Source: Deltaproteobacteria bacterium TL4
GTDB taxonomy: Bacteria; SAR324; NAC60-12
NCBI GenBank assembly: GCA_051382335.1
Contig: JBBCAX010000168.1
Coordinates: forward strand, 1 to 64,000
Direction of reading: 5' to 3'
DNA length: 64,000 bases
Part shown: piece after piece, positions 1 through 64,000 of the stretch
Numbering within the stretch: position 1 is the first letter of the stretch
Layout: each line of letters starts with the position of its first letter
The notes under the pieces: generated by a model
What the model saw: the letters and a program-made list of their open reading frames with translations, nothing else
The model's database searches: none
Told to the model about the DNA's origin: nothing
Position numbers and translations under genes: made by a program

Positions 1-12
1 ATAACAAGAAAT

Positions 13-50
13 GCTTTCGCATTTTTGGCCAAAGCAAGCTTTGGCACTCC
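13..50. repeat. Partial copy of palindromic repeat family A (REP/MITE-like), at the window edge
   Basis: TTTGGCCAAAGCAAGCTTTGGCACTCC (24-50) is identical to the right arm at 19261-19287. The preceding GCTTTCGC matches the loop of the copy at 54298-54363. Confidence 0.85.
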
Positions 51-159
51 TTAGGACATTTGTGAAGAGTAGCATCATTCATTTCATGCACGGGTATTGC
101 CCCAATCCCGATACCCAATTTCCTCCCTAATGATATTCGACGCAAGGGGACCTGCAACT

Positions 160-2493
160 TTACCGAACTTCTTTTGCCGTCAATTCAGGAGTGATGACAA
201 AAGTACAGCCCTCTTTCCAACGGTTACATCCCCAGGCTCGTTTTCCTTGAATGATCTGTCCTTTTTTACATTGTGGGCATACATCCCCTAATTGCAGGGA
301 GGGATTCGTTTGAAAAACCTGCCTTGAGGCGGGTGTTTGTTGGGGCGAGCCCATAGCTTGTATCTCCATAGGGGAGGAAAGCGTGTTATTAAAATCAAAG
401 ACAAGTTTAAATTCATGATCAAGTTTCAAAGCGGCGTCAAAGGTTTTTCCCTGTTTGGAAACAAAGCCTTTAATCACGGAGGTCTGCCCTTTCTGAAGCA
501 GCGCTTCCAGTTGCTTTGAGTTGAGCGTCACGTTTGATTTTTGTTTCCAGAGCGTAAAGCCGCAGCCTTCTTTCCAACGCTGACATCCCAAGGCTTTGCC
601 TTTATCAATAATCCAGCCCACTTTACATTGGGGACAAACACCGAGGTGGTCTTTAGGCGGGAGGGGGGCTTGCGCCGTTGAAGCTGTCGCGCCAGGAGAT
701 AGCGGACTGGTAGTTGGCGGCATGGGGGCTTCTACCACTTCTTTAACTAATGTGACAAGGAACTGCTCCATATCTTTCATAAAAACCTCCAAAGTATATT
801 TTTGATTTTCAATGGCTCTTAGTTTTTGTTCCCATTGACCTGTTAATTCCGCGGATTTCAGAATGGGATTTTGGATTAAATGGATCAACTCAATTCCTTT
901 TACGGTGGGTTGGAGTGCCTTTTTGACACGTTGGATATATTCCCGTTTAAACAACGTTTCTAAAATCGCGGCACGTGTTGCGGGACGCCCGATTCCATTT
1001 TCTTTTAAGGCAACCTGTAAGGCCTCATCGTCTAATTCCTTACCTGCGGTTTCCATGGCTCGTAATAAGGTGGCTTCCGTGTAAGGTCGTGGGGGATGGG
1101 TCCGCTTTTCTTCAAGTTTGGGTTGATGGGGGCCACGCTCGCCTTTAACAAAGTTGGGTAAAATCTGTGTTTCTTCTTCTTTTTTCTTTACGTCGGGTAA
1201 GGCTTCCTTTTCAAAAAGAATTTGCCATCCAGGATCCAGAATTTGTTTTCCTGTCGCTTTGAAAGGGTGTTCCGCGGACGAAGCTTTAATGACGGTTTGG
1301 GAAAATTCGCAATCAGGATAAAAGGCGGCGATAAACCGTCTGCAGATGAGATAAAACACTTTTTGCTCATCATAACTCAGCGTTGCGGAAGACTTCCCTG
1401 TGGGAATAATCGCATGGTGATCAGTGACTTTCACATCATTGAACACCTTTGAGGATTGGGATATTGGTTTTTCCAACAAAGGGGCCACCTGAGAACTCCA
1501 GTCAGGCAAACCTTTCAAAATACCTGTGATTTTGGGGTAGAGGTCTTTGGGAAGGTAGGTGGTGTCAACACGTGGATAAGAAATCAGTTTTTTCTCATAT
1601 AAAGACTGGGCGTGTTTCAACGTATTTTCCGCCGTCAACGAGTAAAGCCGGTTTCCCTCCATTTGTAAGGTGGTGAGGTCATAAAGTCGGGGTGGCGCTT
1701 CTTTGCCTTTACGGGTGGTGATGGATTGAATCACAAAAACATGGTTTTGAATCGCTGCCAGAACTTGACTTCCGGTTTCCTGGTTTTCAAATTTTCCTTT
1801 TTCAAATTGGAATTTTACCTCTCGATAAAGCGTGTGCAATTCCCAATAAGATTCAGGTTTAAAGTTTTCTATCTCCTCATAACGATTGACAATCATGGCT
1901 AACGTTGGGGTTTGAACTCTGCCAATTGAAAGTAAGCCGCGGTCCGTGAATTTTTTTGAATAGAGTCGACTGCCATTCATCCCAAGCAGCCAATCACTGA
2001 TGGCTCGGGCCTTCCCTGCCCAAAAAAGAGGATCAAACTCCCTCGAATCATGCATCTTTTGAAAACCTTCCCGGATCGCTTCTTCGGTTAAGGAGGATAT
2101 CCACAAACGTTTCACTTCTATTTGGTTTCCCAAGGCTTCTAACACCCAGCGCTGTATCAACTCACCTTCTTGTCCCGCGTCTCCGCAGTTAATGATCAGT
2201 GAGGCTTTAGCATGCAGGTTTTGAATGATTTTGAATTGTTTTCGAATATGGGGAGCGTTAATGAGCTTTATACCGTGGGATTGCGGCAAAATAGGCAGTT
2301 GTTGCAAAGACCAGACTTTATAAGCGGGACTATAATCTTCAGGCTCCTTCAATTGAAACAGGTGTCCATAAGTCCACGTTACCCAATAGCCGTTACCTTC
2401 AAAATAGCCTTCCTTTTTTTGTTTTGCTCCGACAACCCCAGCGATTTCACGAGCTACTGACGGTTTTTCCGCAATACATAATTTAAAACTCAT
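160..2493 (-). CDS. topB: DNA topoisomerase III (type IA) with two C-terminal zinc ribbons
   Basis: IAEKPS Toprim start, DAGQEGELI, SIGRVQTPTL, catalytic SYPRVD, GIGRPATRA, and two CPQC...GC..W..GC ribbons. Confidence 0.93.
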   Translation of the reverse strand: MSFKLCIAEKPSVAREIAGVVGAKQKKEGYFEGNGYWVTWTYGHLFQLKEPEDYSPAYKVWSLQQLPILPQSHGIKLINAPHIRKQFKIIQNLHAKASLIINCGDAGQEGELIQRWVLEALGNQIEVKRLWISSLTEEAIREGFQKMHDSREFDPLFWAGKARAISDWLLGMNGSRLYSKKFTDRGLLSIGRVQTPTLAMIVNRYEEIENFKPESYWELHTLYREVKFQFEKGKFENQETGSQVLAAIQNHVFVIQSITTRKGKEAPPRLYDLTTLQMEGNRLYSLTAENTLKHAQSLYEKKLISYPRVDTTYLPKDLYPKITGILKGLPDWSSQVAPLLEKPISQSSKVFNDVKVTDHHAIIPTGKSSATLSYDEQKVFYLICRRFIAAFYPDCEFSQTVIKASSAEHPFKATGKQILDPGWQILFEKEALPDVKKKEEETQILPNFVKGERGPHQPKLEEKRTHPPRPYTEATLLRAMETAGKELDDEALQVALKENGIGRPATRAAILETLFKREYIQRVKKALQPTVKGIELIHLIQNPILKSAELTGQWEQKLRAIENQKYTLEVFMKDMEQFLVTLVKEVVEAPMPPTTSPLSPGATASTAQAPLPPKDHLGVCPQCKVGWIIDKGKALGCQRWKEGCGFTLWKQKSNVTLNSKQLEALLQKGQTSVIKGFVSKQGKTFDAALKLDHEFKLVFDFNNTLSSPMEIQAMGSPQQTPASRQVFQTNPSLQLGDVCPQCKKGQIIQGKRAWGCNRWKEGCTFVITPELTAKEVR

Positions 2494-2584
2494 GGCTCTA
2501 CTCCTCTGAGGTCCTCATCAGCGATTGAGAAAACCCAACATCCTCACCACTGGTGTCTCCAACGTTTCCAATCACTCAGCTTCA

Positions 2585-4000
2585 TCATTTTGCAGGCGGC
2601 ATGTCTGGTAACGTTTTTACTGACGGAAGCAATTTTTCTTCCAGTAAAGCCTTGGGAAGTTCGTGTGTTTCAGCGTCATCTTCACTTTTTTCAGTCGAGG
2701 AATCCACATCCGCGGCACAGCGGAAACCGATGTTAAAAGAACGAACCCATTGTGGATAAGCAAAACGTTGTGCGGAACGGAGTCCGTCCGCCTGACTCAC
2801 ACCAAAAGCCCCGCCCCAGGCTCCGCCTTTAACGGTTTTTACCAGGGAGTTCTCCTCGGAAGGCCTTTGGGGTCCTTGAGGATTGGTATTTTCTCCTTTT
2901 TCAAAGTAATCGGGCGCATACCAATCACTGACCCATTCCATGACATTCCCATGAGGATCATAAAGACCTAACGCATTCGGTTGTTTGGTCGCGACTCTAT
3001 GTGCGTAGGGTTCTCCTGAGGCGACAGTCGTTGTTTCATACCATGCGTATTTTTCCAAATCCGCAGGATCATTGCCAAAAGCGTATAAGGCGCGACTACC
3101 AGCCCGGGCCGCTTTTTCCCACTCAGCTTCGGTGGGCAGACGTTTCTGAAGGGATTCACAATATTTTTTAGCGTTTTCCCAATCGACAAAGACCACAGGT
3201 TGTTGTGCTTCCGTTGTGTCAAACATACCATGCCCCCGCTCACACTCCTTGCACTGCGAATAGGCTTCGTTGGTGACTTCATGAATATCCATCCTGAAAC
3301 TTTTTACATAGACTTCGTGAGCAGGTTTTGAATCCGTTTTTCCCAAATTGCTGCCCATCATAAAACGTCCCTGAGGAACCAGCACCATCAATCCCACAAC
3401 AGCGGAGGTCTCTGTGGCTTCAGAGGGTTTTTCACTGGAAACGGAAGAGGGTTCGGCGACTATCGGCGCGGGTGAAGGAGCAGGCATAGGAAGTGAATCT
3501 TCTATGCTGAATTTTGACTTCCTGCTAGCTTTCCATAAAACTTGATCACTGAGAAATTCATACAACTGTAATGTGATATCAATCGTTTCCTGTGAAATGG
3601 TATAGGTTCCAGACACCGTCCAGTCGGCTCCAACCAATCCCGAAAGGTTGTGGCTGAGTTCGCTCCCCGAAGCCTTGGGAAAGGCTTCAAGCCACTCTTG
3701 ACGCACTTTGGAAATCTCTTGAAAATCAACGACTGAACGTTGGGCATCGAGCAGCGCCTGAATGAATAACGCTTCCAATTTTTGAGAAACCACATCACGC
3801 TGCTTATTTTCTAAATTGATAATATCCAGTACCACGATCAACGGTTTGACCCTGGTTGAAGATTTCAGTTGGGTGAGCAGATCTTCAGCCAGACTTTCGA
3901 TGGCCTGTGGAACGGACGGCTGAGTTTGAGCAACGACTTGAGTGTTACAGGTGACCCAACCCACACAAAGGATGAACAGTAAACGTAGAGACGTTTTCAT
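2585..4000 (-). CDS. Secreted FGE-sulfatase (SUMF1/CLec-fold) domain protein with an N-terminal TolB-N/FlgO-like domain
   Basis: Signal peptide, Pro/Ser linker, then FMMGS, HEVTN, RLPTEAEWEKAAR, PNALGLYD..GNVMEW and GFRC motifs. Confidence 0.85.
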   Translation of the reverse strand: MKTSLRLLFILCVGWVTCNTQVVAQTQPSVPQAIESLAEDLLTQLKSSTRVKPLIVVLDIINLENKQRDVVSQKLEALFIQALLDAQRSVVDFQEISKVRQEWLEAFPKASGSELSHNLSGLVGADWTVSGTYTISQETIDITLQLYEFLSDQVLWKASRKSKFSIEDSLPMPAPSPAPIVAEPSSVSSEKPSEATETSAVVGLMVLVPQGRFMMGSNLGKTDSKPAHEVYVKSFRMDIHEVTNEAYSQCKECERGHGMFDTTEAQQPVVFVDWENAKKYCESLQKRLPTEAEWEKAARAGSRALYAFGNDPADLEKYAWYETTTVASGEPYAHRVATKQPNALGLYDPHGNVMEWVSDWYAPDYFEKGENTNPQGPQRPSEENSLVKTVKGGAWGGAFGVSQADGLRSAQRFAYPQWVRSFNIGFRCAADVDSSTEKSEDDAETHELPKALLEEKLLPSVKTLPDMPPAK

Positions 4001-4002
4001 GC

Positions 4003-5439
4003 TTACAACTCCAAGGCCTGCCGAATCATTTTAATGCATTTTTCTTTTCCAAACAGACTGACCATCAACGGGAGTTCAGGACCGTGCTCTTCAAAGGTTA
4101 TGGCATAGCGAACCGGTAACCATAAGGGTTTGCCCTTAATGCCTGAAACTTTTTGAACTTGTTTCATGATCTGGGTAAAAGTAGAGGCATCCAGGTGCTC
4201 AAGGGCGTCCACTTGAGTTAAAAACTCATTCAGGACTTGCTTGGATTCCTCTTGTCGCAGGAACTCAATTAACTCAGGATTTGAAAGAGTTGGGGCTTCA
4301 TCAAAAAAAAGAGGCAGTTTTTCCTGGATGTCTTTAAGCGTAATCAAACGGGTTTGAACCATTGCGCAGGCCTGGATCATTAAGGCTTCGTCAATTTGAG
4401 CATAAGGGGTTGCTTCAATAAACGGTTTTAAACGTTGATAAAAATCATGGGGGTCCAATTTCATCATGTATTGTTGATTCATCCAATTGAGCTTTTCTTT
4501 GTCGAAGACGGACCCCGTTTTTCCGATTCTTTCCAGGGTAAACGCTTCGACCAATTCGTTGAAGGTAAAAAGTTCTCTATCCTCTGCCGTATGCCACCCT
4601 AAAAGCGCGATAAAGTTGATCATCGCTTCCGGCAGGTATCCCTGCGCGCGAAAATCTTCCACAGAGACATCCCCTTGGCGCTTACTGAGTTTGGAGCGGT
4701 CTGGATTTAGAATTAACGAAAGGTGCGCAAATTGTGGAGGCTCCCAACCAAAATAACGGAATAGCAAAAGATGTTTGGGAAAGGAAGGCAGCCACTCTTC
4801 ACCCCGGATCACATGCGTGATTTTCATTAAATGATCATCAATCACTACGGCTAAATGATAGGTAGGAAAGCCATCCGATTTTAAAAGCACCTGATCTTCC
4901 AACTGATCGGTCTCAATGGCGATATTCCCTCGTATCAGATCCTGGAGTAGCAAGGTTTCATTCATCTCGGGAATCTTCATTCGTATGACGTGGGCTTCAC
5001 CCGCGTTGATGCGGTCTTGCACAGACTTCGGATCAAGGTTTCGGCAATGACCATCATAGCCTGTCATTTGATTGACGGTCTGTTGTTCCGTTTTTAAAGC
5101 CTCTAAACGCTCTTGAGAACAAAAACAGGGATAAGCAAACCCTTTATCCAGTAACGTTTGAAGATGTTGCCGATAAATCGCCAAACGTTCAGATTGCCGA
5201 TAGGGGCCGTAGTCCCCACCCTTTCCAGGACCTTCATCAATTTCAATGCCTGCCCAATGGAGCATCTGGAGCAGACTCTGGTCGGCCCCCTCAACCAAAC
5301 GCTGTTGATCCGTATCTTCCAAACGAAACACAAAGGTTCCCTGATGATGCTTGGCAAAAAGATAGTTAAATAAAGCGGTTCTCAAACCGCCAACATGCAG
5401 GTATCCCGTAGGGCTTGGAGCAAAACGTACACGTACCAT
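4003..5439 (-). CDS. gltX: Glutamate--tRNA ligase
   Basis: RVRFAPSPTGYLHVGG (HIGH motif), KLSKR (KMSKS motif), ITHVIRGEEW. Start moved to the ATG at 5439. Confidence 0.95.
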   Translation of the reverse strand: MVRVRFAPSPTGYLHVGGLRTALFNYLFAKHHQGTFVFRLEDTDQQRLVEGADQSLLQMLHWAGIEIDEGPGKGGDYGPYRQSERLAIYRQHLQTLLDKGFAYPCFCSQERLEALKTEQQTVNQMTGYDGHCRNLDPKSVQDRINAGEAHVIRMKIPEMNETLLLQDLIRGNIAIETDQLEDQVLLKSDGFPTYHLAVVIDDHLMKITHVIRGEEWLPSFPKHLLLFRYFGWEPPQFAHLSLILNPDRSKLSKRQGDVSVEDFRAQGYLPEAMINFIALLGWHTAEDRELFTFNELVEAFTLERIGKTGSVFDKEKLNWMNQQYMMKLDPHDFYQRLKPFIEATPYAQIDEALMIQACAMVQTRLITLKDIQEKLPLFFDEAPTLSNPELIEFLRQEESKQVLNEFLTQVDALEHLDASTFTQIMKQVQKVSGIKGKPLWLPVRYAITFEEHGPELPLMVSLFGKEKCIKMIRQALEL

Positions 5440-5470
5440 AAGTTCTCTTTCGTCCAGAATCATAAAAAGG

Positions 5471-6577
5471 TTAATCAAACTCGAAACGCCTCATTCGAAT
5501 ATTGAGCAAAATTCCCACTCCAAACATCATGGATAACATCGAAGAGCCGCCATAACTGAAAAAAGGTAAAGGAACCCCGACAACAGGCATCAATCCCAAA
5601 ACCATACCAATATTGATTAAAACTTGAGAAGTAATGATAGTTACAATGCCCACGGTTAGAATGGCGCTGGTACGATCTTTGATTCTCACAACATTGGAAA
5701 GGGCCCATAACGTGAGGAGTAAAAATAAAAATAAGACAAACAGCGCTCCCACAAAACCCCACTCTTCTGAAAATACTGAAAATATAAAATCCGTATGATG
5801 AGCGGGTAAAAAATTCAACTGACCTTGCGTTCCGTGGACAAAGCCCTTGCCCCATAAATTTCCGCTTCCCACCGCGATTTTCGATTGGATCACATGATAC
5901 CCCGTCCCCAAGGGGTCGCGATCAGGATTCAAGAAGGTTGAAATACGCTCTTGTTGATAGGGTTTGAGGACATAAAACCAGGCAATAGGTAAGGAAACGG
6001 TTGTTACCACAAAAATGATGAAGAGGCTTCGAAGTCGAATTCCAACTAAAAAAATGATCGGGAGATAGATGATCAATAACAAGATCGCGGTACCTAAATC
6101 CGGCTGTTTTAAGATGAGCACAAAGGGAATGAGGACTAAAGTCGTGGGGAGGATCAGGTCAAACCACCCTAAATTTCCAATTTTTCGGCTTTCACGAAAA
6201 TAATGGGCCAAGCATAAAACCGTCGAAAATTTGGCAAACTCCGAAGGCTGAATAAAGACAGGTCCTACTTCCAACCAGCGTTCTACAGGAGAACCGGGTC
6301 CTCCTGTTCCAAACAAGGAGACCAAAACGAGGAGCAGAATGACAAGGAAATGAAATAAAAATCCCCACCGGGTCCAAATTCGATAATCAATCAAAAGAGT
6401 ACAAAACGCGACGCCACACCCGATAAACAGCCAATACAGTTGACGTTTCCGGTAAATAAGCATCGCAATATTTCCTTCTGTTGCCGAATACATCGCAACC
6501 ATCCCAACGGTACAAATCAGCAGCACAATCATTAAAAGAAACCAGTCAAAGTTCGAAATTAATCTTCGGTCAAACAT
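5471..6577 (-). CDS. rodA: Rod shape-determining SEDS glycosyltransferase RodA
   Basis: IQPSEFAK, QPDLGT, GYHVIQSKIAVGSG, HTDFIFS, PLPFFSYGGSS; multi-TM. Confidence 0.93.
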   Translation of the reverse strand: MFDRRLISNFDWFLLMIVLLICTVGMVAMYSATEGNIAMLIYRKRQLYWLFIGCGVAFCTLLIDYRIWTRWGFLFHFLVILLLVLVSLFGTGGPGSPVERWLEVGPVFIQPSEFAKFSTVLCLAHYFRESRKIGNLGWFDLILPTTLVLIPFVLILKQPDLGTAILLLIIYLPIIFLVGIRLRSLFIIFVVTTVSLPIAWFYVLKPYQQERISTFLNPDRDPLGTGYHVIQSKIAVGSGNLWGKGFVHGTQGQLNFLPAHHTDFIFSVFSEEWGFVGALFVLFLFLLLTLWALSNVVRIKDRTSAILTVGIVTIITSQVLINIGMVLGLMPVVGVPLPFFSYGGSSMLSMMFGVGILLNIRMRRFEFD

Positions 6578-6590
6578 GCTATTTACTTGA

Positions 6591-7379
6591 TTAGGATTTA
6601 CGGTTTAAATGGGCCATGGCTTTTAGTGTAAAACGTTTCGGTGCCAATTTTTGGGAATAACTGGCAAGTTGATTGACGACTCCCGGAATGATATCCAGCT
6701 TTCCTGATAACACACCGTCTAATCCCGCTTTGACCACAGCTTCAGGTGTTTTTTTTGCTGTTTCCTTAACTCTATTGGAGGAATTCTGGTTACCTTCCTG
6801 AGCTTCTTGCGTGATGGGCCCTGGACATAACGCCGTTACCATGATTCCGAAATCCTTGAGCTCAAAATGTAAGGCTTCCGCGAAACTCAACACATAGGCT
6901 TTGGACGCGGCGTAGACGGCATAATGAGGATGCGGCGTATTTCCTACCAGTGAAGAAACTTGTAAAATCCAGCCTTTTTTACGAATCAACATTCCATTGA
7001 GACAAAGATAAGTGAGTTCTGTGAGAGAGGCAATATTTAATTGCAGTGTTTCCAATTGTTGCTGCAACGCTAATTCCTTAAAATCACTAATGAAGCCCAT
7101 CTCAGCGTTGTTGACTAACAGCGCGATGGGGACTTTTAAGTGGGCTATTTGCTGATAGAGTCTTTGAGCGCCGTCTTTTGTGGTTAGATCACTGCAGATC
7201 AAATGGACGTCAATTTCGTGCATTTGCTCAAACTCTGCTTTTAACCGTCTTAACCGATCAATTCTTTTTGAGGTCAGAACGAGATTTACTCCAGCGATAG
7301 CAAGTTGTCGGGCAAACTCCACACCCAAACTATTCCCTGCGCCTGTAATCAATGCCCACTCTCCTTTGAGTTGTTCCAT
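6591..7379 (-). CDS. Short-chain dehydrogenase/reductase
   Basis: ITGAGNSLG Rossmann loop, LVNNA, catalytic YAASK, LCPG. Confidence 0.9.
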   Translation of the reverse strand: MEQLKGEWALITGAGNSLGVEFARQLAIAGVNLVLTSKRIDRLRRLKAEFEQMHEIDVHLICSDLTTKDGAQRLYQQIAHLKVPIALLVNNAEMGFISDFKELALQQQLETLQLNIASLTELTYLCLNGMLIRKKGWILQVSSLVGNTPHPHYAVYAASKAYVLSFAEALHFELKDFGIMVTALCPGPITQEAQEGNQNSSNRVKETAKKTPEAVVKAGLDGVLSGKLDIIPGVVNQLASYSQKLAPKRFTLKAMAHLNRKS

Positions 7380-7515
7380 AAGTCCTTAATTGGGTGGGGT
7401 TCTTGTTCATAAAGTACCGACACCATAAAAGAACCATTGTTAACTCTCAAGTTGAATTCAAAGAAGGTTGGCTCTCGTTAATTTAACCATTACGGACGCC
7501 CTTACGAGTTTGCTC

Positions 7516-7550
7516 TTGCTTTTCTGGGAGTTTCCGTCATAATGCGCCAC
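7516..7550 (+). promoter_or_regulatory. Putative sigma70 promoter with GC-rich discriminator, upstream of the helicase
   Basis: TTGCTT (7516-7521), 16-bp spacer, CATAAT (7538-7543), then GCGCCAC. Confidence 0.5.
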
Positions 7551-7703
7551 ATGAAGAAAATTCCCCTACACAGGACTTTCACCCTATTGGTTCATGCCCA
7601 TGTGCGTAAGCAATCGCTCCCGTTAGACTTGCTCTACTCCGTTTTTGCCTTTTTCCAAATGCAATAGAATTGGTTAGCGTTTTAGGGAATGTACTCTGTT
7701 TTA

Positions 7704-7808
7704 GTGCCGCTTAAGCGAAGCGAGCGCACCACAAAGAGGACCGCAGGTTTTTGGTACGCTCGCTTCGCTTAAGCGCACCCTACAACCCCTTCTCGGACAA
7801 CCACCTAG
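7704..7808. repeat. REP-like inverted-repeat doublet, family B
   Basis: Arms 7708-7731 and 7752-7775 are complementary at 23/24 positions. Ends in GCACCCTACA...TTCTCGGACAACC, like the copy at 51036-51145. Confidence 0.85.
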
Positions 7809-7930
7809 TCACTTGAGGCGGAACAAGGTTAATAACCTTTTTAAGATTACAATTAAAAAAATTTGCTGTCCCGGCTTGAATGCGTAGCTGACAGTTCCCA
7901 TCATACCCTATATCAATAAGAGACGATCCT

Positions 7931-9241
7931 ATGAGTTTTTCCCATTTTGGTTTATCCTCCTCTATCCTTAAAGCTGTGGCTGAGCAAGGTTACGAAATTC
8001 CAACACCTATTCAATCCGAGGCCATCCCCGCGGTAATGGCAGGCAAGGATGTGATGGCTGCGGCACAGACCGGTACCGGGAAGACCGCGGCTTTTGTTTT
8101 ACCCATTTTAGAACGGTTATCCAAAGGGGAACGTGCTCGGACGAATCAGGTGCGGACACTCGTACTGACGCCGACACGTGAATTGGCGGCCCAGATTGCG
8201 GAGAGTGTGGTGACTTACGGCAAGTATTTACCTTTGCGTTCCACCGTGGTCTTTGGTGGCGTGAATATCAATCCCCAGATGATGCGCTTACGTAAAGGGG
8301 TTGATGTCCTGGTGGCAACGCCGGGCCGTCTGCTGGATCTCTACAGTCAAAACGCGATGAAGTTTAATCAACTGGAAGTGTTGGTTTTGGATGAAGCTGA
8401 TCGAATGTTGGACATGGGGTTCATTCACGACATTCGACAAATTTTATCGCTATTGCCCGCGAAACGTCAGAACTTGATGTTTTCGGCGACTTTTTCTGAG
8501 GAAATTCGTGATTTGGCCAAGAGCATGGTCAATCATCCGGTGGAGATCTCGGTAACGCCACGCAACACGGCGGCGACAACCGTCGCACAGTGGATTTACC
8601 AGGTGGATAAAAAGCGGAAGCCGGCCTTGCTGACTCGCTTGATTAATGACAACAACTGGGAGCAGGTGCTGGTCTTTAGTAAAACCAAACATGGAGCAAA
8701 CCGTTTAACGCACTATTTGGAAAATGAGGGCATCAAAGCCACCGCGATTCATGGCAACAAGAGTCAGGGGGCGCGTACAAAAGCGTTGTCCGATTTTAAA
8801 AATGGCATGACCCGAATTTTGGTGGCAACGGATATCGCCGCCAGGGGCTTGGATATTGATCAGTTGCCTCAAGTGGTTAATTTTGATATGCCCAATGTGC
8901 CGCAAGATTATATTCACCGAATTGGTCGTACAGGTCGAGCCGGTTCCAAAGGCGAGGCGATCTCCTTGGTCAGTGCCGATGAGTTTAAGATGCTCTCTGA
9001 TATTGAACACCTCATCAAGCAGGTCTTGACACGCAAGATGATCGATGGCTTTGAACCGGTTCATAATTTACCGGTCTCCCGTTTGGATCACCGTCCACTT
9101 CGACCTGGCAAGCCGAAGCTCCCTAAAACAGGACACAGAGATGGACAACGTTTCGGAGCAAATTCGCCAGGGCCGAAACCGACTGGCCGCCGACAGAGAG
9201 GTCGCGGGGCACAACAGCTTTCCGCAAAATCTATAGCGTAA
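7931..9241 (+). CDS. rhlE: DEAD-box ATP-dependent RNA helicase, RhlE-like
   Basis: Q motif, [45 protein letters not shown], basic C-terminal tail. Confidence 0.88.
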
Positions 9242-9268
9242 CAGGAATCAATAACGATTGGAGGAACT

Positions 9269-9910
9269 ATGAATTCAACTGAGAGACCGCATTCACCCCG
9301 TATTTTTTGTATTGGAATGAATTATGCGGAACATGTTCGGGAATTATCGAACACTGTGCCGAAAACACCGGTTGTTTTTATGAAATCAGCAACGTGTCTT
9401 GTCGCGCCAGGACAAAGTGTGCATTTTCCAAAACACGGTCACGAACTTCATCACGAGGTAGAACTGGTAGTCAAACTTGGGAAGAAGGGAAAAGCAAAGA
9501 CCAAGGCGGAGGCCCTATCCTTCGTCAAGGAGATTACCTTGGGACTGGATTTGACTCTCCGTGACGTGCAAAGAGATTTAAAACAAAAGGGACTGCCGTG
9601 GGAAATGGCCAAATCTTTTGAAGAAAGTGCCCCTATGGGTGAATTCATCCCTTATGCGCCTTCCCTGGATTTGAGCAACATCTCCTTTGAGTGTAAGGTT
9701 AATGGCGTAGTAAAACAAAGAGGGAACACCGGAGACATGATCTTCTGCGTTGAAGAATTAATCCTTGCGTTGAGTGAGGTCTGGGCTTTGAATCCAGGGG
9801 ATCTGATTTACACGGGAACGCCCTCAGGAGTGGGGCTGCTTGCGGTTGGAGATACCATCACCATTGAGAATGAACAAATAGGTTCCTTCTCATGGAACAT
9901 TATTGCGTGA
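9269..9910 (+). CDS. Fumarylacetoacetate hydrolase family protein
   Basis: CIGMNYAEH, HHEVEL, RDVQ..LK.KGLPW..AK, GDLIYTGTPSGVG. Confidence 0.9.
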   Translation: MNSTERPHSPRIFCIGMNYAEHVRELSNTVPKTPVVFMKSATCLVAPGQSVHFPKHGHELHHEVELVVKLGKKGKAKTKAEALSFVKEITLGLDLTLRDVQRDLKQKGLPWEMAKSFEESAPMGEFIPYAPSLDLSNISFECKVNGVVKQRGNTGDMIFCVEELILALSEVWALNPGDLIYTGTPSGVGLLAVGDTITIENEQIGSFSWNIIA

Positions 9911-9966
9911 GGGGACAACCCTCGTGAGGGAAGGCCCTTAGCGATTTTATCAATTTCCTCATCATC

Positions 9967-11313
9967 TTAGCCGTGATACTGTTTCAATACTTCAAAGATC
10001 GCATCCGAGCCAAAGTCAACAGCTTCAACGGGAATGCGTTCATTGGCGGCATGGATGGTTCTAAAAAAATCAAAACCTTGGGGTAGGTTCATGGGTAAAA
10101 AACCATAGCTTTGAATCCCAAGTTTGGAAAAAAAACGACTATCGGTCACACCCGGTAAGAGCATGGGCACCGGAGTTGCGTCGGGGTCTGCGTTTTTTAA
10201 AACTTTGGCTAAGGTCGCGAACAATCCCATATTCACGTCACTCGGCCCCGGGTCATGACGAACCACCTCAAATTCAACTTTTTTCCCCACAATCTGTCGA
10301 AGCTCTTTTTTCATATCGTCCGGAGTGAATCCTGGAAGTAACCGTCCATCCAGTCCCAGCGTGATTTCGCTCGGAATGACGTTGAGGACCTCACCCCCAT
10401 GAACTATCGTCGCATTGACGGTGTTATGAAACATCGGTTCCAGCATTCTCCCTTTTTCGCCCAGAGCGCTTAATAGGGGAACCGTTAACTTGGGGTTCAA
10501 TAATTGCGGGAGAATTTTGTTTTCAGGAAAGCTTAAGGCGGTACCCATTTCTGTGATCATTTGCCGGACAATGGGCGTAATATGAACCGGAAGTCTTTTG
10601 CGGTTGAGTTGGCTCAGCAATTGACCCAATTTCCCCATAGCGCCTCCTCGCATGGGAACTGAACCATGACCTGCAGGACCCTGGATCACCACCTTCATGG
10701 AGCACAATTGCTTTTCGCCCACTTGAATCGGATAAAATTTATGTCCCCCGATGTAGGAAGGAAAACCTCCAAACTCGCCAATCCCGTAGCGAATTCCTTC
10801 AAAACATTGGGGGTGTTTTTCCACTAAATACTTTGCGCCCACATGGCTTCCCGCTTCTTCATCACTCAGAATCGCCAAGACCATGTCCCCTTCACATTTC
10901 AAATTTTCAGCTTTTGCCCGAAGGAAGGCCGACAGCATCATCGCGACCCCCCCTTTCATATCCAACGCTCCTCGTCCCCAAAGATAATGATCCACAATTC
11001 GAGCTTCAAAGGGAGGATGCTTCCAGTCTTGAGTGGTTGTGGTGACCACATCAATGTGCCCATACAACAACAACGGAGACGCATTGCCACGCCCAGGCAA
11101 ACGCGCAATTAAATTGGGACGATTTCTGTGTTTTGCTATAATTTGAGTTTCGAGCCCCACACTTTTAAGCAACCCCTCAATATACCGAATACATTCTATT
11201 TCATTGCCTGGAGGGTTCGTGGTATCAAAACGAATCAAATTTTGGAGTAATTCTACAGGTCTTTTATAAAGATCACGCTTTTGAGTAAGCTCGCTTCCAG
11301 ATTTTGTAGTCAT
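9967..11313 (-). CDS. M20/M25/M40 family metallo-hydrolase
   Basis: GHIDVV, GRGALDMKG, DEE, GHGS, IHAANE metal-binding motifs. Confidence 0.9.
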   Translation of the reverse strand: MTTKSGSELTQKRDLYKRPVELLQNLIRFDTTNPPGNEIECIRYIEGLLKSVGLETQIIAKHRNRPNLIARLPGRGNASPLLLYGHIDVVTTTTQDWKHPPFEARIVDHYLWGRGALDMKGGVAMMLSAFLRAKAENLKCEGDMVLAILSDEEAGSHVGAKYLVEKHPQCFEGIRYGIGEFGGFPSYIGGHKFYPIQVGEKQLCSMKVVIQGPAGHGSVPMRGGAMGKLGQLLSQLNRKRLPVHITPIVRQMITEMGTALSFPENKILPQLLNPKLTVPLLSALGEKGRMLEPMFHNTVNATIVHGGEVLNVIPSEITLGLDGRLLPGFTPDDMKKELRQIVGKKVEFEVVRHDPGPSDVNMGLFATLAKVLKNADPDATPVPMLLPGVTDSRFFSKLGIQSYGFLPMNLPQGFDFFRTIHAANERIPVEAVDFGSDAIFEVLKQYHG

Positions 11314-11565
11314 GCTCTTTTATCCTGACAAAAAATAAAAAATCACCCTCTGTGGTTTCAAACATTGCGCTTCTTGCTTAAAATGTATAGAAGTAGGGCA
11401 TGATGTGGCACATGGATTGAGACTGTATACCTAAAACAGAGACAAACGTCACGCTTTTAGTAAGATCCATTCACCAAAGCACACCCTACTTTAAAACGAA
11501 AAGTGAAAAATTTTCATTTCAAGTATTATTGACTCATGCCCCAATCTTAAATCTATAGAACAAAT

Positions 11566-13767
11566 ATGTCACACGTCGCAAAAAATGCTATAAAAGTTAA
11601 ATCCTCAAAGAAAAAGTCCAATGTGTTGACATTAGGTTCCAGGCCCCATCAATTAGGTCCCAAGCTGCCTGAAGACTGGAGTAAACTGGATGTCAATGAC
11701 TTGGAAACGAGTACTTTACTCATCAATAGGGAATTGAGCTGGTTAGAATTCAACCAGCGTGTTTTAGATCAAGCGATGGATCCCCGACATCCCTTACTGG
11801 AGCGCGTCAAATTTCTGGCGATTACGGGAACCAATCTGGATGAATTTATTATGATCCGGGTCGCTACGATTTTGAAAAAAATTGAAGCTGAAATTGATGA
11901 CGTCACCCCGGATGGCTATACCAACAGTCAACAATTTTGGGCTGTGCGGGAACGTTCGCTTAAAATGCTCAATGATATGCAGGACTGCTGGGAAAACACC
12001 TTAAAACCTTTGTTGGCCAAAGAAGGCATTACCTTTTTATCCCTTAAAGAATACACTCCTGAAATCAATAAATACCTTTCCGTATATTTTATGAAAGAGG
12101 TCCATCCGGTGTTAACCCCTTTAGCCATTGACCCGGCACACCCGTTTCCTTTTGTTTCCAACTTAAGTTTAAACTTTGCTTTGATTATAGGGCATAATGA
12201 GGTTACCAAATTAGCCCGGGTTAAAATTCCAAGCCTCCTGCCCCGCTTTATTGAACTTCCAGAATCAGTTGCTAAACGTACAGGGCATACTTTTGTTTTC
12301 TCAGAGGATGTCATCAAATGCAACTTACAGGCACTCTTTCCGGGGAGTGAAATCGTGGAAAGTTATCTCTTCCGTGTTATTCGCGATACGGACTTGGTGA
12401 TACGGGAAGATGAAGCCCACGATTTATTGGAAACAGTGGACCAGAGTTTGAAAGAGGTTCGCTATGGGGATATTGCCTTACTTAAAGTACAGCAGGATAT
12501 GCCGGGGCGAATTTTAGATCTTTTGACAGAAAATTTTCAAATTCAAGACGGAGTCATAGTACGTACCAATTCCTGTATGGGTTTTGGGAAATGGATGGAG
12601 TTGATGAAATTACCTATTCCCCAATTGAAAGACAATTCCTTTGTGCCCTCTACTCTGTTTAAAGCACCGGAAACTGAGGGCATTTTTGAACAGATCAAGT
12701 ATCACGATTACTTGGTCCATACGCCTTACGAATCCTTCAGTTCTGTTGAAAATTTCATTGCGGCAGCGGTGAATGATCCCAATGTTGTCGCCATTAAAAT
12801 GACGCTCTACCGTATTGGGGAGAACTCTCCGATTGTGAAACAATTGATCCAGGCGGTTGAAGCGCACAAACAAGTCGCGGTTTTAGTTGAATTAAAAGCT
12901 CGCTTTGATGAACAAAACAACATCATCTGGGCCCGTCGCCTGGAAGCGGCAGGGGCGCATGTCATTTACGGTGTTTACAGCTTGAAAACACACTGTAAAT
13001 TGTGCCTCGTTGTGCGTAAGGAAGCGGATGGTATTCGTCGATACATGCACATCGGGACGGGGAATTATAACCGGGGTACGGCCAAGATCTACACGGATTT
13101 GTGTTTGTTCACGTCTAATGAGGAAATTGGAAATGATGTCTCCCAAGTTTTTAATCTCTTGACCGGATATTCTCATCAAAAAGAATACAATCGTTTGCTG
13201 GTTGCGCCAACAGGTATTTTTTCACGCTTGAAGGAGTTGCTGGAGCGGGAGTCCGAACATGTTCGTAATAAACGCCCCGCTCATGTGATCATCCAAGTGA
13301 ATGGACTTTCTGATCCCGCAATGATTCGGTGTTTGTTCAAAGCCTCTCAAGCAGGGGTAAAAATTGATTTGGTGGTTCGTGGGATCTGCTGTCTTCGCCC
13401 TGGCATCCCGGGGATCAGTGACAATATTCATGTTATTTCCATTCTGGGGCGTTTTTTAGAGCACCGTCGTATTTTTTATTTCGCCAATGGGGGTAAGGAG
13501 GAAATATACATCGGAAGTGCTGACCTGATGCAGCGCAATCTCTATGGGCGGGTAGAAGTGCTGTGCCCTATTCTTGATGAACAAATACGAACCCATTTGA
13601 AAGATGTGATTCTGAAATCAAGTTTGGAAGACGTTGAAAGTGCGTACCTTCTCAAAATTGATGGTCGTTATGAACGAATGCTTCCGTTAAGCAAAAACAA
13701 GGATAAACCGAATTCTCAAACGGTTCTCCTGGATTGGTACTACAACCGGGACAGAGGACAGGATTAA
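11566..13767 (+). CDS. ppk1: Polyphosphate kinase 1
   Basis: NRELSWLEFNQRVL, HPFP, IKMTLYR, ELKARFDE, KTHCK phospho-His, GTGNYN, RFLEH, GSADLM.RN. Confidence 0.95.
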   Translation: MSHVAKNAIKVKSSKKKSNVLTLGSRPHQLGPKLPEDWSKLDVNDLETSTLLINRELSWLEFNQRVLDQAMDPRHPLLERVKFLAITGTNLDEFIMIRVATILKKIEAEIDDVTPDGYTNSQQFWAVRERSLKMLNDMQDCWENTLKPLLAKEGITFLSLKEYTPEINKYLSVYFMKEVHPVLTPLAIDPAHPFPFVSNLSLNFALIIGHNEVTKLARVKIPSLLPRFIELPESVAKRTGHTFVFSEDVIKCNLQALFPGSEIVESYLFRVIRDTDLVIREDEAHDLLETVDQSLKEVRYGDIALLKVQQDMPGRILDLLTENFQIQDGVIVRTNSCMGFGKWMELMKLPIPQLKDNSFVPSTLFKAPETEGIFEQIKYHDYLVHTPYESFSSVENFIAAAVNDPNVVAIKMTLYRIGENSPIVKQLIQAVEAHKQVAVLVELKARFDEQNNIIWARRLEAAGAHVIYGVYSLKTHCKLCLVVRKEADGIRRYMHIGTGNYNRGTAKIYTDLCLFTSNEEIGNDVSQVFNLLTGYSHQKEYNRLLVAPTGIFSRLKELLERESEHVRNKRPAHVIIQVNGLSDPAMIRCLFKASQAGVKIDLVVRGICCLRPGIPGISDNIHVISILGRFLEHRRIFYFANGGKEEIYIGSADLMQRNLYGRVEVLCPILDEQIRTHLKDVILKSSLEDVESAYLLKIDGRYERMLPLSKNKDKPNSQTVLLDWYYNRDRGQD

Positions 13768-13797
13768 ACGGCATTAACGACTTTGTGAGCTATCCTT

Positions 13798-14574
13798 ATG
13801 GAGGTTATAGGGGTTGATGATCTTTCCAAAGAAGAATCGTGGCCCAACCCACCTTTCATGTGTCCTCAATGTCACTCCACGGCTATTGAAATCACGCCCT
13901 TGCGAGGAGAGGAGGGCTTCTGGTTTGTCGATCTGCGTTGCTCCCGCTGTTGTGAATATGGCTTTTTTCAAACCGAGTCCGTTGCGTTTCTCGAGGTGGA
14001 GTCTGGCCTTGAAGAAGGACCCCCGTCTGTCGCCTTGCTTCAACAAGAATGGCAAGAGTGGTTTACGTGGAAACAGCGTCATCTGTCTCCGCGGCCCCTG
14101 TCAGCGGCAAGGAGGAAGAACTATGATTATGGTTTGGCTTTCTTACTCCTCATAGGCTCATTATTTTTCATTGCTGATCAATATCACTTATTTGGAATTT
14201 TTAGTGAGGATGTCTCGGCACGTCAGCGGATCGTCCATCACTATGTTGAATATTTAAAAAAATCATCCTGTCTTTCTCTCGCCATGAAAGCCAAACTTGA
14301 AACTGTTCCCATCTTATACACGTCTGAAAGCGCTTTACATCATGAAAAAATTCAATATGGGGAAACGGGTACTTATGGGGGAGAGATGCGGATAAAAATT
14401 TATCGCTCCAATTTTTGGTTTTTTGGAAAACCTAAAAGTGCGCAATTGATCCATACCTTAATTCATGAACTGCATCACAGGGTTCATCCTTATCTGGAGC
14501 ACTCTCCCCGGTTTTATCAATTAGTCGATCGGGATACGGGATGTGTTTTGAAATACTGGAATAAATGGGCTTGA
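13798..14574 (+). CDS. Hypothetical membrane-anchored zincin-like metalloprotein with an N-terminal zinc ribbon
   Basis: CPQC...CSRCC, one hydrophobic helix, C-terminal IHELHH...LEHSPRF. Confidence 0.7.
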   Translation: MEVIGVDDLSKEESWPNPPFMCPQCHSTAIEITPLRGEEGFWFVDLRCSRCCEYGFFQTESVAFLEVESGLEEGPPSVALLQQEWQEWFTWKQRHLSPRPLSAARRKNYDYGLAFLLLIGSLFFIADQYHLFGIFSEDVSARQRIVHHYVEYLKKSSCLSLAMKAKLETVPILYTSESALHHEKIQYGETGTYGGEMRIKIYRSNFWFFGKPKSAQLIHTLIHELHHRVHPYLEHSPRFYQLVDRDTGCVLKYWNKWA

Positions 14575-14610
14575 TCATCGCTACTACCTCCTCGTCCCAA
14601 GGCTCTGTCT

Positions 14611-14628
14611 CAATGTCCTTAAGTTAAG
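14611..14628 (+). mobile_element. Solo IS4-family-like terminal inverted repeat
   Basis: CAATGTCCTTAAGTTAAG resembles IS4-family ends and abuts a truncated REP-like stem at 14591-14610. No partner end or transposase was seen nearby. Confidence 0.45.
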
Positions 14629-14837
14629 AAAGAAGAGTGTACGAGAACACCAAAACATATTGGCGTAGAAGGCTTTCAAGTCGGAGTCAGAAAAGTTCTT
14701 TGACTTGGGAAAAGTTTGATAAAATCAAAACTTATTATCCGTTACAGCGACCGAAACTTGTTATGCCCTATGAGGCGATGAAATCTTACGCTGTGTTGTG
14801 AATCAGATTCTGAAGAGCCTATATTTCAGAAAAACTC

Positions 14838-14866
14838 AGCGTTCCCACGCAAAGCATGGGAACGCT
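14838..14866. repeat. REP-like hairpin (family D); possible terminator between convergent genes
   Basis: Perfect 10-bp stem AGCGTTCCCA/TGGGAACGCT sharing the GTTCCCA...TGGGAAC core with 24447-24472. Confidence 0.65.
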
Positions 14867-14872
14867 TTAGGA

Positions 14873-16222
14873 TTATGACACAGAGTGCTTGATCTGGGTA
14901 TAACCCATTTCATAGCCTCGTTCTTCATGAATAGCAATGTCCAGTCCTTCATTTTCTTCATCTTTGGTCACACGCAAACCGACGAGGACATTCACCAATT
15001 TCAAGATGACAAAAGAAACCACAGCGGTGTAACTAACAACCGAAATCACCGCAATACCTTGAACGCCCAATTGGCGTCCCATGCTCATCACTCCAACGGC
15101 AAAACCTTGCCCACTGAATACCCCTAACTCTGTTGAAGAAAAAATGCCTGTCAGCAGTGTGCCCATGATGCCACCTACTCCATGAACAGGAAATACATCG
15201 AGGGAATCATCCAGATGCAGCTTTTGCTTAAGGAAAGTGGTTGCGTTAAAACAAACAAAACCAGCGGAAATCCCTATAATTAAAGCACCCCCCGGGCCCA
15301 CATACCCGGAAGCGGGAGTAATGGTTCCCAAGCCTGCGACCATTCCCGTGACGATTCCAAGAGCGGTTGGCTTTCCAAATTTAAACCACTCAATGCACAT
15401 CCAGGTGAAAGCTCCCGCGGAAGCGGAAATATGAGTGACCAACATTGCCATTCCCGCATTGCCATCCGCCGCCAAAGCGCTCCCCGCATTAAAACCGAAC
15501 CATCCAACCCAGAGCATACCGGCTCCTGTTACGGTCATTGTCATATTGTGAGGTAAGAAGGGTTTCTTGGGAAATCCCTGACGAGCTCCAATCACCAGTG
15601 CGGCAACCAGCGAAGCAACACCGGCAGTGATGTGTACGACAATGCCACCCGCAAAATCCAAAACTCCTAATTTTGACAACCAGCCTCCTCCCCATACCCA
15701 ATGCGCGATGGGGGTGTAAACCAGAGTAAGCCAAAGAGCACTGAATAATAATACTGCTGAGAATTTAACACGTTCCGCAAAACTACCAATAATCAGGGCC
15801 GGAGTAATGATGGCAAAGGTCAATTGAAACATTGAAAAGACACTTTCCGGGATGCTTCCTGAAAGAGAACCTTCTGTAATTCCTGCCAAAAACACATTTC
15901 CTAAGCCACCAATCCAGTTGTTACCTTCACTAAACGCCAGGCTATAAGCATAGAGTAACCACAGAATAGAAATCAGACAAGTCAGAGCAAAACATTGCAT
16001 CAACATTGAAAGCACATTTTTTGTTTTGACCAAACCCCCGTAAAAAAGCGAGAGTCCCGGAATGGTCATAAAGAGGACCAGTGCGGTAGAGGTGAGAATC
16101 CAGGCTGTATTTCCGGTATCAAGAGCACTTCCGCCTTCTGCGAAAGCCATGGAGGGACACATAAACAGGAGAAAAAATGTGAGTTTGGATTTCAAAGTGC
16201 TCTGGATGTATTGTTTCAGCAT
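14873..16222 (-). CDS. amtB: Ammonium transporter
   Basis: FYGGLV, FQLTFAIITPAL, DFAGGIVVH, WFGFNAGS, ITPASG, DDSLDVFPVHG (twin His intact). Start uncertain (16222 or 16249). Confidence 0.93.
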   Translation of the reverse strand: MLKQYIQSTLKSKLTFFLLFMCPSMAFAEGGSALDTGNTAWILTSTALVLFMTIPGLSLFYGGLVKTKNVLSMLMQCFALTCLISILWLLYAYSLAFSEGNNWIGGLGNVFLAGITEGSLSGSIPESVFSMFQLTFAIITPALIIGSFAERVKFSAVLLFSALWLTLVYTPIAHWVWGGGWLSKLGVLDFAGGIVVHITAGVASLVAALVIGARQGFPKKPFLPHNMTMTVTGAGMLWVGWFGFNAGSALAADGNAGMAMLVTHISASAGAFTWMCIEWFKFGKPTALGIVTGMVAGLGTITPASGYVGPGGALIIGISAGFVCFNATTFLKQKLHLDDSLDVFPVHGVGGIMGTLLTGIFSSTELGVFSGQGFAVGVMSMGRQLGVQGIAVISVVSYTAVVSFVILKLVNVLVGLRVTKDEENEGLDIAIHEERGYEMGYTQIKHSVS

Positions 16223-16328
16223 AACGTGTCCCTTTCTGTCTTTCATCAATTTTAAAATTCATAAATCTCTAAAAACTTAATTTAGGCTTTAAGTCAAAAT
16301 GCCTAAAAAAATACTAATCTTGGTACAT

Positions 16329-16344
16329 TGCAATCTCAATACCA
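16329..16344 (-). promoter_or_regulatory. Putative sigma54 (-24/-12) promoter of amt
   Basis: Minus strand reads TGGTATTGAGATTGCA: GG-N10-GC spacing, correct orientation, about 110 bp upstream of the start. Confidence 0.65.
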
Positions 16345-16398
16345 TCATATAACCCACTAATATCACTATCTATCTATGATTTTATCAGGGGGTACCTC

Positions 16399-16434
16399 TG
16401 CTTAATTTTTAAGCTGGTGCCTAAAAATTAAACA
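16399..16434. promoter_or_regulatory. Tandem 17-bp imperfect palindromes, candidate NtrC-type enhancer sites
   Basis: TGCTTAATTTTTAAGCT (16399-16415) and TGCCTAAAAATTAAACA (16418-16434), upstream of the sigma54 motif. Confidence 0.5.
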
Positions 16435-16589
16435 AACAGTCATGAAGGAAGAGCGCTGTTGCCTGATTCGATGATTGCCTGTTTCCGCTGAATGAGCTAA
16501 ACTAAAACCACTCAATCAGTGTGACGCTCCTGGTCAAAAACGTGTTTGGGATAGGAGCTTGATTCTTCGTAACCCTTGTTCACAGTAAT

Positions 16590-19031
16590 ATGACTCCTTC
16601 GCCTTCATCTTGCCGCCATTGCCAGACGCCGCTGCACCAAAATCGTCAAATTTTTTACTTAAATTATCAAGAAAAACAGATCCCCTTTTGCTGTTCTGGA
16701 TGTGCGACGGTATGGCAAATTATCACAGAAAATCAATTAGCTTCCTACTATGAAAAAAGAGAGCTTAGCGGCAAGGAATCTTTAGTAGATTTGGAGCTTG
16801 AAAAAAACTTTTCCCATTTTGACAAAGAGGTAGTACAGCAAACTTATGTACAGTTCACCGCAGAGGGGCTTGCGGAAAGTAATCTGCTCTTGACGCAATT
16901 ACATTGTGCCGCTTGTATTTGGTTGATTGAAAGCTATTTACTTCATCAGACCGGAGTTCTCCAGGCCTGTGTCAATTTTGGAACGCAACGTCTCCAGGTG
17001 ACATGGAATCCTGAGGAAATTCGTTTTTCTGAAATTTTAGAACGTCTTCAGCGTTTGGGTTATCCTGCGGTTCCTTATGATATCAACCTCCAGGAAAAAC
17101 AACGTAAGCATTCCTCTCACCAAATGCTCAGTCGCCTGGCTGTCGCCGGATTTTCCGCCGGGAATGTGATGATGCTCAGTGTTTCACTCTATGCGGGATA
17201 CTTTAAAGGAATCTCCCAGGAATACAAAATGTTACTGGAAAGCGTCTCTGGCCTTTTGACCCTGCCTGTTGTTTTCTACAGTGCGATTCCTTTTTGGAAA
17301 GGCGCGCGAAGTGCTCTTAAAACGCGCCATCCTAACATGGATTTACTGATTGCGTTGGGGATTCTGATCACCTTTGGCTATTCGATATCCGCCTTGTTTT
17401 TACAAACAGGCGAACCTTATTTTGACTCTTGTGTGATGCTTGTTTTTTTCCTTTTGATAGGCCGCGCCTTGGAGCATCGAACTCAAACACACGTCATGAA
17501 CATCAGTGAACGGTTTATCGGAATGACACCTCGCTTTGCAACCCGGATTGAAGGCACTCAGGAGCTCACGATCACTCAAGAGGCAATTCAGTTAGGGGAT
17601 CATTTACGAGTACGTCAAGGCGATAGAGTTCCCGTCGATGGAACGGTATTTACCGGAGAAAGTGAAATAGATGAATCCGCGCTCACAGGTGAGTCCCGAT
17701 GGCGACTGGTCACAACGAACGATCAAATTTGGGGGGGGACCCTCAATCAAAACGGAGTGCTGGTCCTTTCGGCGACAGCCATTGGTCCACAGACCTTACT
17801 CAACCGAATTGCGAAACTGGTTGAGCAGGCACTTCAACAAAAAAGTCACATTCAACGCTTAGCTGATCGTATCGCCTCCCGATTTGTGTGGATCGTTCTG
17901 TTTTTGGCAATCGGGACGTGGAGTTGGTGGCTGTGGAACGACTCAGTACCCGCTGGCAAATCAGCCTGGTTGATTGCGGTTTCTGTTTTGATCATCGCTT
18001 GTCCTTGCGCTCTCGGACTGGCAACACCAACCGCGATTTTTGCGGCAACAGGTCATGCGCTAGGCAAAGGCTGGCTCATAAAAAGAGCGGCTTGGTTGGA
18101 ACAACCGAACACCATCACCGATATCGTATTCGATAAAACCGGCACTCTGACCACCGGTGAATTTGAAATCACCCAAATTCAAACACTGGAGGGTTCTACA
18201 GAACAAGCTTGGGAACAGTATGCTGTCCTTTTGGAATCTCATACCCGGCACCCCATAGCACACGCCTTGATCCATGCAGCAAAACAAAAAAACGGATCAC
18301 TCCCCACAGGGTCTATTGCTGAGGTTCAGCAGCATCCTGGCAGAGGCGTAAGCGGAATGATCCGTGGTGTACCGGTTCTTTCAGGGAATCTGCGCTTGAT
18401 GCAAGAACAGCAGGTAAAAATCAATTCAGTTCTACCTCAACCAAGTCAGACCACGCTCTACGTGTATGTTGCCATTGATGGTGTTTTACAGGGCTACTTT
18501 GGTTTGCGGGACGCATTACACGAAAAAAGCCAAGCCACCCTTGCGAAAATGCGAAGTCTTGGAATTCGAACACATATGCTGTCCGGAGACCTCCCGGAGC
18601 GTGTTCAATACTATGCTTCGCTCCTTCAAATTGACCAGGCGCAAGGGGAGGTCCTGCCTCAGGAAAAACAGAGCTATATTGCTAACTTGCAAGCGATGGG
18701 GCATAAAGTGATTATGGTGGGTGACGGCCTTAACGATGCTCCCGCTTTAATCCAATCGGACTTGGGAATCGCGGTCAACACCGCAAGCGACATCTCCTCA
18801 GAAGCCGCGGACGTCATTTTGATGCACAACGCCTTACACCAGATTCCTGAGCTTTTACAATTGTCCGCAAAAACACGGCGTACCATCCTACAAAACTTCG
18901 CGATTTCTCTGTTCTATAACGCCTGTACGCTACCCCTTGCCATGATGGGTTGGATCAATCCTCTTTTTGCGGCAATCGCCATGGCCTCCAGCTCAATTCT
19001 GGTCACCCTCAACGCTTTGAGACTCCGTTAA
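16590..19031 (+). CDS. Copper-type P1B ATPase, CcoI/FixI-like
   Basis: N-terminal CRHC...FCCSGC, HMA motif CAAC, TGES, CPCALGL, DKTGT, HP, GDGLND, YN and MASSS. Confidence 0.88.
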   Translation: MTPSPSSCRHCQTPLHQNRQIFYLNYQEKQIPFCCSGCATVWQIITENQLASYYEKRELSGKESLVDLELEKNFSHFDKEVVQQTYVQFTAEGLAESNLLLTQLHCAACIWLIESYLLHQTGVLQACVNFGTQRLQVTWNPEEIRFSEILERLQRLGYPAVPYDINLQEKQRKHSSHQMLSRLAVAGFSAGNVMMLSVSLYAGYFKGISQEYKMLLESVSGLLTLPVVFYSAIPFWKGARSALKTRHPNMDLLIALGILITFGYSISALFLQTGEPYFDSCVMLVFFLLIGRALEHRTQTHVMNISERFIGMTPRFATRIEGTQELTITQEAIQLGDHLRVRQGDRVPVDGTVFTGESEIDESALTGESRWRLVTTNDQIWGGTLNQNGVLVLSATAIGPQTLLNRIAKLVEQALQQKSHIQRLADRIASRFVWIVLFLAIGTWSWWLWNDSVPAGKSAWLIAVSVLIIACPCALGLATPTAIFAATGHALGKGWLIKRAAWLEQPNTITDIVFDKTGTLTTGEFEITQIQTLEGSTEQAWEQYAVLLESHTRHPIAHALIHAAKQKNGSLPTGSIAEVQQHPGRGVSGMIRGVPVLSGNLRLMQEQQVKINSVLPQPSQTTLYVYVAIDGVLQGYFGLRDALHEKSQATLAKMRSLGIRTHMLSGDLPERVQYYASLLQIDQAQGEVLPQEKQSYIANLQAMGHKVIMVGDGLNDAPALIQSDLGIAVNTASDISSEAADVILMHNALHQIPELLQLSAKTRRTILQNFAISLFYNACTLPLAMMGWINPLFAAIAMASSSILVTLNALRLR

Positions 19032-19196
19032 AGCTTCATGTCGAACTTGCCCTTTTTCGTCAGCTTAAGGAAACGCGCAGAGTTATGAGCGAACGTAGCG
19101 CTTTCAGAAATCAAGTTGGATTAAATGCTTGACAACGGAGCCCTTAAAAACTAAAAAATAAATTCAGAAAACTCATTCTGTTACGAGATCCGTTTA

Positions 19197-19331
19197 AACA
19201 ACGCTGTTTCAGGAGTGCCAAAGCTTGCTTTGGCCAAAAAGGCGAAGGCCTTTCTTTGGATTTGGCCAAAGCAAGCTTTGGCACTCCAGTCTAGGTTAGA
19301 CTCAAATGAATTTATTTTAATGAACGTCTCT
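19197..19331. repeat. Repeat family A, full copy (MITE/REP-like)
   Basis: Perfect 27-bp inverted repeat at 19212-19238 and 19261-19287. Both flanks align in reverse orientation with about 54251-54378. Confidence 0.9.
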
Positions 19332-19366
19332 ACATCAGCTCAAAATATCTATCGAAGTAAGAGGCA

Positions 19367-22300
19367 ATGAAAACATTTCTCCTTCGTCTTCTGCTATGGA
19401 TTGTCTGCCTTACGCTCGTTTCGTGCGACAGGCAATATTCTGGTAAAACTCCTCCCAAAGTACTTAATGGGGTCCTGGATCTCACAACTTGGGATTTTGA
19501 CAAAGACGGGAACGTTCCTTTAAATGGGAAGTGGGAGTTTTATTGGCAGCAGTTGTTGACTCCTGATAATTTTTTGACGGATCCCAAACCGATCCCCTCA
19601 GGCCCCATTCAGGTTCCCAGTTCCTGGGGCTGTTTTGAAATCAATGAAAAATCGATAGGACATCAGGGCTACGCAACCTATCGTATGGTTTTGAAACTGG
19701 GTGACGTTGCTGGCAGTAAAGCCATTAAAATTGATCGTATATCCAATGCTTTTAAGTTTTGGATTAATGAGCGCTTAGTTTCGGAGAAAGGGATTGTTGG
19801 AACCAGTAAAGAGACCATGAAGTCCAAGGTTTCACCCGACTTTATCATTTTTGAAGAAGACCAGAAAACGATTCAAATTCTGATTCAAGCCTCAAGTTAT
19901 CGGCTCCTTGGCGGGCTGAGCTCGTCCCTCTATTTTGGCAAAGCAGAGCCTCTCCAACAATACAAGCAATCGCTGGTTGAGCAGAACATGATTTATGTCA
20001 GTGTTCTTTTATGCATGGGATTTTACCACCTCATTCTTTTTATTGTACGTCGCAAAGATCACTCCTCTTTATATTTGGGATTGTTTTGTTTTCTCATTAC
20101 CCTTACTTGTGTTACCGCAAATGAAAGACTAATTTTTCAGTGGTTTCCAGACCTGAAGATTGAGTTTTGGAATCAAATTTCCAATTTACCTCTGGATTTG
20201 GGAGCGGCTGTTATTCTTTTATTTGTTAAATCGATCTATCCTCTTGAAATGCCTCAACGCATAGTGAAAGGTCTGGTTACTTCTTTTGGAGTTTTGCTAG
20301 TATTACGTTTTTCTATTGAGATTACAACCTTCAGTATTTATTTTCTACCCTTCCTACTCCTCTTTATTCTGACGATGTTTGGCGTGTGTACTTATGTGAT
20401 GATTCTTGCGCTTAAAAGGCAACGGGAAGGTTCCTTCATTTTTTTATGTGGTATGCTGTTATTGTCCACTATGAGCATTCATGATCTTGTGGAGATTGCT
20501 ATTCTAAAAGACGCAGATCAGACTTATTCGGAAGAGGGATTGCTTCTTTTTATTATGTTTCAAGCGGTGCTGTTAGCCAAGAAGTTTTCCCGAGCCTTTG
20601 TAACCGTTGAAGATCAAAACGAACGCCTTTTAACCCTGGACCAGGTCAAAGATTCTGTACTTGCGAATACCTCCCATGAACTACGGACTCCTCTTTATGG
20701 AATCATTGGAGTCGCTGAATCACTCCTGGATAAAGACCCGGGCTCGGTTTATAAACCGGATCTCGAACTGATTATCCACAGTGCCACTCGTCTTTCAAAA
20801 ATGGTTAACGACATCCTCGATTTCACTCAGATGAAAAATAGGGAATTACAAATCAAACTAGTCCCTGTTGATGTAAAGAGGGTGACCAATATCGCTCTCG
20901 CACTCTCTGTTCATTTAATAGGCGCAAAAAATATCTTATTGACTGACGAAGTTCCTGAGGGCTTGCCCTTAATCAAGGCCGATGAAAACCGACTTCAGCA
21001 AGTGTTGTTCAATCTTTTGGGGAATGCCATTAAATTTACTCATGAAGGACAAGTCAGGGTGTCTGCCTGGGAGCACACAGGAAACATCTGGGTCTCGATA
21101 GAAGACACGGGGATTGGAATTCCCCAAAACAGGCAAAAGCATATTTTTGAATCTTTTGAGCAAGTTGACGGCAGTATCTCGAGGGAGTACGGGGGGATGG
21201 GAATCGGACTCGCCGTGACCAAAACGCTGCTGGAATTGCAAGGCGGAGGAATTGAAGTTAAAAGTGAGCCGCAAAAGGGATCCACCTTTTCGTTTTGGTT
21301 ACCTATCAGCGAAGATCAAATCCTTGGAGAAAAACCCCTGTCGCTGGTAACTTCCAGGGTTGGGTCTCCTTATCAAACAAATTTATCGTTCGATTCAGAA
21401 TCCTTAACGCAGCCTCGGACCGCTGTCGGTTCTCAAAATCCTACGATTTTGGTGGTAGAAGATGAACCGGTGAATGCCCGGATTTTGAGAAGTCAGTTGG
21501 AATCCCGTCATTATCAGGTTTTGCTTGCTCCCGATGGATCCAGTGCTCTAGAAATACTTCAAGCAGAAAAAGACGCGAAGGGAAAGTGTCACATTGATCT
21601 GATGTTACTGGACCTCATGCTGCCCCGTATGAGTGGTTATGATGTCTGTAGAAAAGTTCGGTCTTTATATTCGATATCAGCGCTGCCTGTCATCATCTTA
21701 ACCGCTAAAAATCAATTAAGTGATTTAGTTCAGGGGTTTGAATGTGGTGCCAATGATTATCTTGTGAAGCCTTTTTTGAAAGAAGAATTGATGAAACGAA
21801 TGGAGACGCAATTGAAGCTTTCAGAAATTTTTCGCTTGGAAACGCAGCTCCGGCAAGCTCAAAAGATGGAGGCGATTGGTACGCTCTCAGGAGGAATTGC
21901 CCATGAATTTAATAATATTCTGCAAATCATCCTGGGGAACGCTGACTTGCTTTATGCCGATCTTTTTGAGTCCTCGTATCGACAATATATTGACCCCATC
22001 ATCCGATCGGGTGAACGGGGTACAAACATGATCCGACAACTCCTGACCTTCAGTCGTCCAAATCTACAGATTGATCTGGAGCGGCTTGATCTTGTCCCCT
22101 TACTCAAAGAATTCATAAAAATGATTAGGGTGACTCTGCCCAAGACGGTCGAAATTCATCAGGAGCTTGAGGAGGGTGTCGGTGATGTTTTAGCCAATGG
22201 AACTCAGATTTATCAAATCATTATGAATTTATTCAACAATGCGATTCAAGCGATGCCCGACGGAAAAGGGTCAATCACGGTTACGTTGAAAACCGTTGAG

Positions 22301-22693
22301 TTGGGACATCATGAAGAATACCTATCTGAGTTGGGGAAAGGACGGTACATCAAAATTTCGGTCAGAGATACGGGAAATGGAATTCTACCGCAACACAAAG
22401 AACGAATTTTCGAACCTTTTTTCTCCACCAAAGAAGTGGGCAAAGGAACGGGTTTGGGGCTTTCTGTGGTTCATGGAATTGTTAAGTACCACAAGGGGGC
22501 AATTCGTGTAGAAAGTGAAGTGGGAAAAGGAACTTGTTTTGAAATCTTCTTTCCTGTTGTTAAAGAGAAAGAACAAGGGAGCGAACCGATGGCTCCACTA
22601 CGCAGTGAAAGAAAAATGTTGGTGACAAATATCCTTTTGGTTGATGATGAAAAGATATTACGGGGTTTTTCAAAAATAAATTTGAAGCCTTAG
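19367..22693 (+). CDS. 7TM-DISM hybrid sensor histidine kinase (sensor-7TM-HK-REC-HK plus the start of a second REC)
   Basis: GVLDL..WDF...WEFYW extracellular domain, 7 TM helices, H-boxes SHELRTPL and AHEFNNIL, two HATPase domains, REC with LLDLMLP. Ends just after ILLVDDE. Confidence 0.9.
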   Translation: MKTFLLRLLLWIVCLTLVSCDRQYSGKTPPKVLNGVLDLTTWDFDKDGNVPLNGKWEFYWQQLLTPDNFLTDPKPIPSGPIQVPSSWGCFEINEKSIGHQGYATYRMVLKLGDVAGSKAIKIDRISNAFKFWINERLVSEKGIVGTSKETMKSKVSPDFIIFEEDQKTIQILIQASSYRLLGGLSSSLYFGKAEPLQQYKQSLVEQNMIYVSVLLCMGFYHLILFIVRRKDHSSLYLGLFCFLITLTCVTANERLIFQWFPDLKIEFWNQISNLPLDLGAAVILLFVKSIYPLEMPQRIVKGLVTSFGVLLVLRFSIEITTFSIYFLPFLLLFILTMFGVCTYVMILALKRQREGSFIFLCGMLLLSTMSIHDLVEIAILKDADQTYSEEGLLLFIMFQAVLLAKKFSRAFVTVEDQNERLLTLDQVKDSVLANTSHELRTPLYGIIGVAESLLDKDPGSVYKPDLELIIHSATRLSKMVNDILDFTQMKNRELQIKLVPVDVKRVTNIALALSVHLIGAKNILLTDEVPEGLPLIKADENRLQQVLFNLLGNAIKFTHEGQVRVSAWEHTGNIWVSIEDTGIGIPQNRQKHIFESFEQVDGSISREYGGMGIGLAVTKTLLELQGGGIEVKSEPQKGSTFSFWLPISEDQILGEKPLSLVTSRVGSPYQTNLSFDSESLTQPRTAVGSQNPTILVVEDEPVNARILRSQLESRHYQVLLAPDGSSALEILQAEKDAKGKCHIDLMLLDLMLPRMSGYDVCRKVRSLYSISALPVIILTAKNQLSDLVQGFECGANDYLVKPFLKEELMKRMETQLKLSEIFRLETQLRQAQKMEAIGTLSGGIAHEFNNILQIILGNADLLYADLFESSYRQYIDPIIRSGERGTNMIRQLLTFSRPNLQIDLERLDLVPLLKEFIKMIRVTLPKTVEIHQELEEGVGDVLANGTQIYQIIMNLFNNAIQAMPDGKGSITVTLKTVELGHHEEYLSELGKGRYIKISVRDTGNGILPQHKERIFEPFFSTKEVGKGTGLGLSVVHGIVKYHKGAIRVESEVGKGTCFEIFFPVVKEKEQGSEPMAPLRSERKMLVTNILLVDDEKILRGFSKINLKP

Positions 22694-22989
22694 GATATAA
22701 AGTCACGATAGCCCATGATGGTCAAAGTGCGTTGGAGATATTCCGGACGCGTCCTCAGCAATTTGATTTGGTTTTAACCAATAAAGACATGCCGAAAATG
22801 GGAGGTCTGGAATTGTGTCATCAATTGCGTCAAAGCCGCACGGACCTTCCTGTCATTCTGCTGACGGGGAGTCTCAACAGTGTTGATAACGACAGCCTTA
22901 ACAAATTGGGGATTCTCCACTATTTCATCAAACCCGTAAACTTCAAGGAACTCGAGGCGTATATCCAGGACGTTCTGATTTCAGAATAA
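22663..22989 (+). pseudogene. C-terminal receiver domain of the hybrid kinase, in the -1 frame
   Basis: The -1 frame reads GFFKNKFEALGYKVTIAHDGQSALEIF...DLVLTNKDMP...KPV and continues the REC begun in frame 0. Confidence 0.8.
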
Positions 22990-23098
22990 CGATAATTTTC
23001 TTCCTTCACGAGTGGGCAGGCGAACGGTCAAGAAGAGTTGAGTGAGTCGTTGCAAAAGCAATTGAGAATCAGACTCGCTAGAGAACAACTCCAGAACA

Positions 23099-23272
23099 TG
23101 GTTTCTTGAGGTCAAGGGTCTGTTGGGCGTCATGAGTCAGTACCGATTCGAGTCCGCTGATAAAGATAGCGGCATGGAAATCCCGCAAGACGGCTTTTGT
23201 GGTTTTTCCGTTGAAGGCTTCCAAACTCAGACGTCCTTTGAGAAGACCCTATTCCAGCACCAGAAGAAAATA
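23099..23272 (-). pseudogene. Degenerate IS4-family transposase fragment
   Basis: Minus strand translates YFLLVLE*GLLKGRLSLEAFNGKTTKAVLRDFHAAIFISGLESVLT, resembling the region after the YREK motif of IS4 transposases, with an in-frame stop. Confidence 0.6.
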
Positions 23273-23374
23273 TCTTTGGTAAAAAAGGCGAAGGAACATT
23301 TGCCTTGTTTGGTTTTTGCTGTTATAGGTACGTTGCTGATGTCCCCTTATATCGAAACAGCACAGGATCTTCTG

Positions 23375-24442
23375 ATGAAACAAGCCTCTCAAGATAAAAT
23401 TCATAACCCACACGACAAGCTCTTCAAAACGGTATTTTCTGACACCAGGGAAGCCGCGAGTTTTTTACGGAGCTATTTGCCCTCAGATTTGGTGGAAACA
23501 CTTAATTGGAATTCGTTGCGATTGATGGACAAAGCGTTTATTGATGAAGAGTTCCAAGCCAGCGAATCGGATTTGTTGTTTCAGGTGGAAATCCAAAATA
23601 CCCAACGTGAAGTGCTGGTTTATTTGCTGTTTGAGCACCAGTCCTCTCCGGACAAATGGGTACGATTCCGTTTACTCAAATATATGTGTCGGATTTGGGA
23701 TAACTCTTTTAAGGAGAATCCTGATCAACAAACACTTAAAGCCATTATTCCGACGGTCTTTTATCAAGGGAAGTCCGTCTGGACTCCTTCCACAGAGTTC
23801 CTGGATTTGGTAGAGCATGAGGGCTTTAACGCTATTTTTATTCCTCAATTCGCTCACTTTTTGATTGATCAATCGGGATATGGATTAGAAGATTTTAAAG
23901 GGGAGACCAAAGCCCAAATAGCGCAACTATTGCTCCGAACCTCATTTCACGGTCAAATAAAAAAGGCCCTCAGCCGCTTTGTGCGTTTAATGACTCAAAT
24001 AGAAGCCAACGAAGGCATTGATTATAAAATATTTTTCATGATATACTTACTGAACATCGAAGGAGTCTCAGTTCAAGAAGTTCAACAAACGATCGCGCAA
24101 GAAGCGCACTCACAAGAATTAGGAGAGAAAATCATGAATGCCGCGGAACAACTACGAATAGAAGGGGAACAACGAGGACTGCAAAAAGGACGTCAGGAAG
24201 GACGTCAGGAAGGACGTCAGGAAGGACGTCAGGAAGGACGTCAGGAAGGACGTCAGGAAGGACGTCAGGAAGGATTGGAGAAAGGATTGGAGAAAGGATT
24301 GGAGAAAGGTGATTTAATAGGACAAGTTAGGGCATTTCAATTAATACTTAAACAAGCCCAGAATTCAAAAGAAGCGTTGATGGCGAAAACAATGGAAGAA
24401 TTAGGGTCAATGCTGGAGCAACTAAAACAACAACTTTTGTAA
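23375..24442 (+). CDS. Rpn/YhgA-like recombination-promoting nuclease (PD-(D/E)XK)
   Basis: PHDKLFK, SDLLFQV, YLLFEHQS, IIPTVFYQG..W, C-terminal EG-rich repeats. Likely start is ATG 23375 after AGGA. Confidence 0.9.
   Translation: MKQASQDKIHNPHDKLFKTVFSDTREAASFLRSYLPSDLVETLNWNSLRLMDKAFIDEEFQASESDLLFQVEIQNTQREVLVYLLFEHQSSPDKWVRFRLLKYMCRIWDNSFKENPDQQTLKAIIPTVFYQGKSVWTPSTEFLDLVEHEGFNAIFIPQFAHFLIDQSGYGLEDFKGETKAQIAQLLLRTSFHGQIKKALSRFVRLMTQIEANEGIDYKIFFMIYLLNIEGVSVQEVQQTIAQEAHSQELGEKIMNAAEQLRIEGEQRGLQKGRQEGRQEGRQEGRQEGRQEGRQEGRQEGLEKGLEKGLEKGDLIGQVRAFQLILKQAQNSKEALMAKTMEELGSMLEQLKQQLL
24134..24442 (+). CDS. Putative internally initiated 102-aa C-terminal product (RpnS-like antitoxin)
   Basis: AGGAGA at 24121-24126, 7 nt before an in-frame ATG at 24134 (MNAAEQL...). 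Confidence 0.55.
   Translation: MNAAEQLRIEGEQRGLQKGRQEGRQEGRQEGRQEGRQEGRQEGRQEGLEKGLEKGLEKGDLIGQVRAFQLILKQAQNSKEALMAKTMEELGSMLEQLKQQLL
24188..24307 (+). repeat. Coding 12-bp tandem repeats: (GGACGTCAGGAA)x7 + (GGATTGGAGAAA)x3
   Basis: Counted directly; encode (GRQE)7(GLEK)3. Confidence 0.97.
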
Positions 24443-24444
24443 TT

Positions 24445-24549
24445 CTAGTTCCCAAGCTCCGGCTTGGGAACTCAACAACACAGAAGCTCTGCTTCCTTGA
24501 ACTGAAGCTGGAGCTTCGGTTAGGGCCTTCCCAAGCCTGGGAACCAGAG
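24445..24549. repeat. Multi-hairpin REP-like element (family D) between convergent genes
   Basis: Perfect 11-bp stem AGTTCCCAAGC/GCTTGGGAACT, two GAAGC...GCTTC mini-hairpins, and terminal TTCCCAAGCCTGGGAAC. Confidence 0.8.
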
Positions 24550-24589
24550 TAAAGTTTTCATACTTATTCTTTTGTCAATCCTGAATGGC

Positions 24590-25156
24590 TTATAAACGAA
24601 AGTGGCCTGCGGATTCATGGCAGGAAACACAAGGTCTTGGGTCAGAAACCTCAAAATAACGTTGATGTTCTATAAACGCTTTTTGAGATGCCAGTCGGGT
24701 TTCTTTTAAGAACGAGTGGCATTTGAGGCAACCGCTGTCGTAAGTTGAGGTCTTCCAAGCTTTCACTTTAGAACGCCATTCCACTCTTCGATTTGCGTGA
24801 CAACTAACGCAGTGATCCATTTTTTCCCAATGCTTGCTTTTGACTTCCAGCCCTTCAATAAACGTCAACTCGAGCCAAATATTTTTGAAACCTGCCGCGA
24901 TTTTTTCCTTTAGATACGCTAGTTGAGAGTTTTGAGGCAGGTGACAATCCGTGCATAAAACGGCCATTCCCTCTTTGTTGTTTCCTCCGTGGAAATCGTT
25001 TCGGTAGGATTCAACGCTTCCTTGCATGGTATGACAACCACCGCAAAATTCTGCGGAAGCGGTTTGTCGAAGCATCACGTCAAGGGCAGACCAGAGTCCC
25101 ATTCCGATAAGAACTCCAGCGCCTAAGGTGACGAGAAGCTGATTTCGAGTGCTCAT
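24590..25156 (-). CDS. NapC/NirT-family membrane-anchored multiheme cytochrome c with five CxxCH motifs
   Basis: N-terminal TM helix; FCGGCHTM, CTDCHLP, CVSCH, CLKCH, CVSCH...GH. Confidence 0.85.
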   Translation of the reverse strand: MSTRNQLLVTLGAGVLIGMGLWSALDVMLRQTASAEFCGGCHTMQGSVESYRNDFHGGNNKEGMAVLCTDCHLPQNSQLAYLKEKIAAGFKNIWLELTFIEGLEVKSKHWEKMDHCVSCHANRRVEWRSKVKAWKTSTYDSGCLKCHSFLKETRLASQKAFIEHQRYFEVSDPRPCVSCHESAGHFRL

Positions 25157-25159
25157 AGC

Positions 25160-26224
25160 TCATGGATCCAGGATGGGTTTTAATAAAGCGTGGTTTTGTT
25201 CAATCCACCGAGCAATGTCCTGGACGACTTGTGTGACCAACGATTGGGGCTTCCAGCCTGTTTTTTGAGAGACATAGTCATGATCTGTAATATAAAGCCT
25301 GAGATCGGCAGGTCGGTTCTCAGGGATGGCCTTGATGGGAATCTTGGTTTGAGTCCAGTCTTCACAGAGTTGGGTCAATTCCCGCAGGGAAACACTGCCT
25401 CGTAAACCGCCTCCAACATTGAAAATTTCTCCAGACCATTCTGAAAAATGCTCCAATTGAAGTTTCACTAAGGAAAACAGGTCCTCAATATGCAGAACAT
25501 CCCGGACTTGTTTACCGGTTCCTCCGTAACCAATATAAGCCAGCTCTTTTTTGAAAAAATGCTTGGCGACCCACAAGGTGATGACTCCCTGATCTGTTTT
25601 TCCCATTTGCCAAGGGCCGGCCAGAAGTCCGCAACGATTGATGATGGCTTCCAGTCCGTACATTTCCACATATTCCTGAATGATGAGCTCTGACGCCAAC
25701 TTGGTTGTGCCATAAAGGGATCGTGCGCCATTTAAAGGGAACTGTTCCGTGATTCCCTGATTACTGGAACCCGGGATGGCTTGATGTCTCTTCCATTCAA
25801 AACGAGTGGAAAGCTCTAAATATTCCAATTCATTTAAAGTTTTTACCGGATAGACCCGACTGGTTGATAAGAAAAGAAATTGGGCCTTTGTTTTTCTCGC
25901 CAGTTCCAGGCAATGGAGGGTACCCAGTAAATTCGTATTGAGTAAGTAAGCGGGAGACTCCCCATACCCGGCCAATACGGAGGGTTCCGCGGAGCATTCA
26001 ATCAAAACATCCACGGCAGCAAACGCCAAGTCTTCCGGATTCCGAATATCTCCGTGAACGAATTCAACGCCATGCTCCCGAAAGCGATTCAAACTCAGTT
26101 CGGATCCCCGGCGTTTTAGGTTATCCAACGCAATGACTTTGATGTTTTCATAGTTTTGTTTCAAGGCAATCGCCAGGGAGGAACCTACAAATCCGGCACC
26201 TCCTGTAATCAAAAAGGTTTTCAT
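25160..26224 (-). CDS. NAD-dependent nucleotide-sugar epimerase/dehydratase (CDP-paratose 2-epimerase-like)
   Basis: ITGGAGFVG, DNLKRRGS, YGTTK, DQG, GTGKQVRDVLH. Start moved to ATG 26224. Confidence 0.85.
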   Translation of the reverse strand: MKTFLITGGAGFVGSSLAIALKQNYENIKVIALDNLKRRGSELSLNRFREHGVEFVHGDIRNPEDLAFAAVDVLIECSAEPSVLAGYGESPAYLLNTNLLGTLHCLELARKTKAQFLFLSTSRVYPVKTLNELEYLELSTRFEWKRHQAIPGSSNQGITEQFPLNGARSLYGTTKLASELIIQEYVEMYGLEAIINRCGLLAGPWQMGKTDQGVITLWVAKHFFKKELAYIGYGGTGKQVRDVLHIEDLFSLVKLQLEHFSEWSGEIFNVGGGLRGSVSLRELTQLCEDWTQTKIPIKAIPENRPADLRLYITDHDYVSQKTGWKPQSLVTQVVQDIARWIEQNHALLKPILDP

Positions 26225-26228
26225 AAGC

Positions 26229-27599
26229 TTACGTCGGAGAAGGTAAAACTTGTTTATATTCTGAAAACTTGGCTTCAAAGTCAACGAGGCCAAAACATTG
26301 ACTGGTTTGCAAAACTTTTAAATGAATTAAATCATATCTTCGATCCAAGGCGATAACCTCACCGGATTCTGCTTTTTCCGCAATCCCCAGATTGAGGAAA
26401 TAGTCTCCGGCGACCACACTCATTTTAAAGCGGACATGAATAACAGCGACGGCTTCTTCAGGCTGGGCTTTAACCGGAATCTGTTCGAATAAAGTATTAT
26501 TTCCGTATATTTCAACGCCTCCCAGCGTTTTGAGCGTTACGCCATAGACAGGGAGAGTTACGGCTTTGTGAAATTTGATCTTGAAATAAAGTTGAATTTC
26601 ATCGTGAGAACAAATAGTTGAAGGATCAATGTGATTGTTGCAGGTTAATAAATAATCAATAACTTCCGCACTCCGGTCGCCGTAGCGATGTTCGTTCGGA
26701 TTATAGGAGACTCTTTGATAGCAACGATCTTCATCATGAAGGTCTTTTAGAAAGTAACTTAACGGATTATTTTGATAGGCTTGGGGACGCTGTTCCCTGT
26801 ACAGACCCTGTTCGGACTGTGTGAGGGCTTCTGGAACAGGAGGCTTCGGTTTCTTAGGCAGATCGGGGGTGTTGAGTAATTCCATGTAATGATTGATAAC
26901 CGTTCTGGGGGCATTGATTTCAAGCATCTTGCCCTGATCTAAAAGCAGCGCGTGATCGCAGTAACGGACTATCGCATTAGGATCATGAGTCACCAGAAGT
27001 ATGGTTTTTCCGGCTTTGCGGAAGTCTTCAAATTTTCGAAAGCATTTAGATTGAAATTTTGCGTCTCCAACGGCCAGGGCTTCATCCACAATTAAAATTT
27101 CAGGGTCAACATGGATTGCCGCAGAAAAGGCCAAGCGGACATACATCCCTGAGGAATAGGTTTTGACCGGATGATTGATAAAATCTCCAATATCCGCAAA
27201 TTCTTCAATGATGGGGAGCCGTTCTTCCATTTCTTTTTTGGAAAAACCCATCACGGTCCCCTGAATAATCACGTTATCTTTTCCCGTGAATTCCGGATTA
27301 AACCCTGCCCCCAGTTCCAGTAACGCGGCAACCGCTCCATGACAAAGCACATGACCTTGAGTTGGGTAAAGGACGCCAGTGATCAATTGCAACAAGGTGG
27401 ATTTGCCTGAACCATTGGCACCGACAATTCCAAAACTCTGCCCCTTTAATACATCAAAATGAATATCATTCAAGGCCCAGAATTCTTTATGGTAAACTTT
27501 ACGCAAAGGATGTAAAAACTCCAGCAGTCTTGAAGAGACTGAAGGGTACATCTTATATTTCTTGTAAAGATGACTGACTCGAATAGCAATATCACTCAT
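26229..27599 (-). CDS. wzt: Polysaccharide ABC exporter ATPase with C-terminal Wzt_C domain
   Basis: FWAL, GANGSGKST, ELGAGF, YSSGM..RLAF, DEALAVGD. Confidence 0.9.
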   Translation of the reverse strand: MSDIAIRVSHLYKKYKMYPSVSSRLLEFLHPLRKVYHKEFWALNDIHFDVLKGQSFGIVGANGSGKSTLLQLITGVLYPTQGHVLCHGAVAALLELGAGFNPEFTGKDNVIIQGTVMGFSKKEMEERLPIIEEFADIGDFINHPVKTYSSGMYVRLAFSAAIHVDPEILIVDEALAVGDAKFQSKCFRKFEDFRKAGKTILLVTHDPNAIVRYCDHALLLDQGKMLEINAPRTVINHYMELLNTPDLPKKPKPPVPEALTQSEQGLYREQRPQAYQNNPLSYFLKDLHDEDRCYQRVSYNPNEHRYGDRSAEVIDYLLTCNNHIDPSTICSHDEIQLYFKIKFHKAVTLPVYGVTLKTLGGVEIYGNNTLFEQIPVKAQPEEAVAVIHVRFKMSVVAGDYFLNLGIAEKAESGEVIALDRRYDLIHLKVLQTSQCFGLVDFEAKFSEYKQVLPSPT

Positions 27600-27618
27600 A
27601 ATACGGCCCAACCCTTCC

Positions 27619-28419
27619 TTATAACGTGTCGGCGAATTCTCTTTTGAATTTTCGGAAGATGAGGCCTCCTATTAAAAAGATCAGTACCGTTTGTCCCCAG
27701 AAAATAATCAGGGGATTGAGATCTTCCCAAAAAAAGCGATGAAACAAGAAGGTCTCCCGGTAGCCTTGGGTGATGTAATACATGGGATTCAAATACAAGA
27801 AAGCTTGAAATTTCGAGGGAACCATCTCAACCACCCAGATGATAGGAGTTGACCAGAACCAAATCTGGAGCAGCACACCAATAAATTGCCCCATATCTCT
27901 GAAAATAACGTTGATGGCCGAACATATCCATCCTAACCCAACCAAAAAACAGGACATCGCAAACCAGTAATAGAACACCTGCAGGGTATAAACGGAGAGT
28001 GACAGGCCGTTGAGAAACATCAAAAGGACGAGAATGCTCAACATAATCACATGACCCAAAACGTGGGACAGGATGTAGATAAAGGGAAAAATTTCGCTGG
28101 GAAACAAAGTCCGTTTAATCAAGGCGCTGTTGCTGACGATAGAGGAGGTCATCGCGGTAAGCGTATCACTAAAAGTAGTCCAGGGGGTAAAAGCACAAAA
28201 AAACCACACCACAAAGGGAACCTCTCCGGAGGGTTGAATTTTAAGGCCAAGGGAAAAAATAAACCAATAGAGTGTCACCATGATGGCAGGGTGCAGGATG
28301 GTCCAGAATAAGCCGAGGGCCGATCCCGTATAGCGAAGTTTTATATCACGCAGGGACATGACCCAAATAAGATACCGGGAACGAAGAACCTTGAGCATTA
28401 AACTATAAAAAGAAGCCAT
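27619..28419 (-). CDS. wzm: Polysaccharide ABC exporter permease
   Basis: RY.GS.LG..W..LHP, FRD, W.TPI.W, LNPM, FAD.L; directly upstream of wzt. Confidence 0.9.
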   Translation of the reverse strand: MASFYSLMLKVLRSRYLIWVMSLRDIKLRYTGSALGLFWTILHPAIMVTLYWFIFSLGLKIQPSGEVPFVVWFFCAFTPWTTFSDTLTAMTSSIVSNSALIKRTLFPSEIFPFIYILSHVLGHVIMLSILVLLMFLNGLSLSVYTLQVFYYWFAMSCFLVGLGWICSAINVIFRDMGQFIGVLLQIWFWSTPIIWVVEMVPSKFQAFLYLNPMYYITQGYRETFLFHRFFWEDLNPLIIFWGQTVLIFLIGGLIFRKFKREFADTL

Positions 28420-28424
28420 GAACC

Positions 28425-29294
28425 TTACTCGGTTTTTTTCAATTCCGTCAGCATCTGACCCAAACTGAGGTACCATGCAGGAGGTATTTTTTGAGTTAAA
28501 CGGGTATACTGTCCACAATCCAATACCGAAAACGCGGGACGTTTCGCGGGGGTGGGATAGTCTGTGGTGGGTATGGGATGAACAGGAATTATTTTTTCAA
28601 TCAGTTGAAGCTGGTATGCCTGTTCGATAATGGTTTTCGCAAACTCATACCAACTGCATTGCTCACGATTTGAATAATGGACGAGGCCTGTTGCCTGTCG
28701 TGTTATCAAATCCACTAAAGCGTTTGCCAAGTCCACCGTCCACGTGGGAGATCCGATTTGATCGTGGACTACCTTCAGACTCTGGCGTTCCCGGGATAGA
28801 CGCAGCATGGTTTTGACAAAGTTATGACCCGCAACCCCATACAACCAGGCGGTCCGAACAATCAAGTAATTCGCCCCGCTTTGTTGAATGGCAACTTCTC
28901 CTTGGTGTTTTGATTTTCCGTAAACGCTCAAGGGGTTGGGCCGGACACTTTCGGTATAAGGTTTGTTTGAGGTGCCATCAAAGACGAAATCAGTTGAAAT
29001 ATGGAGCAGTTTTGACTGATGCTTTAAACAGGCCTTCGCTAACAACAAAGGGGCATCCCGATTAATCAGCATCGCTTTAGCACTATCCGACTCGGCTTGA
29101 TCGACCTGCGTATAGGCGGCACAATTAATGAGTACCTCGGGGTGAATGTGTGAAAGTGCGGCGTCCACTTTTTCAGGGTGAGTAATATCCAGTTCGTGTT
29201 CTTCAAAGGCCTGGCAGTTTATAGACTTTTGGGATAATACCCGACGCAAATCCTGGGCTAGCATTCCACCAGCCCCCACTAGCATCAGGTTCAT
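28425..29294 (-). CDS. rmlD: dTDP-4-dehydrorhamnose reductase
   Basis: GAGGMLA, NCAAYT.VD.AE, ISTDFVFDG, YGKSK, DQIGSPT, AKRP. Start overlaps the selA stop (ATGA). Confidence 0.93.
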   Translation of the reverse strand: MNLMLVGAGGMLAQDLRRVLSQKSINCQAFEEHELDITHPEKVDAALSHIHPEVLINCAAYTQVDQAESDSAKAMLINRDAPLLLAKACLKHQSKLLHISTDFVFDGTSNKPYTESVRPNPLSVYGKSKHQGEVAIQQSGANYLIVRTAWLYGVAGHNFVKTMLRLSRERQSLKVVHDQIGSPTWTVDLANALVDLITRQATGLVHYSNREQCSWYEFAKTIIEQAYQLQLIEKIIPVHPIPTTDYPTPAKRPAFSVLDCGQYTRLTQKIPPAWYLSLGQMLTELKKTE

Positions 29295-30703
29295 GTTTTC
29301 AGAAGTTGATTGAGGGTTGTTATGACGCATGAGAATTCACGTTCAAAAAGGGTTCTAAAATCCAACCAAACGAGATCATTCTGGACTCTCACAATAATCG
29401 GAATTGCTTGTTGACGGAGCCATTCCTGTATGGACTGAGCTGTTTTTTTCTGGTGTGACAGGGTTATCGCATAGGAATGCAAATACAGTTCCGGCAATGC
29501 GCCTCCTCCTGTAAAAGAGGTGGTGGCTTCAAGTTTAGATTGCCATGAGCCTGAGGGTTGAGGTTCCAGTTGTTCAAAGACGGTTTGAGCTTTGAGTTTG
29601 ATGTCTGCTTGAGATTGTTCCAGTAACTGAATCACTGGGATTTTTTGAAACAGGGAAGGCATTTCAAGGTAAGCTTTGAGTGAGGCTTCCAGTAATGCCA
29701 GCGTGATTTTGTCCAGTCGCACGATTCGGTAAAGAGGATGTTTCCTCAGCGTTTGAATTAAAGTTTGAGAACCTAGAATAATACCAGCTTGAACACTTCC
29801 CAAGAGTTTATCCCCGCTAAAACTGATTAAATCCGCATTAGTTGCGACTTCCTGCTGAATGGTATTGAGGTGCTGCAAGGCCGGGTTCTGAAAGTGGTAG
29901 AAACTGCCACTTCCCAGATCGTGCAAAAGGAGGAGGTTTTGGGTTGTGGCCAGTTTGGCTAATTGAGGGATGGAGGCTTCTTCTACAAAGCCTTTGATCA
30001 CAAAATTCGAAGGATGGACTTTCATGATGGCAACGGTATTTTCCGTGATGGCCTTCTCATAATCCTGAACACGGGTACGGTTTGTTGTGCCCACTTCTAC
30101 CAAACGAACTCCCGCCTCACGCATGATGTCAGGAATACGGAAAGAACCTCCTATTTCCACCAACTCCCCCCGAGAGACCAGGACGTCTTTCCCCTTCGCC
30201 AGTGCGGAGAGCATCAGGAAAACCGCAGCAGCGTTGTTATTAACGACTACCGCCGCCTCTGCGCCGGAAAGTGTGGTTAATAACTCAAGGACTCCTTGTC
30301 CGCGTTCCCCTCGCGCGCCTTCGCTGAGATCAAATTCAACGGTGGAGTAGGAAGACAGCAAAGGCAAAAGAGACTCAAGGATCTCAGGAGCAAGGGGAGC
30401 ACGCCCTAAATTGGTGTGTATGACAACGCCTGTGGCATTGATGACTTGACGCATATAAGAACCGGATTTAAAACGGAGGCAATCGGCCACATACTTCAGG
30501 ACCAGCGACTTATCTCGCAAAGAGCCGTCCGGAGCGAACGGTTCCTCTTGCTTTTCCTCCAGGGCTATTTGAAACCTTAGACGCTCCAAAACTTCCTTCA
30601 CGCGGGACCGAACGGCTTTGCCTGAAGGAAGTCCTTGCTGTTTGAGATATGCATCAACCTCTGTAATAGAGGGTAGCATAACGTATAATCCCTGTTTCTG
30701 CAT
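29291..30703 (-). CDS. selA: L-seryl-tRNA(Sec) selenium transferase
   Basis: VINATGVVIHTNLGRAPL, VNNNAAAV, SRGELVEIGGSFRIP, EVGTTNRT, FSGDKLLG (PLP lysine). Confidence 0.95.
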   Translation of the reverse strand: MQKQGLYVMLPSITEVDAYLKQQGLPSGKAVRSRVKEVLERLRFQIALEEKQEEPFAPDGSLRDKSLVLKYVADCLRFKSGSYMRQVINATGVVIHTNLGRAPLAPEILESLLPLLSSYSTVEFDLSEGARGERGQGVLELLTTLSGAEAAVVVNNNAAAVFLMLSALAKGKDVLVSRGELVEIGGSFRIPDIMREAGVRLVEVGTTNRTRVQDYEKAITENTVAIMKVHPSNFVIKGFVEEASIPQLAKLATTQNLLLLHDLGSGSFYHFQNPALQHLNTIQQEVATNADLISFSGDKLLGSVQAGIILGSQTLIQTLRKHPLYRIVRLDKITLALLEASLKAYLEMPSLFQKIPVIQLLEQSQADIKLKAQTVFEQLEPQPSGSWQSKLEATTSFTGGGALPELYLHSYAITLSHQKKTAQSIQEWLRQQAIPIIVRVQNDLVWLDFRTLFEREFSCVITTLNQLLKT

Positions 30704-30717
30704 GGTACACCGCCCTG

Positions 30718-33444
30718 TCAGATTTCAGCTTTGACTTCATCTGTGGTGGCCTGTGTTCCTGCAGCCGGTTTAGGTGAAGTGGTTTTGGGTGGAGGAGGTG
30801 TCCTTTTCTTTGTGGTTTTTGTTTCAGACGAGGCCTCTTTTGAAGTCGCCGAGGTCGCCTTTTTAGTTCTGGTCGAAGTTTTATGCTTGGGGCCTTCCTG
30901 AATCACTTCTTTCTCTTGTAAACTTTCTCCCTTTTTAGGAGGTTGTTTTTTTCGAGAGTTTGTGGTTTTGGCAGCCGTCTGTGGTTTTTTTTCTGCTGTT
31001 TTATCAGCGTCTGCCGCTTCTCCTGTGTTCTCGGAGGCCTGTTCTTTCGCAGCAGTAACCATAGCCTTTTGCTCAGGCATGTTTTCTGAGGCCGTAGACT
31101 CCTTGGCGCCTTTCTTTTTAGGGTAAGGCGTTCTCCTGGGTTTATGCTTCATTCCTTCCACCGGTATGTTCTCTTTTTGAGAAAGTTCTGGTGTTTCATC
31201 GTTTTCTTGAGCTTTTTCCGATGTTTCAACCACATCCGCCGCTTTTGCACCGTCCCCATTTTCAACCACAACGGTGTTCCCTGTGTTAGACGTATCTAAG
31301 GGGGCACCGATGGCTTGATTCTGCTCCTGACGTGTTTCGGGGGCCGCTGTTTGTGCCGTACTGATCCCGGGTTGGTCCAGTGGTTGCTCTTTGGAAGCTT
31401 CATCTTTTCTGAGCTGTTCCCTGAATTCGTCACCACGATGCGCACTTCTAAACATGATCGGTTCTTTTTTGACGGGGGAACCGATTTTTTCCAGGAGCAA
31501 CGCGGCACGGCGTTCTTTTTCCGTAAGTTCCCGCTTTGTTTCTTCCTGGTGAACACTACTGAAAAGCAGTACCGAAGAAGGAAACAAAGGGGCCGTGGGC
31601 ACTGTTGAGGTTTTGGGAGCCTGTGCCTGTGGTGTCGGTGTTTGTGGTGTTGAAGCAGACTTGGCCTGAGGCTTATGTTCCTTTCGAACAGGAAGGTGTC
31701 GTTCCTTTTTGGATTCAACAGGCTTTTCTTCCGCAGATGGCGACTCCATCAGCATTTCTGGTGCGGTTTCTGTCACAGCTTCTACGAGTTCAAGTTCTTC
31801 CTCTTCTTCAACAGGGAGGGGTTCTTCTTCATCCAGGTCTGTGATAGAGAGCACCTCCTTTTGTTCAATATCGTGCCGTGGCTTATGAGGATGATGGCTT
31901 TTCTTTTCTTGAGGTTTTTCTTTAGGAGCAGTGCGTTCCTGAGGGATTTCCTCGACCTCAGGTTCTTCTCGAGGCATTCGCACAATCTCCAGTTTGAGAG
32001 GTTCTCCAATTTTAAGTCCCGTATCCGGAATGAGAAAGATCCGGACATCAAACTCAAATTCCAAATCGCTGATTTGTTTACGCTTGTTATTCAGTAAATA
32101 ACTGGCGATTTCTAATGCGACTTTCACACGAACTTCTTGAACATATCCGTCAACAACGACTTCACGAAGTTGTCTCAAAATGCCATTAGCCATCGAAAGG
32201 GAGGAAGGGATACTTCCTGTTCCGCTACAGGTGGGGCAAACGGCTTTCCAACTGGAAGAGAGACTGCTAGAGATCCTTTGCCGACTCATTTCCAACAGTC
32301 CAAATTGAGAAATCGGAGCCACAGACGACTTCGCCTTGTCTCGACGCAAACTATCCTCAAGCATTTTTACAACAGCGTCACGATTACCTTCCTGTTCCAT
32401 ATCGATAAAATCGATGACAATCAGTCCTCCCAAATTCCGTAGACGGAGCTGCCTCGCAATTTCTTCTGCCGCTTCCAAATTAGTTCGTTTCGCCGTTTCT
32501 TCAATGGAACGTTCCTGATTTGATTTCCCGGAATTGACATCAATGGCAACCAGAGCCTCAGTAGGATCAATGACAATGCTTCCACCTGAAGATAAAAGGA
32601 CACAGTTACTACTCAACTTCTCAATCTGATCTTCAATTTCTTGAGCCGCAAATAAAGAGCGCTCTCCCATATACAAACTCAGACGTTTTTGTTTATTGGG
32701 AATATTGGCTTTGAAAAATTCGAGAGAGCGTTGAAAGGCTTCAGGGTCATCAATACAGATTTCTTCAATATCATCCGTATAGTAGTCACGCAACATGCGA
32801 ACAACGGGATCTTCCTCCCTGTAGATCAACCCAATATTTTTTCCGGAAGTGAAGGTCAGTTGGATGGCGTTCCACTTTTTTCTCAACATGATAAAATCAC
32901 GTTTGAGTTCACTCAAGCTTCGATCAACTCCCGCGGTACGAATGATTGCTGAAGCGTCTTCTCCTCCTAAGCCCTCCAATAAATGCTTAAGGCGTGTTCG
33001 CTGTTCCACATCTTCAATTTTTTTAGAAACACCCCCTTTATTGCAGTTGGGCATAAACACCAAAAACCGTCCTGGCAGGGAAATATTGGTTGTCAGGGTT
33101 GCGCCTTTATGCGCAATTTCGTCCTTAACCACTTGCACTAAAATTATTTGTCCGGGTTTCAACAGGCGTTCAATGGGGGGTCTTGATCTTGTGGAACGGG
33201 CAGATTTGTATAACTGCAGATTTACGTCGGAAACGGGTAAAAATCCGTGTCTATTGGCTCCATAGTTGATGAAAGCCGCTTGAAATGCTGTGTGGATTTT
33301 GACAACAACCCCACGGTAAATATTGCCTACCGTTTGAGCACTATCGGTGTGTTCTATATGTAAGTTTTCTAAAACGCCGTCTTCCACTGTGGCAATACGG
33401 GTTTCATCGTTTTCTACATTAATGAGTATTTTACTATTGGTCAT
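30718..33444 (-). CDS. rne: Ribonuclease E (Rne/Rng family) with long disordered C-terminal scaffold
   Basis: GNIY.G, S1 domain, TEALVAIDVNSG, LRNLGGLIVIDFIDM, LEMSRQR, CPTC zinc link, about 400-aa low-complexity tail. Confidence 0.92.
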   Translation of the reverse strand: MTNSKILINVENDETRIATVEDGVLENLHIEHTDSAQTVGNIYRGVVVKIHTAFQAAFINYGANRHGFLPVSDVNLQLYKSARSTRSRPPIERLLKPGQIILVQVVKDEIAHKGATLTTNISLPGRFLVFMPNCNKGGVSKKIEDVEQRTRLKHLLEGLGGEDASAIIRTAGVDRSLSELKRDFIMLRKKWNAIQLTFTSGKNIGLIYREEDPVVRMLRDYYTDDIEEICIDDPEAFQRSLEFFKANIPNKQKRLSLYMGERSLFAAQEIEDQIEKLSSNCVLLSSGGSIVIDPTEALVAIDVNSGKSNQERSIEETAKRTNLEAAEEIARQLRLRNLGGLIVIDFIDMEQEGNRDAVVKMLEDSLRRDKAKSSVAPISQFGLLEMSRQRISSSLSSSWKAVCPTCSGTGSIPSSLSMANGILRQLREVVVDGYVQEVRVKVALEIASYLLNNKRKQISDLEFEFDVRIFLIPDTGLKIGEPLKLEIVRMPREEPEVEEIPQERTAPKEKPQEKKSHHPHKPRHDIEQKEVLSITDLDEEEPLPVEEEEELELVEAVTETAPEMLMESPSAEEKPVESKKERHLPVRKEHKPQAKSASTPQTPTPQAQAPKTSTVPTAPLFPSSVLLFSSVHQEETKRELTEKERRAALLLEKIGSPVKKEPIMFRSAHRGDEFREQLRKDEASKEQPLDQPGISTAQTAAPETRQEQNQAIGAPLDTSNTGNTVVVENGDGAKAADVVETSEKAQENDETPELSQKENIPVEGMKHKPRRTPYPKKKGAKESTASENMPEQKAMVTAAKEQASENTGEAADADKTAEKKPQTAAKTTNSRKKQPPKKGESLQEKEVIQEGPKHKTSTRTKKATSATSKEASSETKTTKKRTPPPPKTTSPKPAAGTQATTDEVKAEI

Positions 33445-33576
33445 CCTTCTCCTTAAGGAGTTGTGAGGGAGGAAGGATGCTCTACCTTAATTTCGTTTCC
33501 AGTTTTAAAGCGCTACTAACCATATTTCACTTTTCTTTTTCGATTTCCTCAACATCCATCTGTCCCCTCCCCACAA
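33442..33576 (-). promoter_or_regulatory. Structured rne leader with alternative anti-SD and anti-anti-SD pairings
   Basis: Segment 33461-33479 can pair either with the SD/AUG region (33442-33452) or with 33553-33576. Confidence 0.5.
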
Positions 33577-33901
33577 TACTACCAAATCTGACACACACTC
33601 TTTAGCGCATATCCCTGTATCAGCGAGCGATCAAGCCTGAGGAAAAAATCATCACATTTTGGAAAGTCGTTCTTGCCCCTCTTGTTCAAGCATGTTTTAA
33701 GCTGATTCCTGAATACAAAACGGAACACATACTTTTATGGCAACGATAGCAACAGTTTTTCTCTATTGAGCAGAGAAAGGTTTCGAGTGAAATTTTACGG
33801 CTTCGGATTGAAAGCCAAAGCCTGGGTTTTTTAAAAATCCCTAAATAAGCGTAAACCGGAAAATGACTGATCCATTCAGATAGAACATCCTCGTTCTTCT
33901 G

Positions 33902-34129
33902 CTAGTCTTCTAGCTTAAATTCTACTTGCTCATGCTCTCCATTTTCATTTTTGAGTATGAGATCAATGCGCTTTTCCGCTTTGTCTAAAAATTGATGGCA
34001 TTGTCGACTCCACTGAACCCCCTGCTCAAAAAATCTAAGTGAGTCTTCCAAGGATAGTGAGCCTTCTTCCAATTTTGTTACAGCATTTTCCAAATTTTGG
34101 AGAGCCGATTCAAAAGTGCTTTTTGTCAT
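33902..34129 (-). CDS. xseB: Exodeoxyribonuclease VII small subunit
   Basis: FESAL..LE..V..LEEG.LSLEDSL..FEQG.....C...L..AE. Confidence 0.93.
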   Translation of the reverse strand: MTKSTFESALQNLENAVTKLEEGSLSLEDSLRFFEQGVQWSRQCHQFLDKAEKRIDLILKNENGEHEQVEFKLED

Positions 34130-34391
34130 CTTTCTTGAAATGATGAAAAGATTAACATTATTTTTTAGAGCGGCCCCAGTAGTAACACTACTTTACATTG
34201 AAATCAAACTATTTTTACGGCATTCTTCGAATCATTGTTCTTTCTTTGATTTGTGTGACTCCCGAAGGTCAGGAGAGAATAATTTTCCATAAAATCCATT
34301 AAGGTGGAGAGCGGAGAGGGGATATTTTTCAAATTTGTTGTAAAAGACAGGTGTTGGAGAAAGATAAGTACCTTCATGCATGAAAATCACT

Positions 34392-34407
34392 TGCGAAATT
34401 AATCGCA
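34392..34407. promoter_or_regulatory. CRP/FNR-family-like palindrome upstream of the diguanylate cyclase
   Basis: TGCGA-N6-TCGCA, the same geometry as TGTGA-N6-TCACA, about 90 bp upstream of the start. Confidence 0.4.
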
Positions 34408-34495
34408 CCGTGTTTTTGATTAAGTACAGACTCATAAAACGGAACCAATTACGAGTACACAACTTTGTAACAAGAAAGACAACAGGAGGAGTCGG

Positions 34496-37348
34496 GTGTC
34501 TATCAAAAAAATACTCCATCTGAGCATACTGATTGTTGGATTAATCATCGGTGTTTCAGAGGCAATGGGAGAAACGGAGCTAAAAGCCAGAGAAGGGGTT
34601 TTGGATCTACACCAGTGGGATTTTAAAAAGCAAGGCTCTCTCCTCTTGAAAGGACCTTGGGAATTTTATTGGAAGCAGCTTGTTTATCCTGCTGATTTTC
34701 ACGAAAAAGGGGCTTTATCACTCTCCAAGCAATACGTAAACTTGCCTGGAAGCTGGGTGAAGTCCAATAAAAGTGAAGCCCAAAGTTCTGCTGGAGGGTA
34801 TGCGACGTATCGTCTTACCTTGGAAGGCCTTCCTGCCAATGTTCAGTTTTCCTTGTCCCTGGGTAAAATTGCTACGGCTTATCGTCTTTGGATCAATGGT
34901 GCACTCATTACCGAGGTGGGTTTGGTAAGTGTCTCACCTCAAAGTGAAATTCCCCGGTTCTTACCTCAGATCGTCTCATTTCAAACCAGCGATACACGTG
35001 TTCACGAAATCGTTTGGCAGATTTCCAGTTTCCACTATTATCATGGCGGCCCCATCACTCCCCTGGTTTTGGGAACGGACCAACAGCTGATTCAAACGGA
35101 ATTATTGGAATGGGGGTTTATTTGGTTTGTTGTGGGAGCCCTGGTTCTGGCCTTGGGCTACCTCCTGACGCTATGCTATTATACACGGAAAGAGGTTTCT
35201 TACTTTGAACTGAACGTCTACCTGGGATTTGCCTGTTTCGTGACCTTGGCTTATATCATTGCCACAGAGCAGGTGATTCCGCTACTCTTTCCAACATTTA
35301 ATCCTTTTTTTGGAAATCTAAAGATTGAATTCGTCAGCTATAGTTTGTTGTTCCCTTTGATCCTGATGTCCTTAAGAGAATTATTTCCTCATGAATTTTC
35401 CACAGTCGTCTTGAGAGTTTTCCAGGGAGTCGGCGTTTTATTGAGTCTTTTTAACGCGATTGCCCCCACACGTTGGGTGACTCAATACGAGTGGATCAAC
35501 CACGGAGTTGCCCTCTTGGGAGCCCTGTGGGCCTGTTACAGCATTGTGAAGGCTTTCCGAAACCAACGGTTTGGGTCGTTAACTTTGTTGATTGGTGTCC
35601 TCTTTTTGATGGTAACCCCGATCAGTGCTTATCTCCACAGTGAGCTGATTCTGGAAACCGCGCGTTATGTTTCGTACAGTGTTTTGGGCTACCTTCTGTT
35701 ACAAGCCTATATTTTAGCAAAACAGTTTATTGCCGCAGTCAAAGACTCCGAAACCTATGAAAGCGAATTAAAGAAGCTTAATCAGGAGTTGGAACAGAAA
35801 ATTAAAATCCGCTCTCAGGATTTGCATGAGGCCTTAAATCTGGTTGAAGGGATTCTTCAGAACATTCCGATCGGGATCAATCTGATTTCAAAAGAAGGAA
35901 AAGTCATCAATCAGAATAAAGCCATTGAAACACTTTTTGGCCCCTATTTTCCGTTGCTGCACGTTGGAAATAATATCCGGGACAACAAACTCATGAAAAC
36001 AACCGGACTCTTGAGTCAATTTGAAAAAGCGTTGCAAGGGGAACAATCGTTTCATCCCAATATGGAAATTAAATTACAAACCAGGAATTTTATCCTCAAT
36101 GTTTACATGGCTCCGGTTATCAATAAAAAGAAGGAAATTGAATCTGTGCTGCTGATGTTACAGGAAAATTCGCAACAAGCGCAACATGAAGCTTCCTTGC
36201 AGCAAGCCTATCAGGAAATGTCTTCGGCAAATGAGGAAATTAGCAATATCAACAACTTAATGGAAAACATCAACTCCACCCGGGACTTGGATGAGGTGCT
36301 GAGACATGTTCAAGCGGCAATGCGGCATTTGATTGATTTTGAGAGCATTGGTTTGTTTTTTTATCATCAAGACACAAACAGCCTTAAAATGGATCAAATT
36401 TTCTCGAAAATCCATTCTACGGAACAAATCAATAAGATCAAAGAGTTGACGCTTTCCGTGAACACAGACTCAAAACTTTCAGAGGTTTTTCTTCAAAAGA
36501 AACAAATCTATATTTCTTATCTGGTTCTCAACGAACTCAGCAGTTTTGATCGGCAGTTGCAACAAAGGACGTCGTGTCATTCTATGCTGATGTGTCCGAT
36601 GGAAGTTCAAAATGAAATATTTGGAATCTTGCTGTTCTTCAGTACGAAACCGGGATTTCCACTAGCCGATAAAGTGTTGGAAATTATTCAAAGTTATGCG
36701 GTCCAGATATCCCTGGCCGTTAAAAATGCTCAAGGCTATAAGATACTACAGCGCCAATCGATGGTGGATCCCTTGACTCAATTGTTTAATCGGGTTGGAT
36801 TTATGGCCCGATTTAACAAATTTTGTGAAAGTGCCTATGAGCGTATTACGGTAGGGAAAATGGGGATCGCTCAGATTTCAATCATTATGATTGATGCGGA
36901 TCATTTCAAGAGGGTGAATGATACCTATGGTCACGATGCAGGAGATCGTGTCTTAAAGACACTCGCAAAAGTCCTGGAGGAATCTAAATTACGGGATATT
37001 GACGTGAATGGACGTTTTGGTGGAGAAGAGTTTATTGTGATTCTCCCCGCAACGGGGATCACCGGAGCGGTCAGGGTTGCCGAACGCATAAGGGAAAAAA
37101 TTGAGCAAAGAGCGTTTGTGATTGATGATCAAGGAACGGTCATTAACATTACCGCGTCTTTAGGGGTTGCGTCCGCAACAATTGAGCATCACACCTCAGC
37201 CTGGTTAAAACATGCCGAGAGTCTGTTTGCTCAACTTTATACCAAGAGTGATGAACATCTATATCACGCTAAAGAAAATGGAAGAAATCGAGTGAGTCAA
37301 AACACTGATTATATAGACTTATCAGGTACACCTCATGGTGGTGAATGA
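34496..37348 (+). CDS. 7TM-DISM/PAS/GAF sensor diguanylate cyclase
   Basis: GTG start after AGGAGG; DISM-like extracellular domain, 7 TM, PAS-like and GAF-like regions, DPLT..NR, D.DHFK.VNDTYGH.AGD, RDID I-site, GGEEF. Confidence 0.9.
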   Translation: MSIKKILHLSILIVGLIIGVSEAMGETELKAREGVLDLHQWDFKKQGSLLLKGPWEFYWKQLVYPADFHEKGALSLSKQYVNLPGSWVKSNKSEAQSSAGGYATYRLTLEGLPANVQFSLSLGKIATAYRLWINGALITEVGLVSVSPQSEIPRFLPQIVSFQTSDTRVHEIVWQISSFHYYHGGPITPLVLGTDQQLIQTELLEWGFIWFVVGALVLALGYLLTLCYYTRKEVSYFELNVYLGFACFVTLAYIIATEQVIPLLFPTFNPFFGNLKIEFVSYSLLFPLILMSLRELFPHEFSTVVLRVFQGVGVLLSLFNAIAPTRWVTQYEWINHGVALLGALWACYSIVKAFRNQRFGSLTLLIGVLFLMVTPISAYLHSELILETARYVSYSVLGYLLLQAYILAKQFIAAVKDSETYESELKKLNQELEQKIKIRSQDLHEALNLVEGILQNIPIGINLISKEGKVINQNKAIETLFGPYFPLLHVGNNIRDNKLMKTTGLLSQFEKALQGEQSFHPNMEIKLQTRNFILNVYMAPVINKKKEIESVLLMLQENSQQAQHEASLQQAYQEMSSANEEISNINNLMENINSTRDLDEVLRHVQAAMRHLIDFESIGLFFYHQDTNSLKMDQIFSKIHSTEQINKIKELTLSVNTDSKLSEVFLQKKQIYISYLVLNELSSFDRQLQQRTSCHSMLMCPMEVQNEIFGILLFFSTKPGFPLADKVLEIIQSYAVQISLAVKNAQGYKILQRQSMVDPLTQLFNRVGFMARFNKFCESAYERITVGKMGIAQISIIMIDADHFKRVNDTYGHDAGDRVLKTLAKVLEESKLRDIDVNGRFGGEEFIVILPATGITGAVRVAERIREKIEQRAFVIDDQGTVINITASLGVASATIEHHTSAWLKHAESLFAQLYTKSDEHLYHAKENGRNRVSQNTDYIDLSGTPHGGE

Positions 37349-37572
37349 ATAACGATTTGTCTTCCGCCGACGTATTGCGTAAAAAGGCGGAACGCCTTGA
37401 AACAATGGAGGGAATCTGTTGTAGGACTTTTTGTTTTTCAAAATAGTTCTTTTGATAGACAGGAGGCCTTTAATAAGCTATAACAAGATAGAGGAGTAAG
37501 CGCCAAGAGATCAATCAATGAACTCCCATCTTGTCAAGAAGAGCCCCATAACTGCATCCCGAAAGGAGCGTT

Positions 37573-38358
37573 ATGATTCAGTCCGAGCAAACTACGGTTT
37601 CAAATGTATCTTGTGTGAATCCTGAGGAAATGGTTCCTCAAGCTTCACCCTCTCTTTGGAGTCCGTTTGAATTGAAACAAGCCATTGTTGAGTTAAAAAC
37701 TGCGTTATCAGAGGGGCAGGATCTCTCGGCATTACCCGTAGGACACGGAGAGCCTATCGTTTTTATTCCCACTTTTCCGTGGGGGGAAGTTTCTGGAAAT
37801 GTCCTTAAGTCCTTCTTGAAACGTCTGGGATATTGCTCTCTGACGTTAGGAATTCATCAATTTATTTTTTCCCTGACTTTGTTCCGGGAAATCTTGGTCC
37901 AGCGATTGAACCAATTGGCCGCGATGGAAGGTCCCCTCGTTTTGATTGGGCATTCTGTAGGTGGGCTTTTTGCCAGAGATATTGCCGCGCAGCACCCAGA
38001 GTTGGTTCGTCATGTGATCACATTGGGTATGCCCATCATGAGTTTTTCTCAGCAGCCCTCCGAACAGACGTTGCAGAATATCCCTGTTTCTTGGCAACTG
38101 CCTATCTATGAAAACCGGACGCTCTTCCAGGAACTCAAACATCGGATGATTGCGCCGATTTCTGTCCCGAGTACGATTATCTGGAATACTCAGGATCAAA
38201 CCACTCAACCGAGTGCCAGTGTGATGCAGTCAGGAGAACAAATTATTGAAGTGGATAGCACTCATTTGGGATTGATTTTCAATTGGAATGTCTTTCATGT
38301 GATCGCGGAAGTACTCAGTAATGCGTACTTCGCTTATGATTCGGAAAAACTTTCCTAG
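37573..38358 (+). CDS. Alpha/beta hydrolase (esterase/lipase-like)
   Basis: GHSVG nucleophile elbow, VITLG.P, candidate Asp (QD) and His (HLGL). Confidence 0.8.
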   Translation: MIQSEQTTVSNVSCVNPEEMVPQASPSLWSPFELKQAIVELKTALSEGQDLSALPVGHGEPIVFIPTFPWGEVSGNVLKSFLKRLGYCSLTLGIHQFIFSLTLFREILVQRLNQLAAMEGPLVLIGHSVGGLFARDIAAQHPELVRHVITLGMPIMSFSQQPSEQTLQNIPVSWQLPIYENRTLFQELKHRMIAPISVPSTIIWNTQDQTTQPSASVMQSGEQIIEVDSTHLGLIFNWNVFHVIAEVLSNAYFAYDSEKLS

Positions 38359-38362
38359 TTAT

Positions 38363-38465
38363 TATAGATGTTCAGAAAAGTTTTTTCCTGGGAACGCGGG
38401 CATCTTGCCCGCAAAAGCAGGCGGAACGCATGCGCTCCCAGCAGGAACTTATCTTGATAACTATA
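38363..38465. repeat. REP-like element family C inside imperfect 20-bp outer inverted repeats
   Basis: Core 38387-38445 (CCTGGGAACGCGGGCATCTTGCCCGC...GCGCTCCCAG) is homologous in reverse orientation to 50958-51009. Outer arms match at 15/20. Confidence 0.75.
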
Positions 38466-38542
38466 CTCCTATCCTCATGTGCTGGTAATTTTCATCGCAG
38501 GGGATAAACAAAATTAACAATTATTTGATTCAAGGAGATTTT

Positions 38543-39142
38543 ATGAGACAAATCAGGAAAATGTTTACAGGGTTCATGGCAGGGATGATATTCTTCTGTG
38601 GAAGCGGTATCGCTCTTGCCTCAACTTATAAGCTTGACGCAATACACAGCTCCGTTGGTTTTGGCGTACGACATTTGATGATTTCAAATGTGAATGGACG
38701 CTTCAACAAGTTTGAAGGGACCCTTGAAATTGATGAAGCAAAAAAAGAATTAATAAGTGTTGAAGCACAGATTGCTGTTGATTCCATTAATACAGAAGAT
38801 GTGAAACGAGATGAACATTTAAAGAGCGCTGATTTTTTTGACGCGACAAAATATCCAACCATCACCTTTAAAAGTACTGATATCAAAAGAACTGGAAATA
38901 ATTATGAGGTCACAGGAAATTTAACACTGCATGGTGTGACCAAAAAAATTGTCTTGAAGGGACAGATGATAGGACTTATTGATGCTGGTATGTTCGGAGG
39001 AAAGAAAGCTGGATTTTCGGCGACAACCACGATCAACAGGGAAGACTTTGGTTTAAGTTGGAGTAAAAACATGGATTCCGGAGGACTCGTTATTGGAAAT
39101 AGTGTTGAAATCAAATTAGAGATTGAAGCGAATGCGTCTTAA
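38543..39142 (+). CDS. YceI family polyisoprenoid-binding periplasmic protein
   Basis: Signal peptide, HSSVGF.VRHL, G.F, SINT...RDEHL..DFFD, GNLTLHGVTK, INREDFG. Confidence 0.92.
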   Translation: MRQIRKMFTGFMAGMIFFCGSGIALASTYKLDAIHSSVGFGVRHLMISNVNGRFNKFEGTLEIDEAKKELISVEAQIAVDSINTEDVKRDEHLKSADFFDATKYPTITFKSTDIKRTGNNYEVTGNLTLHGVTKKIVLKGQMIGLIDAGMFGGKKAGFSATTTINREDFGLSWSKNMDSGGLVIGNSVEIKLEIEANAS

Positions 39143-39339
39143 TCCAATCAAATAAAAAATCTTCAACTGCTGCCTCCAGGCTTTTGCGTCTTTAAAAGAA
39201 TCCTCAGCCTGGATTTTCCCCTATTTGCTATCCCGTTTTTCCCCTTTCTGAAGAATAAAGCACTTGCCAATGAATTCATGGATGCGCTATTTAGCAGAAT
39301 AGGAAGTCTTATTCTCTATTCTCATTTAATAAGGAGTCT

Positions 39340-40116
39340 ATGCGAGTTTTCTTGATTGTTGTGTGCTGTTTACTCTTTTCCGTTGCTAGTAGCTACGCCC
39401 AACCTGTTATTAATTTTGACTACAAACCTGAAGATCTGGTTAAAATTCCTTCTCCGGTTGAAGTGATTACGCAGGGGAAAAAATTAAATATTCTGACCGA
39501 TATCCGAGAAACACAGGAGGTCCTTAAATACGCTTATAAACGTGCAGAACCTGAGAGGAATGCCGTTTATCTTGGAAGGACATTAGCTATCTTATTACTG
39601 GCTCTTGATAATTTTGATCATCAAACCTTGAGTCAATATTTATTCAAAATTAAAGAGGCCTTGATTGCCTTGGACATTCCGAGGCAATACGTAGACCGTC
39701 TGGAGATTGCCCGGGTACAAATTGCGTCGAAGCGATGGACGCGAGACAAGATCATTCGACAGATCGATTTGGTCTATGCCGAACTGGTCAATACGGTTTC
39801 TCCTCAGCAATCAAAAAACCATATTTATCGAATTATTCAAGGCAGTGCTTGGATGCAGGGGCAAAACTTACTTGCACAGGCCATCAAGAAAAGAAAACAA
39901 TACGATTCCGCAAAGGTGTTACTCTATCAGCCGATAGTCGCGGATTTGGTTGTTAAGTACCTGAAGGAGGCCAAAGCGACGGGAGGTTCTTCCACTATTA
40001 TTGATGGACTTTTAGTTTCAATGCAGAAGTATCAGGATGCGGTGAAAGCACCGAAGATTGGTCCGACGGAACTCGAGATCATCATCAATGAAACAGAAAA
40101 GTTTTTGGTGTTATAA
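39340..40116 (+). CDS. Hypothetical secreted helical protein
   Basis: SD AAGGAG, signal peptide ending SYA, 258-aa ORF, no family motif recognised. Confidence 0.75.
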   Translation: MRVFLIVVCCLLFSVASSYAQPVINFDYKPEDLVKIPSPVEVITQGKKLNILTDIRETQEVLKYAYKRAEPERNAVYLGRTLAILLLALDNFDHQTLSQYLFKIKEALIALDIPRQYVDRLEIARVQIASKRWTRDKIIRQIDLVYAELVNTVSPQQSKNHIYRIIQGSAWMQGQNLLAQAIKKRKQYDSAKVLLYQPIVADLVVKYLKEAKATGGSSTIIDGLLVSMQKYQDAVKAPKIGPTELEIIINETEKFLVL

Positions 40117-40201
40117 GGGACTTCTCTTCGCTGTAGGAAAAAACAACCGAAAGCATGACCTGAAAATTATCGTCAAGATGCTCATTATAAAAGGAAAAAT
40201 C

Positions 40202-40633
40202 ATGATTAACTCGTATAAAAGCTGGTGGGTATGTTGTCTTTTTACTGTGATGATGACTCAGATGACGTTGGCAGCAACACCGACAAACTATGAATACTGT
40301 AGCGCGTATGCGGATGCCTTTTTTGGAAATCGTAATTATCGTTTATCTTCAACAGATTCAGGCTCTTTAACGAAAAAATATGATTATAAATATTTTCATT
40401 TGGTCTTATTGGAAAACGTGGAGTACGCGTTTTTAGCCTGTGGCGATGAAAGCTTTGAACAGTTGGAAATGCAAATATATGATAAAGATAAAACAATGTT
40501 GGTGGAATATGGAGAGCCTGTGAACAGTCCGATTCTTTCCTTTAAAGCAAAGTCTACAGGGATACACACCATTGTCATTCTGGCTAAACAAGGAACAGGA
40601 AATTTTGTCTTCCTCGGGATGCTTAAAGAATAA
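40202..40633 (+). CDS. Hypothetical secreted beta-sandwich (PPC-like) protein
   Basis: ATG 40202 after AAGGA, signal peptide, Y...ACGD....L...IYD...TG pattern. Confidence 0.65.
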   Translation: MINSYKSWWVCCLFTVMMTQMTLAATPTNYEYCSAYADAFFGNRNYRLSSTDSGSLTKKYDYKYFHLVLLENVEYAFLACGDESFEQLEMQIYDKDKTMLVEYGEPVNSPILSFKAKSTGIHTIVILAKQGTGNFVFLGMLKE

Positions 40634-40744
40634 CTATCAGGAATTTCAGTCGGTTTCGATACCCTGAAGGCCTATTTGCCAAGAAGATCCGCATGGATTG
40701 AAGCGTTGCTGAAAGAATCGGCACGGCGATTTCCCACAAAAACC

Positions 40745-41548
40745 TCATAAATGGTGATAAGCCTTTTGAAAAAGTAAAAGCCCCTCTCCTTCTTCACGAA
40801 GATAGGGCAGTCGGGTCCAATGGGGGTGATTGGTGTAATGATTAAAGGCTTCGGGGTGAGGCATTAAGCCCATAACATTTCCCTGAGCGTTGCACAAAGA
40901 CGCAATGCCCCAAGGCGAACCGTTGGGATTGCCAGGGTAAGATTCTGTCGGAGTTCCGTCAGGTGTGGCATATTGTAAAGGAACTCGCCCTTGCTCTAAT
41001 AAAGGTTTCAAAACGGTATCACGATCTCCTTCAATACGGCCCTCTCCGTGACGTATGGGGAGGTAGAGCTGTTCCGTGCCCTGAGTGAAAATACATGGGG
41101 ATTCTGAATTCACTTTTAAATGCACCCAACGATCTTCAAAGCGTCCGAGCGCGTTACTGGTCAAGGAGATTTCTTGTGTCCCTATCGTTGTGGTCAGCGC
41201 AGGAAGCACTCCCAATTTGACTAATACCTGAAAGCCATTGCAAATTCCTAACACGGGTTTTCCTGCCTCGACAAACTCAGCGAGATGTTCCTGAAGAGAG
41301 TGATCCTTGACATAACTGTACTTAAACCTGTTGGCTCCAACCCGTCCGGCTCCCAAGTCATCACCGTCAAGAAAACCTCCAATAAACACAAGAAATTGAT
41401 AATCCTGAAGTTGCACCTTCCCACCGGTCAATTGTGAGGTATGGATGATTTCTACCTGCCCCTGTCCTGCCTGTTCACAAGCATAGGAGGTCTCACGTTC
41501 GCAATTGAGTCCGTATCCGGAAAGTATTAAAGTTCGGTGTGATTTCAT
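40745..41548 (-). CDS. purQ: Phosphoribosylformylglycinamidine synthase glutaminase subunit
   Basis: G.NCE.ET, GGF..GD, LGICNGFQ, HGEG, NPNGS, MPHPE. Confidence 0.95.
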   Translation of the reverse strand: MKSHRTLILSGYGLNCERETSYACEQAGQGQVEIIHTSQLTGGKVQLQDYQFLVFIGGFLDGDDLGAGRVGANRFKYSYVKDHSLQEHLAEFVEAGKPVLGICNGFQVLVKLGVLPALTTTIGTQEISLTSNALGRFEDRWVHLKVNSESPCIFTQGTEQLYLPIRHGEGRIEGDRDTVLKPLLEQGRVPLQYATPDGTPTESYPGNPNGSPWGIASLCNAQGNVMGLMPHPEAFNHYTNHPHWTRLPYLREEGEGLLLFQKAYHHL

Positions 41549-41558
41549 GGTTTCCGTG

Positions 41559-42041
41559 TTATTGTTCACAGTTCAGACGATAGGATTCGCTTTGGAGGGT
41601 GTGGGCTTTACCTTCAAAAACAGTGTCCGTAAAGATCGAGTCTTTAAGGTTGGCACCTTTCCAGAAGTTGAGTCGATGAAATTGCGCTCCCGAAAAATCG
41701 GCTTTGAGCAAACAACTATCGTCGAAGTCTGTAAAATAGATATATGATTTTTTAAAGTTTGCGCCATTCAGACGACTGTGTTTGAACGAGACATTCAGCA
41801 ATACCGCGTTTTCAAAATTCGCGTTGGTGAAGTCAAGATTGCTGAAGTCGACGTCCCTAAAATCTTTCCCGGAAAAATCTCGCCCTCTAAAATCACAATG
41901 ATCGAGGGTTAGCGTGCCATGCGGCTCCGGATTGTCACAATCGCCTTTGAGAGCCATACGACTGTACTCATTCAAGCCCAACGAAATAAGGAGGGTTGCG
42001 ATAAAAAAATAGATTTGCCAATTCAGATGGATGCGTTTCAT
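41559..42041 (-). CDS. Membrane-anchored or secreted pentapeptide repeat protein
   Basis: N-terminal hydrophobic helix, then xDFxx/ANFxx repeats. The ATG overlaps the purL stop (ATGA). Confidence 0.85.
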   Translation of the reverse strand: MKRIHLNWQIYFFIATLLISLGLNEYSRMALKGDCDNPEPHGTLTLDHCDFRGRDFSGKDFRDVDFSNLDFTNANFENAVLLNVSFKHSRLNGANFKKSYIYFTDFDDSCLLKADFSGAQFHRLNFWKGANLKDSIFTDTVFEGKAHTLQSESYRLNCEQ

Positions 42042-45025
42042 AGGTCTCTTAAAGTAAGTTGCCAATGGGTTTTTAGTTCTTCCAACGTATCTTGAATCAA
42101 AACGGAGACATCGGAACGAATCGTAAATTCAGGAGATTCACAAACTGTTCCTAAATAAAAACAGGCTTGGCCCTGAAACAAAGATTCAAAAACTTGCTGA
42201 TGTTCCGGTGCGATGGTTATGACAAAGCGACTGGGCGATTCTGAAAACAGGAGCTTATCGGGTCTAAGCTGAGTCTGCTGAAGTAAGGCTTCAAGATCAA
42301 GAGACATTCCGAAGCCACCGGCAAAAGCGGTTTCCGCCAAGGCAACGGCCAGGCCCCCATCAGAACAGTCATGGCAGGAACGAACCCATTGATGCTCCAC
42401 AGCAACACTTACGTTTTCATAACGTTGTTTGGCTGAAACGCCATCGACCACAGGTACGTTTTTTCCCAGGAGGCGCAAAAGCGCGTAATATTCAGAAGCA
42501 CCGAGTTCGTCTTTGGTCTCTCCGAGCAGATAGACCAAATCCCCTGGTGCTTTAGCGTCGCTGGTGACTACTTTTCGAACGTCTTCGATTTTTCCAACAG
42601 TCGTAAATAACACAGTTGGCGGAATCGCGATATGTAACTCACCATACCGATAGTCATTTTTCATACTATCTTTTCCGGAGATACAGGGGACACCATAAAG
42701 CGTTGTTAAATCATAGAGGGCTTTATTCGCTCGTACCAGTTGAGCCATTTTATAGTGCCCCTCAGGATTCAAAGGGGCCGCTACGGGATCACACCAGCAA
42801 AAATTATCCAAGCCGGCAATCTGTTTTAAACTTCCACCCACAGCAATGATATTTCGAACCGCTTCATCAATCGCACAGCACATCATGTGGTAAGCATCAA
42901 TGTCACTGTAACGGGGACAAATACCATTAGCAATGGCAATGCCTTCCATGGAGTCTAAAAGCGGACGAACTACCGCGGCATCACCTGGACCATCATGCTG
43001 TATTCCAACCAAAGGTTTGACAACGCTCCCTCCTTGTACCTCGTGATCATATTGCCTGATGACTGATTCCTTACTGCAAATATTCAAGCGCCTGAGCAGA
43101 GCTCTTAAGGTATTGGTCAAGTTTCCAGGTTGTTGAAATTTCGGCTCTTCGATTTGAGGAGGCTGCCACACTGCGGTTAATTGCATGGGAGGAAGTCCTT
43201 CGTGCAGAAAATGCATATCCAGGTAAGCGACCACTTGATCGTGGTAGGTAACTTTAAGAACGCCTGAATCGTTGAAGGTCCCCAGAGCTGTGGATTCAAC
43301 GCCCATTTGCTGAGATAACTTTAAAAACGCATCCACCTGTTCTGGTGGTACCGCCAGTGTCATCCGTTCTTGCGCTTCGGAAATAAAGATTTCCCAAGGT
43401 TGCAACCCCGGATATTTGAGGGGTGCTTTTTCTAATTGTAAATGGCAGCCGTTGGAGGATTGCGCCATTTCTCCGACGGAGGAGGAAAGCCCTCCGGCAC
43501 CATTATCGGTAAGACATCGATAAAGTTGACGGTTCCGAGCGATCAAGAGAAAATCAAACATGCGTTTTTGCGTGATAGGATCGCCAATTTGAACCGCGGT
43601 TGCCGGCGAATTTTCGTTGAGAGCTTCGGAAGAAAAGGTGGCTCCATGAATACCGTCCTTGCCGATGCGACCCCCGACCATCATAATCACATCTCCAGGA
43701 TCCGCTTTTTTGAGGTGTGTGGGGTGTCCTTTGATGGTTGCGGGCATGAGTCCTCCGGTGCCACAAAAAACCAAAGGCTTTCCTAAAAAACGCTCATCAA
43801 ACACGATAGCGCCATTTACGGTCGGAATTCCACTTTTATTTCCTCCGTGCTCGACACCTTGCCGAACTCCTTCAAAAATTCTACGAGGATGCATCAGTTT
43901 GGGGGGCAGCTCCCCTTCATGAAAGGGGGAAGCAAAGCAAAACACATCCGTATTGAAAATCAAGGCGGAACCCAAGCCCGTTCCGAAAGTGTCACGGTTG
44001 ACGCCCACAATCCCTGTTAACGCACCCCCATAAGGGTCTAAGGCTGAAGGAGAGTTGTGGGTTTCTACCTTCATCACAATATTCCACTGGGCATTAAACC
44101 GGATGACTCCCGCATTGTCAGAAAAAACCGAGATACACCAGTCGTGCTCGCCCAACGCTTTACGAATATCACCCGTCGATTTTTTGATATATGACTTGTA
44201 AAGAGAGTGGATGATTTCCGTAGTGCCTGTGGTTTGGTCTGTATATTCGATGGTGGCGTTAAAGATTTTATGTTTGCAGTGCTCCGACCAGGTTTGCGCC
44301 AAAACTTCCAGTTCGACATCGGTCAGGTTTTTGGAAACCCCCGCCTTTTCCCGAATTTGGCGAATTTCGGGCTGATTAAAATAGTCCACAATGATAAGGG
44401 CTTCTTCCCGGCTCAAGGCCAAGGTTCGTTTTCGGCTTAATTGCTGAAGTTCCTCAGCCGAATGAAACTCAAAGGTTTCGATCCGAATCGGGTCGGTAAG
44501 TTCAACTTCAGAAAGGAGCGTGAGTTGTGTTTTGCTGGACTCCCATTCCTCCTTAGAGAGGAAGACCGCCTTTTCAATCAACTCGTTCATTAAAAACTGA
44601 CGAGTCAATTGTCCTACCTCCTGACGAGAAAGCGTCCCCTGAAAAAAGTAACCTCTCAGCGCGTGAACAGGGTGCCTTTCCGGTAAAGGGCGTTTCAGCC
44701 ATAACTCAAAGGCTTCCTTGGCCGTTCGGCCCTCATTATCGGTAACCCCCGGACGGAATCCCACTTCAACATACCAGTCAAACGGAACATCATCTCCAAA
44801 AAATCTATTAACCCGAGTTTCATGGAGTATCGGATCCTGCAACACCTCCGTGGTGAGTTGTTCGACATCCCGGGTGTCCAGTGCGGAATCCATGAACATG
44901 AATACGGATAAGGTACGAACACTCTTGAGGTTAAATTCCCGGGTCAGTTCAAGCTGCCTCAATACTTTGGAACCATGAGGATCCGTCAAGGATGATTTAA
45001 TGATGAGTTCAATACGGTGCAGCAT
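42038..45025 (-). CDS. purL: Phosphoribosylformylglycinamidine synthase PurL with N-terminal PurS-like extension
   Basis: QTWSEHCKHKIF, KVETHNSPS, AVQIGDP, DNGAGG, SEAQERM, QYDHEV, ISGKDS, HDCSDGG. Confidence 0.95.
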   Translation of the reverse strand: MLHRIELIIKSSLTDPHGSKVLRQLELTREFNLKSVRTLSVFMFMDSALDTRDVEQLTTEVLQDPILHETRVNRFFGDDVPFDWYVEVGFRPGVTDNEGRTAKEAFELWLKRPLPERHPVHALRGYFFQGTLSRQEVGQLTRQFLMNELIEKAVFLSKEEWESSKTQLTLLSEVELTDPIRIETFEFHSAEELQQLSRKRTLALSREEALIIVDYFNQPEIRQIREKAGVSKNLTDVELEVLAQTWSEHCKHKIFNATIEYTDQTTGTTEIIHSLYKSYIKKSTGDIRKALGEHDWCISVFSDNAGVIRFNAQWNIVMKVETHNSPSALDPYGGALTGIVGVNRDTFGTGLGSALIFNTDVFCFASPFHEGELPPKLMHPRRIFEGVRQGVEHGGNKSGIPTVNGAIVFDERFLGKPLVFCGTGGLMPATIKGHPTHLKKADPGDVIMMVGGRIGKDGIHGATFSSEALNENSPATAVQIGDPITQKRMFDFLLIARNRQLYRCLTDNGAGGLSSSVGEMAQSSNGCHLQLEKAPLKYPGLQPWEIFISEAQERMTLAVPPEQVDAFLKLSQQMGVESTALGTFNDSGVLKVTYHDQVVAYLDMHFLHEGLPPMQLTAVWQPPQIEEPKFQQPGNLTNTLRALLRRLNICSKESVIRQYDHEVQGGSVVKPLVGIQHDGPGDAAVVRPLLDSMEGIAIANGICPRYSDIDAYHMMCCAIDEAVRNIIAVGGSLKQIAGLDNFCWCDPVAAPLNPEGHYKMAQLVRANKALYDLTTLYGVPCISGKDSMKNDYRYGELHIAIPPTVLFTTVGKIEDVRKVVTSDAKAPGDLVYLLGETKDELGASEYYALLRLLGKNVPVVDGVSAKQRYENVSVAVEHQWVRSCHDCSDGGLAVALAETAFAGGFGMSLDLEALLQQTQLRPDKLLFSESPSRFVITIAPEHQQVFESLFQGQACFYLGTVCESPEFTIRSDVSVLIQDTLEELKTHWQLTLRDL

Positions 45026-45031
45026 AGGACC

Positions 45032-45319
45032 TTAAATTTCATAATCAACAACCACAGAACTCGAACAGAGTTCTCTCATGGTTTGAATCACAGGAAGATG
45101 CTTAGGATGGTCTTGATAAGTGTTCAAGCCTTCGAGGTTATCAAAATGCGTGATGATCACAATGTCATAGGATCTTTCCGATTCTGTGAAATTTCGACCG
45201 ACTTCTATATCACGTAAGGTTTCAATGGCTCCCCTTAACCCCTGGAGGGCACTTACGGCTTTGTTCCAGTTTTCCGGAGCAGGCGTTTTTAATTTGAACA
45301 TCACAATATGCTTAATCAT
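45032..45319 (-). CDS. Dabb family stress-responsive A/B barrel protein
   Basis: MIKHIVMFK ... F.....L..YQ.HP.H ... VDY. Confidence 0.9.
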   Translation of the reverse strand: MIKHIVMFKLKTPAPENWNKAVSALQGLRGAIETLRDIEVGRNFTESERSYDIVIITHFDNLEGLNTYQDHPKHLPVIQTMRELCSSSVVVDYEI

Positions 45320-45341
45320 GAGGAGTCTGAGGTTAAAGTTA

Positions 45342-45803
45342 TCAGTTATTCGGAAGAATCGGCTTCCATGCAGGATGAACGTCTGGCGCTGTGGAAATGA
45401 GTTCCTCCGCGTCTTCTCGGGTCACGTAGGCCTCTGCTTCAATTTCAACCAGCATCTCAGGATTAAGCAGTCCCTTTACAGCCACAATCGTGGTGATGGG
45501 CCGAATCTTTCCGAAAACCTCTCGATGGGCTTTACTGACCTCTTTCCAATCCTCCAGGTTGAGGACATAAATCCGGGTACGAATCACATCTTTGAGCGAG
45601 GCACCCGCCAAATGCAAAGTGTGCTCAATATTTTTTAATACTTGCTGAGTTTGGACATAGGGGTCCCCAACTCCAACAATCCGTTCCACGACGTCAGTCG
45701 CTGTAGTTCCGCCAACCACCACAGTCCGCCCGATACGAACCGCCTGAGAAGAACCTGCGGCCGATTCCAAAGCCGTTGAATTCGAATAATTTCTTCGTTC
45801 CAT
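45342..45803 (-). CDS. RidA/YjgF family protein
   Basis: S.AVRIG...V.GTT, DVIRTRIYV, F..IRP..T, LVEIEAEA. Confidence 0.88.
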   Translation of the reverse strand: MERRNYSNSTALESAAGSSQAVRIGRTVVVGGTTATDVVERIVGVGDPYVQTQQVLKNIEHTLHLAGASLKDVIRTRIYVLNLEDWKEVSKAHREVFGKIRPITTIVAVKGLLNPEMLVEIEAEAYVTREDAEELISTAPDVHPAWKPILPNN

Positions 45804-45933
45804 CACGTAGCCCCTGGATTTAAATAACGAAGGTGGAAATCACATGCGCCTCTAATGTTTTCATCACGAGCGTTTAAGATACGATTTTAAAAGCAAAAGT
45901 CAAACGGCAACCGAGAAGGAAAATCGGGGTTGG

Positions 45934-46806
45934 TCATAATTTCAACACTCGTTTCAGTTCTTCGGCGATGGCTTGAAACGCTGTTTCGACTTGGTCATGA
46001 TACTCAAAAAGATCCAAATCTTTTTCAGAAATGGTGCCATATTCCACGAGTTTGTCCATACAGATTACATTTTTCCAAAATTCTGTGCCAAAGAGTATGA
46101 TTTTAAGAGGGTTGATTTTTCTGGTTTGAACGAGGGTCAGTGTTTCAAAGAGTTCATCCATACTTCCAAAGCCTCCTGGAAAAACGACGGCGACTTTCGC
46201 GCGCTTCAAAAAGTGATATTTTCGTGTGAAGAAATATTGGAAATTAAACTGCATTTCCTCTCCGATGTACGGATTGTGTTTTTGCTCTGCGGGAAGTTGG
46301 ATATTGAGCCCAATGGATTCTCCTCCCGCCTTGTGTGCGCCACGATTTCCAGCTTCCATGATGCCAGGACCACCTCCGGTACAAATGACGAACGGAGGCG
46401 CGGCTTTTTCTTTTTTGAGGCTCAAGGCCCAGCGAGTGAGCTTTTCGGCCAAATCCTGTGCCTGTTGGTAATAATCCGGGATTTTGGGTTTGGATTGGTG
46501 GTTGGGCGTACCGATTCGTGCGGAACCAAACCACAGGACCGTGTGATGGATTTTTTGTTGTTGTAATACGATTTCTGTATAAATGGTTTCGGATAATACT
46601 CGAAACCACAAGGCTTCACTGCTTGCTACAAAACGCTTATCTAACGCCGGAATAGGATGAGGCTCGACGGGTTTGTTGTCTCTCAACATTCTGGAGAGAT
46701 AGGACGGATAAAGAGAACAGGCCAGAGTTCTCAAGATTTCCCCATCCGGGCTGAGTAAAAACTGTTTGTTTGTAAAAGAGTAACTATCTTTGTATTCGAG
46801 GTCCAT
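45934..46806 (-). CDS. LOG family nucleotide phosphoribohydrolase
   Basis: FGSAR, TGGGPGIMEAGNRGA, YFFTRK, PGGFGSMDE. Confidence 0.9.
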   Translation of the reverse strand: MDLEYKDSYSFTNKQFLLSPDGEILRTLACSLYPSYLSRMLRDNKPVEPHPIPALDKRFVASSEALWFRVLSETIYTEIVLQQQKIHHTVLWFGSARIGTPNHQSKPKIPDYYQQAQDLAEKLTRWALSLKKEKAAPPFVICTGGGPGIMEAGNRGAHKAGGESIGLNIQLPAEQKHNPYIGEEMQFNFQYFFTRKYHFLKRAKVAVVFPGGFGSMDELFETLTLVQTRKINPLKIILFGTEFWKNVICMDKLVEYGTISEKDLDLFEYHDQVETAFQAIAEELKRVLKL

Positions 46807-46838
46807 TAATTGGTTTCCCTTAACCGATGGTGTTGGAG

Positions 46839-47291
46839 TTAAGACCGAGAGGCATAAACCGCTTCGAGTCCAACCATTTTCAATAATTCAATTTCGACTG
46901 AAAGCATTCGCTGTTCTTCTTCCTCTGAACGCTCATGATCATATCCCGCAAGATGAGCACAGCCATGTGCGAGTAAGCGGATCAGCTCTGTTTTTTCATC
47001 CCATTCATTTTGAGTTGCTTGGACTTTAACTCGGTCCGTAGAGATTGCCAACTCTCCCAATAGTTCCGATTCTGGATCTTCCTCCCAGTAAGACCAGGAA
47101 AGTATATCGGTAGAGCTGTCTAAATTTCGGTATTGTAAATTCAGCTTCCGCATGTCCTCATCTCTTGTCAAATGAAGATTGAGCCCCCGCTGTTCATGTC
47201 CCAAGTGCCGCAAAAACTCTCGTAAAATACGTTGTATCTTTTTTTCAGTTAACGGAAGAGAAAATCCCTCTTCCCATGAAATCTCTATCAT
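46839..47291 (-). CDS. ybeY: rRNA maturation endoribonuclease YbeY
   Basis: LN.QYR..D..TDILS, LGEL.IS, HG..HL.GYDH. Confidence 0.93.
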   Translation of the reverse strand: MIEISWEEGFSLPLTEKKIQRILREFLRHLGHEQRGLNLHLTRDEDMRKLNLQYRNLDSSTDILSWSYWEEDPESELLGELAISTDRVKVQATQNEWDEKTELIRLLAHGCAHLAGYDHERSEEEEQRMLSVEIELLKMVGLEAVYASRS

Positions 47292-48259
47292 GTTTTTAGC
47301 TCTTTATTTGCTGGCGTTCCATTTCGTTCAAAAACGCGTAGCCGAGCACTGCGGCTGCGTGGATTTTGTTGAATTTCCTGTTCTGTCGGTTGAAGGGGCT
47401 TACGTGTTATTACTTTTCCTAACGACTTTAGTCCACACACGCAATACGGAAGATGAGAAGGACACTGACAAGGATCCTGCCATAAGCGAAATTGTTGTTT
47501 GACGATCCGATCTTCCAGGGAATGGAAGGAGATGATGGCAAGACACCCCTGAGGCTTTAAATAGTGAATGACAAAATCCAAAAGTTGTTGCAACTCCTCA
47601 AGTTCGTGGTTGACGGCAATTCTTAGGGCTTGGAACGCTTGAGTCGCGGGGTGAAACCCTGGTTTGTGAAATTTCTTTGGAACCGCTGCGGCAATAAATT
47701 CCGCAAGTTGCTTCGTTGTCTTAAAGGGATGAGTCTGTCGGGCGTCCATTATTTTTTTTACAATTCTGGACGCAAATCGTTCTTCTCCAAATTTTCTCAA
47801 CAAGTTGACAAGTTCCTGTTCACTAGCGGTATTGACCAGCTCTTCCGCCGTCAACGTATCATGGTTAGGCGTCATGCGCATATCTAAAGGACCCTCTTCA
47901 AAAAAAGAAAATCCCCGATGCTTTTGGTCTATTTGCGCAGAAGAAAAGCCAAGATCCGCAAGCACGTAATCAAAGCGCGACTCAGGCGTCAAGATTTGGG
48001 CAAGTTGAGAAAATTTAGACTGCGTCAGCAGAATTCGTGAGGTAAATGCCGACAGGGTTTCTCGGGTTGCCAGAAGGGCCTCGGGGTCTCTGTCAATCCC
48101 CACGAGGCGTGATTCTGGGAAAAGCTGTAATAACAAGGCACTATGCCCCCCACCGCCCAGCGTACAATCTAAAATATGGGCGGTGTGAGCCGGAGCCGCG
48201 TTAAGTATTTCTTGGGGAAGTACCGAAATATGTTGGTAGGGGAGGGGAGTATATTCCAT
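47288..48259 (-). CDS. rsmH: 16S rRNA m4C1402 methyltransferase
   Basis: H.SVL, DCTLGGGGHS, DLGFSS.Q, GPLDMRM, FQALRIAVN.EL, SFHSLEDR, NPRSRSA.LR. Confidence 0.95.
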   Translation of the reverse strand: MEYTPLPYQHISVLPQEILNAAPAHTAHILDCTLGGGGHSALLLQLFPESRLVGIDRDPEALLATRETLSAFTSRILLTQSKFSQLAQILTPESRFDYVLADLGFSSAQIDQKHRGFSFFEEGPLDMRMTPNHDTLTAEELVNTASEQELVNLLRKFGEERFASRIVKKIMDARQTHPFKTTKQLAEFIAAAVPKKFHKPGFHPATQAFQALRIAVNHELEELQQLLDFVIHYLKPQGCLAIISFHSLEDRIVKQQFRLWQDPCQCPSHLPYCVCGLKSLGKVITRKPLQPTEQEIQQNPRSRSARLRVFERNGTPANKELKT

Positions 48260-48279
48260 GGTTCGATATCGGCTCTGTA

Positions 48280-49335
48280 CTAAAATTTAAAATAGCTTTG
48301 GGAGGTTGGATGAAAGTGATAGTACTGTTGAAATTCTTTGTTCTGTTTGGCGTCTAAATGTTGAAATAGAACATGGGGGTTTATGGCTTTTCGTTGTTCA
48401 TAGATCACTTGAAGCAGCAGCGCCACCCAATCAGACGAAATATCCGCTCGTCCAATCAAAACAGGGTATTGCACCGGTAGTTGAAGCGGTTCCGACATGC
48501 CAAAGTAGGTGTTGGCCGGTAAGGTGTAGATCCGGATCCAAGGGACTTCTTTGGTCAGCATATTTTGAATTTTTGTGGATAGATCTAAAAGTCGGAATTC
48601 TGAATCCGATCGCAGGAGAAGATCCAACTCACGCAAAACATAAGGTCCTGTTACCATTAAAACATCTTCAATGAAGGGATCTCGAGGATTGCTGGCAGCA
48701 GGTTCTTGCTCTATGTTTATGGCTGAGGCGATTGGGGAATTCTGGGAGGGTTGTCCCGAGTCCTTTGCTAATAAAGGCCTCTGCCTTGAGATCCTATCCG
48801 TCTTGAGCAATGAATCCACGTTTAGAAAATCTGGCCTGTCAAACCAAGTGATTGAGGGGGTAATTTTTGCTTGTTTCGCAAGCTTCAGCCAACTCTGAAC
48901 AAAGTAGAAGGAATTGGTATGGAGGCGCAACGTTTGGTGTATCGCGGGTTCCAGATGTTTGATTTCAGCATGACGACCTAATACATAGAGCAGGTTTGGC
49001 CAAAGCAAGGTAAGGACTCGTAATTGCGGATAGTCCGGCAATAAAGTATAAGCCTGTTGCGCGTTAAGAATGGCCAGGTTGGCCTGACGGGCAAGTAACT
49101 TTTCTAACCGAAATCGCGGATTGGGTTCAGTCGCTACATGAAGCTGACCTTCTGTTTGAAGACTCGGTGCCTGCCACAGTCGAGCCAGTTCAATCGCAAA
49201 CTCATGGGAACCTTCCCCCGGGTTTCCAGAAAGAATCGTTAGGGTTTGTGCTGCTTCAACGGTACAGGTCATGTAACTGGCTATCAGTATCCAGCTCAAT
49301 GAGAGATAACCGATTTTAATTATAAATTGCTTCAT
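48280..49335 (-). CDS. Divergent TAXI-type periplasmic solute-binding protein
   Basis: Signal peptide, LTILSG..G.G, L.P, LPANTY.G, C-terminal FHP...YF; weak family resemblance only. Confidence 0.55.
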   Translation of the reverse strand: MKQFIIKIGYLSLSWILIASYMTCTVEAAQTLTILSGNPGEGSHEFAIELARLWQAPSLQTEGQLHVATEPNPRFRLEKLLARQANLAILNAQQAYTLLPDYPQLRVLTLLWPNLLYVLGRHAEIKHLEPAIHQTLRLHTNSFYFVQSWLKLAKQAKITPSITWFDRPDFLNVDSLLKTDRISRQRPLLAKDSGQPSQNSPIASAINIEQEPAASNPRDPFIEDVLMVTGPYVLRELDLLLRSDSEFRLLDLSTKIQNMLTKEVPWIRIYTLPANTYFGMSEPLQLPVQYPVLIGRADISSDWVALLLQVIYEQRKAINPHVLFQHLDAKQNKEFQQYYHFHPTSQSYFKF

Positions 49336-49496
49336 AAAAACTGTCTCTAAAGGGAACCAAGGGTTTGATGATACCGAACCTTTCAGGAATCCAAAACAAT
49401 ATCAAGACGGTTTTTCTATTGTTGACATTTCCTTAGTGTTATTTCTGTTCTACTTTTCAGAAAAGTTTTTCCCAAAGAAGTGTTTGTAACTATCTC

Positions 49497-49536
49497 TTGA
49501 CAATAATCAACTCAATTGCTACCTGACATAATCAGG
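49497..49536. promoter_or_regulatory. FNR-like box plus a second palindrome upstream of the Fe-S protein
   Basis: TTGAC-AATA-ATCAA (49497-49510), one mismatch from TTGAT-N4-ATCAA; CCTGA-N5-TCAGG (49522-49536). Confidence 0.45.
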
Positions 49537-49572
49537 CATGTGCTTTAATTATTTAACTCAAGGAGGTACTTT

Positions 49573-50889
49573 ATGGGACATATAGTAGGTAAAGATGTCT
49601 ATCGAAAGCTCGGTCATAAGATTGATGGTCTGAGTATAAAAGTTCCCTGGAATGAAACCTTTCATGCGATTTTAAAAGAGCTTTACACCACTGAAGAAGC
49701 GGATCTGATCGTAAAAATGCCTTATCGCATGTCAACATTCGAGCAAGTTAAGAAAATCACTCAATATGAAGACTCCAAGTTGAAAAAACTACTAAATGGA
49801 CTCTCTTTCAAAGGCTTGGTGATGGATCTATGTTTAGATGGAGAATATTATTATCAGCCATCTCCCTATATTCCAGGTATCTTTGAGTTTACCATGATGA
49901 GAACGGGAGGCAACCTGAACTACAAAGAATGGGCTAAACTGTTTTACGCCTACATGCATGGTGAAAATTCAGTTTTCGCGGCTAATTGTTCTGAAGAGGA
50001 TAAAGTCTCTATTCATAGGACGCTGCCTCATGAAGGGACTATTGCTGACCAAGATTTTACTGAAGTATTGGACTATGAAAAGGTTACTTCAATTATTGAA
50101 AATAATAACAAATTCGCTATTTCCCTCTGTTCTTGTCGTCATACACAGTTGCATCTGGACCAAAAACATTGCGATGTTCCCTTAGAAAATTGTGGTTCCC
50201 TTGGACTTGGAGCGGATTTATTAATTCGAAACAATTTAGCCCGGGAAGTTTCTAAATCTGAAATGCTGGAAAACGCCGCTCGTTCTAAGGAATTAAATCT
50301 GGTTTTTACTTGTGATAATGTTAAGAAAAATGTGATGAGTCTTTGTTCCTGTTGCGGATGTTGCTGTGGCTTGCTCAAAGGGATCAAGGAACTGGGTTAT
50401 CCAAATACCGTGATGACTTCCAGCTTTATTGCGGCGATTGACCAAGAGACCTGTAACGGCTGTGGGAAATGCGCCAAATACTGTCATATCAATGCCATTG
50501 AAATGATTAGAATTGATGATCCAACCGCTAAGATCAAAAAGAAACCCCAATTGGATGAGGCGCTTTGTATTGGCTGTGGTGTCTGTGCGCTTAAATGTAC
50601 AAAAACAGAATCCGTTAAACTGGTCAAACGAAAGCAACGGGTTCTCCATCCGGAAACAGTATTTGATCGAATTATTCTACAGAGTATTGAAAAAGGCACA
50701 CTACAAAATCAAATATTTTATGATCCACAAAGTATGACTCAAGAAGTTCTACGAAATATCCTTGGAGCATTTTTAAGATTACCTAGCGTTAAAAAAGCCT
50801 TAATGAGTGATCTGCTACGTTCTACTTTTCTTGGTGTCCTCAAAACTGGAACACGTTTGCAGGGTGATGAAAAGCTCGTCAATATTTAA
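49573..50889 (+). CDS. Cys-rich 4Fe-4S dicluster domain protein
   Basis: SD AAGGAGG; CSCRH...C...C, CSCCGCCC, CNGCGKC...C, CIGCGVC...C. Confidence 0.88.
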   Translation: MGHIVGKDVYRKLGHKIDGLSIKVPWNETFHAILKELYTTEEADLIVKMPYRMSTFEQVKKITQYEDSKLKKLLNGLSFKGLVMDLCLDGEYYYQPSPYIPGIFEFTMMRTGGNLNYKEWAKLFYAYMHGENSVFAANCSEEDKVSIHRTLPHEGTIADQDFTEVLDYEKVTSIIENNNKFAISLCSCRHTQLHLDQKHCDVPLENCGSLGLGADLLIRNNLAREVSKSEMLENAARSKELNLVFTCDNVKKNVMSLCSCCGCCCGLLKGIKELGYPNTVMTSSFIAAIDQETCNGCGKCAKYCHINAIEMIRIDDPTAKIKKKPQLDEALCIGCGVCALKCTKTESVKLVKRKQRVLHPETVFDRIILQSIEKGTLQNQIFYDPQSMTQEVLRNILGAFLRLPSVKKALMSDLLRSTFLGVLKTGTRLQGDEKLVNI

Positions 50890-50957
50890 TCGCTGTTGTA
50901 CATTTCCTTCCTAAGGAACGCAAAAAAAAATAACGCTCACTGGCTTCTGATTTGGGC

Positions 50958-51009
50958 TGAGCACAAGCGTCCCGCCTGCTTTTACGGGCAGGATACCAGC
51001 ATTCCCAGG
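50958..51009. repeat. REP-like element family C, degenerate copy
   Basis: Reverse-orientation homolog of 38387-38445. Confidence 0.75.
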
Positions 51010-51010
51010 T

Positions 51011-51145
51011 GGTTGTTCGAGAATATTGAAATGAAGTGTAGGGTGCTGCTGAGCTTGCGAAGCGCACCGAAAATAAGGGGCTTTGGCGACTTTCTGGTGC
51101 ACTCGCTTCGCTTCAACGCACCCTACACCCCATTCTCGGACAGCC
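51011..51145. repeat. GTAG-type REP doublet (family B) inside 14-bp terminal inverted repeats
   Basis: GTGTAGGGTGC...GCACCCTACAC (51036-51128), flanked by GGTTGTTCGAGAAT and ATTCTCGGACAGCC (12/14 complementary). Confidence 0.8.
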
Positions 51146-51370
51146 TTCCAGGAAAGACTTAGCTAAAAGTCATAACCCTCCACTCAAGTTGCGCTTAGAA
51201 AGGATACCCGATAAAGACGGTGGTTTCCGTTGCTTCTGCGCTTTGACCGACATCAATCATGGCAACCAGGGTAAGATCAACCATCTTAAAGCATTATGGA
51301 TTGGTTTTTAAGCTAAAAATTTAACTCCAAATTCGCCTATTGAGCATATTCTTGTAGGATAACTCTGGCG

Positions 51371-51895
51371 TCATTGCATTAACAGTAATAATTCAAACCA
51401 CAATAAAACCGTTCCAGAGCAGTAATACTGGCAGGAGCTCACAGCACCGATGTTTTGCCACCCTATTCTAAGCCATGAGGTGAATAATAAAGCAAGGCTC
51501 CAAATCAAGGCAATCAGGACTTGAAGCCAATGAAGAACGCATAGCAGAAATGGTATTTCTGCAAACATTAAAGACCCTGAGTTTGTTTGATTAAAAAAGG
51601 TGACGCCTTTATAGTATTCCACATTCAGAAAAACCAGGGTGAGTAGAATGGAAAGAACGATCCATAATCTAAAACGTGGTTTATTTTTGCTGCTTAATGC
51701 TCGTTGAGCAAGGCCTATCAAGAGCGTTGCCAAAAACAAGGAACCTCCACTCAGCAGAATAGCGACGAGCGGGAATTGAGTGAAAGGATTGAATTGGAGC
51801 GAAGAAAGTTGAGGTTGAATCAACTTAGATACAATAATCAGCATCCAACCTTCTAAAAGAATAAAAATTCCAATTGCTATTTTTCGATGTTCCAT
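51371..51895 (-). CDS. Divergent heme-copper oxidase subunit III-like membrane protein
   Basis: About five TM helices, FL..EY, and LHWLQV (canonical G.H..HV); 15 bp downstream of the subunit I-like gene. Confidence 0.7.
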   Translation of the reverse strand: MEHRKIAIGIFILLEGWMLIIVSKLIQPQLSSLQFNPFTQFPLVAILLSGGSLFLATLLIGLAQRALSSKNKPRFRLWIVLSILLTLVFLNVEYYKGVTFFNQTNSGSLMFAEIPFLLCVLHWLQVLIALIWSLALLFTSWLRIGWQNIGAVSSCQYYCSGTVLLWFELLLLMQ

Positions 51896-51910
51896 ACGGT
51901 TGTTCTGTTT

Positions 51911-53650
51911 CTATGTTGGTTGAAAAGCATTTCCAAAGCATCCGATGAGGATGATGACAACTCCCATTACAACCATCCAGGTTTGAAGCGCCAGCCCTCC
52001 AATGAGTCCCAGACAACCAAGACTTAACAGCAAGGGCCAAGGCGAGAGAGGCGTGAGATAAACCTTTCCCGACGCCTTAGGCGGAGTATAAGGGGTATTT
52101 TCTCCTTCAGGGGTGTGTTTCAAGTTCCAGAACGCATTCCGTGCATTGACTTGTGGCACTACCGCGAAGTTATAAGCAGGAGGAGGCGAAGGAATACTCC
52201 ACTCCAGCGTATGTCCATCCCAAGGATCCATTTCCTTCTGAGCGACCCCTCGCATTCCACGCATCAAATTGAGTACCCCCGCAAGATTTGCGGCGACGCT
52301 GACAAGAATCCCCGTTCTCACCAAACCTTGTACTGAAGGGGGAACCCACCCCGCAGGATAAATGTAGCCTTCAGAAAGAGAAACCTCGGAAATGGAAAGG
52401 AGGCTCAAACTCATCAAGTAAAAACCTAAAGAATAAAAAACAAAATGAAGCATGGCCATCTTCTGATCGTACATTTTTCCAAATATTTTGGGAAACCAAA
52501 AGTACACTCCGGCAAATAACGCATTAAGCGTCGTGCCGAAAATCAAAAAATGAAAATGGCTTGTCATATAATAGTGGGACGGGCTTTGCACACTGCCTAA
52601 AGAAATAAACTTTGCCGCACCACTAATTCCACATAAAACAGGAGTAACAAGAGCCATTATGGCAAAAAATAAGGCAATATTAAACGTAAACGTATAGCGC
52701 GTAAAGTGCAGTATTGCCGCTATCGCCTGAAGACTTAACAGAAAAAACGTGCCTAACATGAATAGAGCGCTTGCCGGATTCAGCGTATCGGATTGTGTAA
52801 ACAAAGCCATCAGCCAGGCCAACAGGGCCATGCCCGGAATGAGGGCACTGATCCCTAATTGAAACAGATACCCTTTCAACAAACGCTTGGAACATACAGG
52901 GATGATGGTAAGCGCGATACTTAGAGCAGGGACAACAAGGACGAGTATTTCGGGATGTAGCTTCCAGGATAAGGGCTCAGACCAGGCGAAATCTGCCGTT
53001 TGAATGAGAGCGTATAACTTCATGGTCCAAAGTTGATCCATTAAGCGCAACAACGCACCTAAGCCGATCAGCGGCCAAACTAAAAGCCACGTTGAACAGG
53101 TAAAAATAACAGCCCAGACAAACAGCGGGATTCGACCCAGACTCATCCCTGGAGCACGTAAATTCCAGATAGTCACCAGGAGATTCAAACTCGTACAAAC
53201 GATGGAGAGTGACAGCATCAAAGTGCCTGAGGGAGAACCACTCAGTAATTGAAGGTTATATTCTCCAAACAGAATAATGAGGCTTCCCCATAAAAAGCAC
53301 CACCACCCGAAAGTCTGCAAGCGCGGAAGCGCCATGGTTCCCGCACCGATCATCAAAGGAACCAGATAATTAAACAGACCAATCAACAGAGGGTAGAGGA
53401 CCAGTAATAGGGACATTCCATCGTAAAACGCAAAAAAAGCGGGTTGGGTCTGGGTATACTGAAAATCAGTAATAAAGCGTTGCAGCAGAACGCTTCCGAC
53501 ACCACCAATGACGAGTAAAACTAAAGCATAAACGATATACAGCAGACCAATACGTTTATGATCAACCGTCAACATCCAACTTAAAGGCCCCCGAGGTTGA
53601 AAATAATGTTTGACCGAGATCTCTGGCATAAACTCCTTTCTGTCTGACAA
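51911..53650 (-). CDS. Heme-copper oxidase subunit I-like protein lacking most active-site ligands
   Basis: TVDHKRIG.LY, NYLVPLMIGA..MA.PRL, RAPGM....PLFVW, HPEI, HFH, YFWFPK.FG, DPWDG.TLEW..PSPPP.YNF. Confidence 0.88.
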   Translation of the reverse strand: MSDRKEFMPEISVKHYFQPRGPLSWMLTVDHKRIGLLYIVYALVLLVIGGVGSVLLQRFITDFQYTQTQPAFFAFYDGMSLLLVLYPLLIGLFNYLVPLMIGAGTMALPRLQTFGWWCFLWGSLIILFGEYNLQLLSGSPSGTLMLSLSIVCTSLNLLVTIWNLRAPGMSLGRIPLFVWAVIFTCSTWLLVWPLIGLGALLRLMDQLWTMKLYALIQTADFAWSEPLSWKLHPEILVLVVPALSIALTIIPVCSKRLLKGYLFQLGISALIPGMALLAWLMALFTQSDTLNPASALFMLGTFFLLSLQAIAAILHFTRYTFTFNIALFFAIMALVTPVLCGISGAAKFISLGSVQSPSHYYMTSHFHFLIFGTTLNALFAGVYFWFPKIFGKMYDQKMAMLHFVFYSLGFYLMSLSLLSISEVSLSEGYIYPAGWVPPSVQGLVRTGILVSVAANLAGVLNLMRGMRGVAQKEMDPWDGHTLEWSIPSPPPAYNFAVVPQVNARNAFWNLKHTPEGENTPYTPPKASGKVYLTPLSPWPLLLSLGCLGLIGGLALQTWMVVMGVVIILIGCFGNAFQPT

Positions 53651-53746
53651 TGATAAAATCTTAAGCCAGTATTAAATTGAACGCACCCTAGCAAAGACAG
53701 TGGAATTTTGCAATGTTTCTTTCTTACGAACGAAGATCCCGCATCC

Positions 53747-54238
53747 CTATTGATTTGTATACTGCTCTAATTCATCTTCGAGCACCACAAGTTCAATGTT
53801 TGCCTGGTTGAACATCTCACGAGTTTCCTGGGCCGCATGATATCGTTTTTGCGCGACTACTTTGGTAATCCCCACACTGATGATCAACATAGCACACGTT
53901 CGGCAGGGTTCCATTTTACAGTACAAGGTTGCCCCCTCCAGAGGAACGCCATACCGAGCCGCCTGGCAAATGGCGTTTTGCTCCGCATGAATGGTTCTGA
54001 GACAATGACTCCGTGTGGTTCCATCCTCATCAATGACTTGTTTCATTAAATGTCCAATTTCATCACAATGAGGCAATCCAGGGGGCGAGCCGACATAACC
54101 GGTACAGATGATACGTTTATTTTTTACAATGATGCACCCGCTCCGTCCCCGGTCACAGGTTGCCCGCTTGGAAACTTCCTGCATTAATCCGTTAAAATAC
54201 TCATCCCATTCTGGTCTCATAGGTTGATGCTCTGTCAT
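53747..54238 (-). CDS. dCMP deaminase (ComEB-like) zinc deaminase
   Basis: RP.WDEYF, RATC.R, TGY.G.P.G..HC, HAEQNAI, PC..C. Confidence 0.9.
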   Translation of the reverse strand: MTEHQPMRPEWDEYFNGLMQEVSKRATCDRGRSGCIIVKNKRIICTGYVGSPPGLPHCDEIGHLMKQVIDEDGTTRSHCLRTIHAEQNAICQAARYGVPLEGATLYCKMEPCRTCAMLIISVGITKVVAQKRYHAAQETREMFNQANIELVVLEDELEQYTNQ

Positions 54239-54250
54239 AAGGGTTAAGGT

Positions 54251-54378
54251 ATAGATTTCATTTAAATAAATTCAGGGGAGTCTAACCATTTCAGGGTGGA
54301 GTGCTTTGGCCAGATCCGAGGAAAGGCTTTCGCTTTTCTGGCCAAAGCACGCTTTGACACTCCTGAAAAAGTGTTGTA
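54251..54378. repeat. Repeat family A, diverged copy in reverse orientation
   Basis: Hairpin 54298-54363 with a 10-bp deletion in one arm. Flanks TTCATTTAAATAAATTCA..GAGTCTAACC and CACTCCTGAAA.AG.GTTGT match the 19.2-kb copy. Confidence 0.85.
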
Positions 54379-54400
54379 TTCCTTCTCCTATAGTAAAAAT

Positions 54401-54961
54401 TCACAATAACGACTTAATGGCCCTGGCCAGATCCTCAAGAGAGGATTCATTGTTAATGGTATAATCCGCCATGGCGATAGGGCCGCCTTTTTCAATATTT
54501 TCGATTTCCGCAAAATCACGGCGTTTTGCTTCTTCAGGACTGAGTTTTCGCATTTTATGATCCTTATCGTTTTCAGCGTGCTCTCGTGCTTGAAGTCTTT
54601 GGTAACGCGTCGTGGGAGAAGTGTAAATCGCAAGCACTTGCAGTGTATCGCTAAACCGCTCCTTGAGGATTTTATATTCAGCCCAGGAATAAAGCCCATC
54701 AATTACGACATTGCTGCCCCTCAGCGCTTTTTCAACAAGGGGCAGGGATAATTGAGCAAAAGCACCCATGCCATATTGCTGGCGTAACGTTTCGCGCATG
54801 GCTTTCTCGTTTTCAGGTGTGATCGGTTTTCCTTCTGCCTTGAGCTTATCAATGGTAATCTGACCAAAACGAATGTATTGCCATCGATGTTCCAGGATAA
54901 AGTCACATGCGGTGGACTTTCCCGCACCGCACATGCCTACAATCGCAAGGATCTTATTCAT
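54401..54961 (-). CDS. P-loop nucleotide kinase-like protein (UPF0200/CoaE-like)
   Basis: VGMCGAGKS Walker A, E...RE.LR..YG, VVIDG, RY.RL..R, RD..EI, GGPIAMADY.I.N. Confidence 0.8.
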   Translation of the reverse strand: MNKILAIVGMCGAGKSTACDFILEHRWQYIRFGQITIDKLKAEGKPITPENEKAMRETLRQQYGMGAFAQLSLPLVEKALRGSNVVIDGLYSWAEYKILKERFSDTLQVLAIYTSPTTRYQRLQAREHAENDKDHKMRKLSPEEAKRRDFAEIENIEKGGPIAMADYTINNESSLEDLARAIKSLL

Positions 54962-54999
54962 ACGGCTCCTAGTTTAAATTGGGTTTTCAGTCACACGTC

Positions 55000-57900
55000 T
55001 TAGCTTCTTTGAAATTCCGCTCGTTCGATCAACTCAATCTGCATATCCCGATTGAGTGTGACAAAGTAAGCGTTATAGCCTGAAATCCGAACCAGTAAAT
55101 CTTTATAGTTTTCAGGGTGCAACATTGCGTCTCGAAGGACTGCGGAACTGACAACATTCAACTGAATTTGCATCCCTCCTAATTCCACATAAGACGTTAC
55201 ATAAGCCTTCATATTATCCACCGTTTGTTCATGAGTGTCTTCTGCGGAAGGCACAAATTTGATATTAAAGGCAATGTTGTTGTTCATGTGATGTGGATTG
55301 AGTTCCGCGACATCCCGGATGTTGTCCAGCAGATTTTTTGAAGCATGAGATGAAGGCGTCAAACCTGGAGTGAAGGCTTTCCCCGCAAGCCTTCCGGAAG
55401 GAAGTGTGCCTGTCAGACTGCCAAAGGCGACGTGATTGGACATCGACCAGAATCCAGTCGTATAGGGACCTCCACGAAAATTCGTTTTCTGAGCAAAATA
55501 ATCATGCACAAATTGAGTTAAGCGATTGGCCATTGCTTTAGCTTCTTCGTCTCCAGAACCGAATTTAGGGACTTTTTTGAGGATGATCGCGTGAAGTTTG
55601 GAATGCTCTTCGAAATTATTAAGAAGGGCGGATTTCAATTCAGAGAAACTCACAGTTTTTTGATCAAAAACGAGTTTTTTGATCGTCATTAACGAATCCA
55701 CAATGTCAACCAAGCCAATGCACGCCACTCCGGACGTATTGTAACGCGCACCCCCTTTTGTGATATCCTTGCCCTTTTCGATGCTTCCCTCAATCATTGA
55801 CGAAAGTAAAGGCGTTGGACGAAGAACACTATGGGCTTTTCCAAGGATATTGTTATATTCAACCGACTGATCAATCAGAAACGTCAGTTGTTGGGTGTAG
55901 GCGCTGAAAAATGCATCAAAGGTTTGAAACGCGCCTTGCTCAATCTCTCCTGTTTCAGGGCCGACTTTCCAATGCATCAAAGGATGATATCCGTTATACA
56001 AAGCCATTTCCAGTGCGGCGACAAGGTTCAACATCATACAGTTGGTGTGTCCCATGTGTTTCCCCGAAATAGTGGGTTCGACACATCCGGTAGCCGCCCA
56101 GTCATTCCGATCCTGTTCCTGGTAATTGAGTTGTTTAATGGCTTCCAGCACAATTTCATCATTGTGAATTGAAGGTGTCGCTGTCGTGATCAGATTGACT
56201 TCACAAAGTCGCTTGAGATACGAATCGCTGTTTTTCAGATGGTGATAACGCGCGTTCACGTTGGGATCACGAATCTTCAACATTTCGGTTACTTTGAGAA
56301 AAATGTAAGTCATATCGTTCACGGCGTTTTCGCCACTGGGCGTAACGCCTCCCAGGGTAATCGCCTGATCGGAGGAACTTCCTCCAAACAAGTAGTTTCC
56401 GATATCAGGTGTTAATGGTAAATGATCCGTACAGCGCATGTAAAAACAGCCCACAATCTCAAGAACATGGTGCAGATACGCTGCCTTTGCTTTTGGGGTT
56501 TTGAGCTTTGTCATATCCGCCTCAAAATAAGGCTGAAGCCATTGATCCATTCTCCCTAAGGATAACCCCGCATTTGTATTTTCCATGTGCAGGCATACCC
56601 ATCCAATCCAAATAGTATTCAGGGCTTCGTCAAGGGTGTTACAACCGTTTTCTGGAGCGGACGCGCAAATTTCGGCAAGGTGTTCGAGTTCCGATTTTCG
56701 CTTGGGGTCTTGCGTCATTTTTGCTTCTGTTTGAGCTTGAAATGATAAGTTTTTACTATAGCTAATCAAGCCTTCCAGACAAATTTGCATGGCTTCCAGC
56801 GTAGTTCTTTGCTCCGTACTTAAGTTTTGATCTTCTTGAAGTTTTTGATCAATTTCATGAATGATTCCTCGTGCGCCAATTTTCAACAATTTAGGAAAAT
56901 CAGCAATGGTATGAGAGATCGCGACCGTTTTCCACAAAAAATAAACTGCGAAACGGTCATCTAATTTTTGGCACAGAGGCTCATTATAGTGTTCTCGGAC
57001 CCACTCCTTAAAACAGCGTTTGAACCAATAAGGAAAGACCTCCTTGTGAAGTATTCTGAGATCTTTCTCAGCAACGGAATAAGGGTTTAGTGTCCGCTCA
57101 GAGAGCGTTTTCAATTCTCCCCAGATCAAGCTTCCATGGGCATCAGGATAAAGGACCACACCAATCGCTTGGGTTGTCGTTGTCCCTGCAATCAGATCGT
57201 CTTTGCGAATCATGGGTTTTTTATTTTCCATCAGATATTTGAAAGCTAACGCTTGTCGAAGTTCAGGAACCCAAGCTTGTTTTGATGAATTTTGTTCGAA
57301 GCCATTATGCTGAAACCAGCGTGTGAGCAGCAGCGGTCTTTCCACACAGAGTTGCGGCATGATATTAAAATGAATATCCAAAAAATTTTGTAACCGAGGG
57401 AATTGTTCCAAGGCAAACTGAGAAAGAAAAGGATCCTCAAGATGCCGCACCTGATCGGTTTGGGTGGAGGTCAATTCCGCGTGAGGACGCTTCAACACGG
57501 GAGCCGGGAGGGAGGTTCCGTTTTGAGCAATTTCCTTCGCTTTTTCCCTGTCCAACAGACGTTGCGCACGCATCCTTTTTTGATGTTGAGGAGCCAAAAG
57601 GAGGGATAAATAGAAATTGAAAAGCGACATATAGTTCATGTTTCCCTCAATCCGCATTTTTCCATTCATCAGCATCAACAACATTTCATTAGGGCTTACC
57701 GTTAAGGCTTCCTTTGCGCTCTCATCATCACTGTAGATCAAGGTTGCGTTGGCACTAGAGGGAATCTTTGACAGAACCCGCACTTTCCCATCATTGAACT
57801 GGATACACTGCTCAATGCTTCCGGATTCGGTCCGTATTCCAATAGACGCGTTAATCCAGTCTTCATTGCCGCGTAAATATTTTTTCAATGAGGGCCGAGT

Positions 57901-58032
57901 GTTGAAGTTCAAGGCCATAACCTGTAATAAAAGATGAGCCACCGCATTGGCGATAGTTTTATTTCCTGCAAGAATGCGCTTATAGTGATCCAAAGGTTCA
58001 CCGGGAAAGAGTAAATACAGGGATTGCTTCAT
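55000..58032 (-). CDS. Glycyl radical enzyme (PFL2-like) with N-terminal SCP2-like domain
   Basis: C-terminal LLVRISGY glycyl loop, GCVEP Cys loop, GRMDQ.L.PY, PKFG, PSGRLAG, QLNV. N-terminal F..GKV......A.ATL....GKMRIEGN pattern. Confidence 0.9.
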   Translation of the reverse strand: MKQSLYLLFPGEPLDHYKRILAGNKTIANAVAHLLLQVMALNFNTRPSLKKYLRGNEDWINASIGIRTESGSIEQCIQFNDGKVRVLSKIPSSANATLIYSDDESAKEALTVSPNEMLLMLMNGKMRIEGNMNYMSLFNFYLSLLLAPQHQKRMRAQRLLDREKAKEIAQNGTSLPAPVLKRPHAELTSTQTDQVRHLEDPFLSQFALEQFPRLQNFLDIHFNIMPQLCVERPLLLTRWFQHNGFEQNSSKQAWVPELRQALAFKYLMENKKPMIRKDDLIAGTTTTQAIGVVLYPDAHGSLIWGELKTLSERTLNPYSVAEKDLRILHKEVFPYWFKRCFKEWVREHYNEPLCQKLDDRFAVYFLWKTVAISHTIADFPKLLKIGARGIIHEIDQKLQEDQNLSTEQRTTLEAMQICLEGLISYSKNLSFQAQTEAKMTQDPKRKSELEHLAEICASAPENGCNTLDEALNTIWIGWVCLHMENTNAGLSLGRMDQWLQPYFEADMTKLKTPKAKAAYLHHVLEIVGCFYMRCTDHLPLTPDIGNYLFGGSSSDQAITLGGVTPSGENAVNDMTYIFLKVTEMLKIRDPNVNARYHHLKNSDSYLKRLCEVNLITTATPSIHNDEIVLEAIKQLNYQEQDRNDWAATGCVEPTISGKHMGHTNCMMLNLVAALEMALYNGYHPLMHWKVGPETGEIEQGAFQTFDAFFSAYTQQLTFLIDQSVEYNNILGKAHSVLRPTPLLSSMIEGSIEKGKDITKGGARYNTSGVACIGLVDIVDSLMTIKKLVFDQKTVSFSELKSALLNNFEEHSKLHAIILKKVPKFGSGDEEAKAMANRLTQFVHDYFAQKTNFRGGPYTTGFWSMSNHVAFGSLTGTLPSGRLAGKAFTPGLTPSSHASKNLLDNIRDVAELNPHHMNNNIAFNIKFVPSAEDTHEQTVDNMKAYVTSYVELGGMQIQLNVVSSAVLRDAMLHPENYKDLLVRISGYNAYFVTLNRDMQIELIERAEFQRS

Positions 58033-58377
58033 GATTCTCCTTCTTTTTTATAGAGGATTCTGGATTTATTATTCTGCAAGGATGCCTGCCCCCTATCTAT
58101 CGGTTTCTGAACAATTAATCAAGAAATTCAGAAACTGAATCTGAATATTAGACAAATGGCACTTCCTTAAGAAGAAAAACAGAAAAAACAATATGTTATT
58201 GAAATGGGCGCTAAATTGGCTATATTGAGGATTTGCATTTCCTTGAACCTCAGCAAAGAGATTACTCTGCAGTGTCATGACAGGCCGTTTTTCCACAACC
58301 GAAAAAACTTGCGACTCACTGTAGTTTAGGGGAAAACCAGGGCATTATACAGCGAATTATTTGTTTAGGGAGTGATT

Positions 58378-58491
58378 ATGCATGAGATGAATGTTTTGGT
58401 TACAGTGTTTGTTATCGGTGGAATTTATTTTAGTTTGTTTTACACGGCAGAGTACATTTTTATGCAAGATGAGGGCGGAGACACTCATTGA
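58378..58491 (+). CDS. 37-aa single-TM small protein (below the ORF-track cutoff)
   Basis: SD AGGGAG; MHEMNVLVTVFVIGGIYFSLFYTAEYIFMQDEGGDTH; the stop overlaps the next TTG start (TTGA). Confidence 0.6.
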   Translation: MHEMNVLVTVFVIGGIYFSLFYTAEYIFMQDEGGDTH

Positions 58492-59276
58492 TATTCCGCG
58501 TAATCCTCGTTAGGTTGTGGTATTTATGGGGAAGTATTGCTCTTTTTCTTTTTGGAGGATGTGTTTCTCTAACACCTTCCACGACGCCCCAGTCTTTTTT
58601 CATGTCTCGCACCGTTCCTGGTTATCAATCCTTTGGACGCATCTTTTTGAAAACGGATCAAGAAAAGCAACGTGGCGAAGTTTCGCTGCAAAGCACACCT
58701 TCCCAGTTCAACCTGAAAATTTTTGCTCCGGTTGTCGGTTCAGTGCTCTATGAAGTTAGGGCTGACGCACAGCAGTTCATGATGCTGGACTTCCAAGAGG
58801 ATCAATATGTTCTAGACGATAATAATCCTCTTACACGCCAGCAATGGCTTGGTGTTGATTTAGAACTGGAAGAATTGAACTGGGTGGTTTGGGGACGAAT
58901 GACTCATTCCCAGTTTCAAGAATGGCAGGGGCAATTTTTGAGCCCAAAACAAATTCGCCTGGTTAAAACCTTTGTCGTCATAGATATTATGTTGAATGAG
59001 GAAGGTTTGATGAAAACAATGATCAAACGGGAGGCTTCCCTGGTCATTTATGAAGTTGAGATCGAAGAATATCAGACGATAAAGGATCAGCAGTATCCCT
59101 ATAAAATTAATATTCGTGACGCCAATGCGTCCAACATGCTTAAGTTTGTTTTTACCGATATTCAGATTCCTGAAAAATCTTTTCCAACGTTGAATTTTAT
59201 TGCCCCAGAAGACATGAGTCCTATGTGGAAAACGGAATCTAAAACTAAAACACAGCCAAGTGATCCAGACCTATGA
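58488..59276 (+). CDS. Predicted lipoprotein, LolB/DUF4292-like
   Basis: Lipobox-like FGGC, L.IFAP..GS, YPYKI.I, beta-rich composition. Confidence 0.6.
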   Translation: MIFRVILVRLWYLWGSIALFLFGGCVSLTPSTTPQSFFMSRTVPGYQSFGRIFLKTDQEKQRGEVSLQSTPSQFNLKIFAPVVGSVLYEVRADAQQFMMLDFQEDQYVLDDNNPLTRQQWLGVDLELEELNWVVWGRMTHSQFQEWQGQFLSPKQIRLVKTFVVIDIMLNEEGLMKTMIKREASLVIYEVEIEEYQTIKDQQYPYKINIRDANASNMLKFVFTDIQIPEKSFPTLNFIAPEDMSPMWKTESKTKTQPSDPDL

Positions 59277-60205
59277 GCAATCCTGAATCAGAAAAGATAA
59301 GTCAGCGGGAAACCGGCTTAGTGGTCAAACGCATGAAAGGATTTTACTATGTTGAAATTGAGGGGAAAGTTCATTTGTGCAGAGTCAAAGGCAATTTATT
59401 TGAACATAGCCATTATGATCATAAAATTGCAGTGGGTGATCAGGTAATCGTTGACCTTCACGCCTCAGAAGACGCTGGCTGGATTTATGAAATTCTGCCA
59501 CGGAAAAACAAACTTTCCCGCACGCTTCGAGACGGAATGGGGGAACAAGTCCTGGTCAGTAATGCAGATCATTTGCTGATTGTGGCTTCCTTGGCGCAAC
59601 CTGCGTTCCATATTGGTGTGATTGAACGGTTTTTAATTGCGGCTCAAAGAGGAGGGTTACACCCTGTGATCGTTCTAAATAAAATAGATCTGGTTATCTC
59701 GTCATTTTATCAGCCCATTCAAGAGCTCTATCATGCTCTGAATTATCAGGTTCTTCTGACAAGTGTGCCTGAGAATAAAGGCATTGATGAGCTAAGGGCG
59801 GTTTTGGAAGGTCAGACTTCTATTTTTGCAGGACATTCAGGGGTTGGAAAATCATCGTTAGTCAAAGCCTTGTATCCTGAATGGAAAATTCGCATAGGAC
59901 AGGTGGATGGAAAAATGGGAAAAGGCCGTCATACGACCTCTCTTGCTGAAATGTATCCATTACCTGGAGCAAAAGGATACATCGTGGATACTCCAGGAAT
60001 TAGGGAAATAGGCTTATATGATGTGAACAAAGAGGAATTAGCTCAATTTTTCCCAGAATTTGAAGAGCTTCGTGTTTCATGTAAATTCAGAGGATGTACT
60101 CACCTCCATGAGCCTCACTGTGCCATAAAAGTGGCAATGCAGGAGGGAGCTATCTCCGAATTACGTTACCAAAGTTATCGCAATATTTATGAATCGCTAT
60201 CTTAA
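59273..60205 (+). CDS. rsgA: Small ribosomal subunit biogenesis GTPase RsgA
   Basis: AVGD.V, NKID, GHSGVGKSS, GRHTT, DTPG, CKFRGC.H.HEP.C (circularly permuted GTPase). Confidence 0.95.
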   Translation: MSNPESEKISQRETGLVVKRMKGFYYVEIEGKVHLCRVKGNLFEHSHYDHKIAVGDQVIVDLHASEDAGWIYEILPRKNKLSRTLRDGMGEQVLVSNADHLLIVASLAQPAFHIGVIERFLIAAQRGGLHPVIVLNKIDLVISSFYQPIQELYHALNYQVLLTSVPENKGIDELRAVLEGQTSIFAGHSGVGKSSLVKALYPEWKIRIGQVDGKMGKGRHTTSLAEMYPLPGAKGYIVDTPGIREIGLYDVNKEELAQFFPEFEELRVSCKFRGCTHLHEPHCAIKVAMQEGAISELRYQSYRNIYESLS

Positions 60206-60242
60206 TCGTTGCGCCTTTACCCCTCAGAAATTTGAATAGTTT

Positions 60243-61097
60243 GTGCTTATGTTGAATCGTTATTTAGAGTTGATCAAATTTTCTCATACTGTTTTTGCCC
60301 TTCCTTTTGCGTTGGTTGCCGTTCTGGTTGCAACCTCCGGTGCCCCCGCGTTAGGTGATGTCTTCTGGATTATTGTGGCCATGGCAGGTGCTCGTTCCGG
60401 CGCAATGGGGTTTAACCGCTGGATTGATCGCAGATTTGATGCCAACAATCCAAGAACGCAAAAGCGTCCTTCCGTGACTGGAGAAGTTTCTTCTCCATCC
60501 ATGATCCTCTTTATTGTGATTTCATATGCAGCGTTAGTGGTTGCCTCTTATCAACTGAATCTTTTGGCCTTCACCCTTTCCCCGATCGCAATTTTCATTA
60601 CCATGTTTTATTCCTATACAAAGCGATTCACCGCCTATTCGCATCTGTTTTTAGGTTTTGCCATTGGTTCTGCCCCTATTGCGGCGTGGATTGCTGTGGA
60701 TGGTAGCATCACTCCGTCATCTTTATTGCTCGGAAGTTCAGTTCTGTGTTGGATTGCGGGGTTTGATGTATTGTATGCACTCCAAGACCTGGATTTTGAT
60801 AAACAAGAAGGCCTGTTTTCGATTCCGGCACGATTCGGTGTTAATAAAAGTTTAGTCATTGCGCGTGTCCTTCATTTGACAACCGTTTTGTTATGGTTCG
60901 GTTTCTACAGCACAACCAACCTCAAGCAATGGTTTTTAGTCGGAATCCTAATTTGCGGCGCTTTACTGGTTTGGGAACATTATCTCCTACGCGAAGATGA
61001 CTTAACTCACTTGAATACGGCCTTTTTTAATATGAATGGTTACATCAGTATGACCATGCTGATTTTTACAGGCTTGTCTTATTGGTTCCCGAGTTAG
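60243..61097 (+). CDS. UbiA-family polyprenyltransferase (MqnP-like)
   Basis: IKFSHTVFALPFA, ARSGAMGFNR..D...D..NPRT..R, YSYTKRFT, GFD..YA.QD..FD, AFF..NG. Confidence 0.88.
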   Translation: MLMLNRYLELIKFSHTVFALPFALVAVLVATSGAPALGDVFWIIVAMAGARSGAMGFNRWIDRRFDANNPRTQKRPSVTGEVSSPSMILFIVISYAALVVASYQLNLLAFTLSPIAIFITMFYSYTKRFTAYSHLFLGFAIGSAPIAAWIAVDGSITPSSLLLGSSVLCWIAGFDVLYALQDLDFDKQEGLFSIPARFGVNKSLVIARVLHLTTVLLWFGFYSTTNLKQWFLVGILICGALLVWEHYLLREDDLTHLNTAFFNMNGYISMTMLIFTGLSYWFPS

Positions 61098-61128
61098 GGA
61101 CTAAAAACGGTTTTACGGAAAGCCTACG

Positions 61129-61608
61129 ATGGGGATAGAAATTGAGCGTAAGTTTTTAATAAAAAAAGATCTGGATTGGAAACCAGATCATGGAGGGATC
61201 AGGTACATCCAAGGCTACTTGCCCTCCGCAAATCTTACTACCGTTAGAATTCGTATTGCCGGAGAAAAGGCTTTTTTGACAATCAAAAGCAAAACAGAAG
61301 GAGCCTCCCGGATGGAATTTGAGTATGAAATTCCTGTTAACGACGCAAAAACCATGTTAGCGAAACTATGTACAGGGCCTCTCATTGACAAAACACGATA
61401 CGTATTGAAAATTGATGATTTAACATGGGAAGTTGATGTTTTTTATGGAGACAACGAAGGTTTGATTTTAGCCGAAGTCGAACTTAATTCGGAAGACCAA
61501 CACTTCAAACGTCCCTCTTGGATCGACAAGGAGGTTACGACCGATGTCCGTTATTACAACGTAAATCTGTCCCAAAATCCCTATAAAAACTGGAAATCTG
61601 AGACGTAG
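61129..61608 (+). CDS. CYTH domain triphosphate tunnel metalloenzyme
   Basis: EIERKFL, QGYL, VRIR, LTIK, EFEYEIP, KTR, WEVD.F, AEVEL. Confidence 0.93.
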   Translation: MGIEIERKFLIKKDLDWKPDHGGIRYIQGYLPSANLTTVRIRIAGEKAFLTIKSKTEGASRMEFEYEIPVNDAKTMLAKLCTGPLIDKTRYVLKIDDLTWEVDVFYGDNEGLILAEVELNSEDQHFKRPSWIDKEVTTDVRYYNVNLSQNPYKNWKSET

Positions 61609-61650
61609 ACTCAAGTGTGAGCTCCTGATGCTATACCGCAAGAAGAAGGA

Positions 61651-63669
61651 TTATTTTTTTGGAGGAGTGTCTTTGCCTAGTATAGGCAGCATTGCGTTGG
61701 TTAGGCCCATACCCATGCTGGCTAAGTATAAAAGCAGCGAACTATAAAGGCCAAAACCCAGTAAGAAAATTCCCGATATTCCAAGACCGCTTGGAATTAA
61801 AACAGAAGAACGGGTGTTTTTCATATTCTGATTAAAATTTTCCGTTAAATTCAGGAGTTGAGGCAATTGGGTTAAGCTGTTTTCAGTTAGAATGATATTG
61901 GCCGCATCCATCGCGATAGTAGACGCGCCACTCATAGAGATCGAAACATTGGCCGCTTTTAAAGCGATGGAATCATTCAGACCATCTCCAACAAAACAAA
62001 CCGATCGGTTTTCTTTTTGTAACGATCTAATCAACTTGGCTTTATTTTCCGGAAGCATGTTTGCGTAGTAATCGGAAATACCCAATTTATCAGCTAATTG
62101 TTTCGTTGGCATCTCATGATCGCCGGACATAATACAGACAGACAGCCCACGGTCTTTCAAATCTTGAATAACCGCTTTAGTTTCAGGTCTTATGGTGCTG
62201 TGAGATTCAATCATACCTGCCAAGATTTGATTGACAGCGACAAAGATAAACGTGTGGTCTTCACCTTCACTATCATGATAGAGTTTCTGAGCTTCAGCGG
62301 AAAGTTCGATTTTTTCATTTTCCATAAATCGGTAGCTTCCGACTCGAATCACTTCCGTGTCCATTTGTGCTTTAACCCCATAACCGACTTCATACTGAAT
62401 ATGCGTCATCTCTGGAATCTTTAACTGACGTTTTTGGGCTTCCTGTAAAATGGCTTTTCCCAAGGGATGGGTTTGCCTATATTCCGCGGCAGCCGCAAGT
62501 TTGAGTAAACTTTCCTCACTTTGATTCCCCAATGTGTGTATTTTACCAATAACAGGTTCTTCTAAAGTCAACGTCCCCGTTTTATCAAAGATTACCATAT
62601 CTATGGTGCTCAACTGTTCCAGAGAACGTCCATCTTTGATCAAGATCCCTTGCTGAGAGGCCAGCATCAGGAAATTCATAACACCAATGGGTGAGGCAAT
62701 GCGAATAATCTTTGAAAAATCACAATAAAATACAGCAACGGCACTTCCAAAGCCCAAGGTCATCCACGCCAATGAACTCAAGCCCATGATAGGCAAGCTC
62801 ATTTTATTGGCAACATCCAGTCCTTGTGACTCGACAGAGTTCAAATAATCATTCGTACGGCCCAGTATTTCTTCAATTTGAGCGGCAACAGTATCCTGCC
62901 CCCGTTGAACTACCTTAATCTGTAATTTTCCTGACACCACAACGGTTGAAGCAAAAACATCGTCTCCCTGTTCCTTGGAGGAGGGGCCTGATTCTCCTGA
63001 GATCATGTATTGGGCGACCAGTGCTTTGCCTTCATGAACCCGTCCGTCAATAGGAATCATTTCACCGGCATACACCACAACGATATCTCCGACCTCCAGC
63101 TTTTCAAAAGGGATTTCAATCACTGCCTGATCTTCAGTCATGATAAAAACCGAACGGGGTTGCTGTTCAAACATACCCGCTAATTGTTTTTGAGATTTAC
63201 TTTCGGTTTGAACCAATAGTTTTTGCCCCAAAAAATAAAGCCAATTAGCAAACGCACCCACAATGAAGTATCCTGTAGCAAGTGTGCCTATAATGGTAAC
63301 TGAATCGACAATCCCCGCATTTTTAAGGGTATGATCGTGAACGATCGCTTGATAGGCATTTTTAAAGGCGGGTATCGCCGCATACAGGATCAAAGGAATG
63401 CTCACAAGGCTTAGCGGTGGTAAAACGATGGAACCCAATAAGGTGAGTCCCACCGCGGCCGTTGATATTTTCAAATAATGATTGGTTTCCTGTTCTCGAT
63501 CAAGGCCTCCAGGTTCATAAACAACAGGGTATGAATAGCTCTGGGAATCCTCGAAGGAAGCGTCTTTCCCGGAAGGTTTCACTGAGGATCTAGTCTTATC
63601 AGATTTGCTAAAATAAGCTTTACCTGCAGCATAAATACAACCGCCAACCAGCATTACTTCAAGGATCAT
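61651..63669 (-). CDS. Atypical heavy-metal-type P1B ATPase
   Basis: IPIDG, SGES, DKTGTLT, HP, GDGLND present; no CPC/CPH motif and no N-terminal metal-binding domain. Confidence 0.85.
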   Translation of the reverse strand: MILEVMLVGGCIYAAGKAYFSKSDKTRSSVKPSGKDASFEDSQSYSYPVVYEPGGLDREQETNHYLKISTAAVGLTLLGSIVLPPLSLVSIPLILYAAIPAFKNAYQAIVHDHTLKNAGIVDSVTIIGTLATGYFIVGAFANWLYFLGQKLLVQTESKSQKQLAGMFEQQPRSVFIMTEDQAVIEIPFEKLEVGDIVVVYAGEMIPIDGRVHEGKALVAQYMISGESGPSSKEQGDDVFASTVVVSGKLQIKVVQRGQDTVAAQIEEILGRTNDYLNSVESQGLDVANKMSLPIMGLSSLAWMTLGFGSAVAVFYCDFSKIIRIASPIGVMNFLMLASQQGILIKDGRSLEQLSTIDMVIFDKTGTLTLEEPVIGKIHTLGNQSEESLLKLAAAAEYRQTHPLGKAILQEAQKRQLKIPEMTHIQYEVGYGVKAQMDTEVIRVGSYRFMENEKIELSAEAQKLYHDSEGEDHTFIFVAVNQILAGMIESHSTIRPETKAVIQDLKDRGLSVCIMSGDHEMPTKQLADKLGISDYYANMLPENKAKLIRSLQKENRSVCFVGDGLNDSIALKAANVSISMSGASTIAMDAANIILTENSLTQLPQLLNLTENFNQNMKNTRSSVLIPSGLGISGIFLLGFGLYSSLLLYLASMGMGLTNAMLPILGKDTPPKK

Positions 63670-63839
63670 GATTCATCTTTCGGAAAGGGGTGAATTTGTA
63701 GAGTACATCTCCGCTCATAATAATCATTTTCCATAAAAAAAACAATCTTCTTAAAAGAATTATTGAGATTTCTGGCTTTAAGCTGTAACCTTGCCTTTTG
63801 TCGCGCAACGCCTGTTTGAAAAGTATTTGTGAGGATTTA

Positions 63840-64000
63840 ATGTCAACAGAAACAATCATCACTTGTCAGCATTGTGGTGGAAAAAACAGAAGGTCAAATA
63901 ATGATGCTCTTGGAATCCCGGCCTGTGGACATTGTAAGATGCCTCTTGACGAAATGCCTTTTAAATTGGGAGAAAAACAGAATAAAGAAATGACGCCTTA
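63840..64000 (+). CDS. Partial ORF beginning with a TrxC-type zinc ribbon (runs off the window)
   Basis: GAGGA then ATG; MSTETIITCQHCGGKNR...PACGHCKMPL; no stop before the window end. Confidence 0.6.
   Translation, partial: MSTETIITCQHCGGKNRRSNNDALGIPACGHCKMPLDEMPFKLGEKQNKEMTP

Follow-up and report, generated by a model that had tools for sequence, protein, structure and literature searches.

A ligand-less oxidase subunit I/III pair retained in a SAR324 genome in which no parent aa3 oxidase is found

According to the available sections of PMC11214002, O2 reduction by HCO enzymes requires a high-spin heme, CuB held by three His residues and a His-Tyr cofactor. The NO reductase families cNOR, qNOR, eNOR, sNOR, gNOR and nNOR are defined in the same sections, where variant NO reductases are described as still retaining nearly all active-site His residues and gNOR as the first family in which any of them is replaced. 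A 'deranged' COX1-like protein of Acetobacter has no metal ligands and is kept beside ctaB (PMC10715153, in the portion citing Matsutani 2014). In the ACIII-oxidase supercomplex of F. johnsoniae and the actinobacterial III-IV supercomplexes, the contacts run via a 5-helix subunit III, or CtaE, as reported in the accessible part of PMC8361435.

We analyzed a window of 64,000 nucleotides (contig JBBCAX010000168.1, positions 1 to 64,000) from Deltaproteobacteria bacterium TL4, a SAR324 genome labeled G000 below. It carries a pair of genes that we call pseudo-subunit I and pseudo-subunit III. The features of the locus are given here, with the residues of pseudo-subunit I numbered from the TTG codon.

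53633..53639, minus strand: Shine-Dalgarno-like AAAGGAG, 3 nt before ATG 53629, read from the sequence
51911..53629, minus strand: pseudo-subunit I, long-form A1 type, 572 aa, 12 core helices plus two C-terminal helices
53420..53425, minus strand: helix II site, Y76 in place of the low-spin heme His and D77 in place of the next Gly (by alignment)
52943..52957, minus strand: helix VI HPEIL, H232 and E234 kept, cross-linking Tyr replaced by L236 (by alignment)
52805..52810, minus strand: former CuB His pair, now M281-A282 (by alignment)
52550..52558, minus strand: helix X HFH, H365 and H367 (by alignment)
51896..51910, minus strand: 15-bp spacer between the two genes
51371..51895, minus strand: pseudo-subunit III, CtaE/CyoC-type, 5 helices, 174 aa (by hhalign, AF2 and Foldseek)

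The initial annotation had described an uninterrupted ORF of 579 aa, and we find it at 51911-53650 on the minus strand, counted from TTG 53650. The ATG at 53629, giving 572 aa, is the likelier start because AAAGGAG lies 3 nt upstream and the recorded protein (P0003) begins there. Pseudo-subunit I matches PF00115 (COX1) with 158 bits and scores 222 bits against TIGR02891 CtaD, whose cut-off is 671. Among solved structures, its closest relatives are A1 oxidases (E 5e-49). Performing the structure prediction that had been proposed, we obtained an AF2 model with a mean pLDDT of 60, which Foldseek matched to bo3 subunit I (E 6e-15), indicating a subunit I-like fold. Both the fold and the sequence homology that mark the subunit I of a functional A-family O2 reductase are therefore present. 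The codon adaptation of the gene is ordinary (37th percentile), and a promoter and terminator scan stayed at chance level (6 vs 6.7 and 4 vs 5.3).

We mapped the ligand positions by aligning pseudo-subunit I to canonical homologues, and canonical sites are given in the E. coli numbering (H106, G107, D135, Y288, H333/H334, K362). In helix II, H106 is replaced by Y76 and G107 by D77. In helix VI, HPEVY has become HPEIL; the cross-linking Y288 is L236, and H232 and E234 are retained. The CuB pair of helix VII, H333/H334, reads M281/A282. The D-channel entry D135 is T105, the K-channel K362 is Q308, and SLSEG stands in place of the PRR loop with its Arg pair. These replacements had been read by eye from the letters (FYDG in helix II, HPEIL without the cross-linking Tyr, WLMA for W.HH, no PRR, no D-channel Asp and no K-channel Lys, with only the helix VI His and the helix X HFH remaining), and on alignment each of them holds, as do the remaining H232, H365 and H367. 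Loop III-IV is also shorter by about 20 residues. The canonical motifs HPEVY, WxHH and HxH are all present in 119/119 of the nearest database homologues, and the losses therefore do not stem from misalignment.

Compared with the long-form A1 oxidases (B. subtilis aa3-600 6KOC, E. coli bo3, T. thermophilus caa3), the protein has a similar fold (TM-score 0.6-0.68) and the same 14-helix layout. Unlike them, the pair has lost three of the six His residues, the Tyr, the Arg pair, the D- and K-channel entries and loop III-IV; it has no subunit II gene, and no heme O/A synthases were found in G000. It resembles the Acetobacter COX1-like protein in that a ligand-less CoxI homologue is retained, respiration runs via another oxidase and a structural role is proposed. 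By description rather than by sequence, and as far as the cited portion of PMC10715153 goes, it differs in that its partner is a subunit III homologue and that ctaB was not found in G000; no ctaB lies near the pair in G000 or in G009, a second carrier genome described below. Two Acidimicrobiia loci (L148, L161) are also similar, as an intact ligand-less subunit I is followed by a subunit III-like gene in the layout ctaB-pseudoI-pseudoIII-coxB-A-C. Unlike the SAR324 pair, these modules sit inside a working cox operon and are without the two C-terminal helices; they form a separate FastTree clade and share one of the ten derived residues defined below, in another gene context. With F. johnsoniae ACIII-aa3 and actinobacterial III2IV2 (accessible part of PMC8361435), the pair shares the 5-helix subunit III/CtaE that contacts complex III there. 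Those supercomplex oxidases are catalytic, unlike the pair, whose own contact to ACIII is putative.

Collecting orthologs, as the initial annotation had suggested, we found a degenerate CoxI copy in one genome among 40 relatives, namely G009 (same family, another genus). G009 has an intact I-then-III pair with 28-31% and 29-31% identity to the G000 pair; between the two genomes, RpoB is 76% and ActC 83% identical. A protein identical to that of G009 is on record from a SAR324 cluster bacterium, together with a twin pair at 99% identity. Ten alignment positions set this near-identical twin apart; among them are two indels near helix II that compensate each other. The NCBI name of the G009 pseudo-subunit I is 'cbb3-type cytochrome c oxidase subunit I'. 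When all 88 genomes of the phylum were searched by profile, only G000 and G009, the two query sources, stood out; among the lower-scoring subunit I matches, those inspected were canonical. A further profile search, over 1.84 billion representatives, brought in P0125 (535 aa) and a fragment, P0127 (313 aa, 43% identity to the G000 pseudo-subunit I), both of them metagenomic; ortholog identities span 29-43%. Among the 160 loci kept from pattern scans of genome and metagenome contigs (about 600 stretches listed in each), there was no new clade member. The family is small, and its size is a lower bound, since word-index homolog searches were swamped by canonical CoxI and missed even the known orthologs, and a further search gave back just the two query proteins.

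The four orthologs form one clade with a support of 100 in both the IQ-TREE tree (a quick run of 39 rows, with 6 intended rows missing and long branches) and the FastTree tree (72 rows, including 60 of the 65 other degenerate matches). In the trees, the clade lies close to canonical A1 proteins of the long form, among them the SAR324 f2/f3 coxB-A-C type, although the long branches make this placement and any donor lineage tentative. These long-form A1 oxidases, with the f2/f3 coxB-coxA-coxC operons among them, are the nearest canonical group in the trees and also share with the pair the I-then-III order, the HPE and the motifs of the cytoplasmic loops and tail. An RpoB tree built on 21 of 29 loci places G000 and G009 as sisters with a support of 99. 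The genes beside the pair differ between these two genomes, and a membrane-transporter-like gene lies 14 bp downstream of the pair in G009.

Which parts of pseudo-subunit I are conserved was checked against 60 of the 119 canonical homologues, with membrane sides taken from the model helices and the known topology. Among residues that are at least 90% conserved in the canonical set, 40/120 on the cytoplasmic side are kept in all orthologs vs 9/111 on the periplasmic side (Fisher p 2e-6), and the same bias is seen for each ortholog alone (p <= 0.007). Pairwise identity between the orthologs is 33-75% in the cytoplasmic loops and 0-24% in the periplasmic loops; canonical pairs reach 55-73% in those same periplasmic loops. 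From this one-sided identity we infer that the cofactor and subunit II face is the part abandoned. The claim that the loss was focused on catalytic residues does not survive this comparison: the whole periplasmic half has diverged to near-background identity, and the sequence thus points to a cofactor-holding, subunit II-facing half that is abandoned wholesale.

Some residues stand out within this pattern. HPE is kept in 3/3 full-length orthologs, and the helix II His is gone in all three. Helix X reads HFH in G000, HVQ in G009, YFF in P0125 and HMH in P0127, so its first His is present in 3/4 orthologs and its second in 2/4. D77 occurs in 3/3 full-length orthologs and 0/60 canonical proteins. 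It belongs to ten derived residues common to the full-length orthologs and seen in 0/60 canonical proteins, which include D77, W121, W188, W192, Q264 and P337. These sites were defined on the same three proteins, which makes their 10/10 circular; 60 other degenerate CoxI proteins share at most two of the ten.

Viewed across the orthologs, little of the catalytic equipment is left. The low-spin heme His pair is absent, with Y/S/Y in helix II and H/Q/F/H at the second His of helix X. From the three CuB His and the cross-linked Tyr, H232 is the sole residue remaining in pseudo-subunit I. The high-spin heme His is present (H365 here, and in 3/4 orthologs). In the proton channels, D135 is replaced by T, N124 reads N/S/S and K362 is replaced by Q, and E286 is retained. 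An NO reductase would lack the Tyr and keep its hemes and a metal site of 3-4 ligands; here, the helix VII ligands are hydrophobic and vary between orthologs. Judging from these sequences, the pair cannot carry out O2 reduction or NO-reductase activity.

Simulating neutral substitution down to 31% identity (substitutions only), we obtained a mean of 30 stops, and 0/300 runs were stop-free. The pair thus appears to evolve fast yet to stay in frame, and we are confident, short of certainty, that it is non-catalytic and under selection. The view that the pair is repurposed rather than randomly decaying, put forward in the initial annotation, is supported by the intact orthologs at 29-43% identity, the one-sided conservation and the stop-containing neutral runs.

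We also checked the subunit III-like gene that had been noted after 15 bp; it is there, with 174 aa. Pfam gave no match for it, including PF00510. hhalign recovered SAR324 CoxIII with a probability of 95.9 (E 6e-9). Its AF2 model has a pLDDT of 83 with five long helices, and the top Foldseek rows are CoxIII chains, with TM up to 0.8 at E values of at least 2e-3. The gene therefore has the five-helix CoxIII-like fold and the place after subunit I of an oxidase subunit III. The C-terminal WHFVD motif is replaced, a novel Glu in the last helix is common to the G000 and G009 copies, and codon adaptation is low (8th percentile). Neither a subunit II gene nor a cta gene lies next to the pair, in agreement with the earlier observation. 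A UbiA gene at 60243-61097 was weighed as a possible ctaB but discarded, being TIGR01475/MqnP-like.

Modeling the I-III complex gave a score of 0.70, against 0.00 for the best of 3 controls; the mark used is reached by 116/157 solved complexes and 2/215 mismatched pairs. Model runs share at least 85% of their contacts, with a partner pLDDT of at least 74. Since both alignments contained canonical subunits, the score may stem from resemblance to I-III pairs of solved structure and is not proof that this copy binds. The predicted interface is conserved like the remainder (5/26 vs 84/534, p 0.59).

Does G000 have an oxidase that the pair could serve? The assembly has 6.6 Mb in 445 contigs, with a completeness of 100 and a contamination of 2.6. 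A search for a canonical cox operon elsewhere in the genome, also proposed earlier, found none: no canonical CoxI or CoxIII of an A-family operon turned up among the 445 contigs. G000 has two COX1 matches, namely pseudo-subunit I and, within the cbb3 operon of contig C38, a ccoNO fusion; no COX3 match was found. The sole COX2 match over cut-off in the 445 contigs is a 700-aa NosZ-like frame, which we read as NosZ. CtaA was not found in G000; among family genomes it is present in 42/44, and the two without it are 57% and 67% complete. For heme O synthase (ctaB), the best G000 score was 82 bits vs a cut-off of 210, and no Caa3_CtaG exceeded its cut-off. The subunit II and the heme O/A synthases of a functional A-family reductase were thus not found in this genome. 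G009 carries aa3, ctaB and ctaA, with five HCO homologues in all, and tblastn of its ctaB, coxII, coxIII and coxIV gave no orthologs in G000. As the ctaA and cox operon of G009 sit on different contigs, a single assembly gap is an unlikely cause of the absences in G000.

A search of G000 for bd oxidase or bc1 cytochrome b gave no match, and cbb3 is the only intact oxidase found there. An ActA-F-like (ACIII) operon, named from gene order and heme motifs, lies on contig C159. A magnetosome cluster lies on contig C333, with MamK, MamB and MamM over their curated cut-offs. Among the 88 phylum genomes, mamK occurs in four, including both pair carriers, which is a lead only; a magnetosome role for the pair is unsupported, as the genes are unlinked, 2/4 mamK genomes are without the pair and the carriers are sisters.

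With no CoxII, canonical CoxI/III, CtaA or CtaB found, the pair cannot serve an aa3 oxidase in G000. Thus, the 'assembly scaffold or regulatory paralog' suggested in the initial annotation is not tenable for an aa3 in this genome. What remains is a subunit I with a five-helix subunit III, the contact to ACIII elsewhere, and we therefore rank first the following reading, which we hold tentatively and at somewhat less than an even chance. The pair would be a cofactor-free I+III core, a structural aa3 stand-in that docks on ACIII via subunit III. In the single ACIII-aa3 supercomplex whose structure is solved, ACIII is contacted by subunit III. Such a core would have come from a long-form A1 coxB-A-C operon that then lost coxB. 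The I and III proteins would form a non-catalytic membrane complex, whose binding is modeled only, and subunit III would dock it onto alternative complex III. In G000, the docked core would stabilize ACIII. In G009, where aa3 is still present, it would block aa3 docking and so favor cbb3 or N2O reductase.

Consistent with this proposal, G000 combines an ACIII-like operon and cbb3 with no bc1 cytochrome b or bd match. Counting against it, the pair is unlinked to ACIII (the two lie on separate contigs in G000 and some 33 kb from each other in G009), and the predicted I-III interface shows no extra conservation. ACIII is found in 81/88 phylum genomes and the pair in 2/88, so that their co-occurrence carries no signal. 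The kept cytoplasmic motifs could simply be a requirement of the fold, and a pure scaffold leaves the invariant buried D77, H232 and E234 unexplained.

Some of these buried residues figure in two other explanations. In one, H232 and H365 would hold one heme b in a bis-His site opening to the periplasm, making the pair a single-heme or metal binder that acts as a sensor, buffer or carrier. Both residues face the former heme a3/CuB pocket; H232 is present in 3/3 and H365 in 3/4 orthologs, and the Tyr of the fourth is a possible heme ligand. Tyr288 mutants lose CuB, and their heme a3 becomes low-spin. The mamK of both carriers would suggest that iron and redox handling matters to them, but this link is weakened by the two mamK genomes without the pair and by the sister relation of the carriers. 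Moreover, neither the surroundings of the pocket nor the Arg pair that binds the propionates is conserved, P0125 misses both helix X His residues, and the search of G000 yielded no synthase for heme O or A. We regard this explanation as unlikely, and the 'heme carrier or sensor' of the initial annotation is weak in particular, because HFH is not conserved and none of the three full-length orthologs keeps the helix II His. A repurposed channel or carrier, whose emptied heme cavities lined by D77, H232, E234 and Q264 would conduct protons, ions, gas or lipid, seems to us distinctly unlikely. It would account for the ten derived residues and the new last-helix Glu of both subunit III copies, and the transporter-like neighbor in G009 fits it. 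However, the residues at the D- and K-channel entries have been lost and vary from ortholog to ortholog, the transporter link is absent in G000, and the AF2 model has a mean pLDDT of only 60.

The pair could also be a functionless relic in very slow decay that happens to be still in frame, which is improbable. Its 29-31% identity, against 76% and 83% for RpoB and ActC, shows evolution far faster than in core genes; the pair was not found in 86/88 phylum genomes, and the differences in the twin and the low codon adaptation of subunit III point the same way. On the other hand, both genes are stop-free in two genera, besides the full-length P0125 and the partial P0127. No neutral run stayed stop-free, conservation is one-sided and the codon use of subunit I is ordinary. 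It is very improbable that the pair helps an aa3 oxidase or CtaB in assembly or in handing over heme O/A, as has been suggested for the Acetobacter COX1-like protein. That protein has been proposed to stabilize CtaB (in the cited portion of PMC10715153), the Acidimicrobiia ligand-less CoxI/III follows ctaB inside a cox operon, and G009 has aa3, ctaB and ctaA; but G000 shows neither ctaA nor coxII, with ctaB and ctaG below cut-off, and the pair does not lie beside ctaB in G009. That the pair is still an enzyme, an NO-reductase-like variant with a new active site, is barely credible. HCO families without the Tyr do exist (available sections of PMC11214002), but this pair has lost two CuB His residues, the low-spin heme His and the subunit through which electrons enter, and the replacement residues are not conserved between orthologs.

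The pair is, then, a genuine pseudo-oxidase under selection. It is likely to be a structural component without a part in respiration, which possibly docks on a quinol-oxidizing complex; its function is given here as a proposal. HCO homologues were reportedly treated by Pei et al. in 2014, and such proteins may already be covered there. In the literature that we searched, with most subscription journals outside it, we found no description of this SAR324 pair or clade, and the accessible portions of PMC6431628, PMC4013037 and PMC8780969 hold nothing specific to it.

Ligand-less CoxI has arisen repeatedly, since at least one metal His is replaced in 67/149 profile matches and at least three in 43, in a 50%-identity library that over-represents divergent proteins. 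The SAR324 clade appears set apart by a separate origin, one-sided conservation and persistence where the parent enzyme and heme synthases are not found. The proposed roles of ligand-less CoxI are tied to a working aa3 or CtaB. As the pair persists in G000 although the search there found neither of them, one lineage at least should have a parent-independent, and hence testable, function. We give an even chance to a respiratory pseudo-enzyme independent of its parent, either steering electrons between terminal reductases by ACIII docking or using the vacant heme cavities (Asp77, His232/Glu234) as a binding site or channel. If true, it would be the clearest case among the many independently arisen ligand-less CoxI families, because G000 has no aa3 to serve. 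Counts of COX1 genes also overstate aerobic capacity, as the G009 protein is misnamed cbb3-type and the intact oxidase found in G000 is only cbb3.

The only intact oxidase that we found in the genome of the source organism (G000) is a cbb3 oxidase. In its operon a ccoNO fusion precedes ccoP-, ccoG-, ccoH- and DsbD-like genes, and a NosZ-like locus lies on another contig.

G000:C38:28430-33980 (L003:10431-15984): cbb3 operon, with a single 701-aa ORF for the ccoN-ccoO fusion
G000:C349:6000-15600: NosZ-like gene, with c-type cytochromes upstream and nosD/F/Y/L-like genes

The gene content of the latter locus suggests that the organism may be capable of N2O respiration.

The canonical CoxI proteins of family f1 (L016-L033) carry WAHHQF and lack the PRR motif; in the f1 protein of the sister-genus genome G009, whose cox operon holds two coxIII genes, one Arg pair is present as HRR. 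We also found a second kind of divergent heme-copper oxidase subunit I-like protein (PF00115, 56-71 bits; 463-470 aa).

G009:C27:27936-29324 (L298): second-kind subunit I-like protein
G003:C19:196458-197867 (L300): second-kind subunit I-like protein, upstream of a B-type-like oxidase operon

Both proteins contain an AHYHG motif, and no HH pair was seen in either. A weak match on G004:C7 resembles them.

Among the database proteins P0136-P0270, several further CoxI clades are ligand-less or ligand-altered, including one group with WFYAHPAxY/WGQHL and a Solirubrobacterales group without His, the 90% cluster of which has 62 members. Ligand-less CoxI-/CoxIII-like genes also occur in Acidimicrobiia operons, between ctaB and canonical coxB-coxA-coxC.

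L148:793-5960, L161:862-5906, L117 and L131: Acidimicrobiia operons

Within the pseudo-subunit I clade, the 99%-identical twins P0124 and P0273 differ at positions 66-76 by two single-residue indels, one insertion and one deletion, which flank the former helix II heme site.

Other genes in the window include the following.

49573-50889, + strand: Fe-S protein, 438 aa, C-terminal 4Fe-4S motifs, Cys-rich middle
55000-58032, - strand: PFL-like glycyl radical enzyme, 1010 aa, 566 bits

The Fe-S protein gene is convergent with the pseudo-oxidase pair. The N-terminus of the PFL-like protein weakly matches an SCP2 sterol-carrier-like domain (E 0.007), and the predicted fusion of such a domain to a glycyl radical enzyme is unusual.

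Elsewhere, G000 carries a magnetosome gene cluster.

G000:C333:600-28800 (L255): mam-like gene content, comprising two mamK-like and two mamQ-like genes, mamB, mamM and mamE/O/P/A-like genes

Four of the 88 phylum genomes (G000, G009, G003 and G007) have mamK-like genes.
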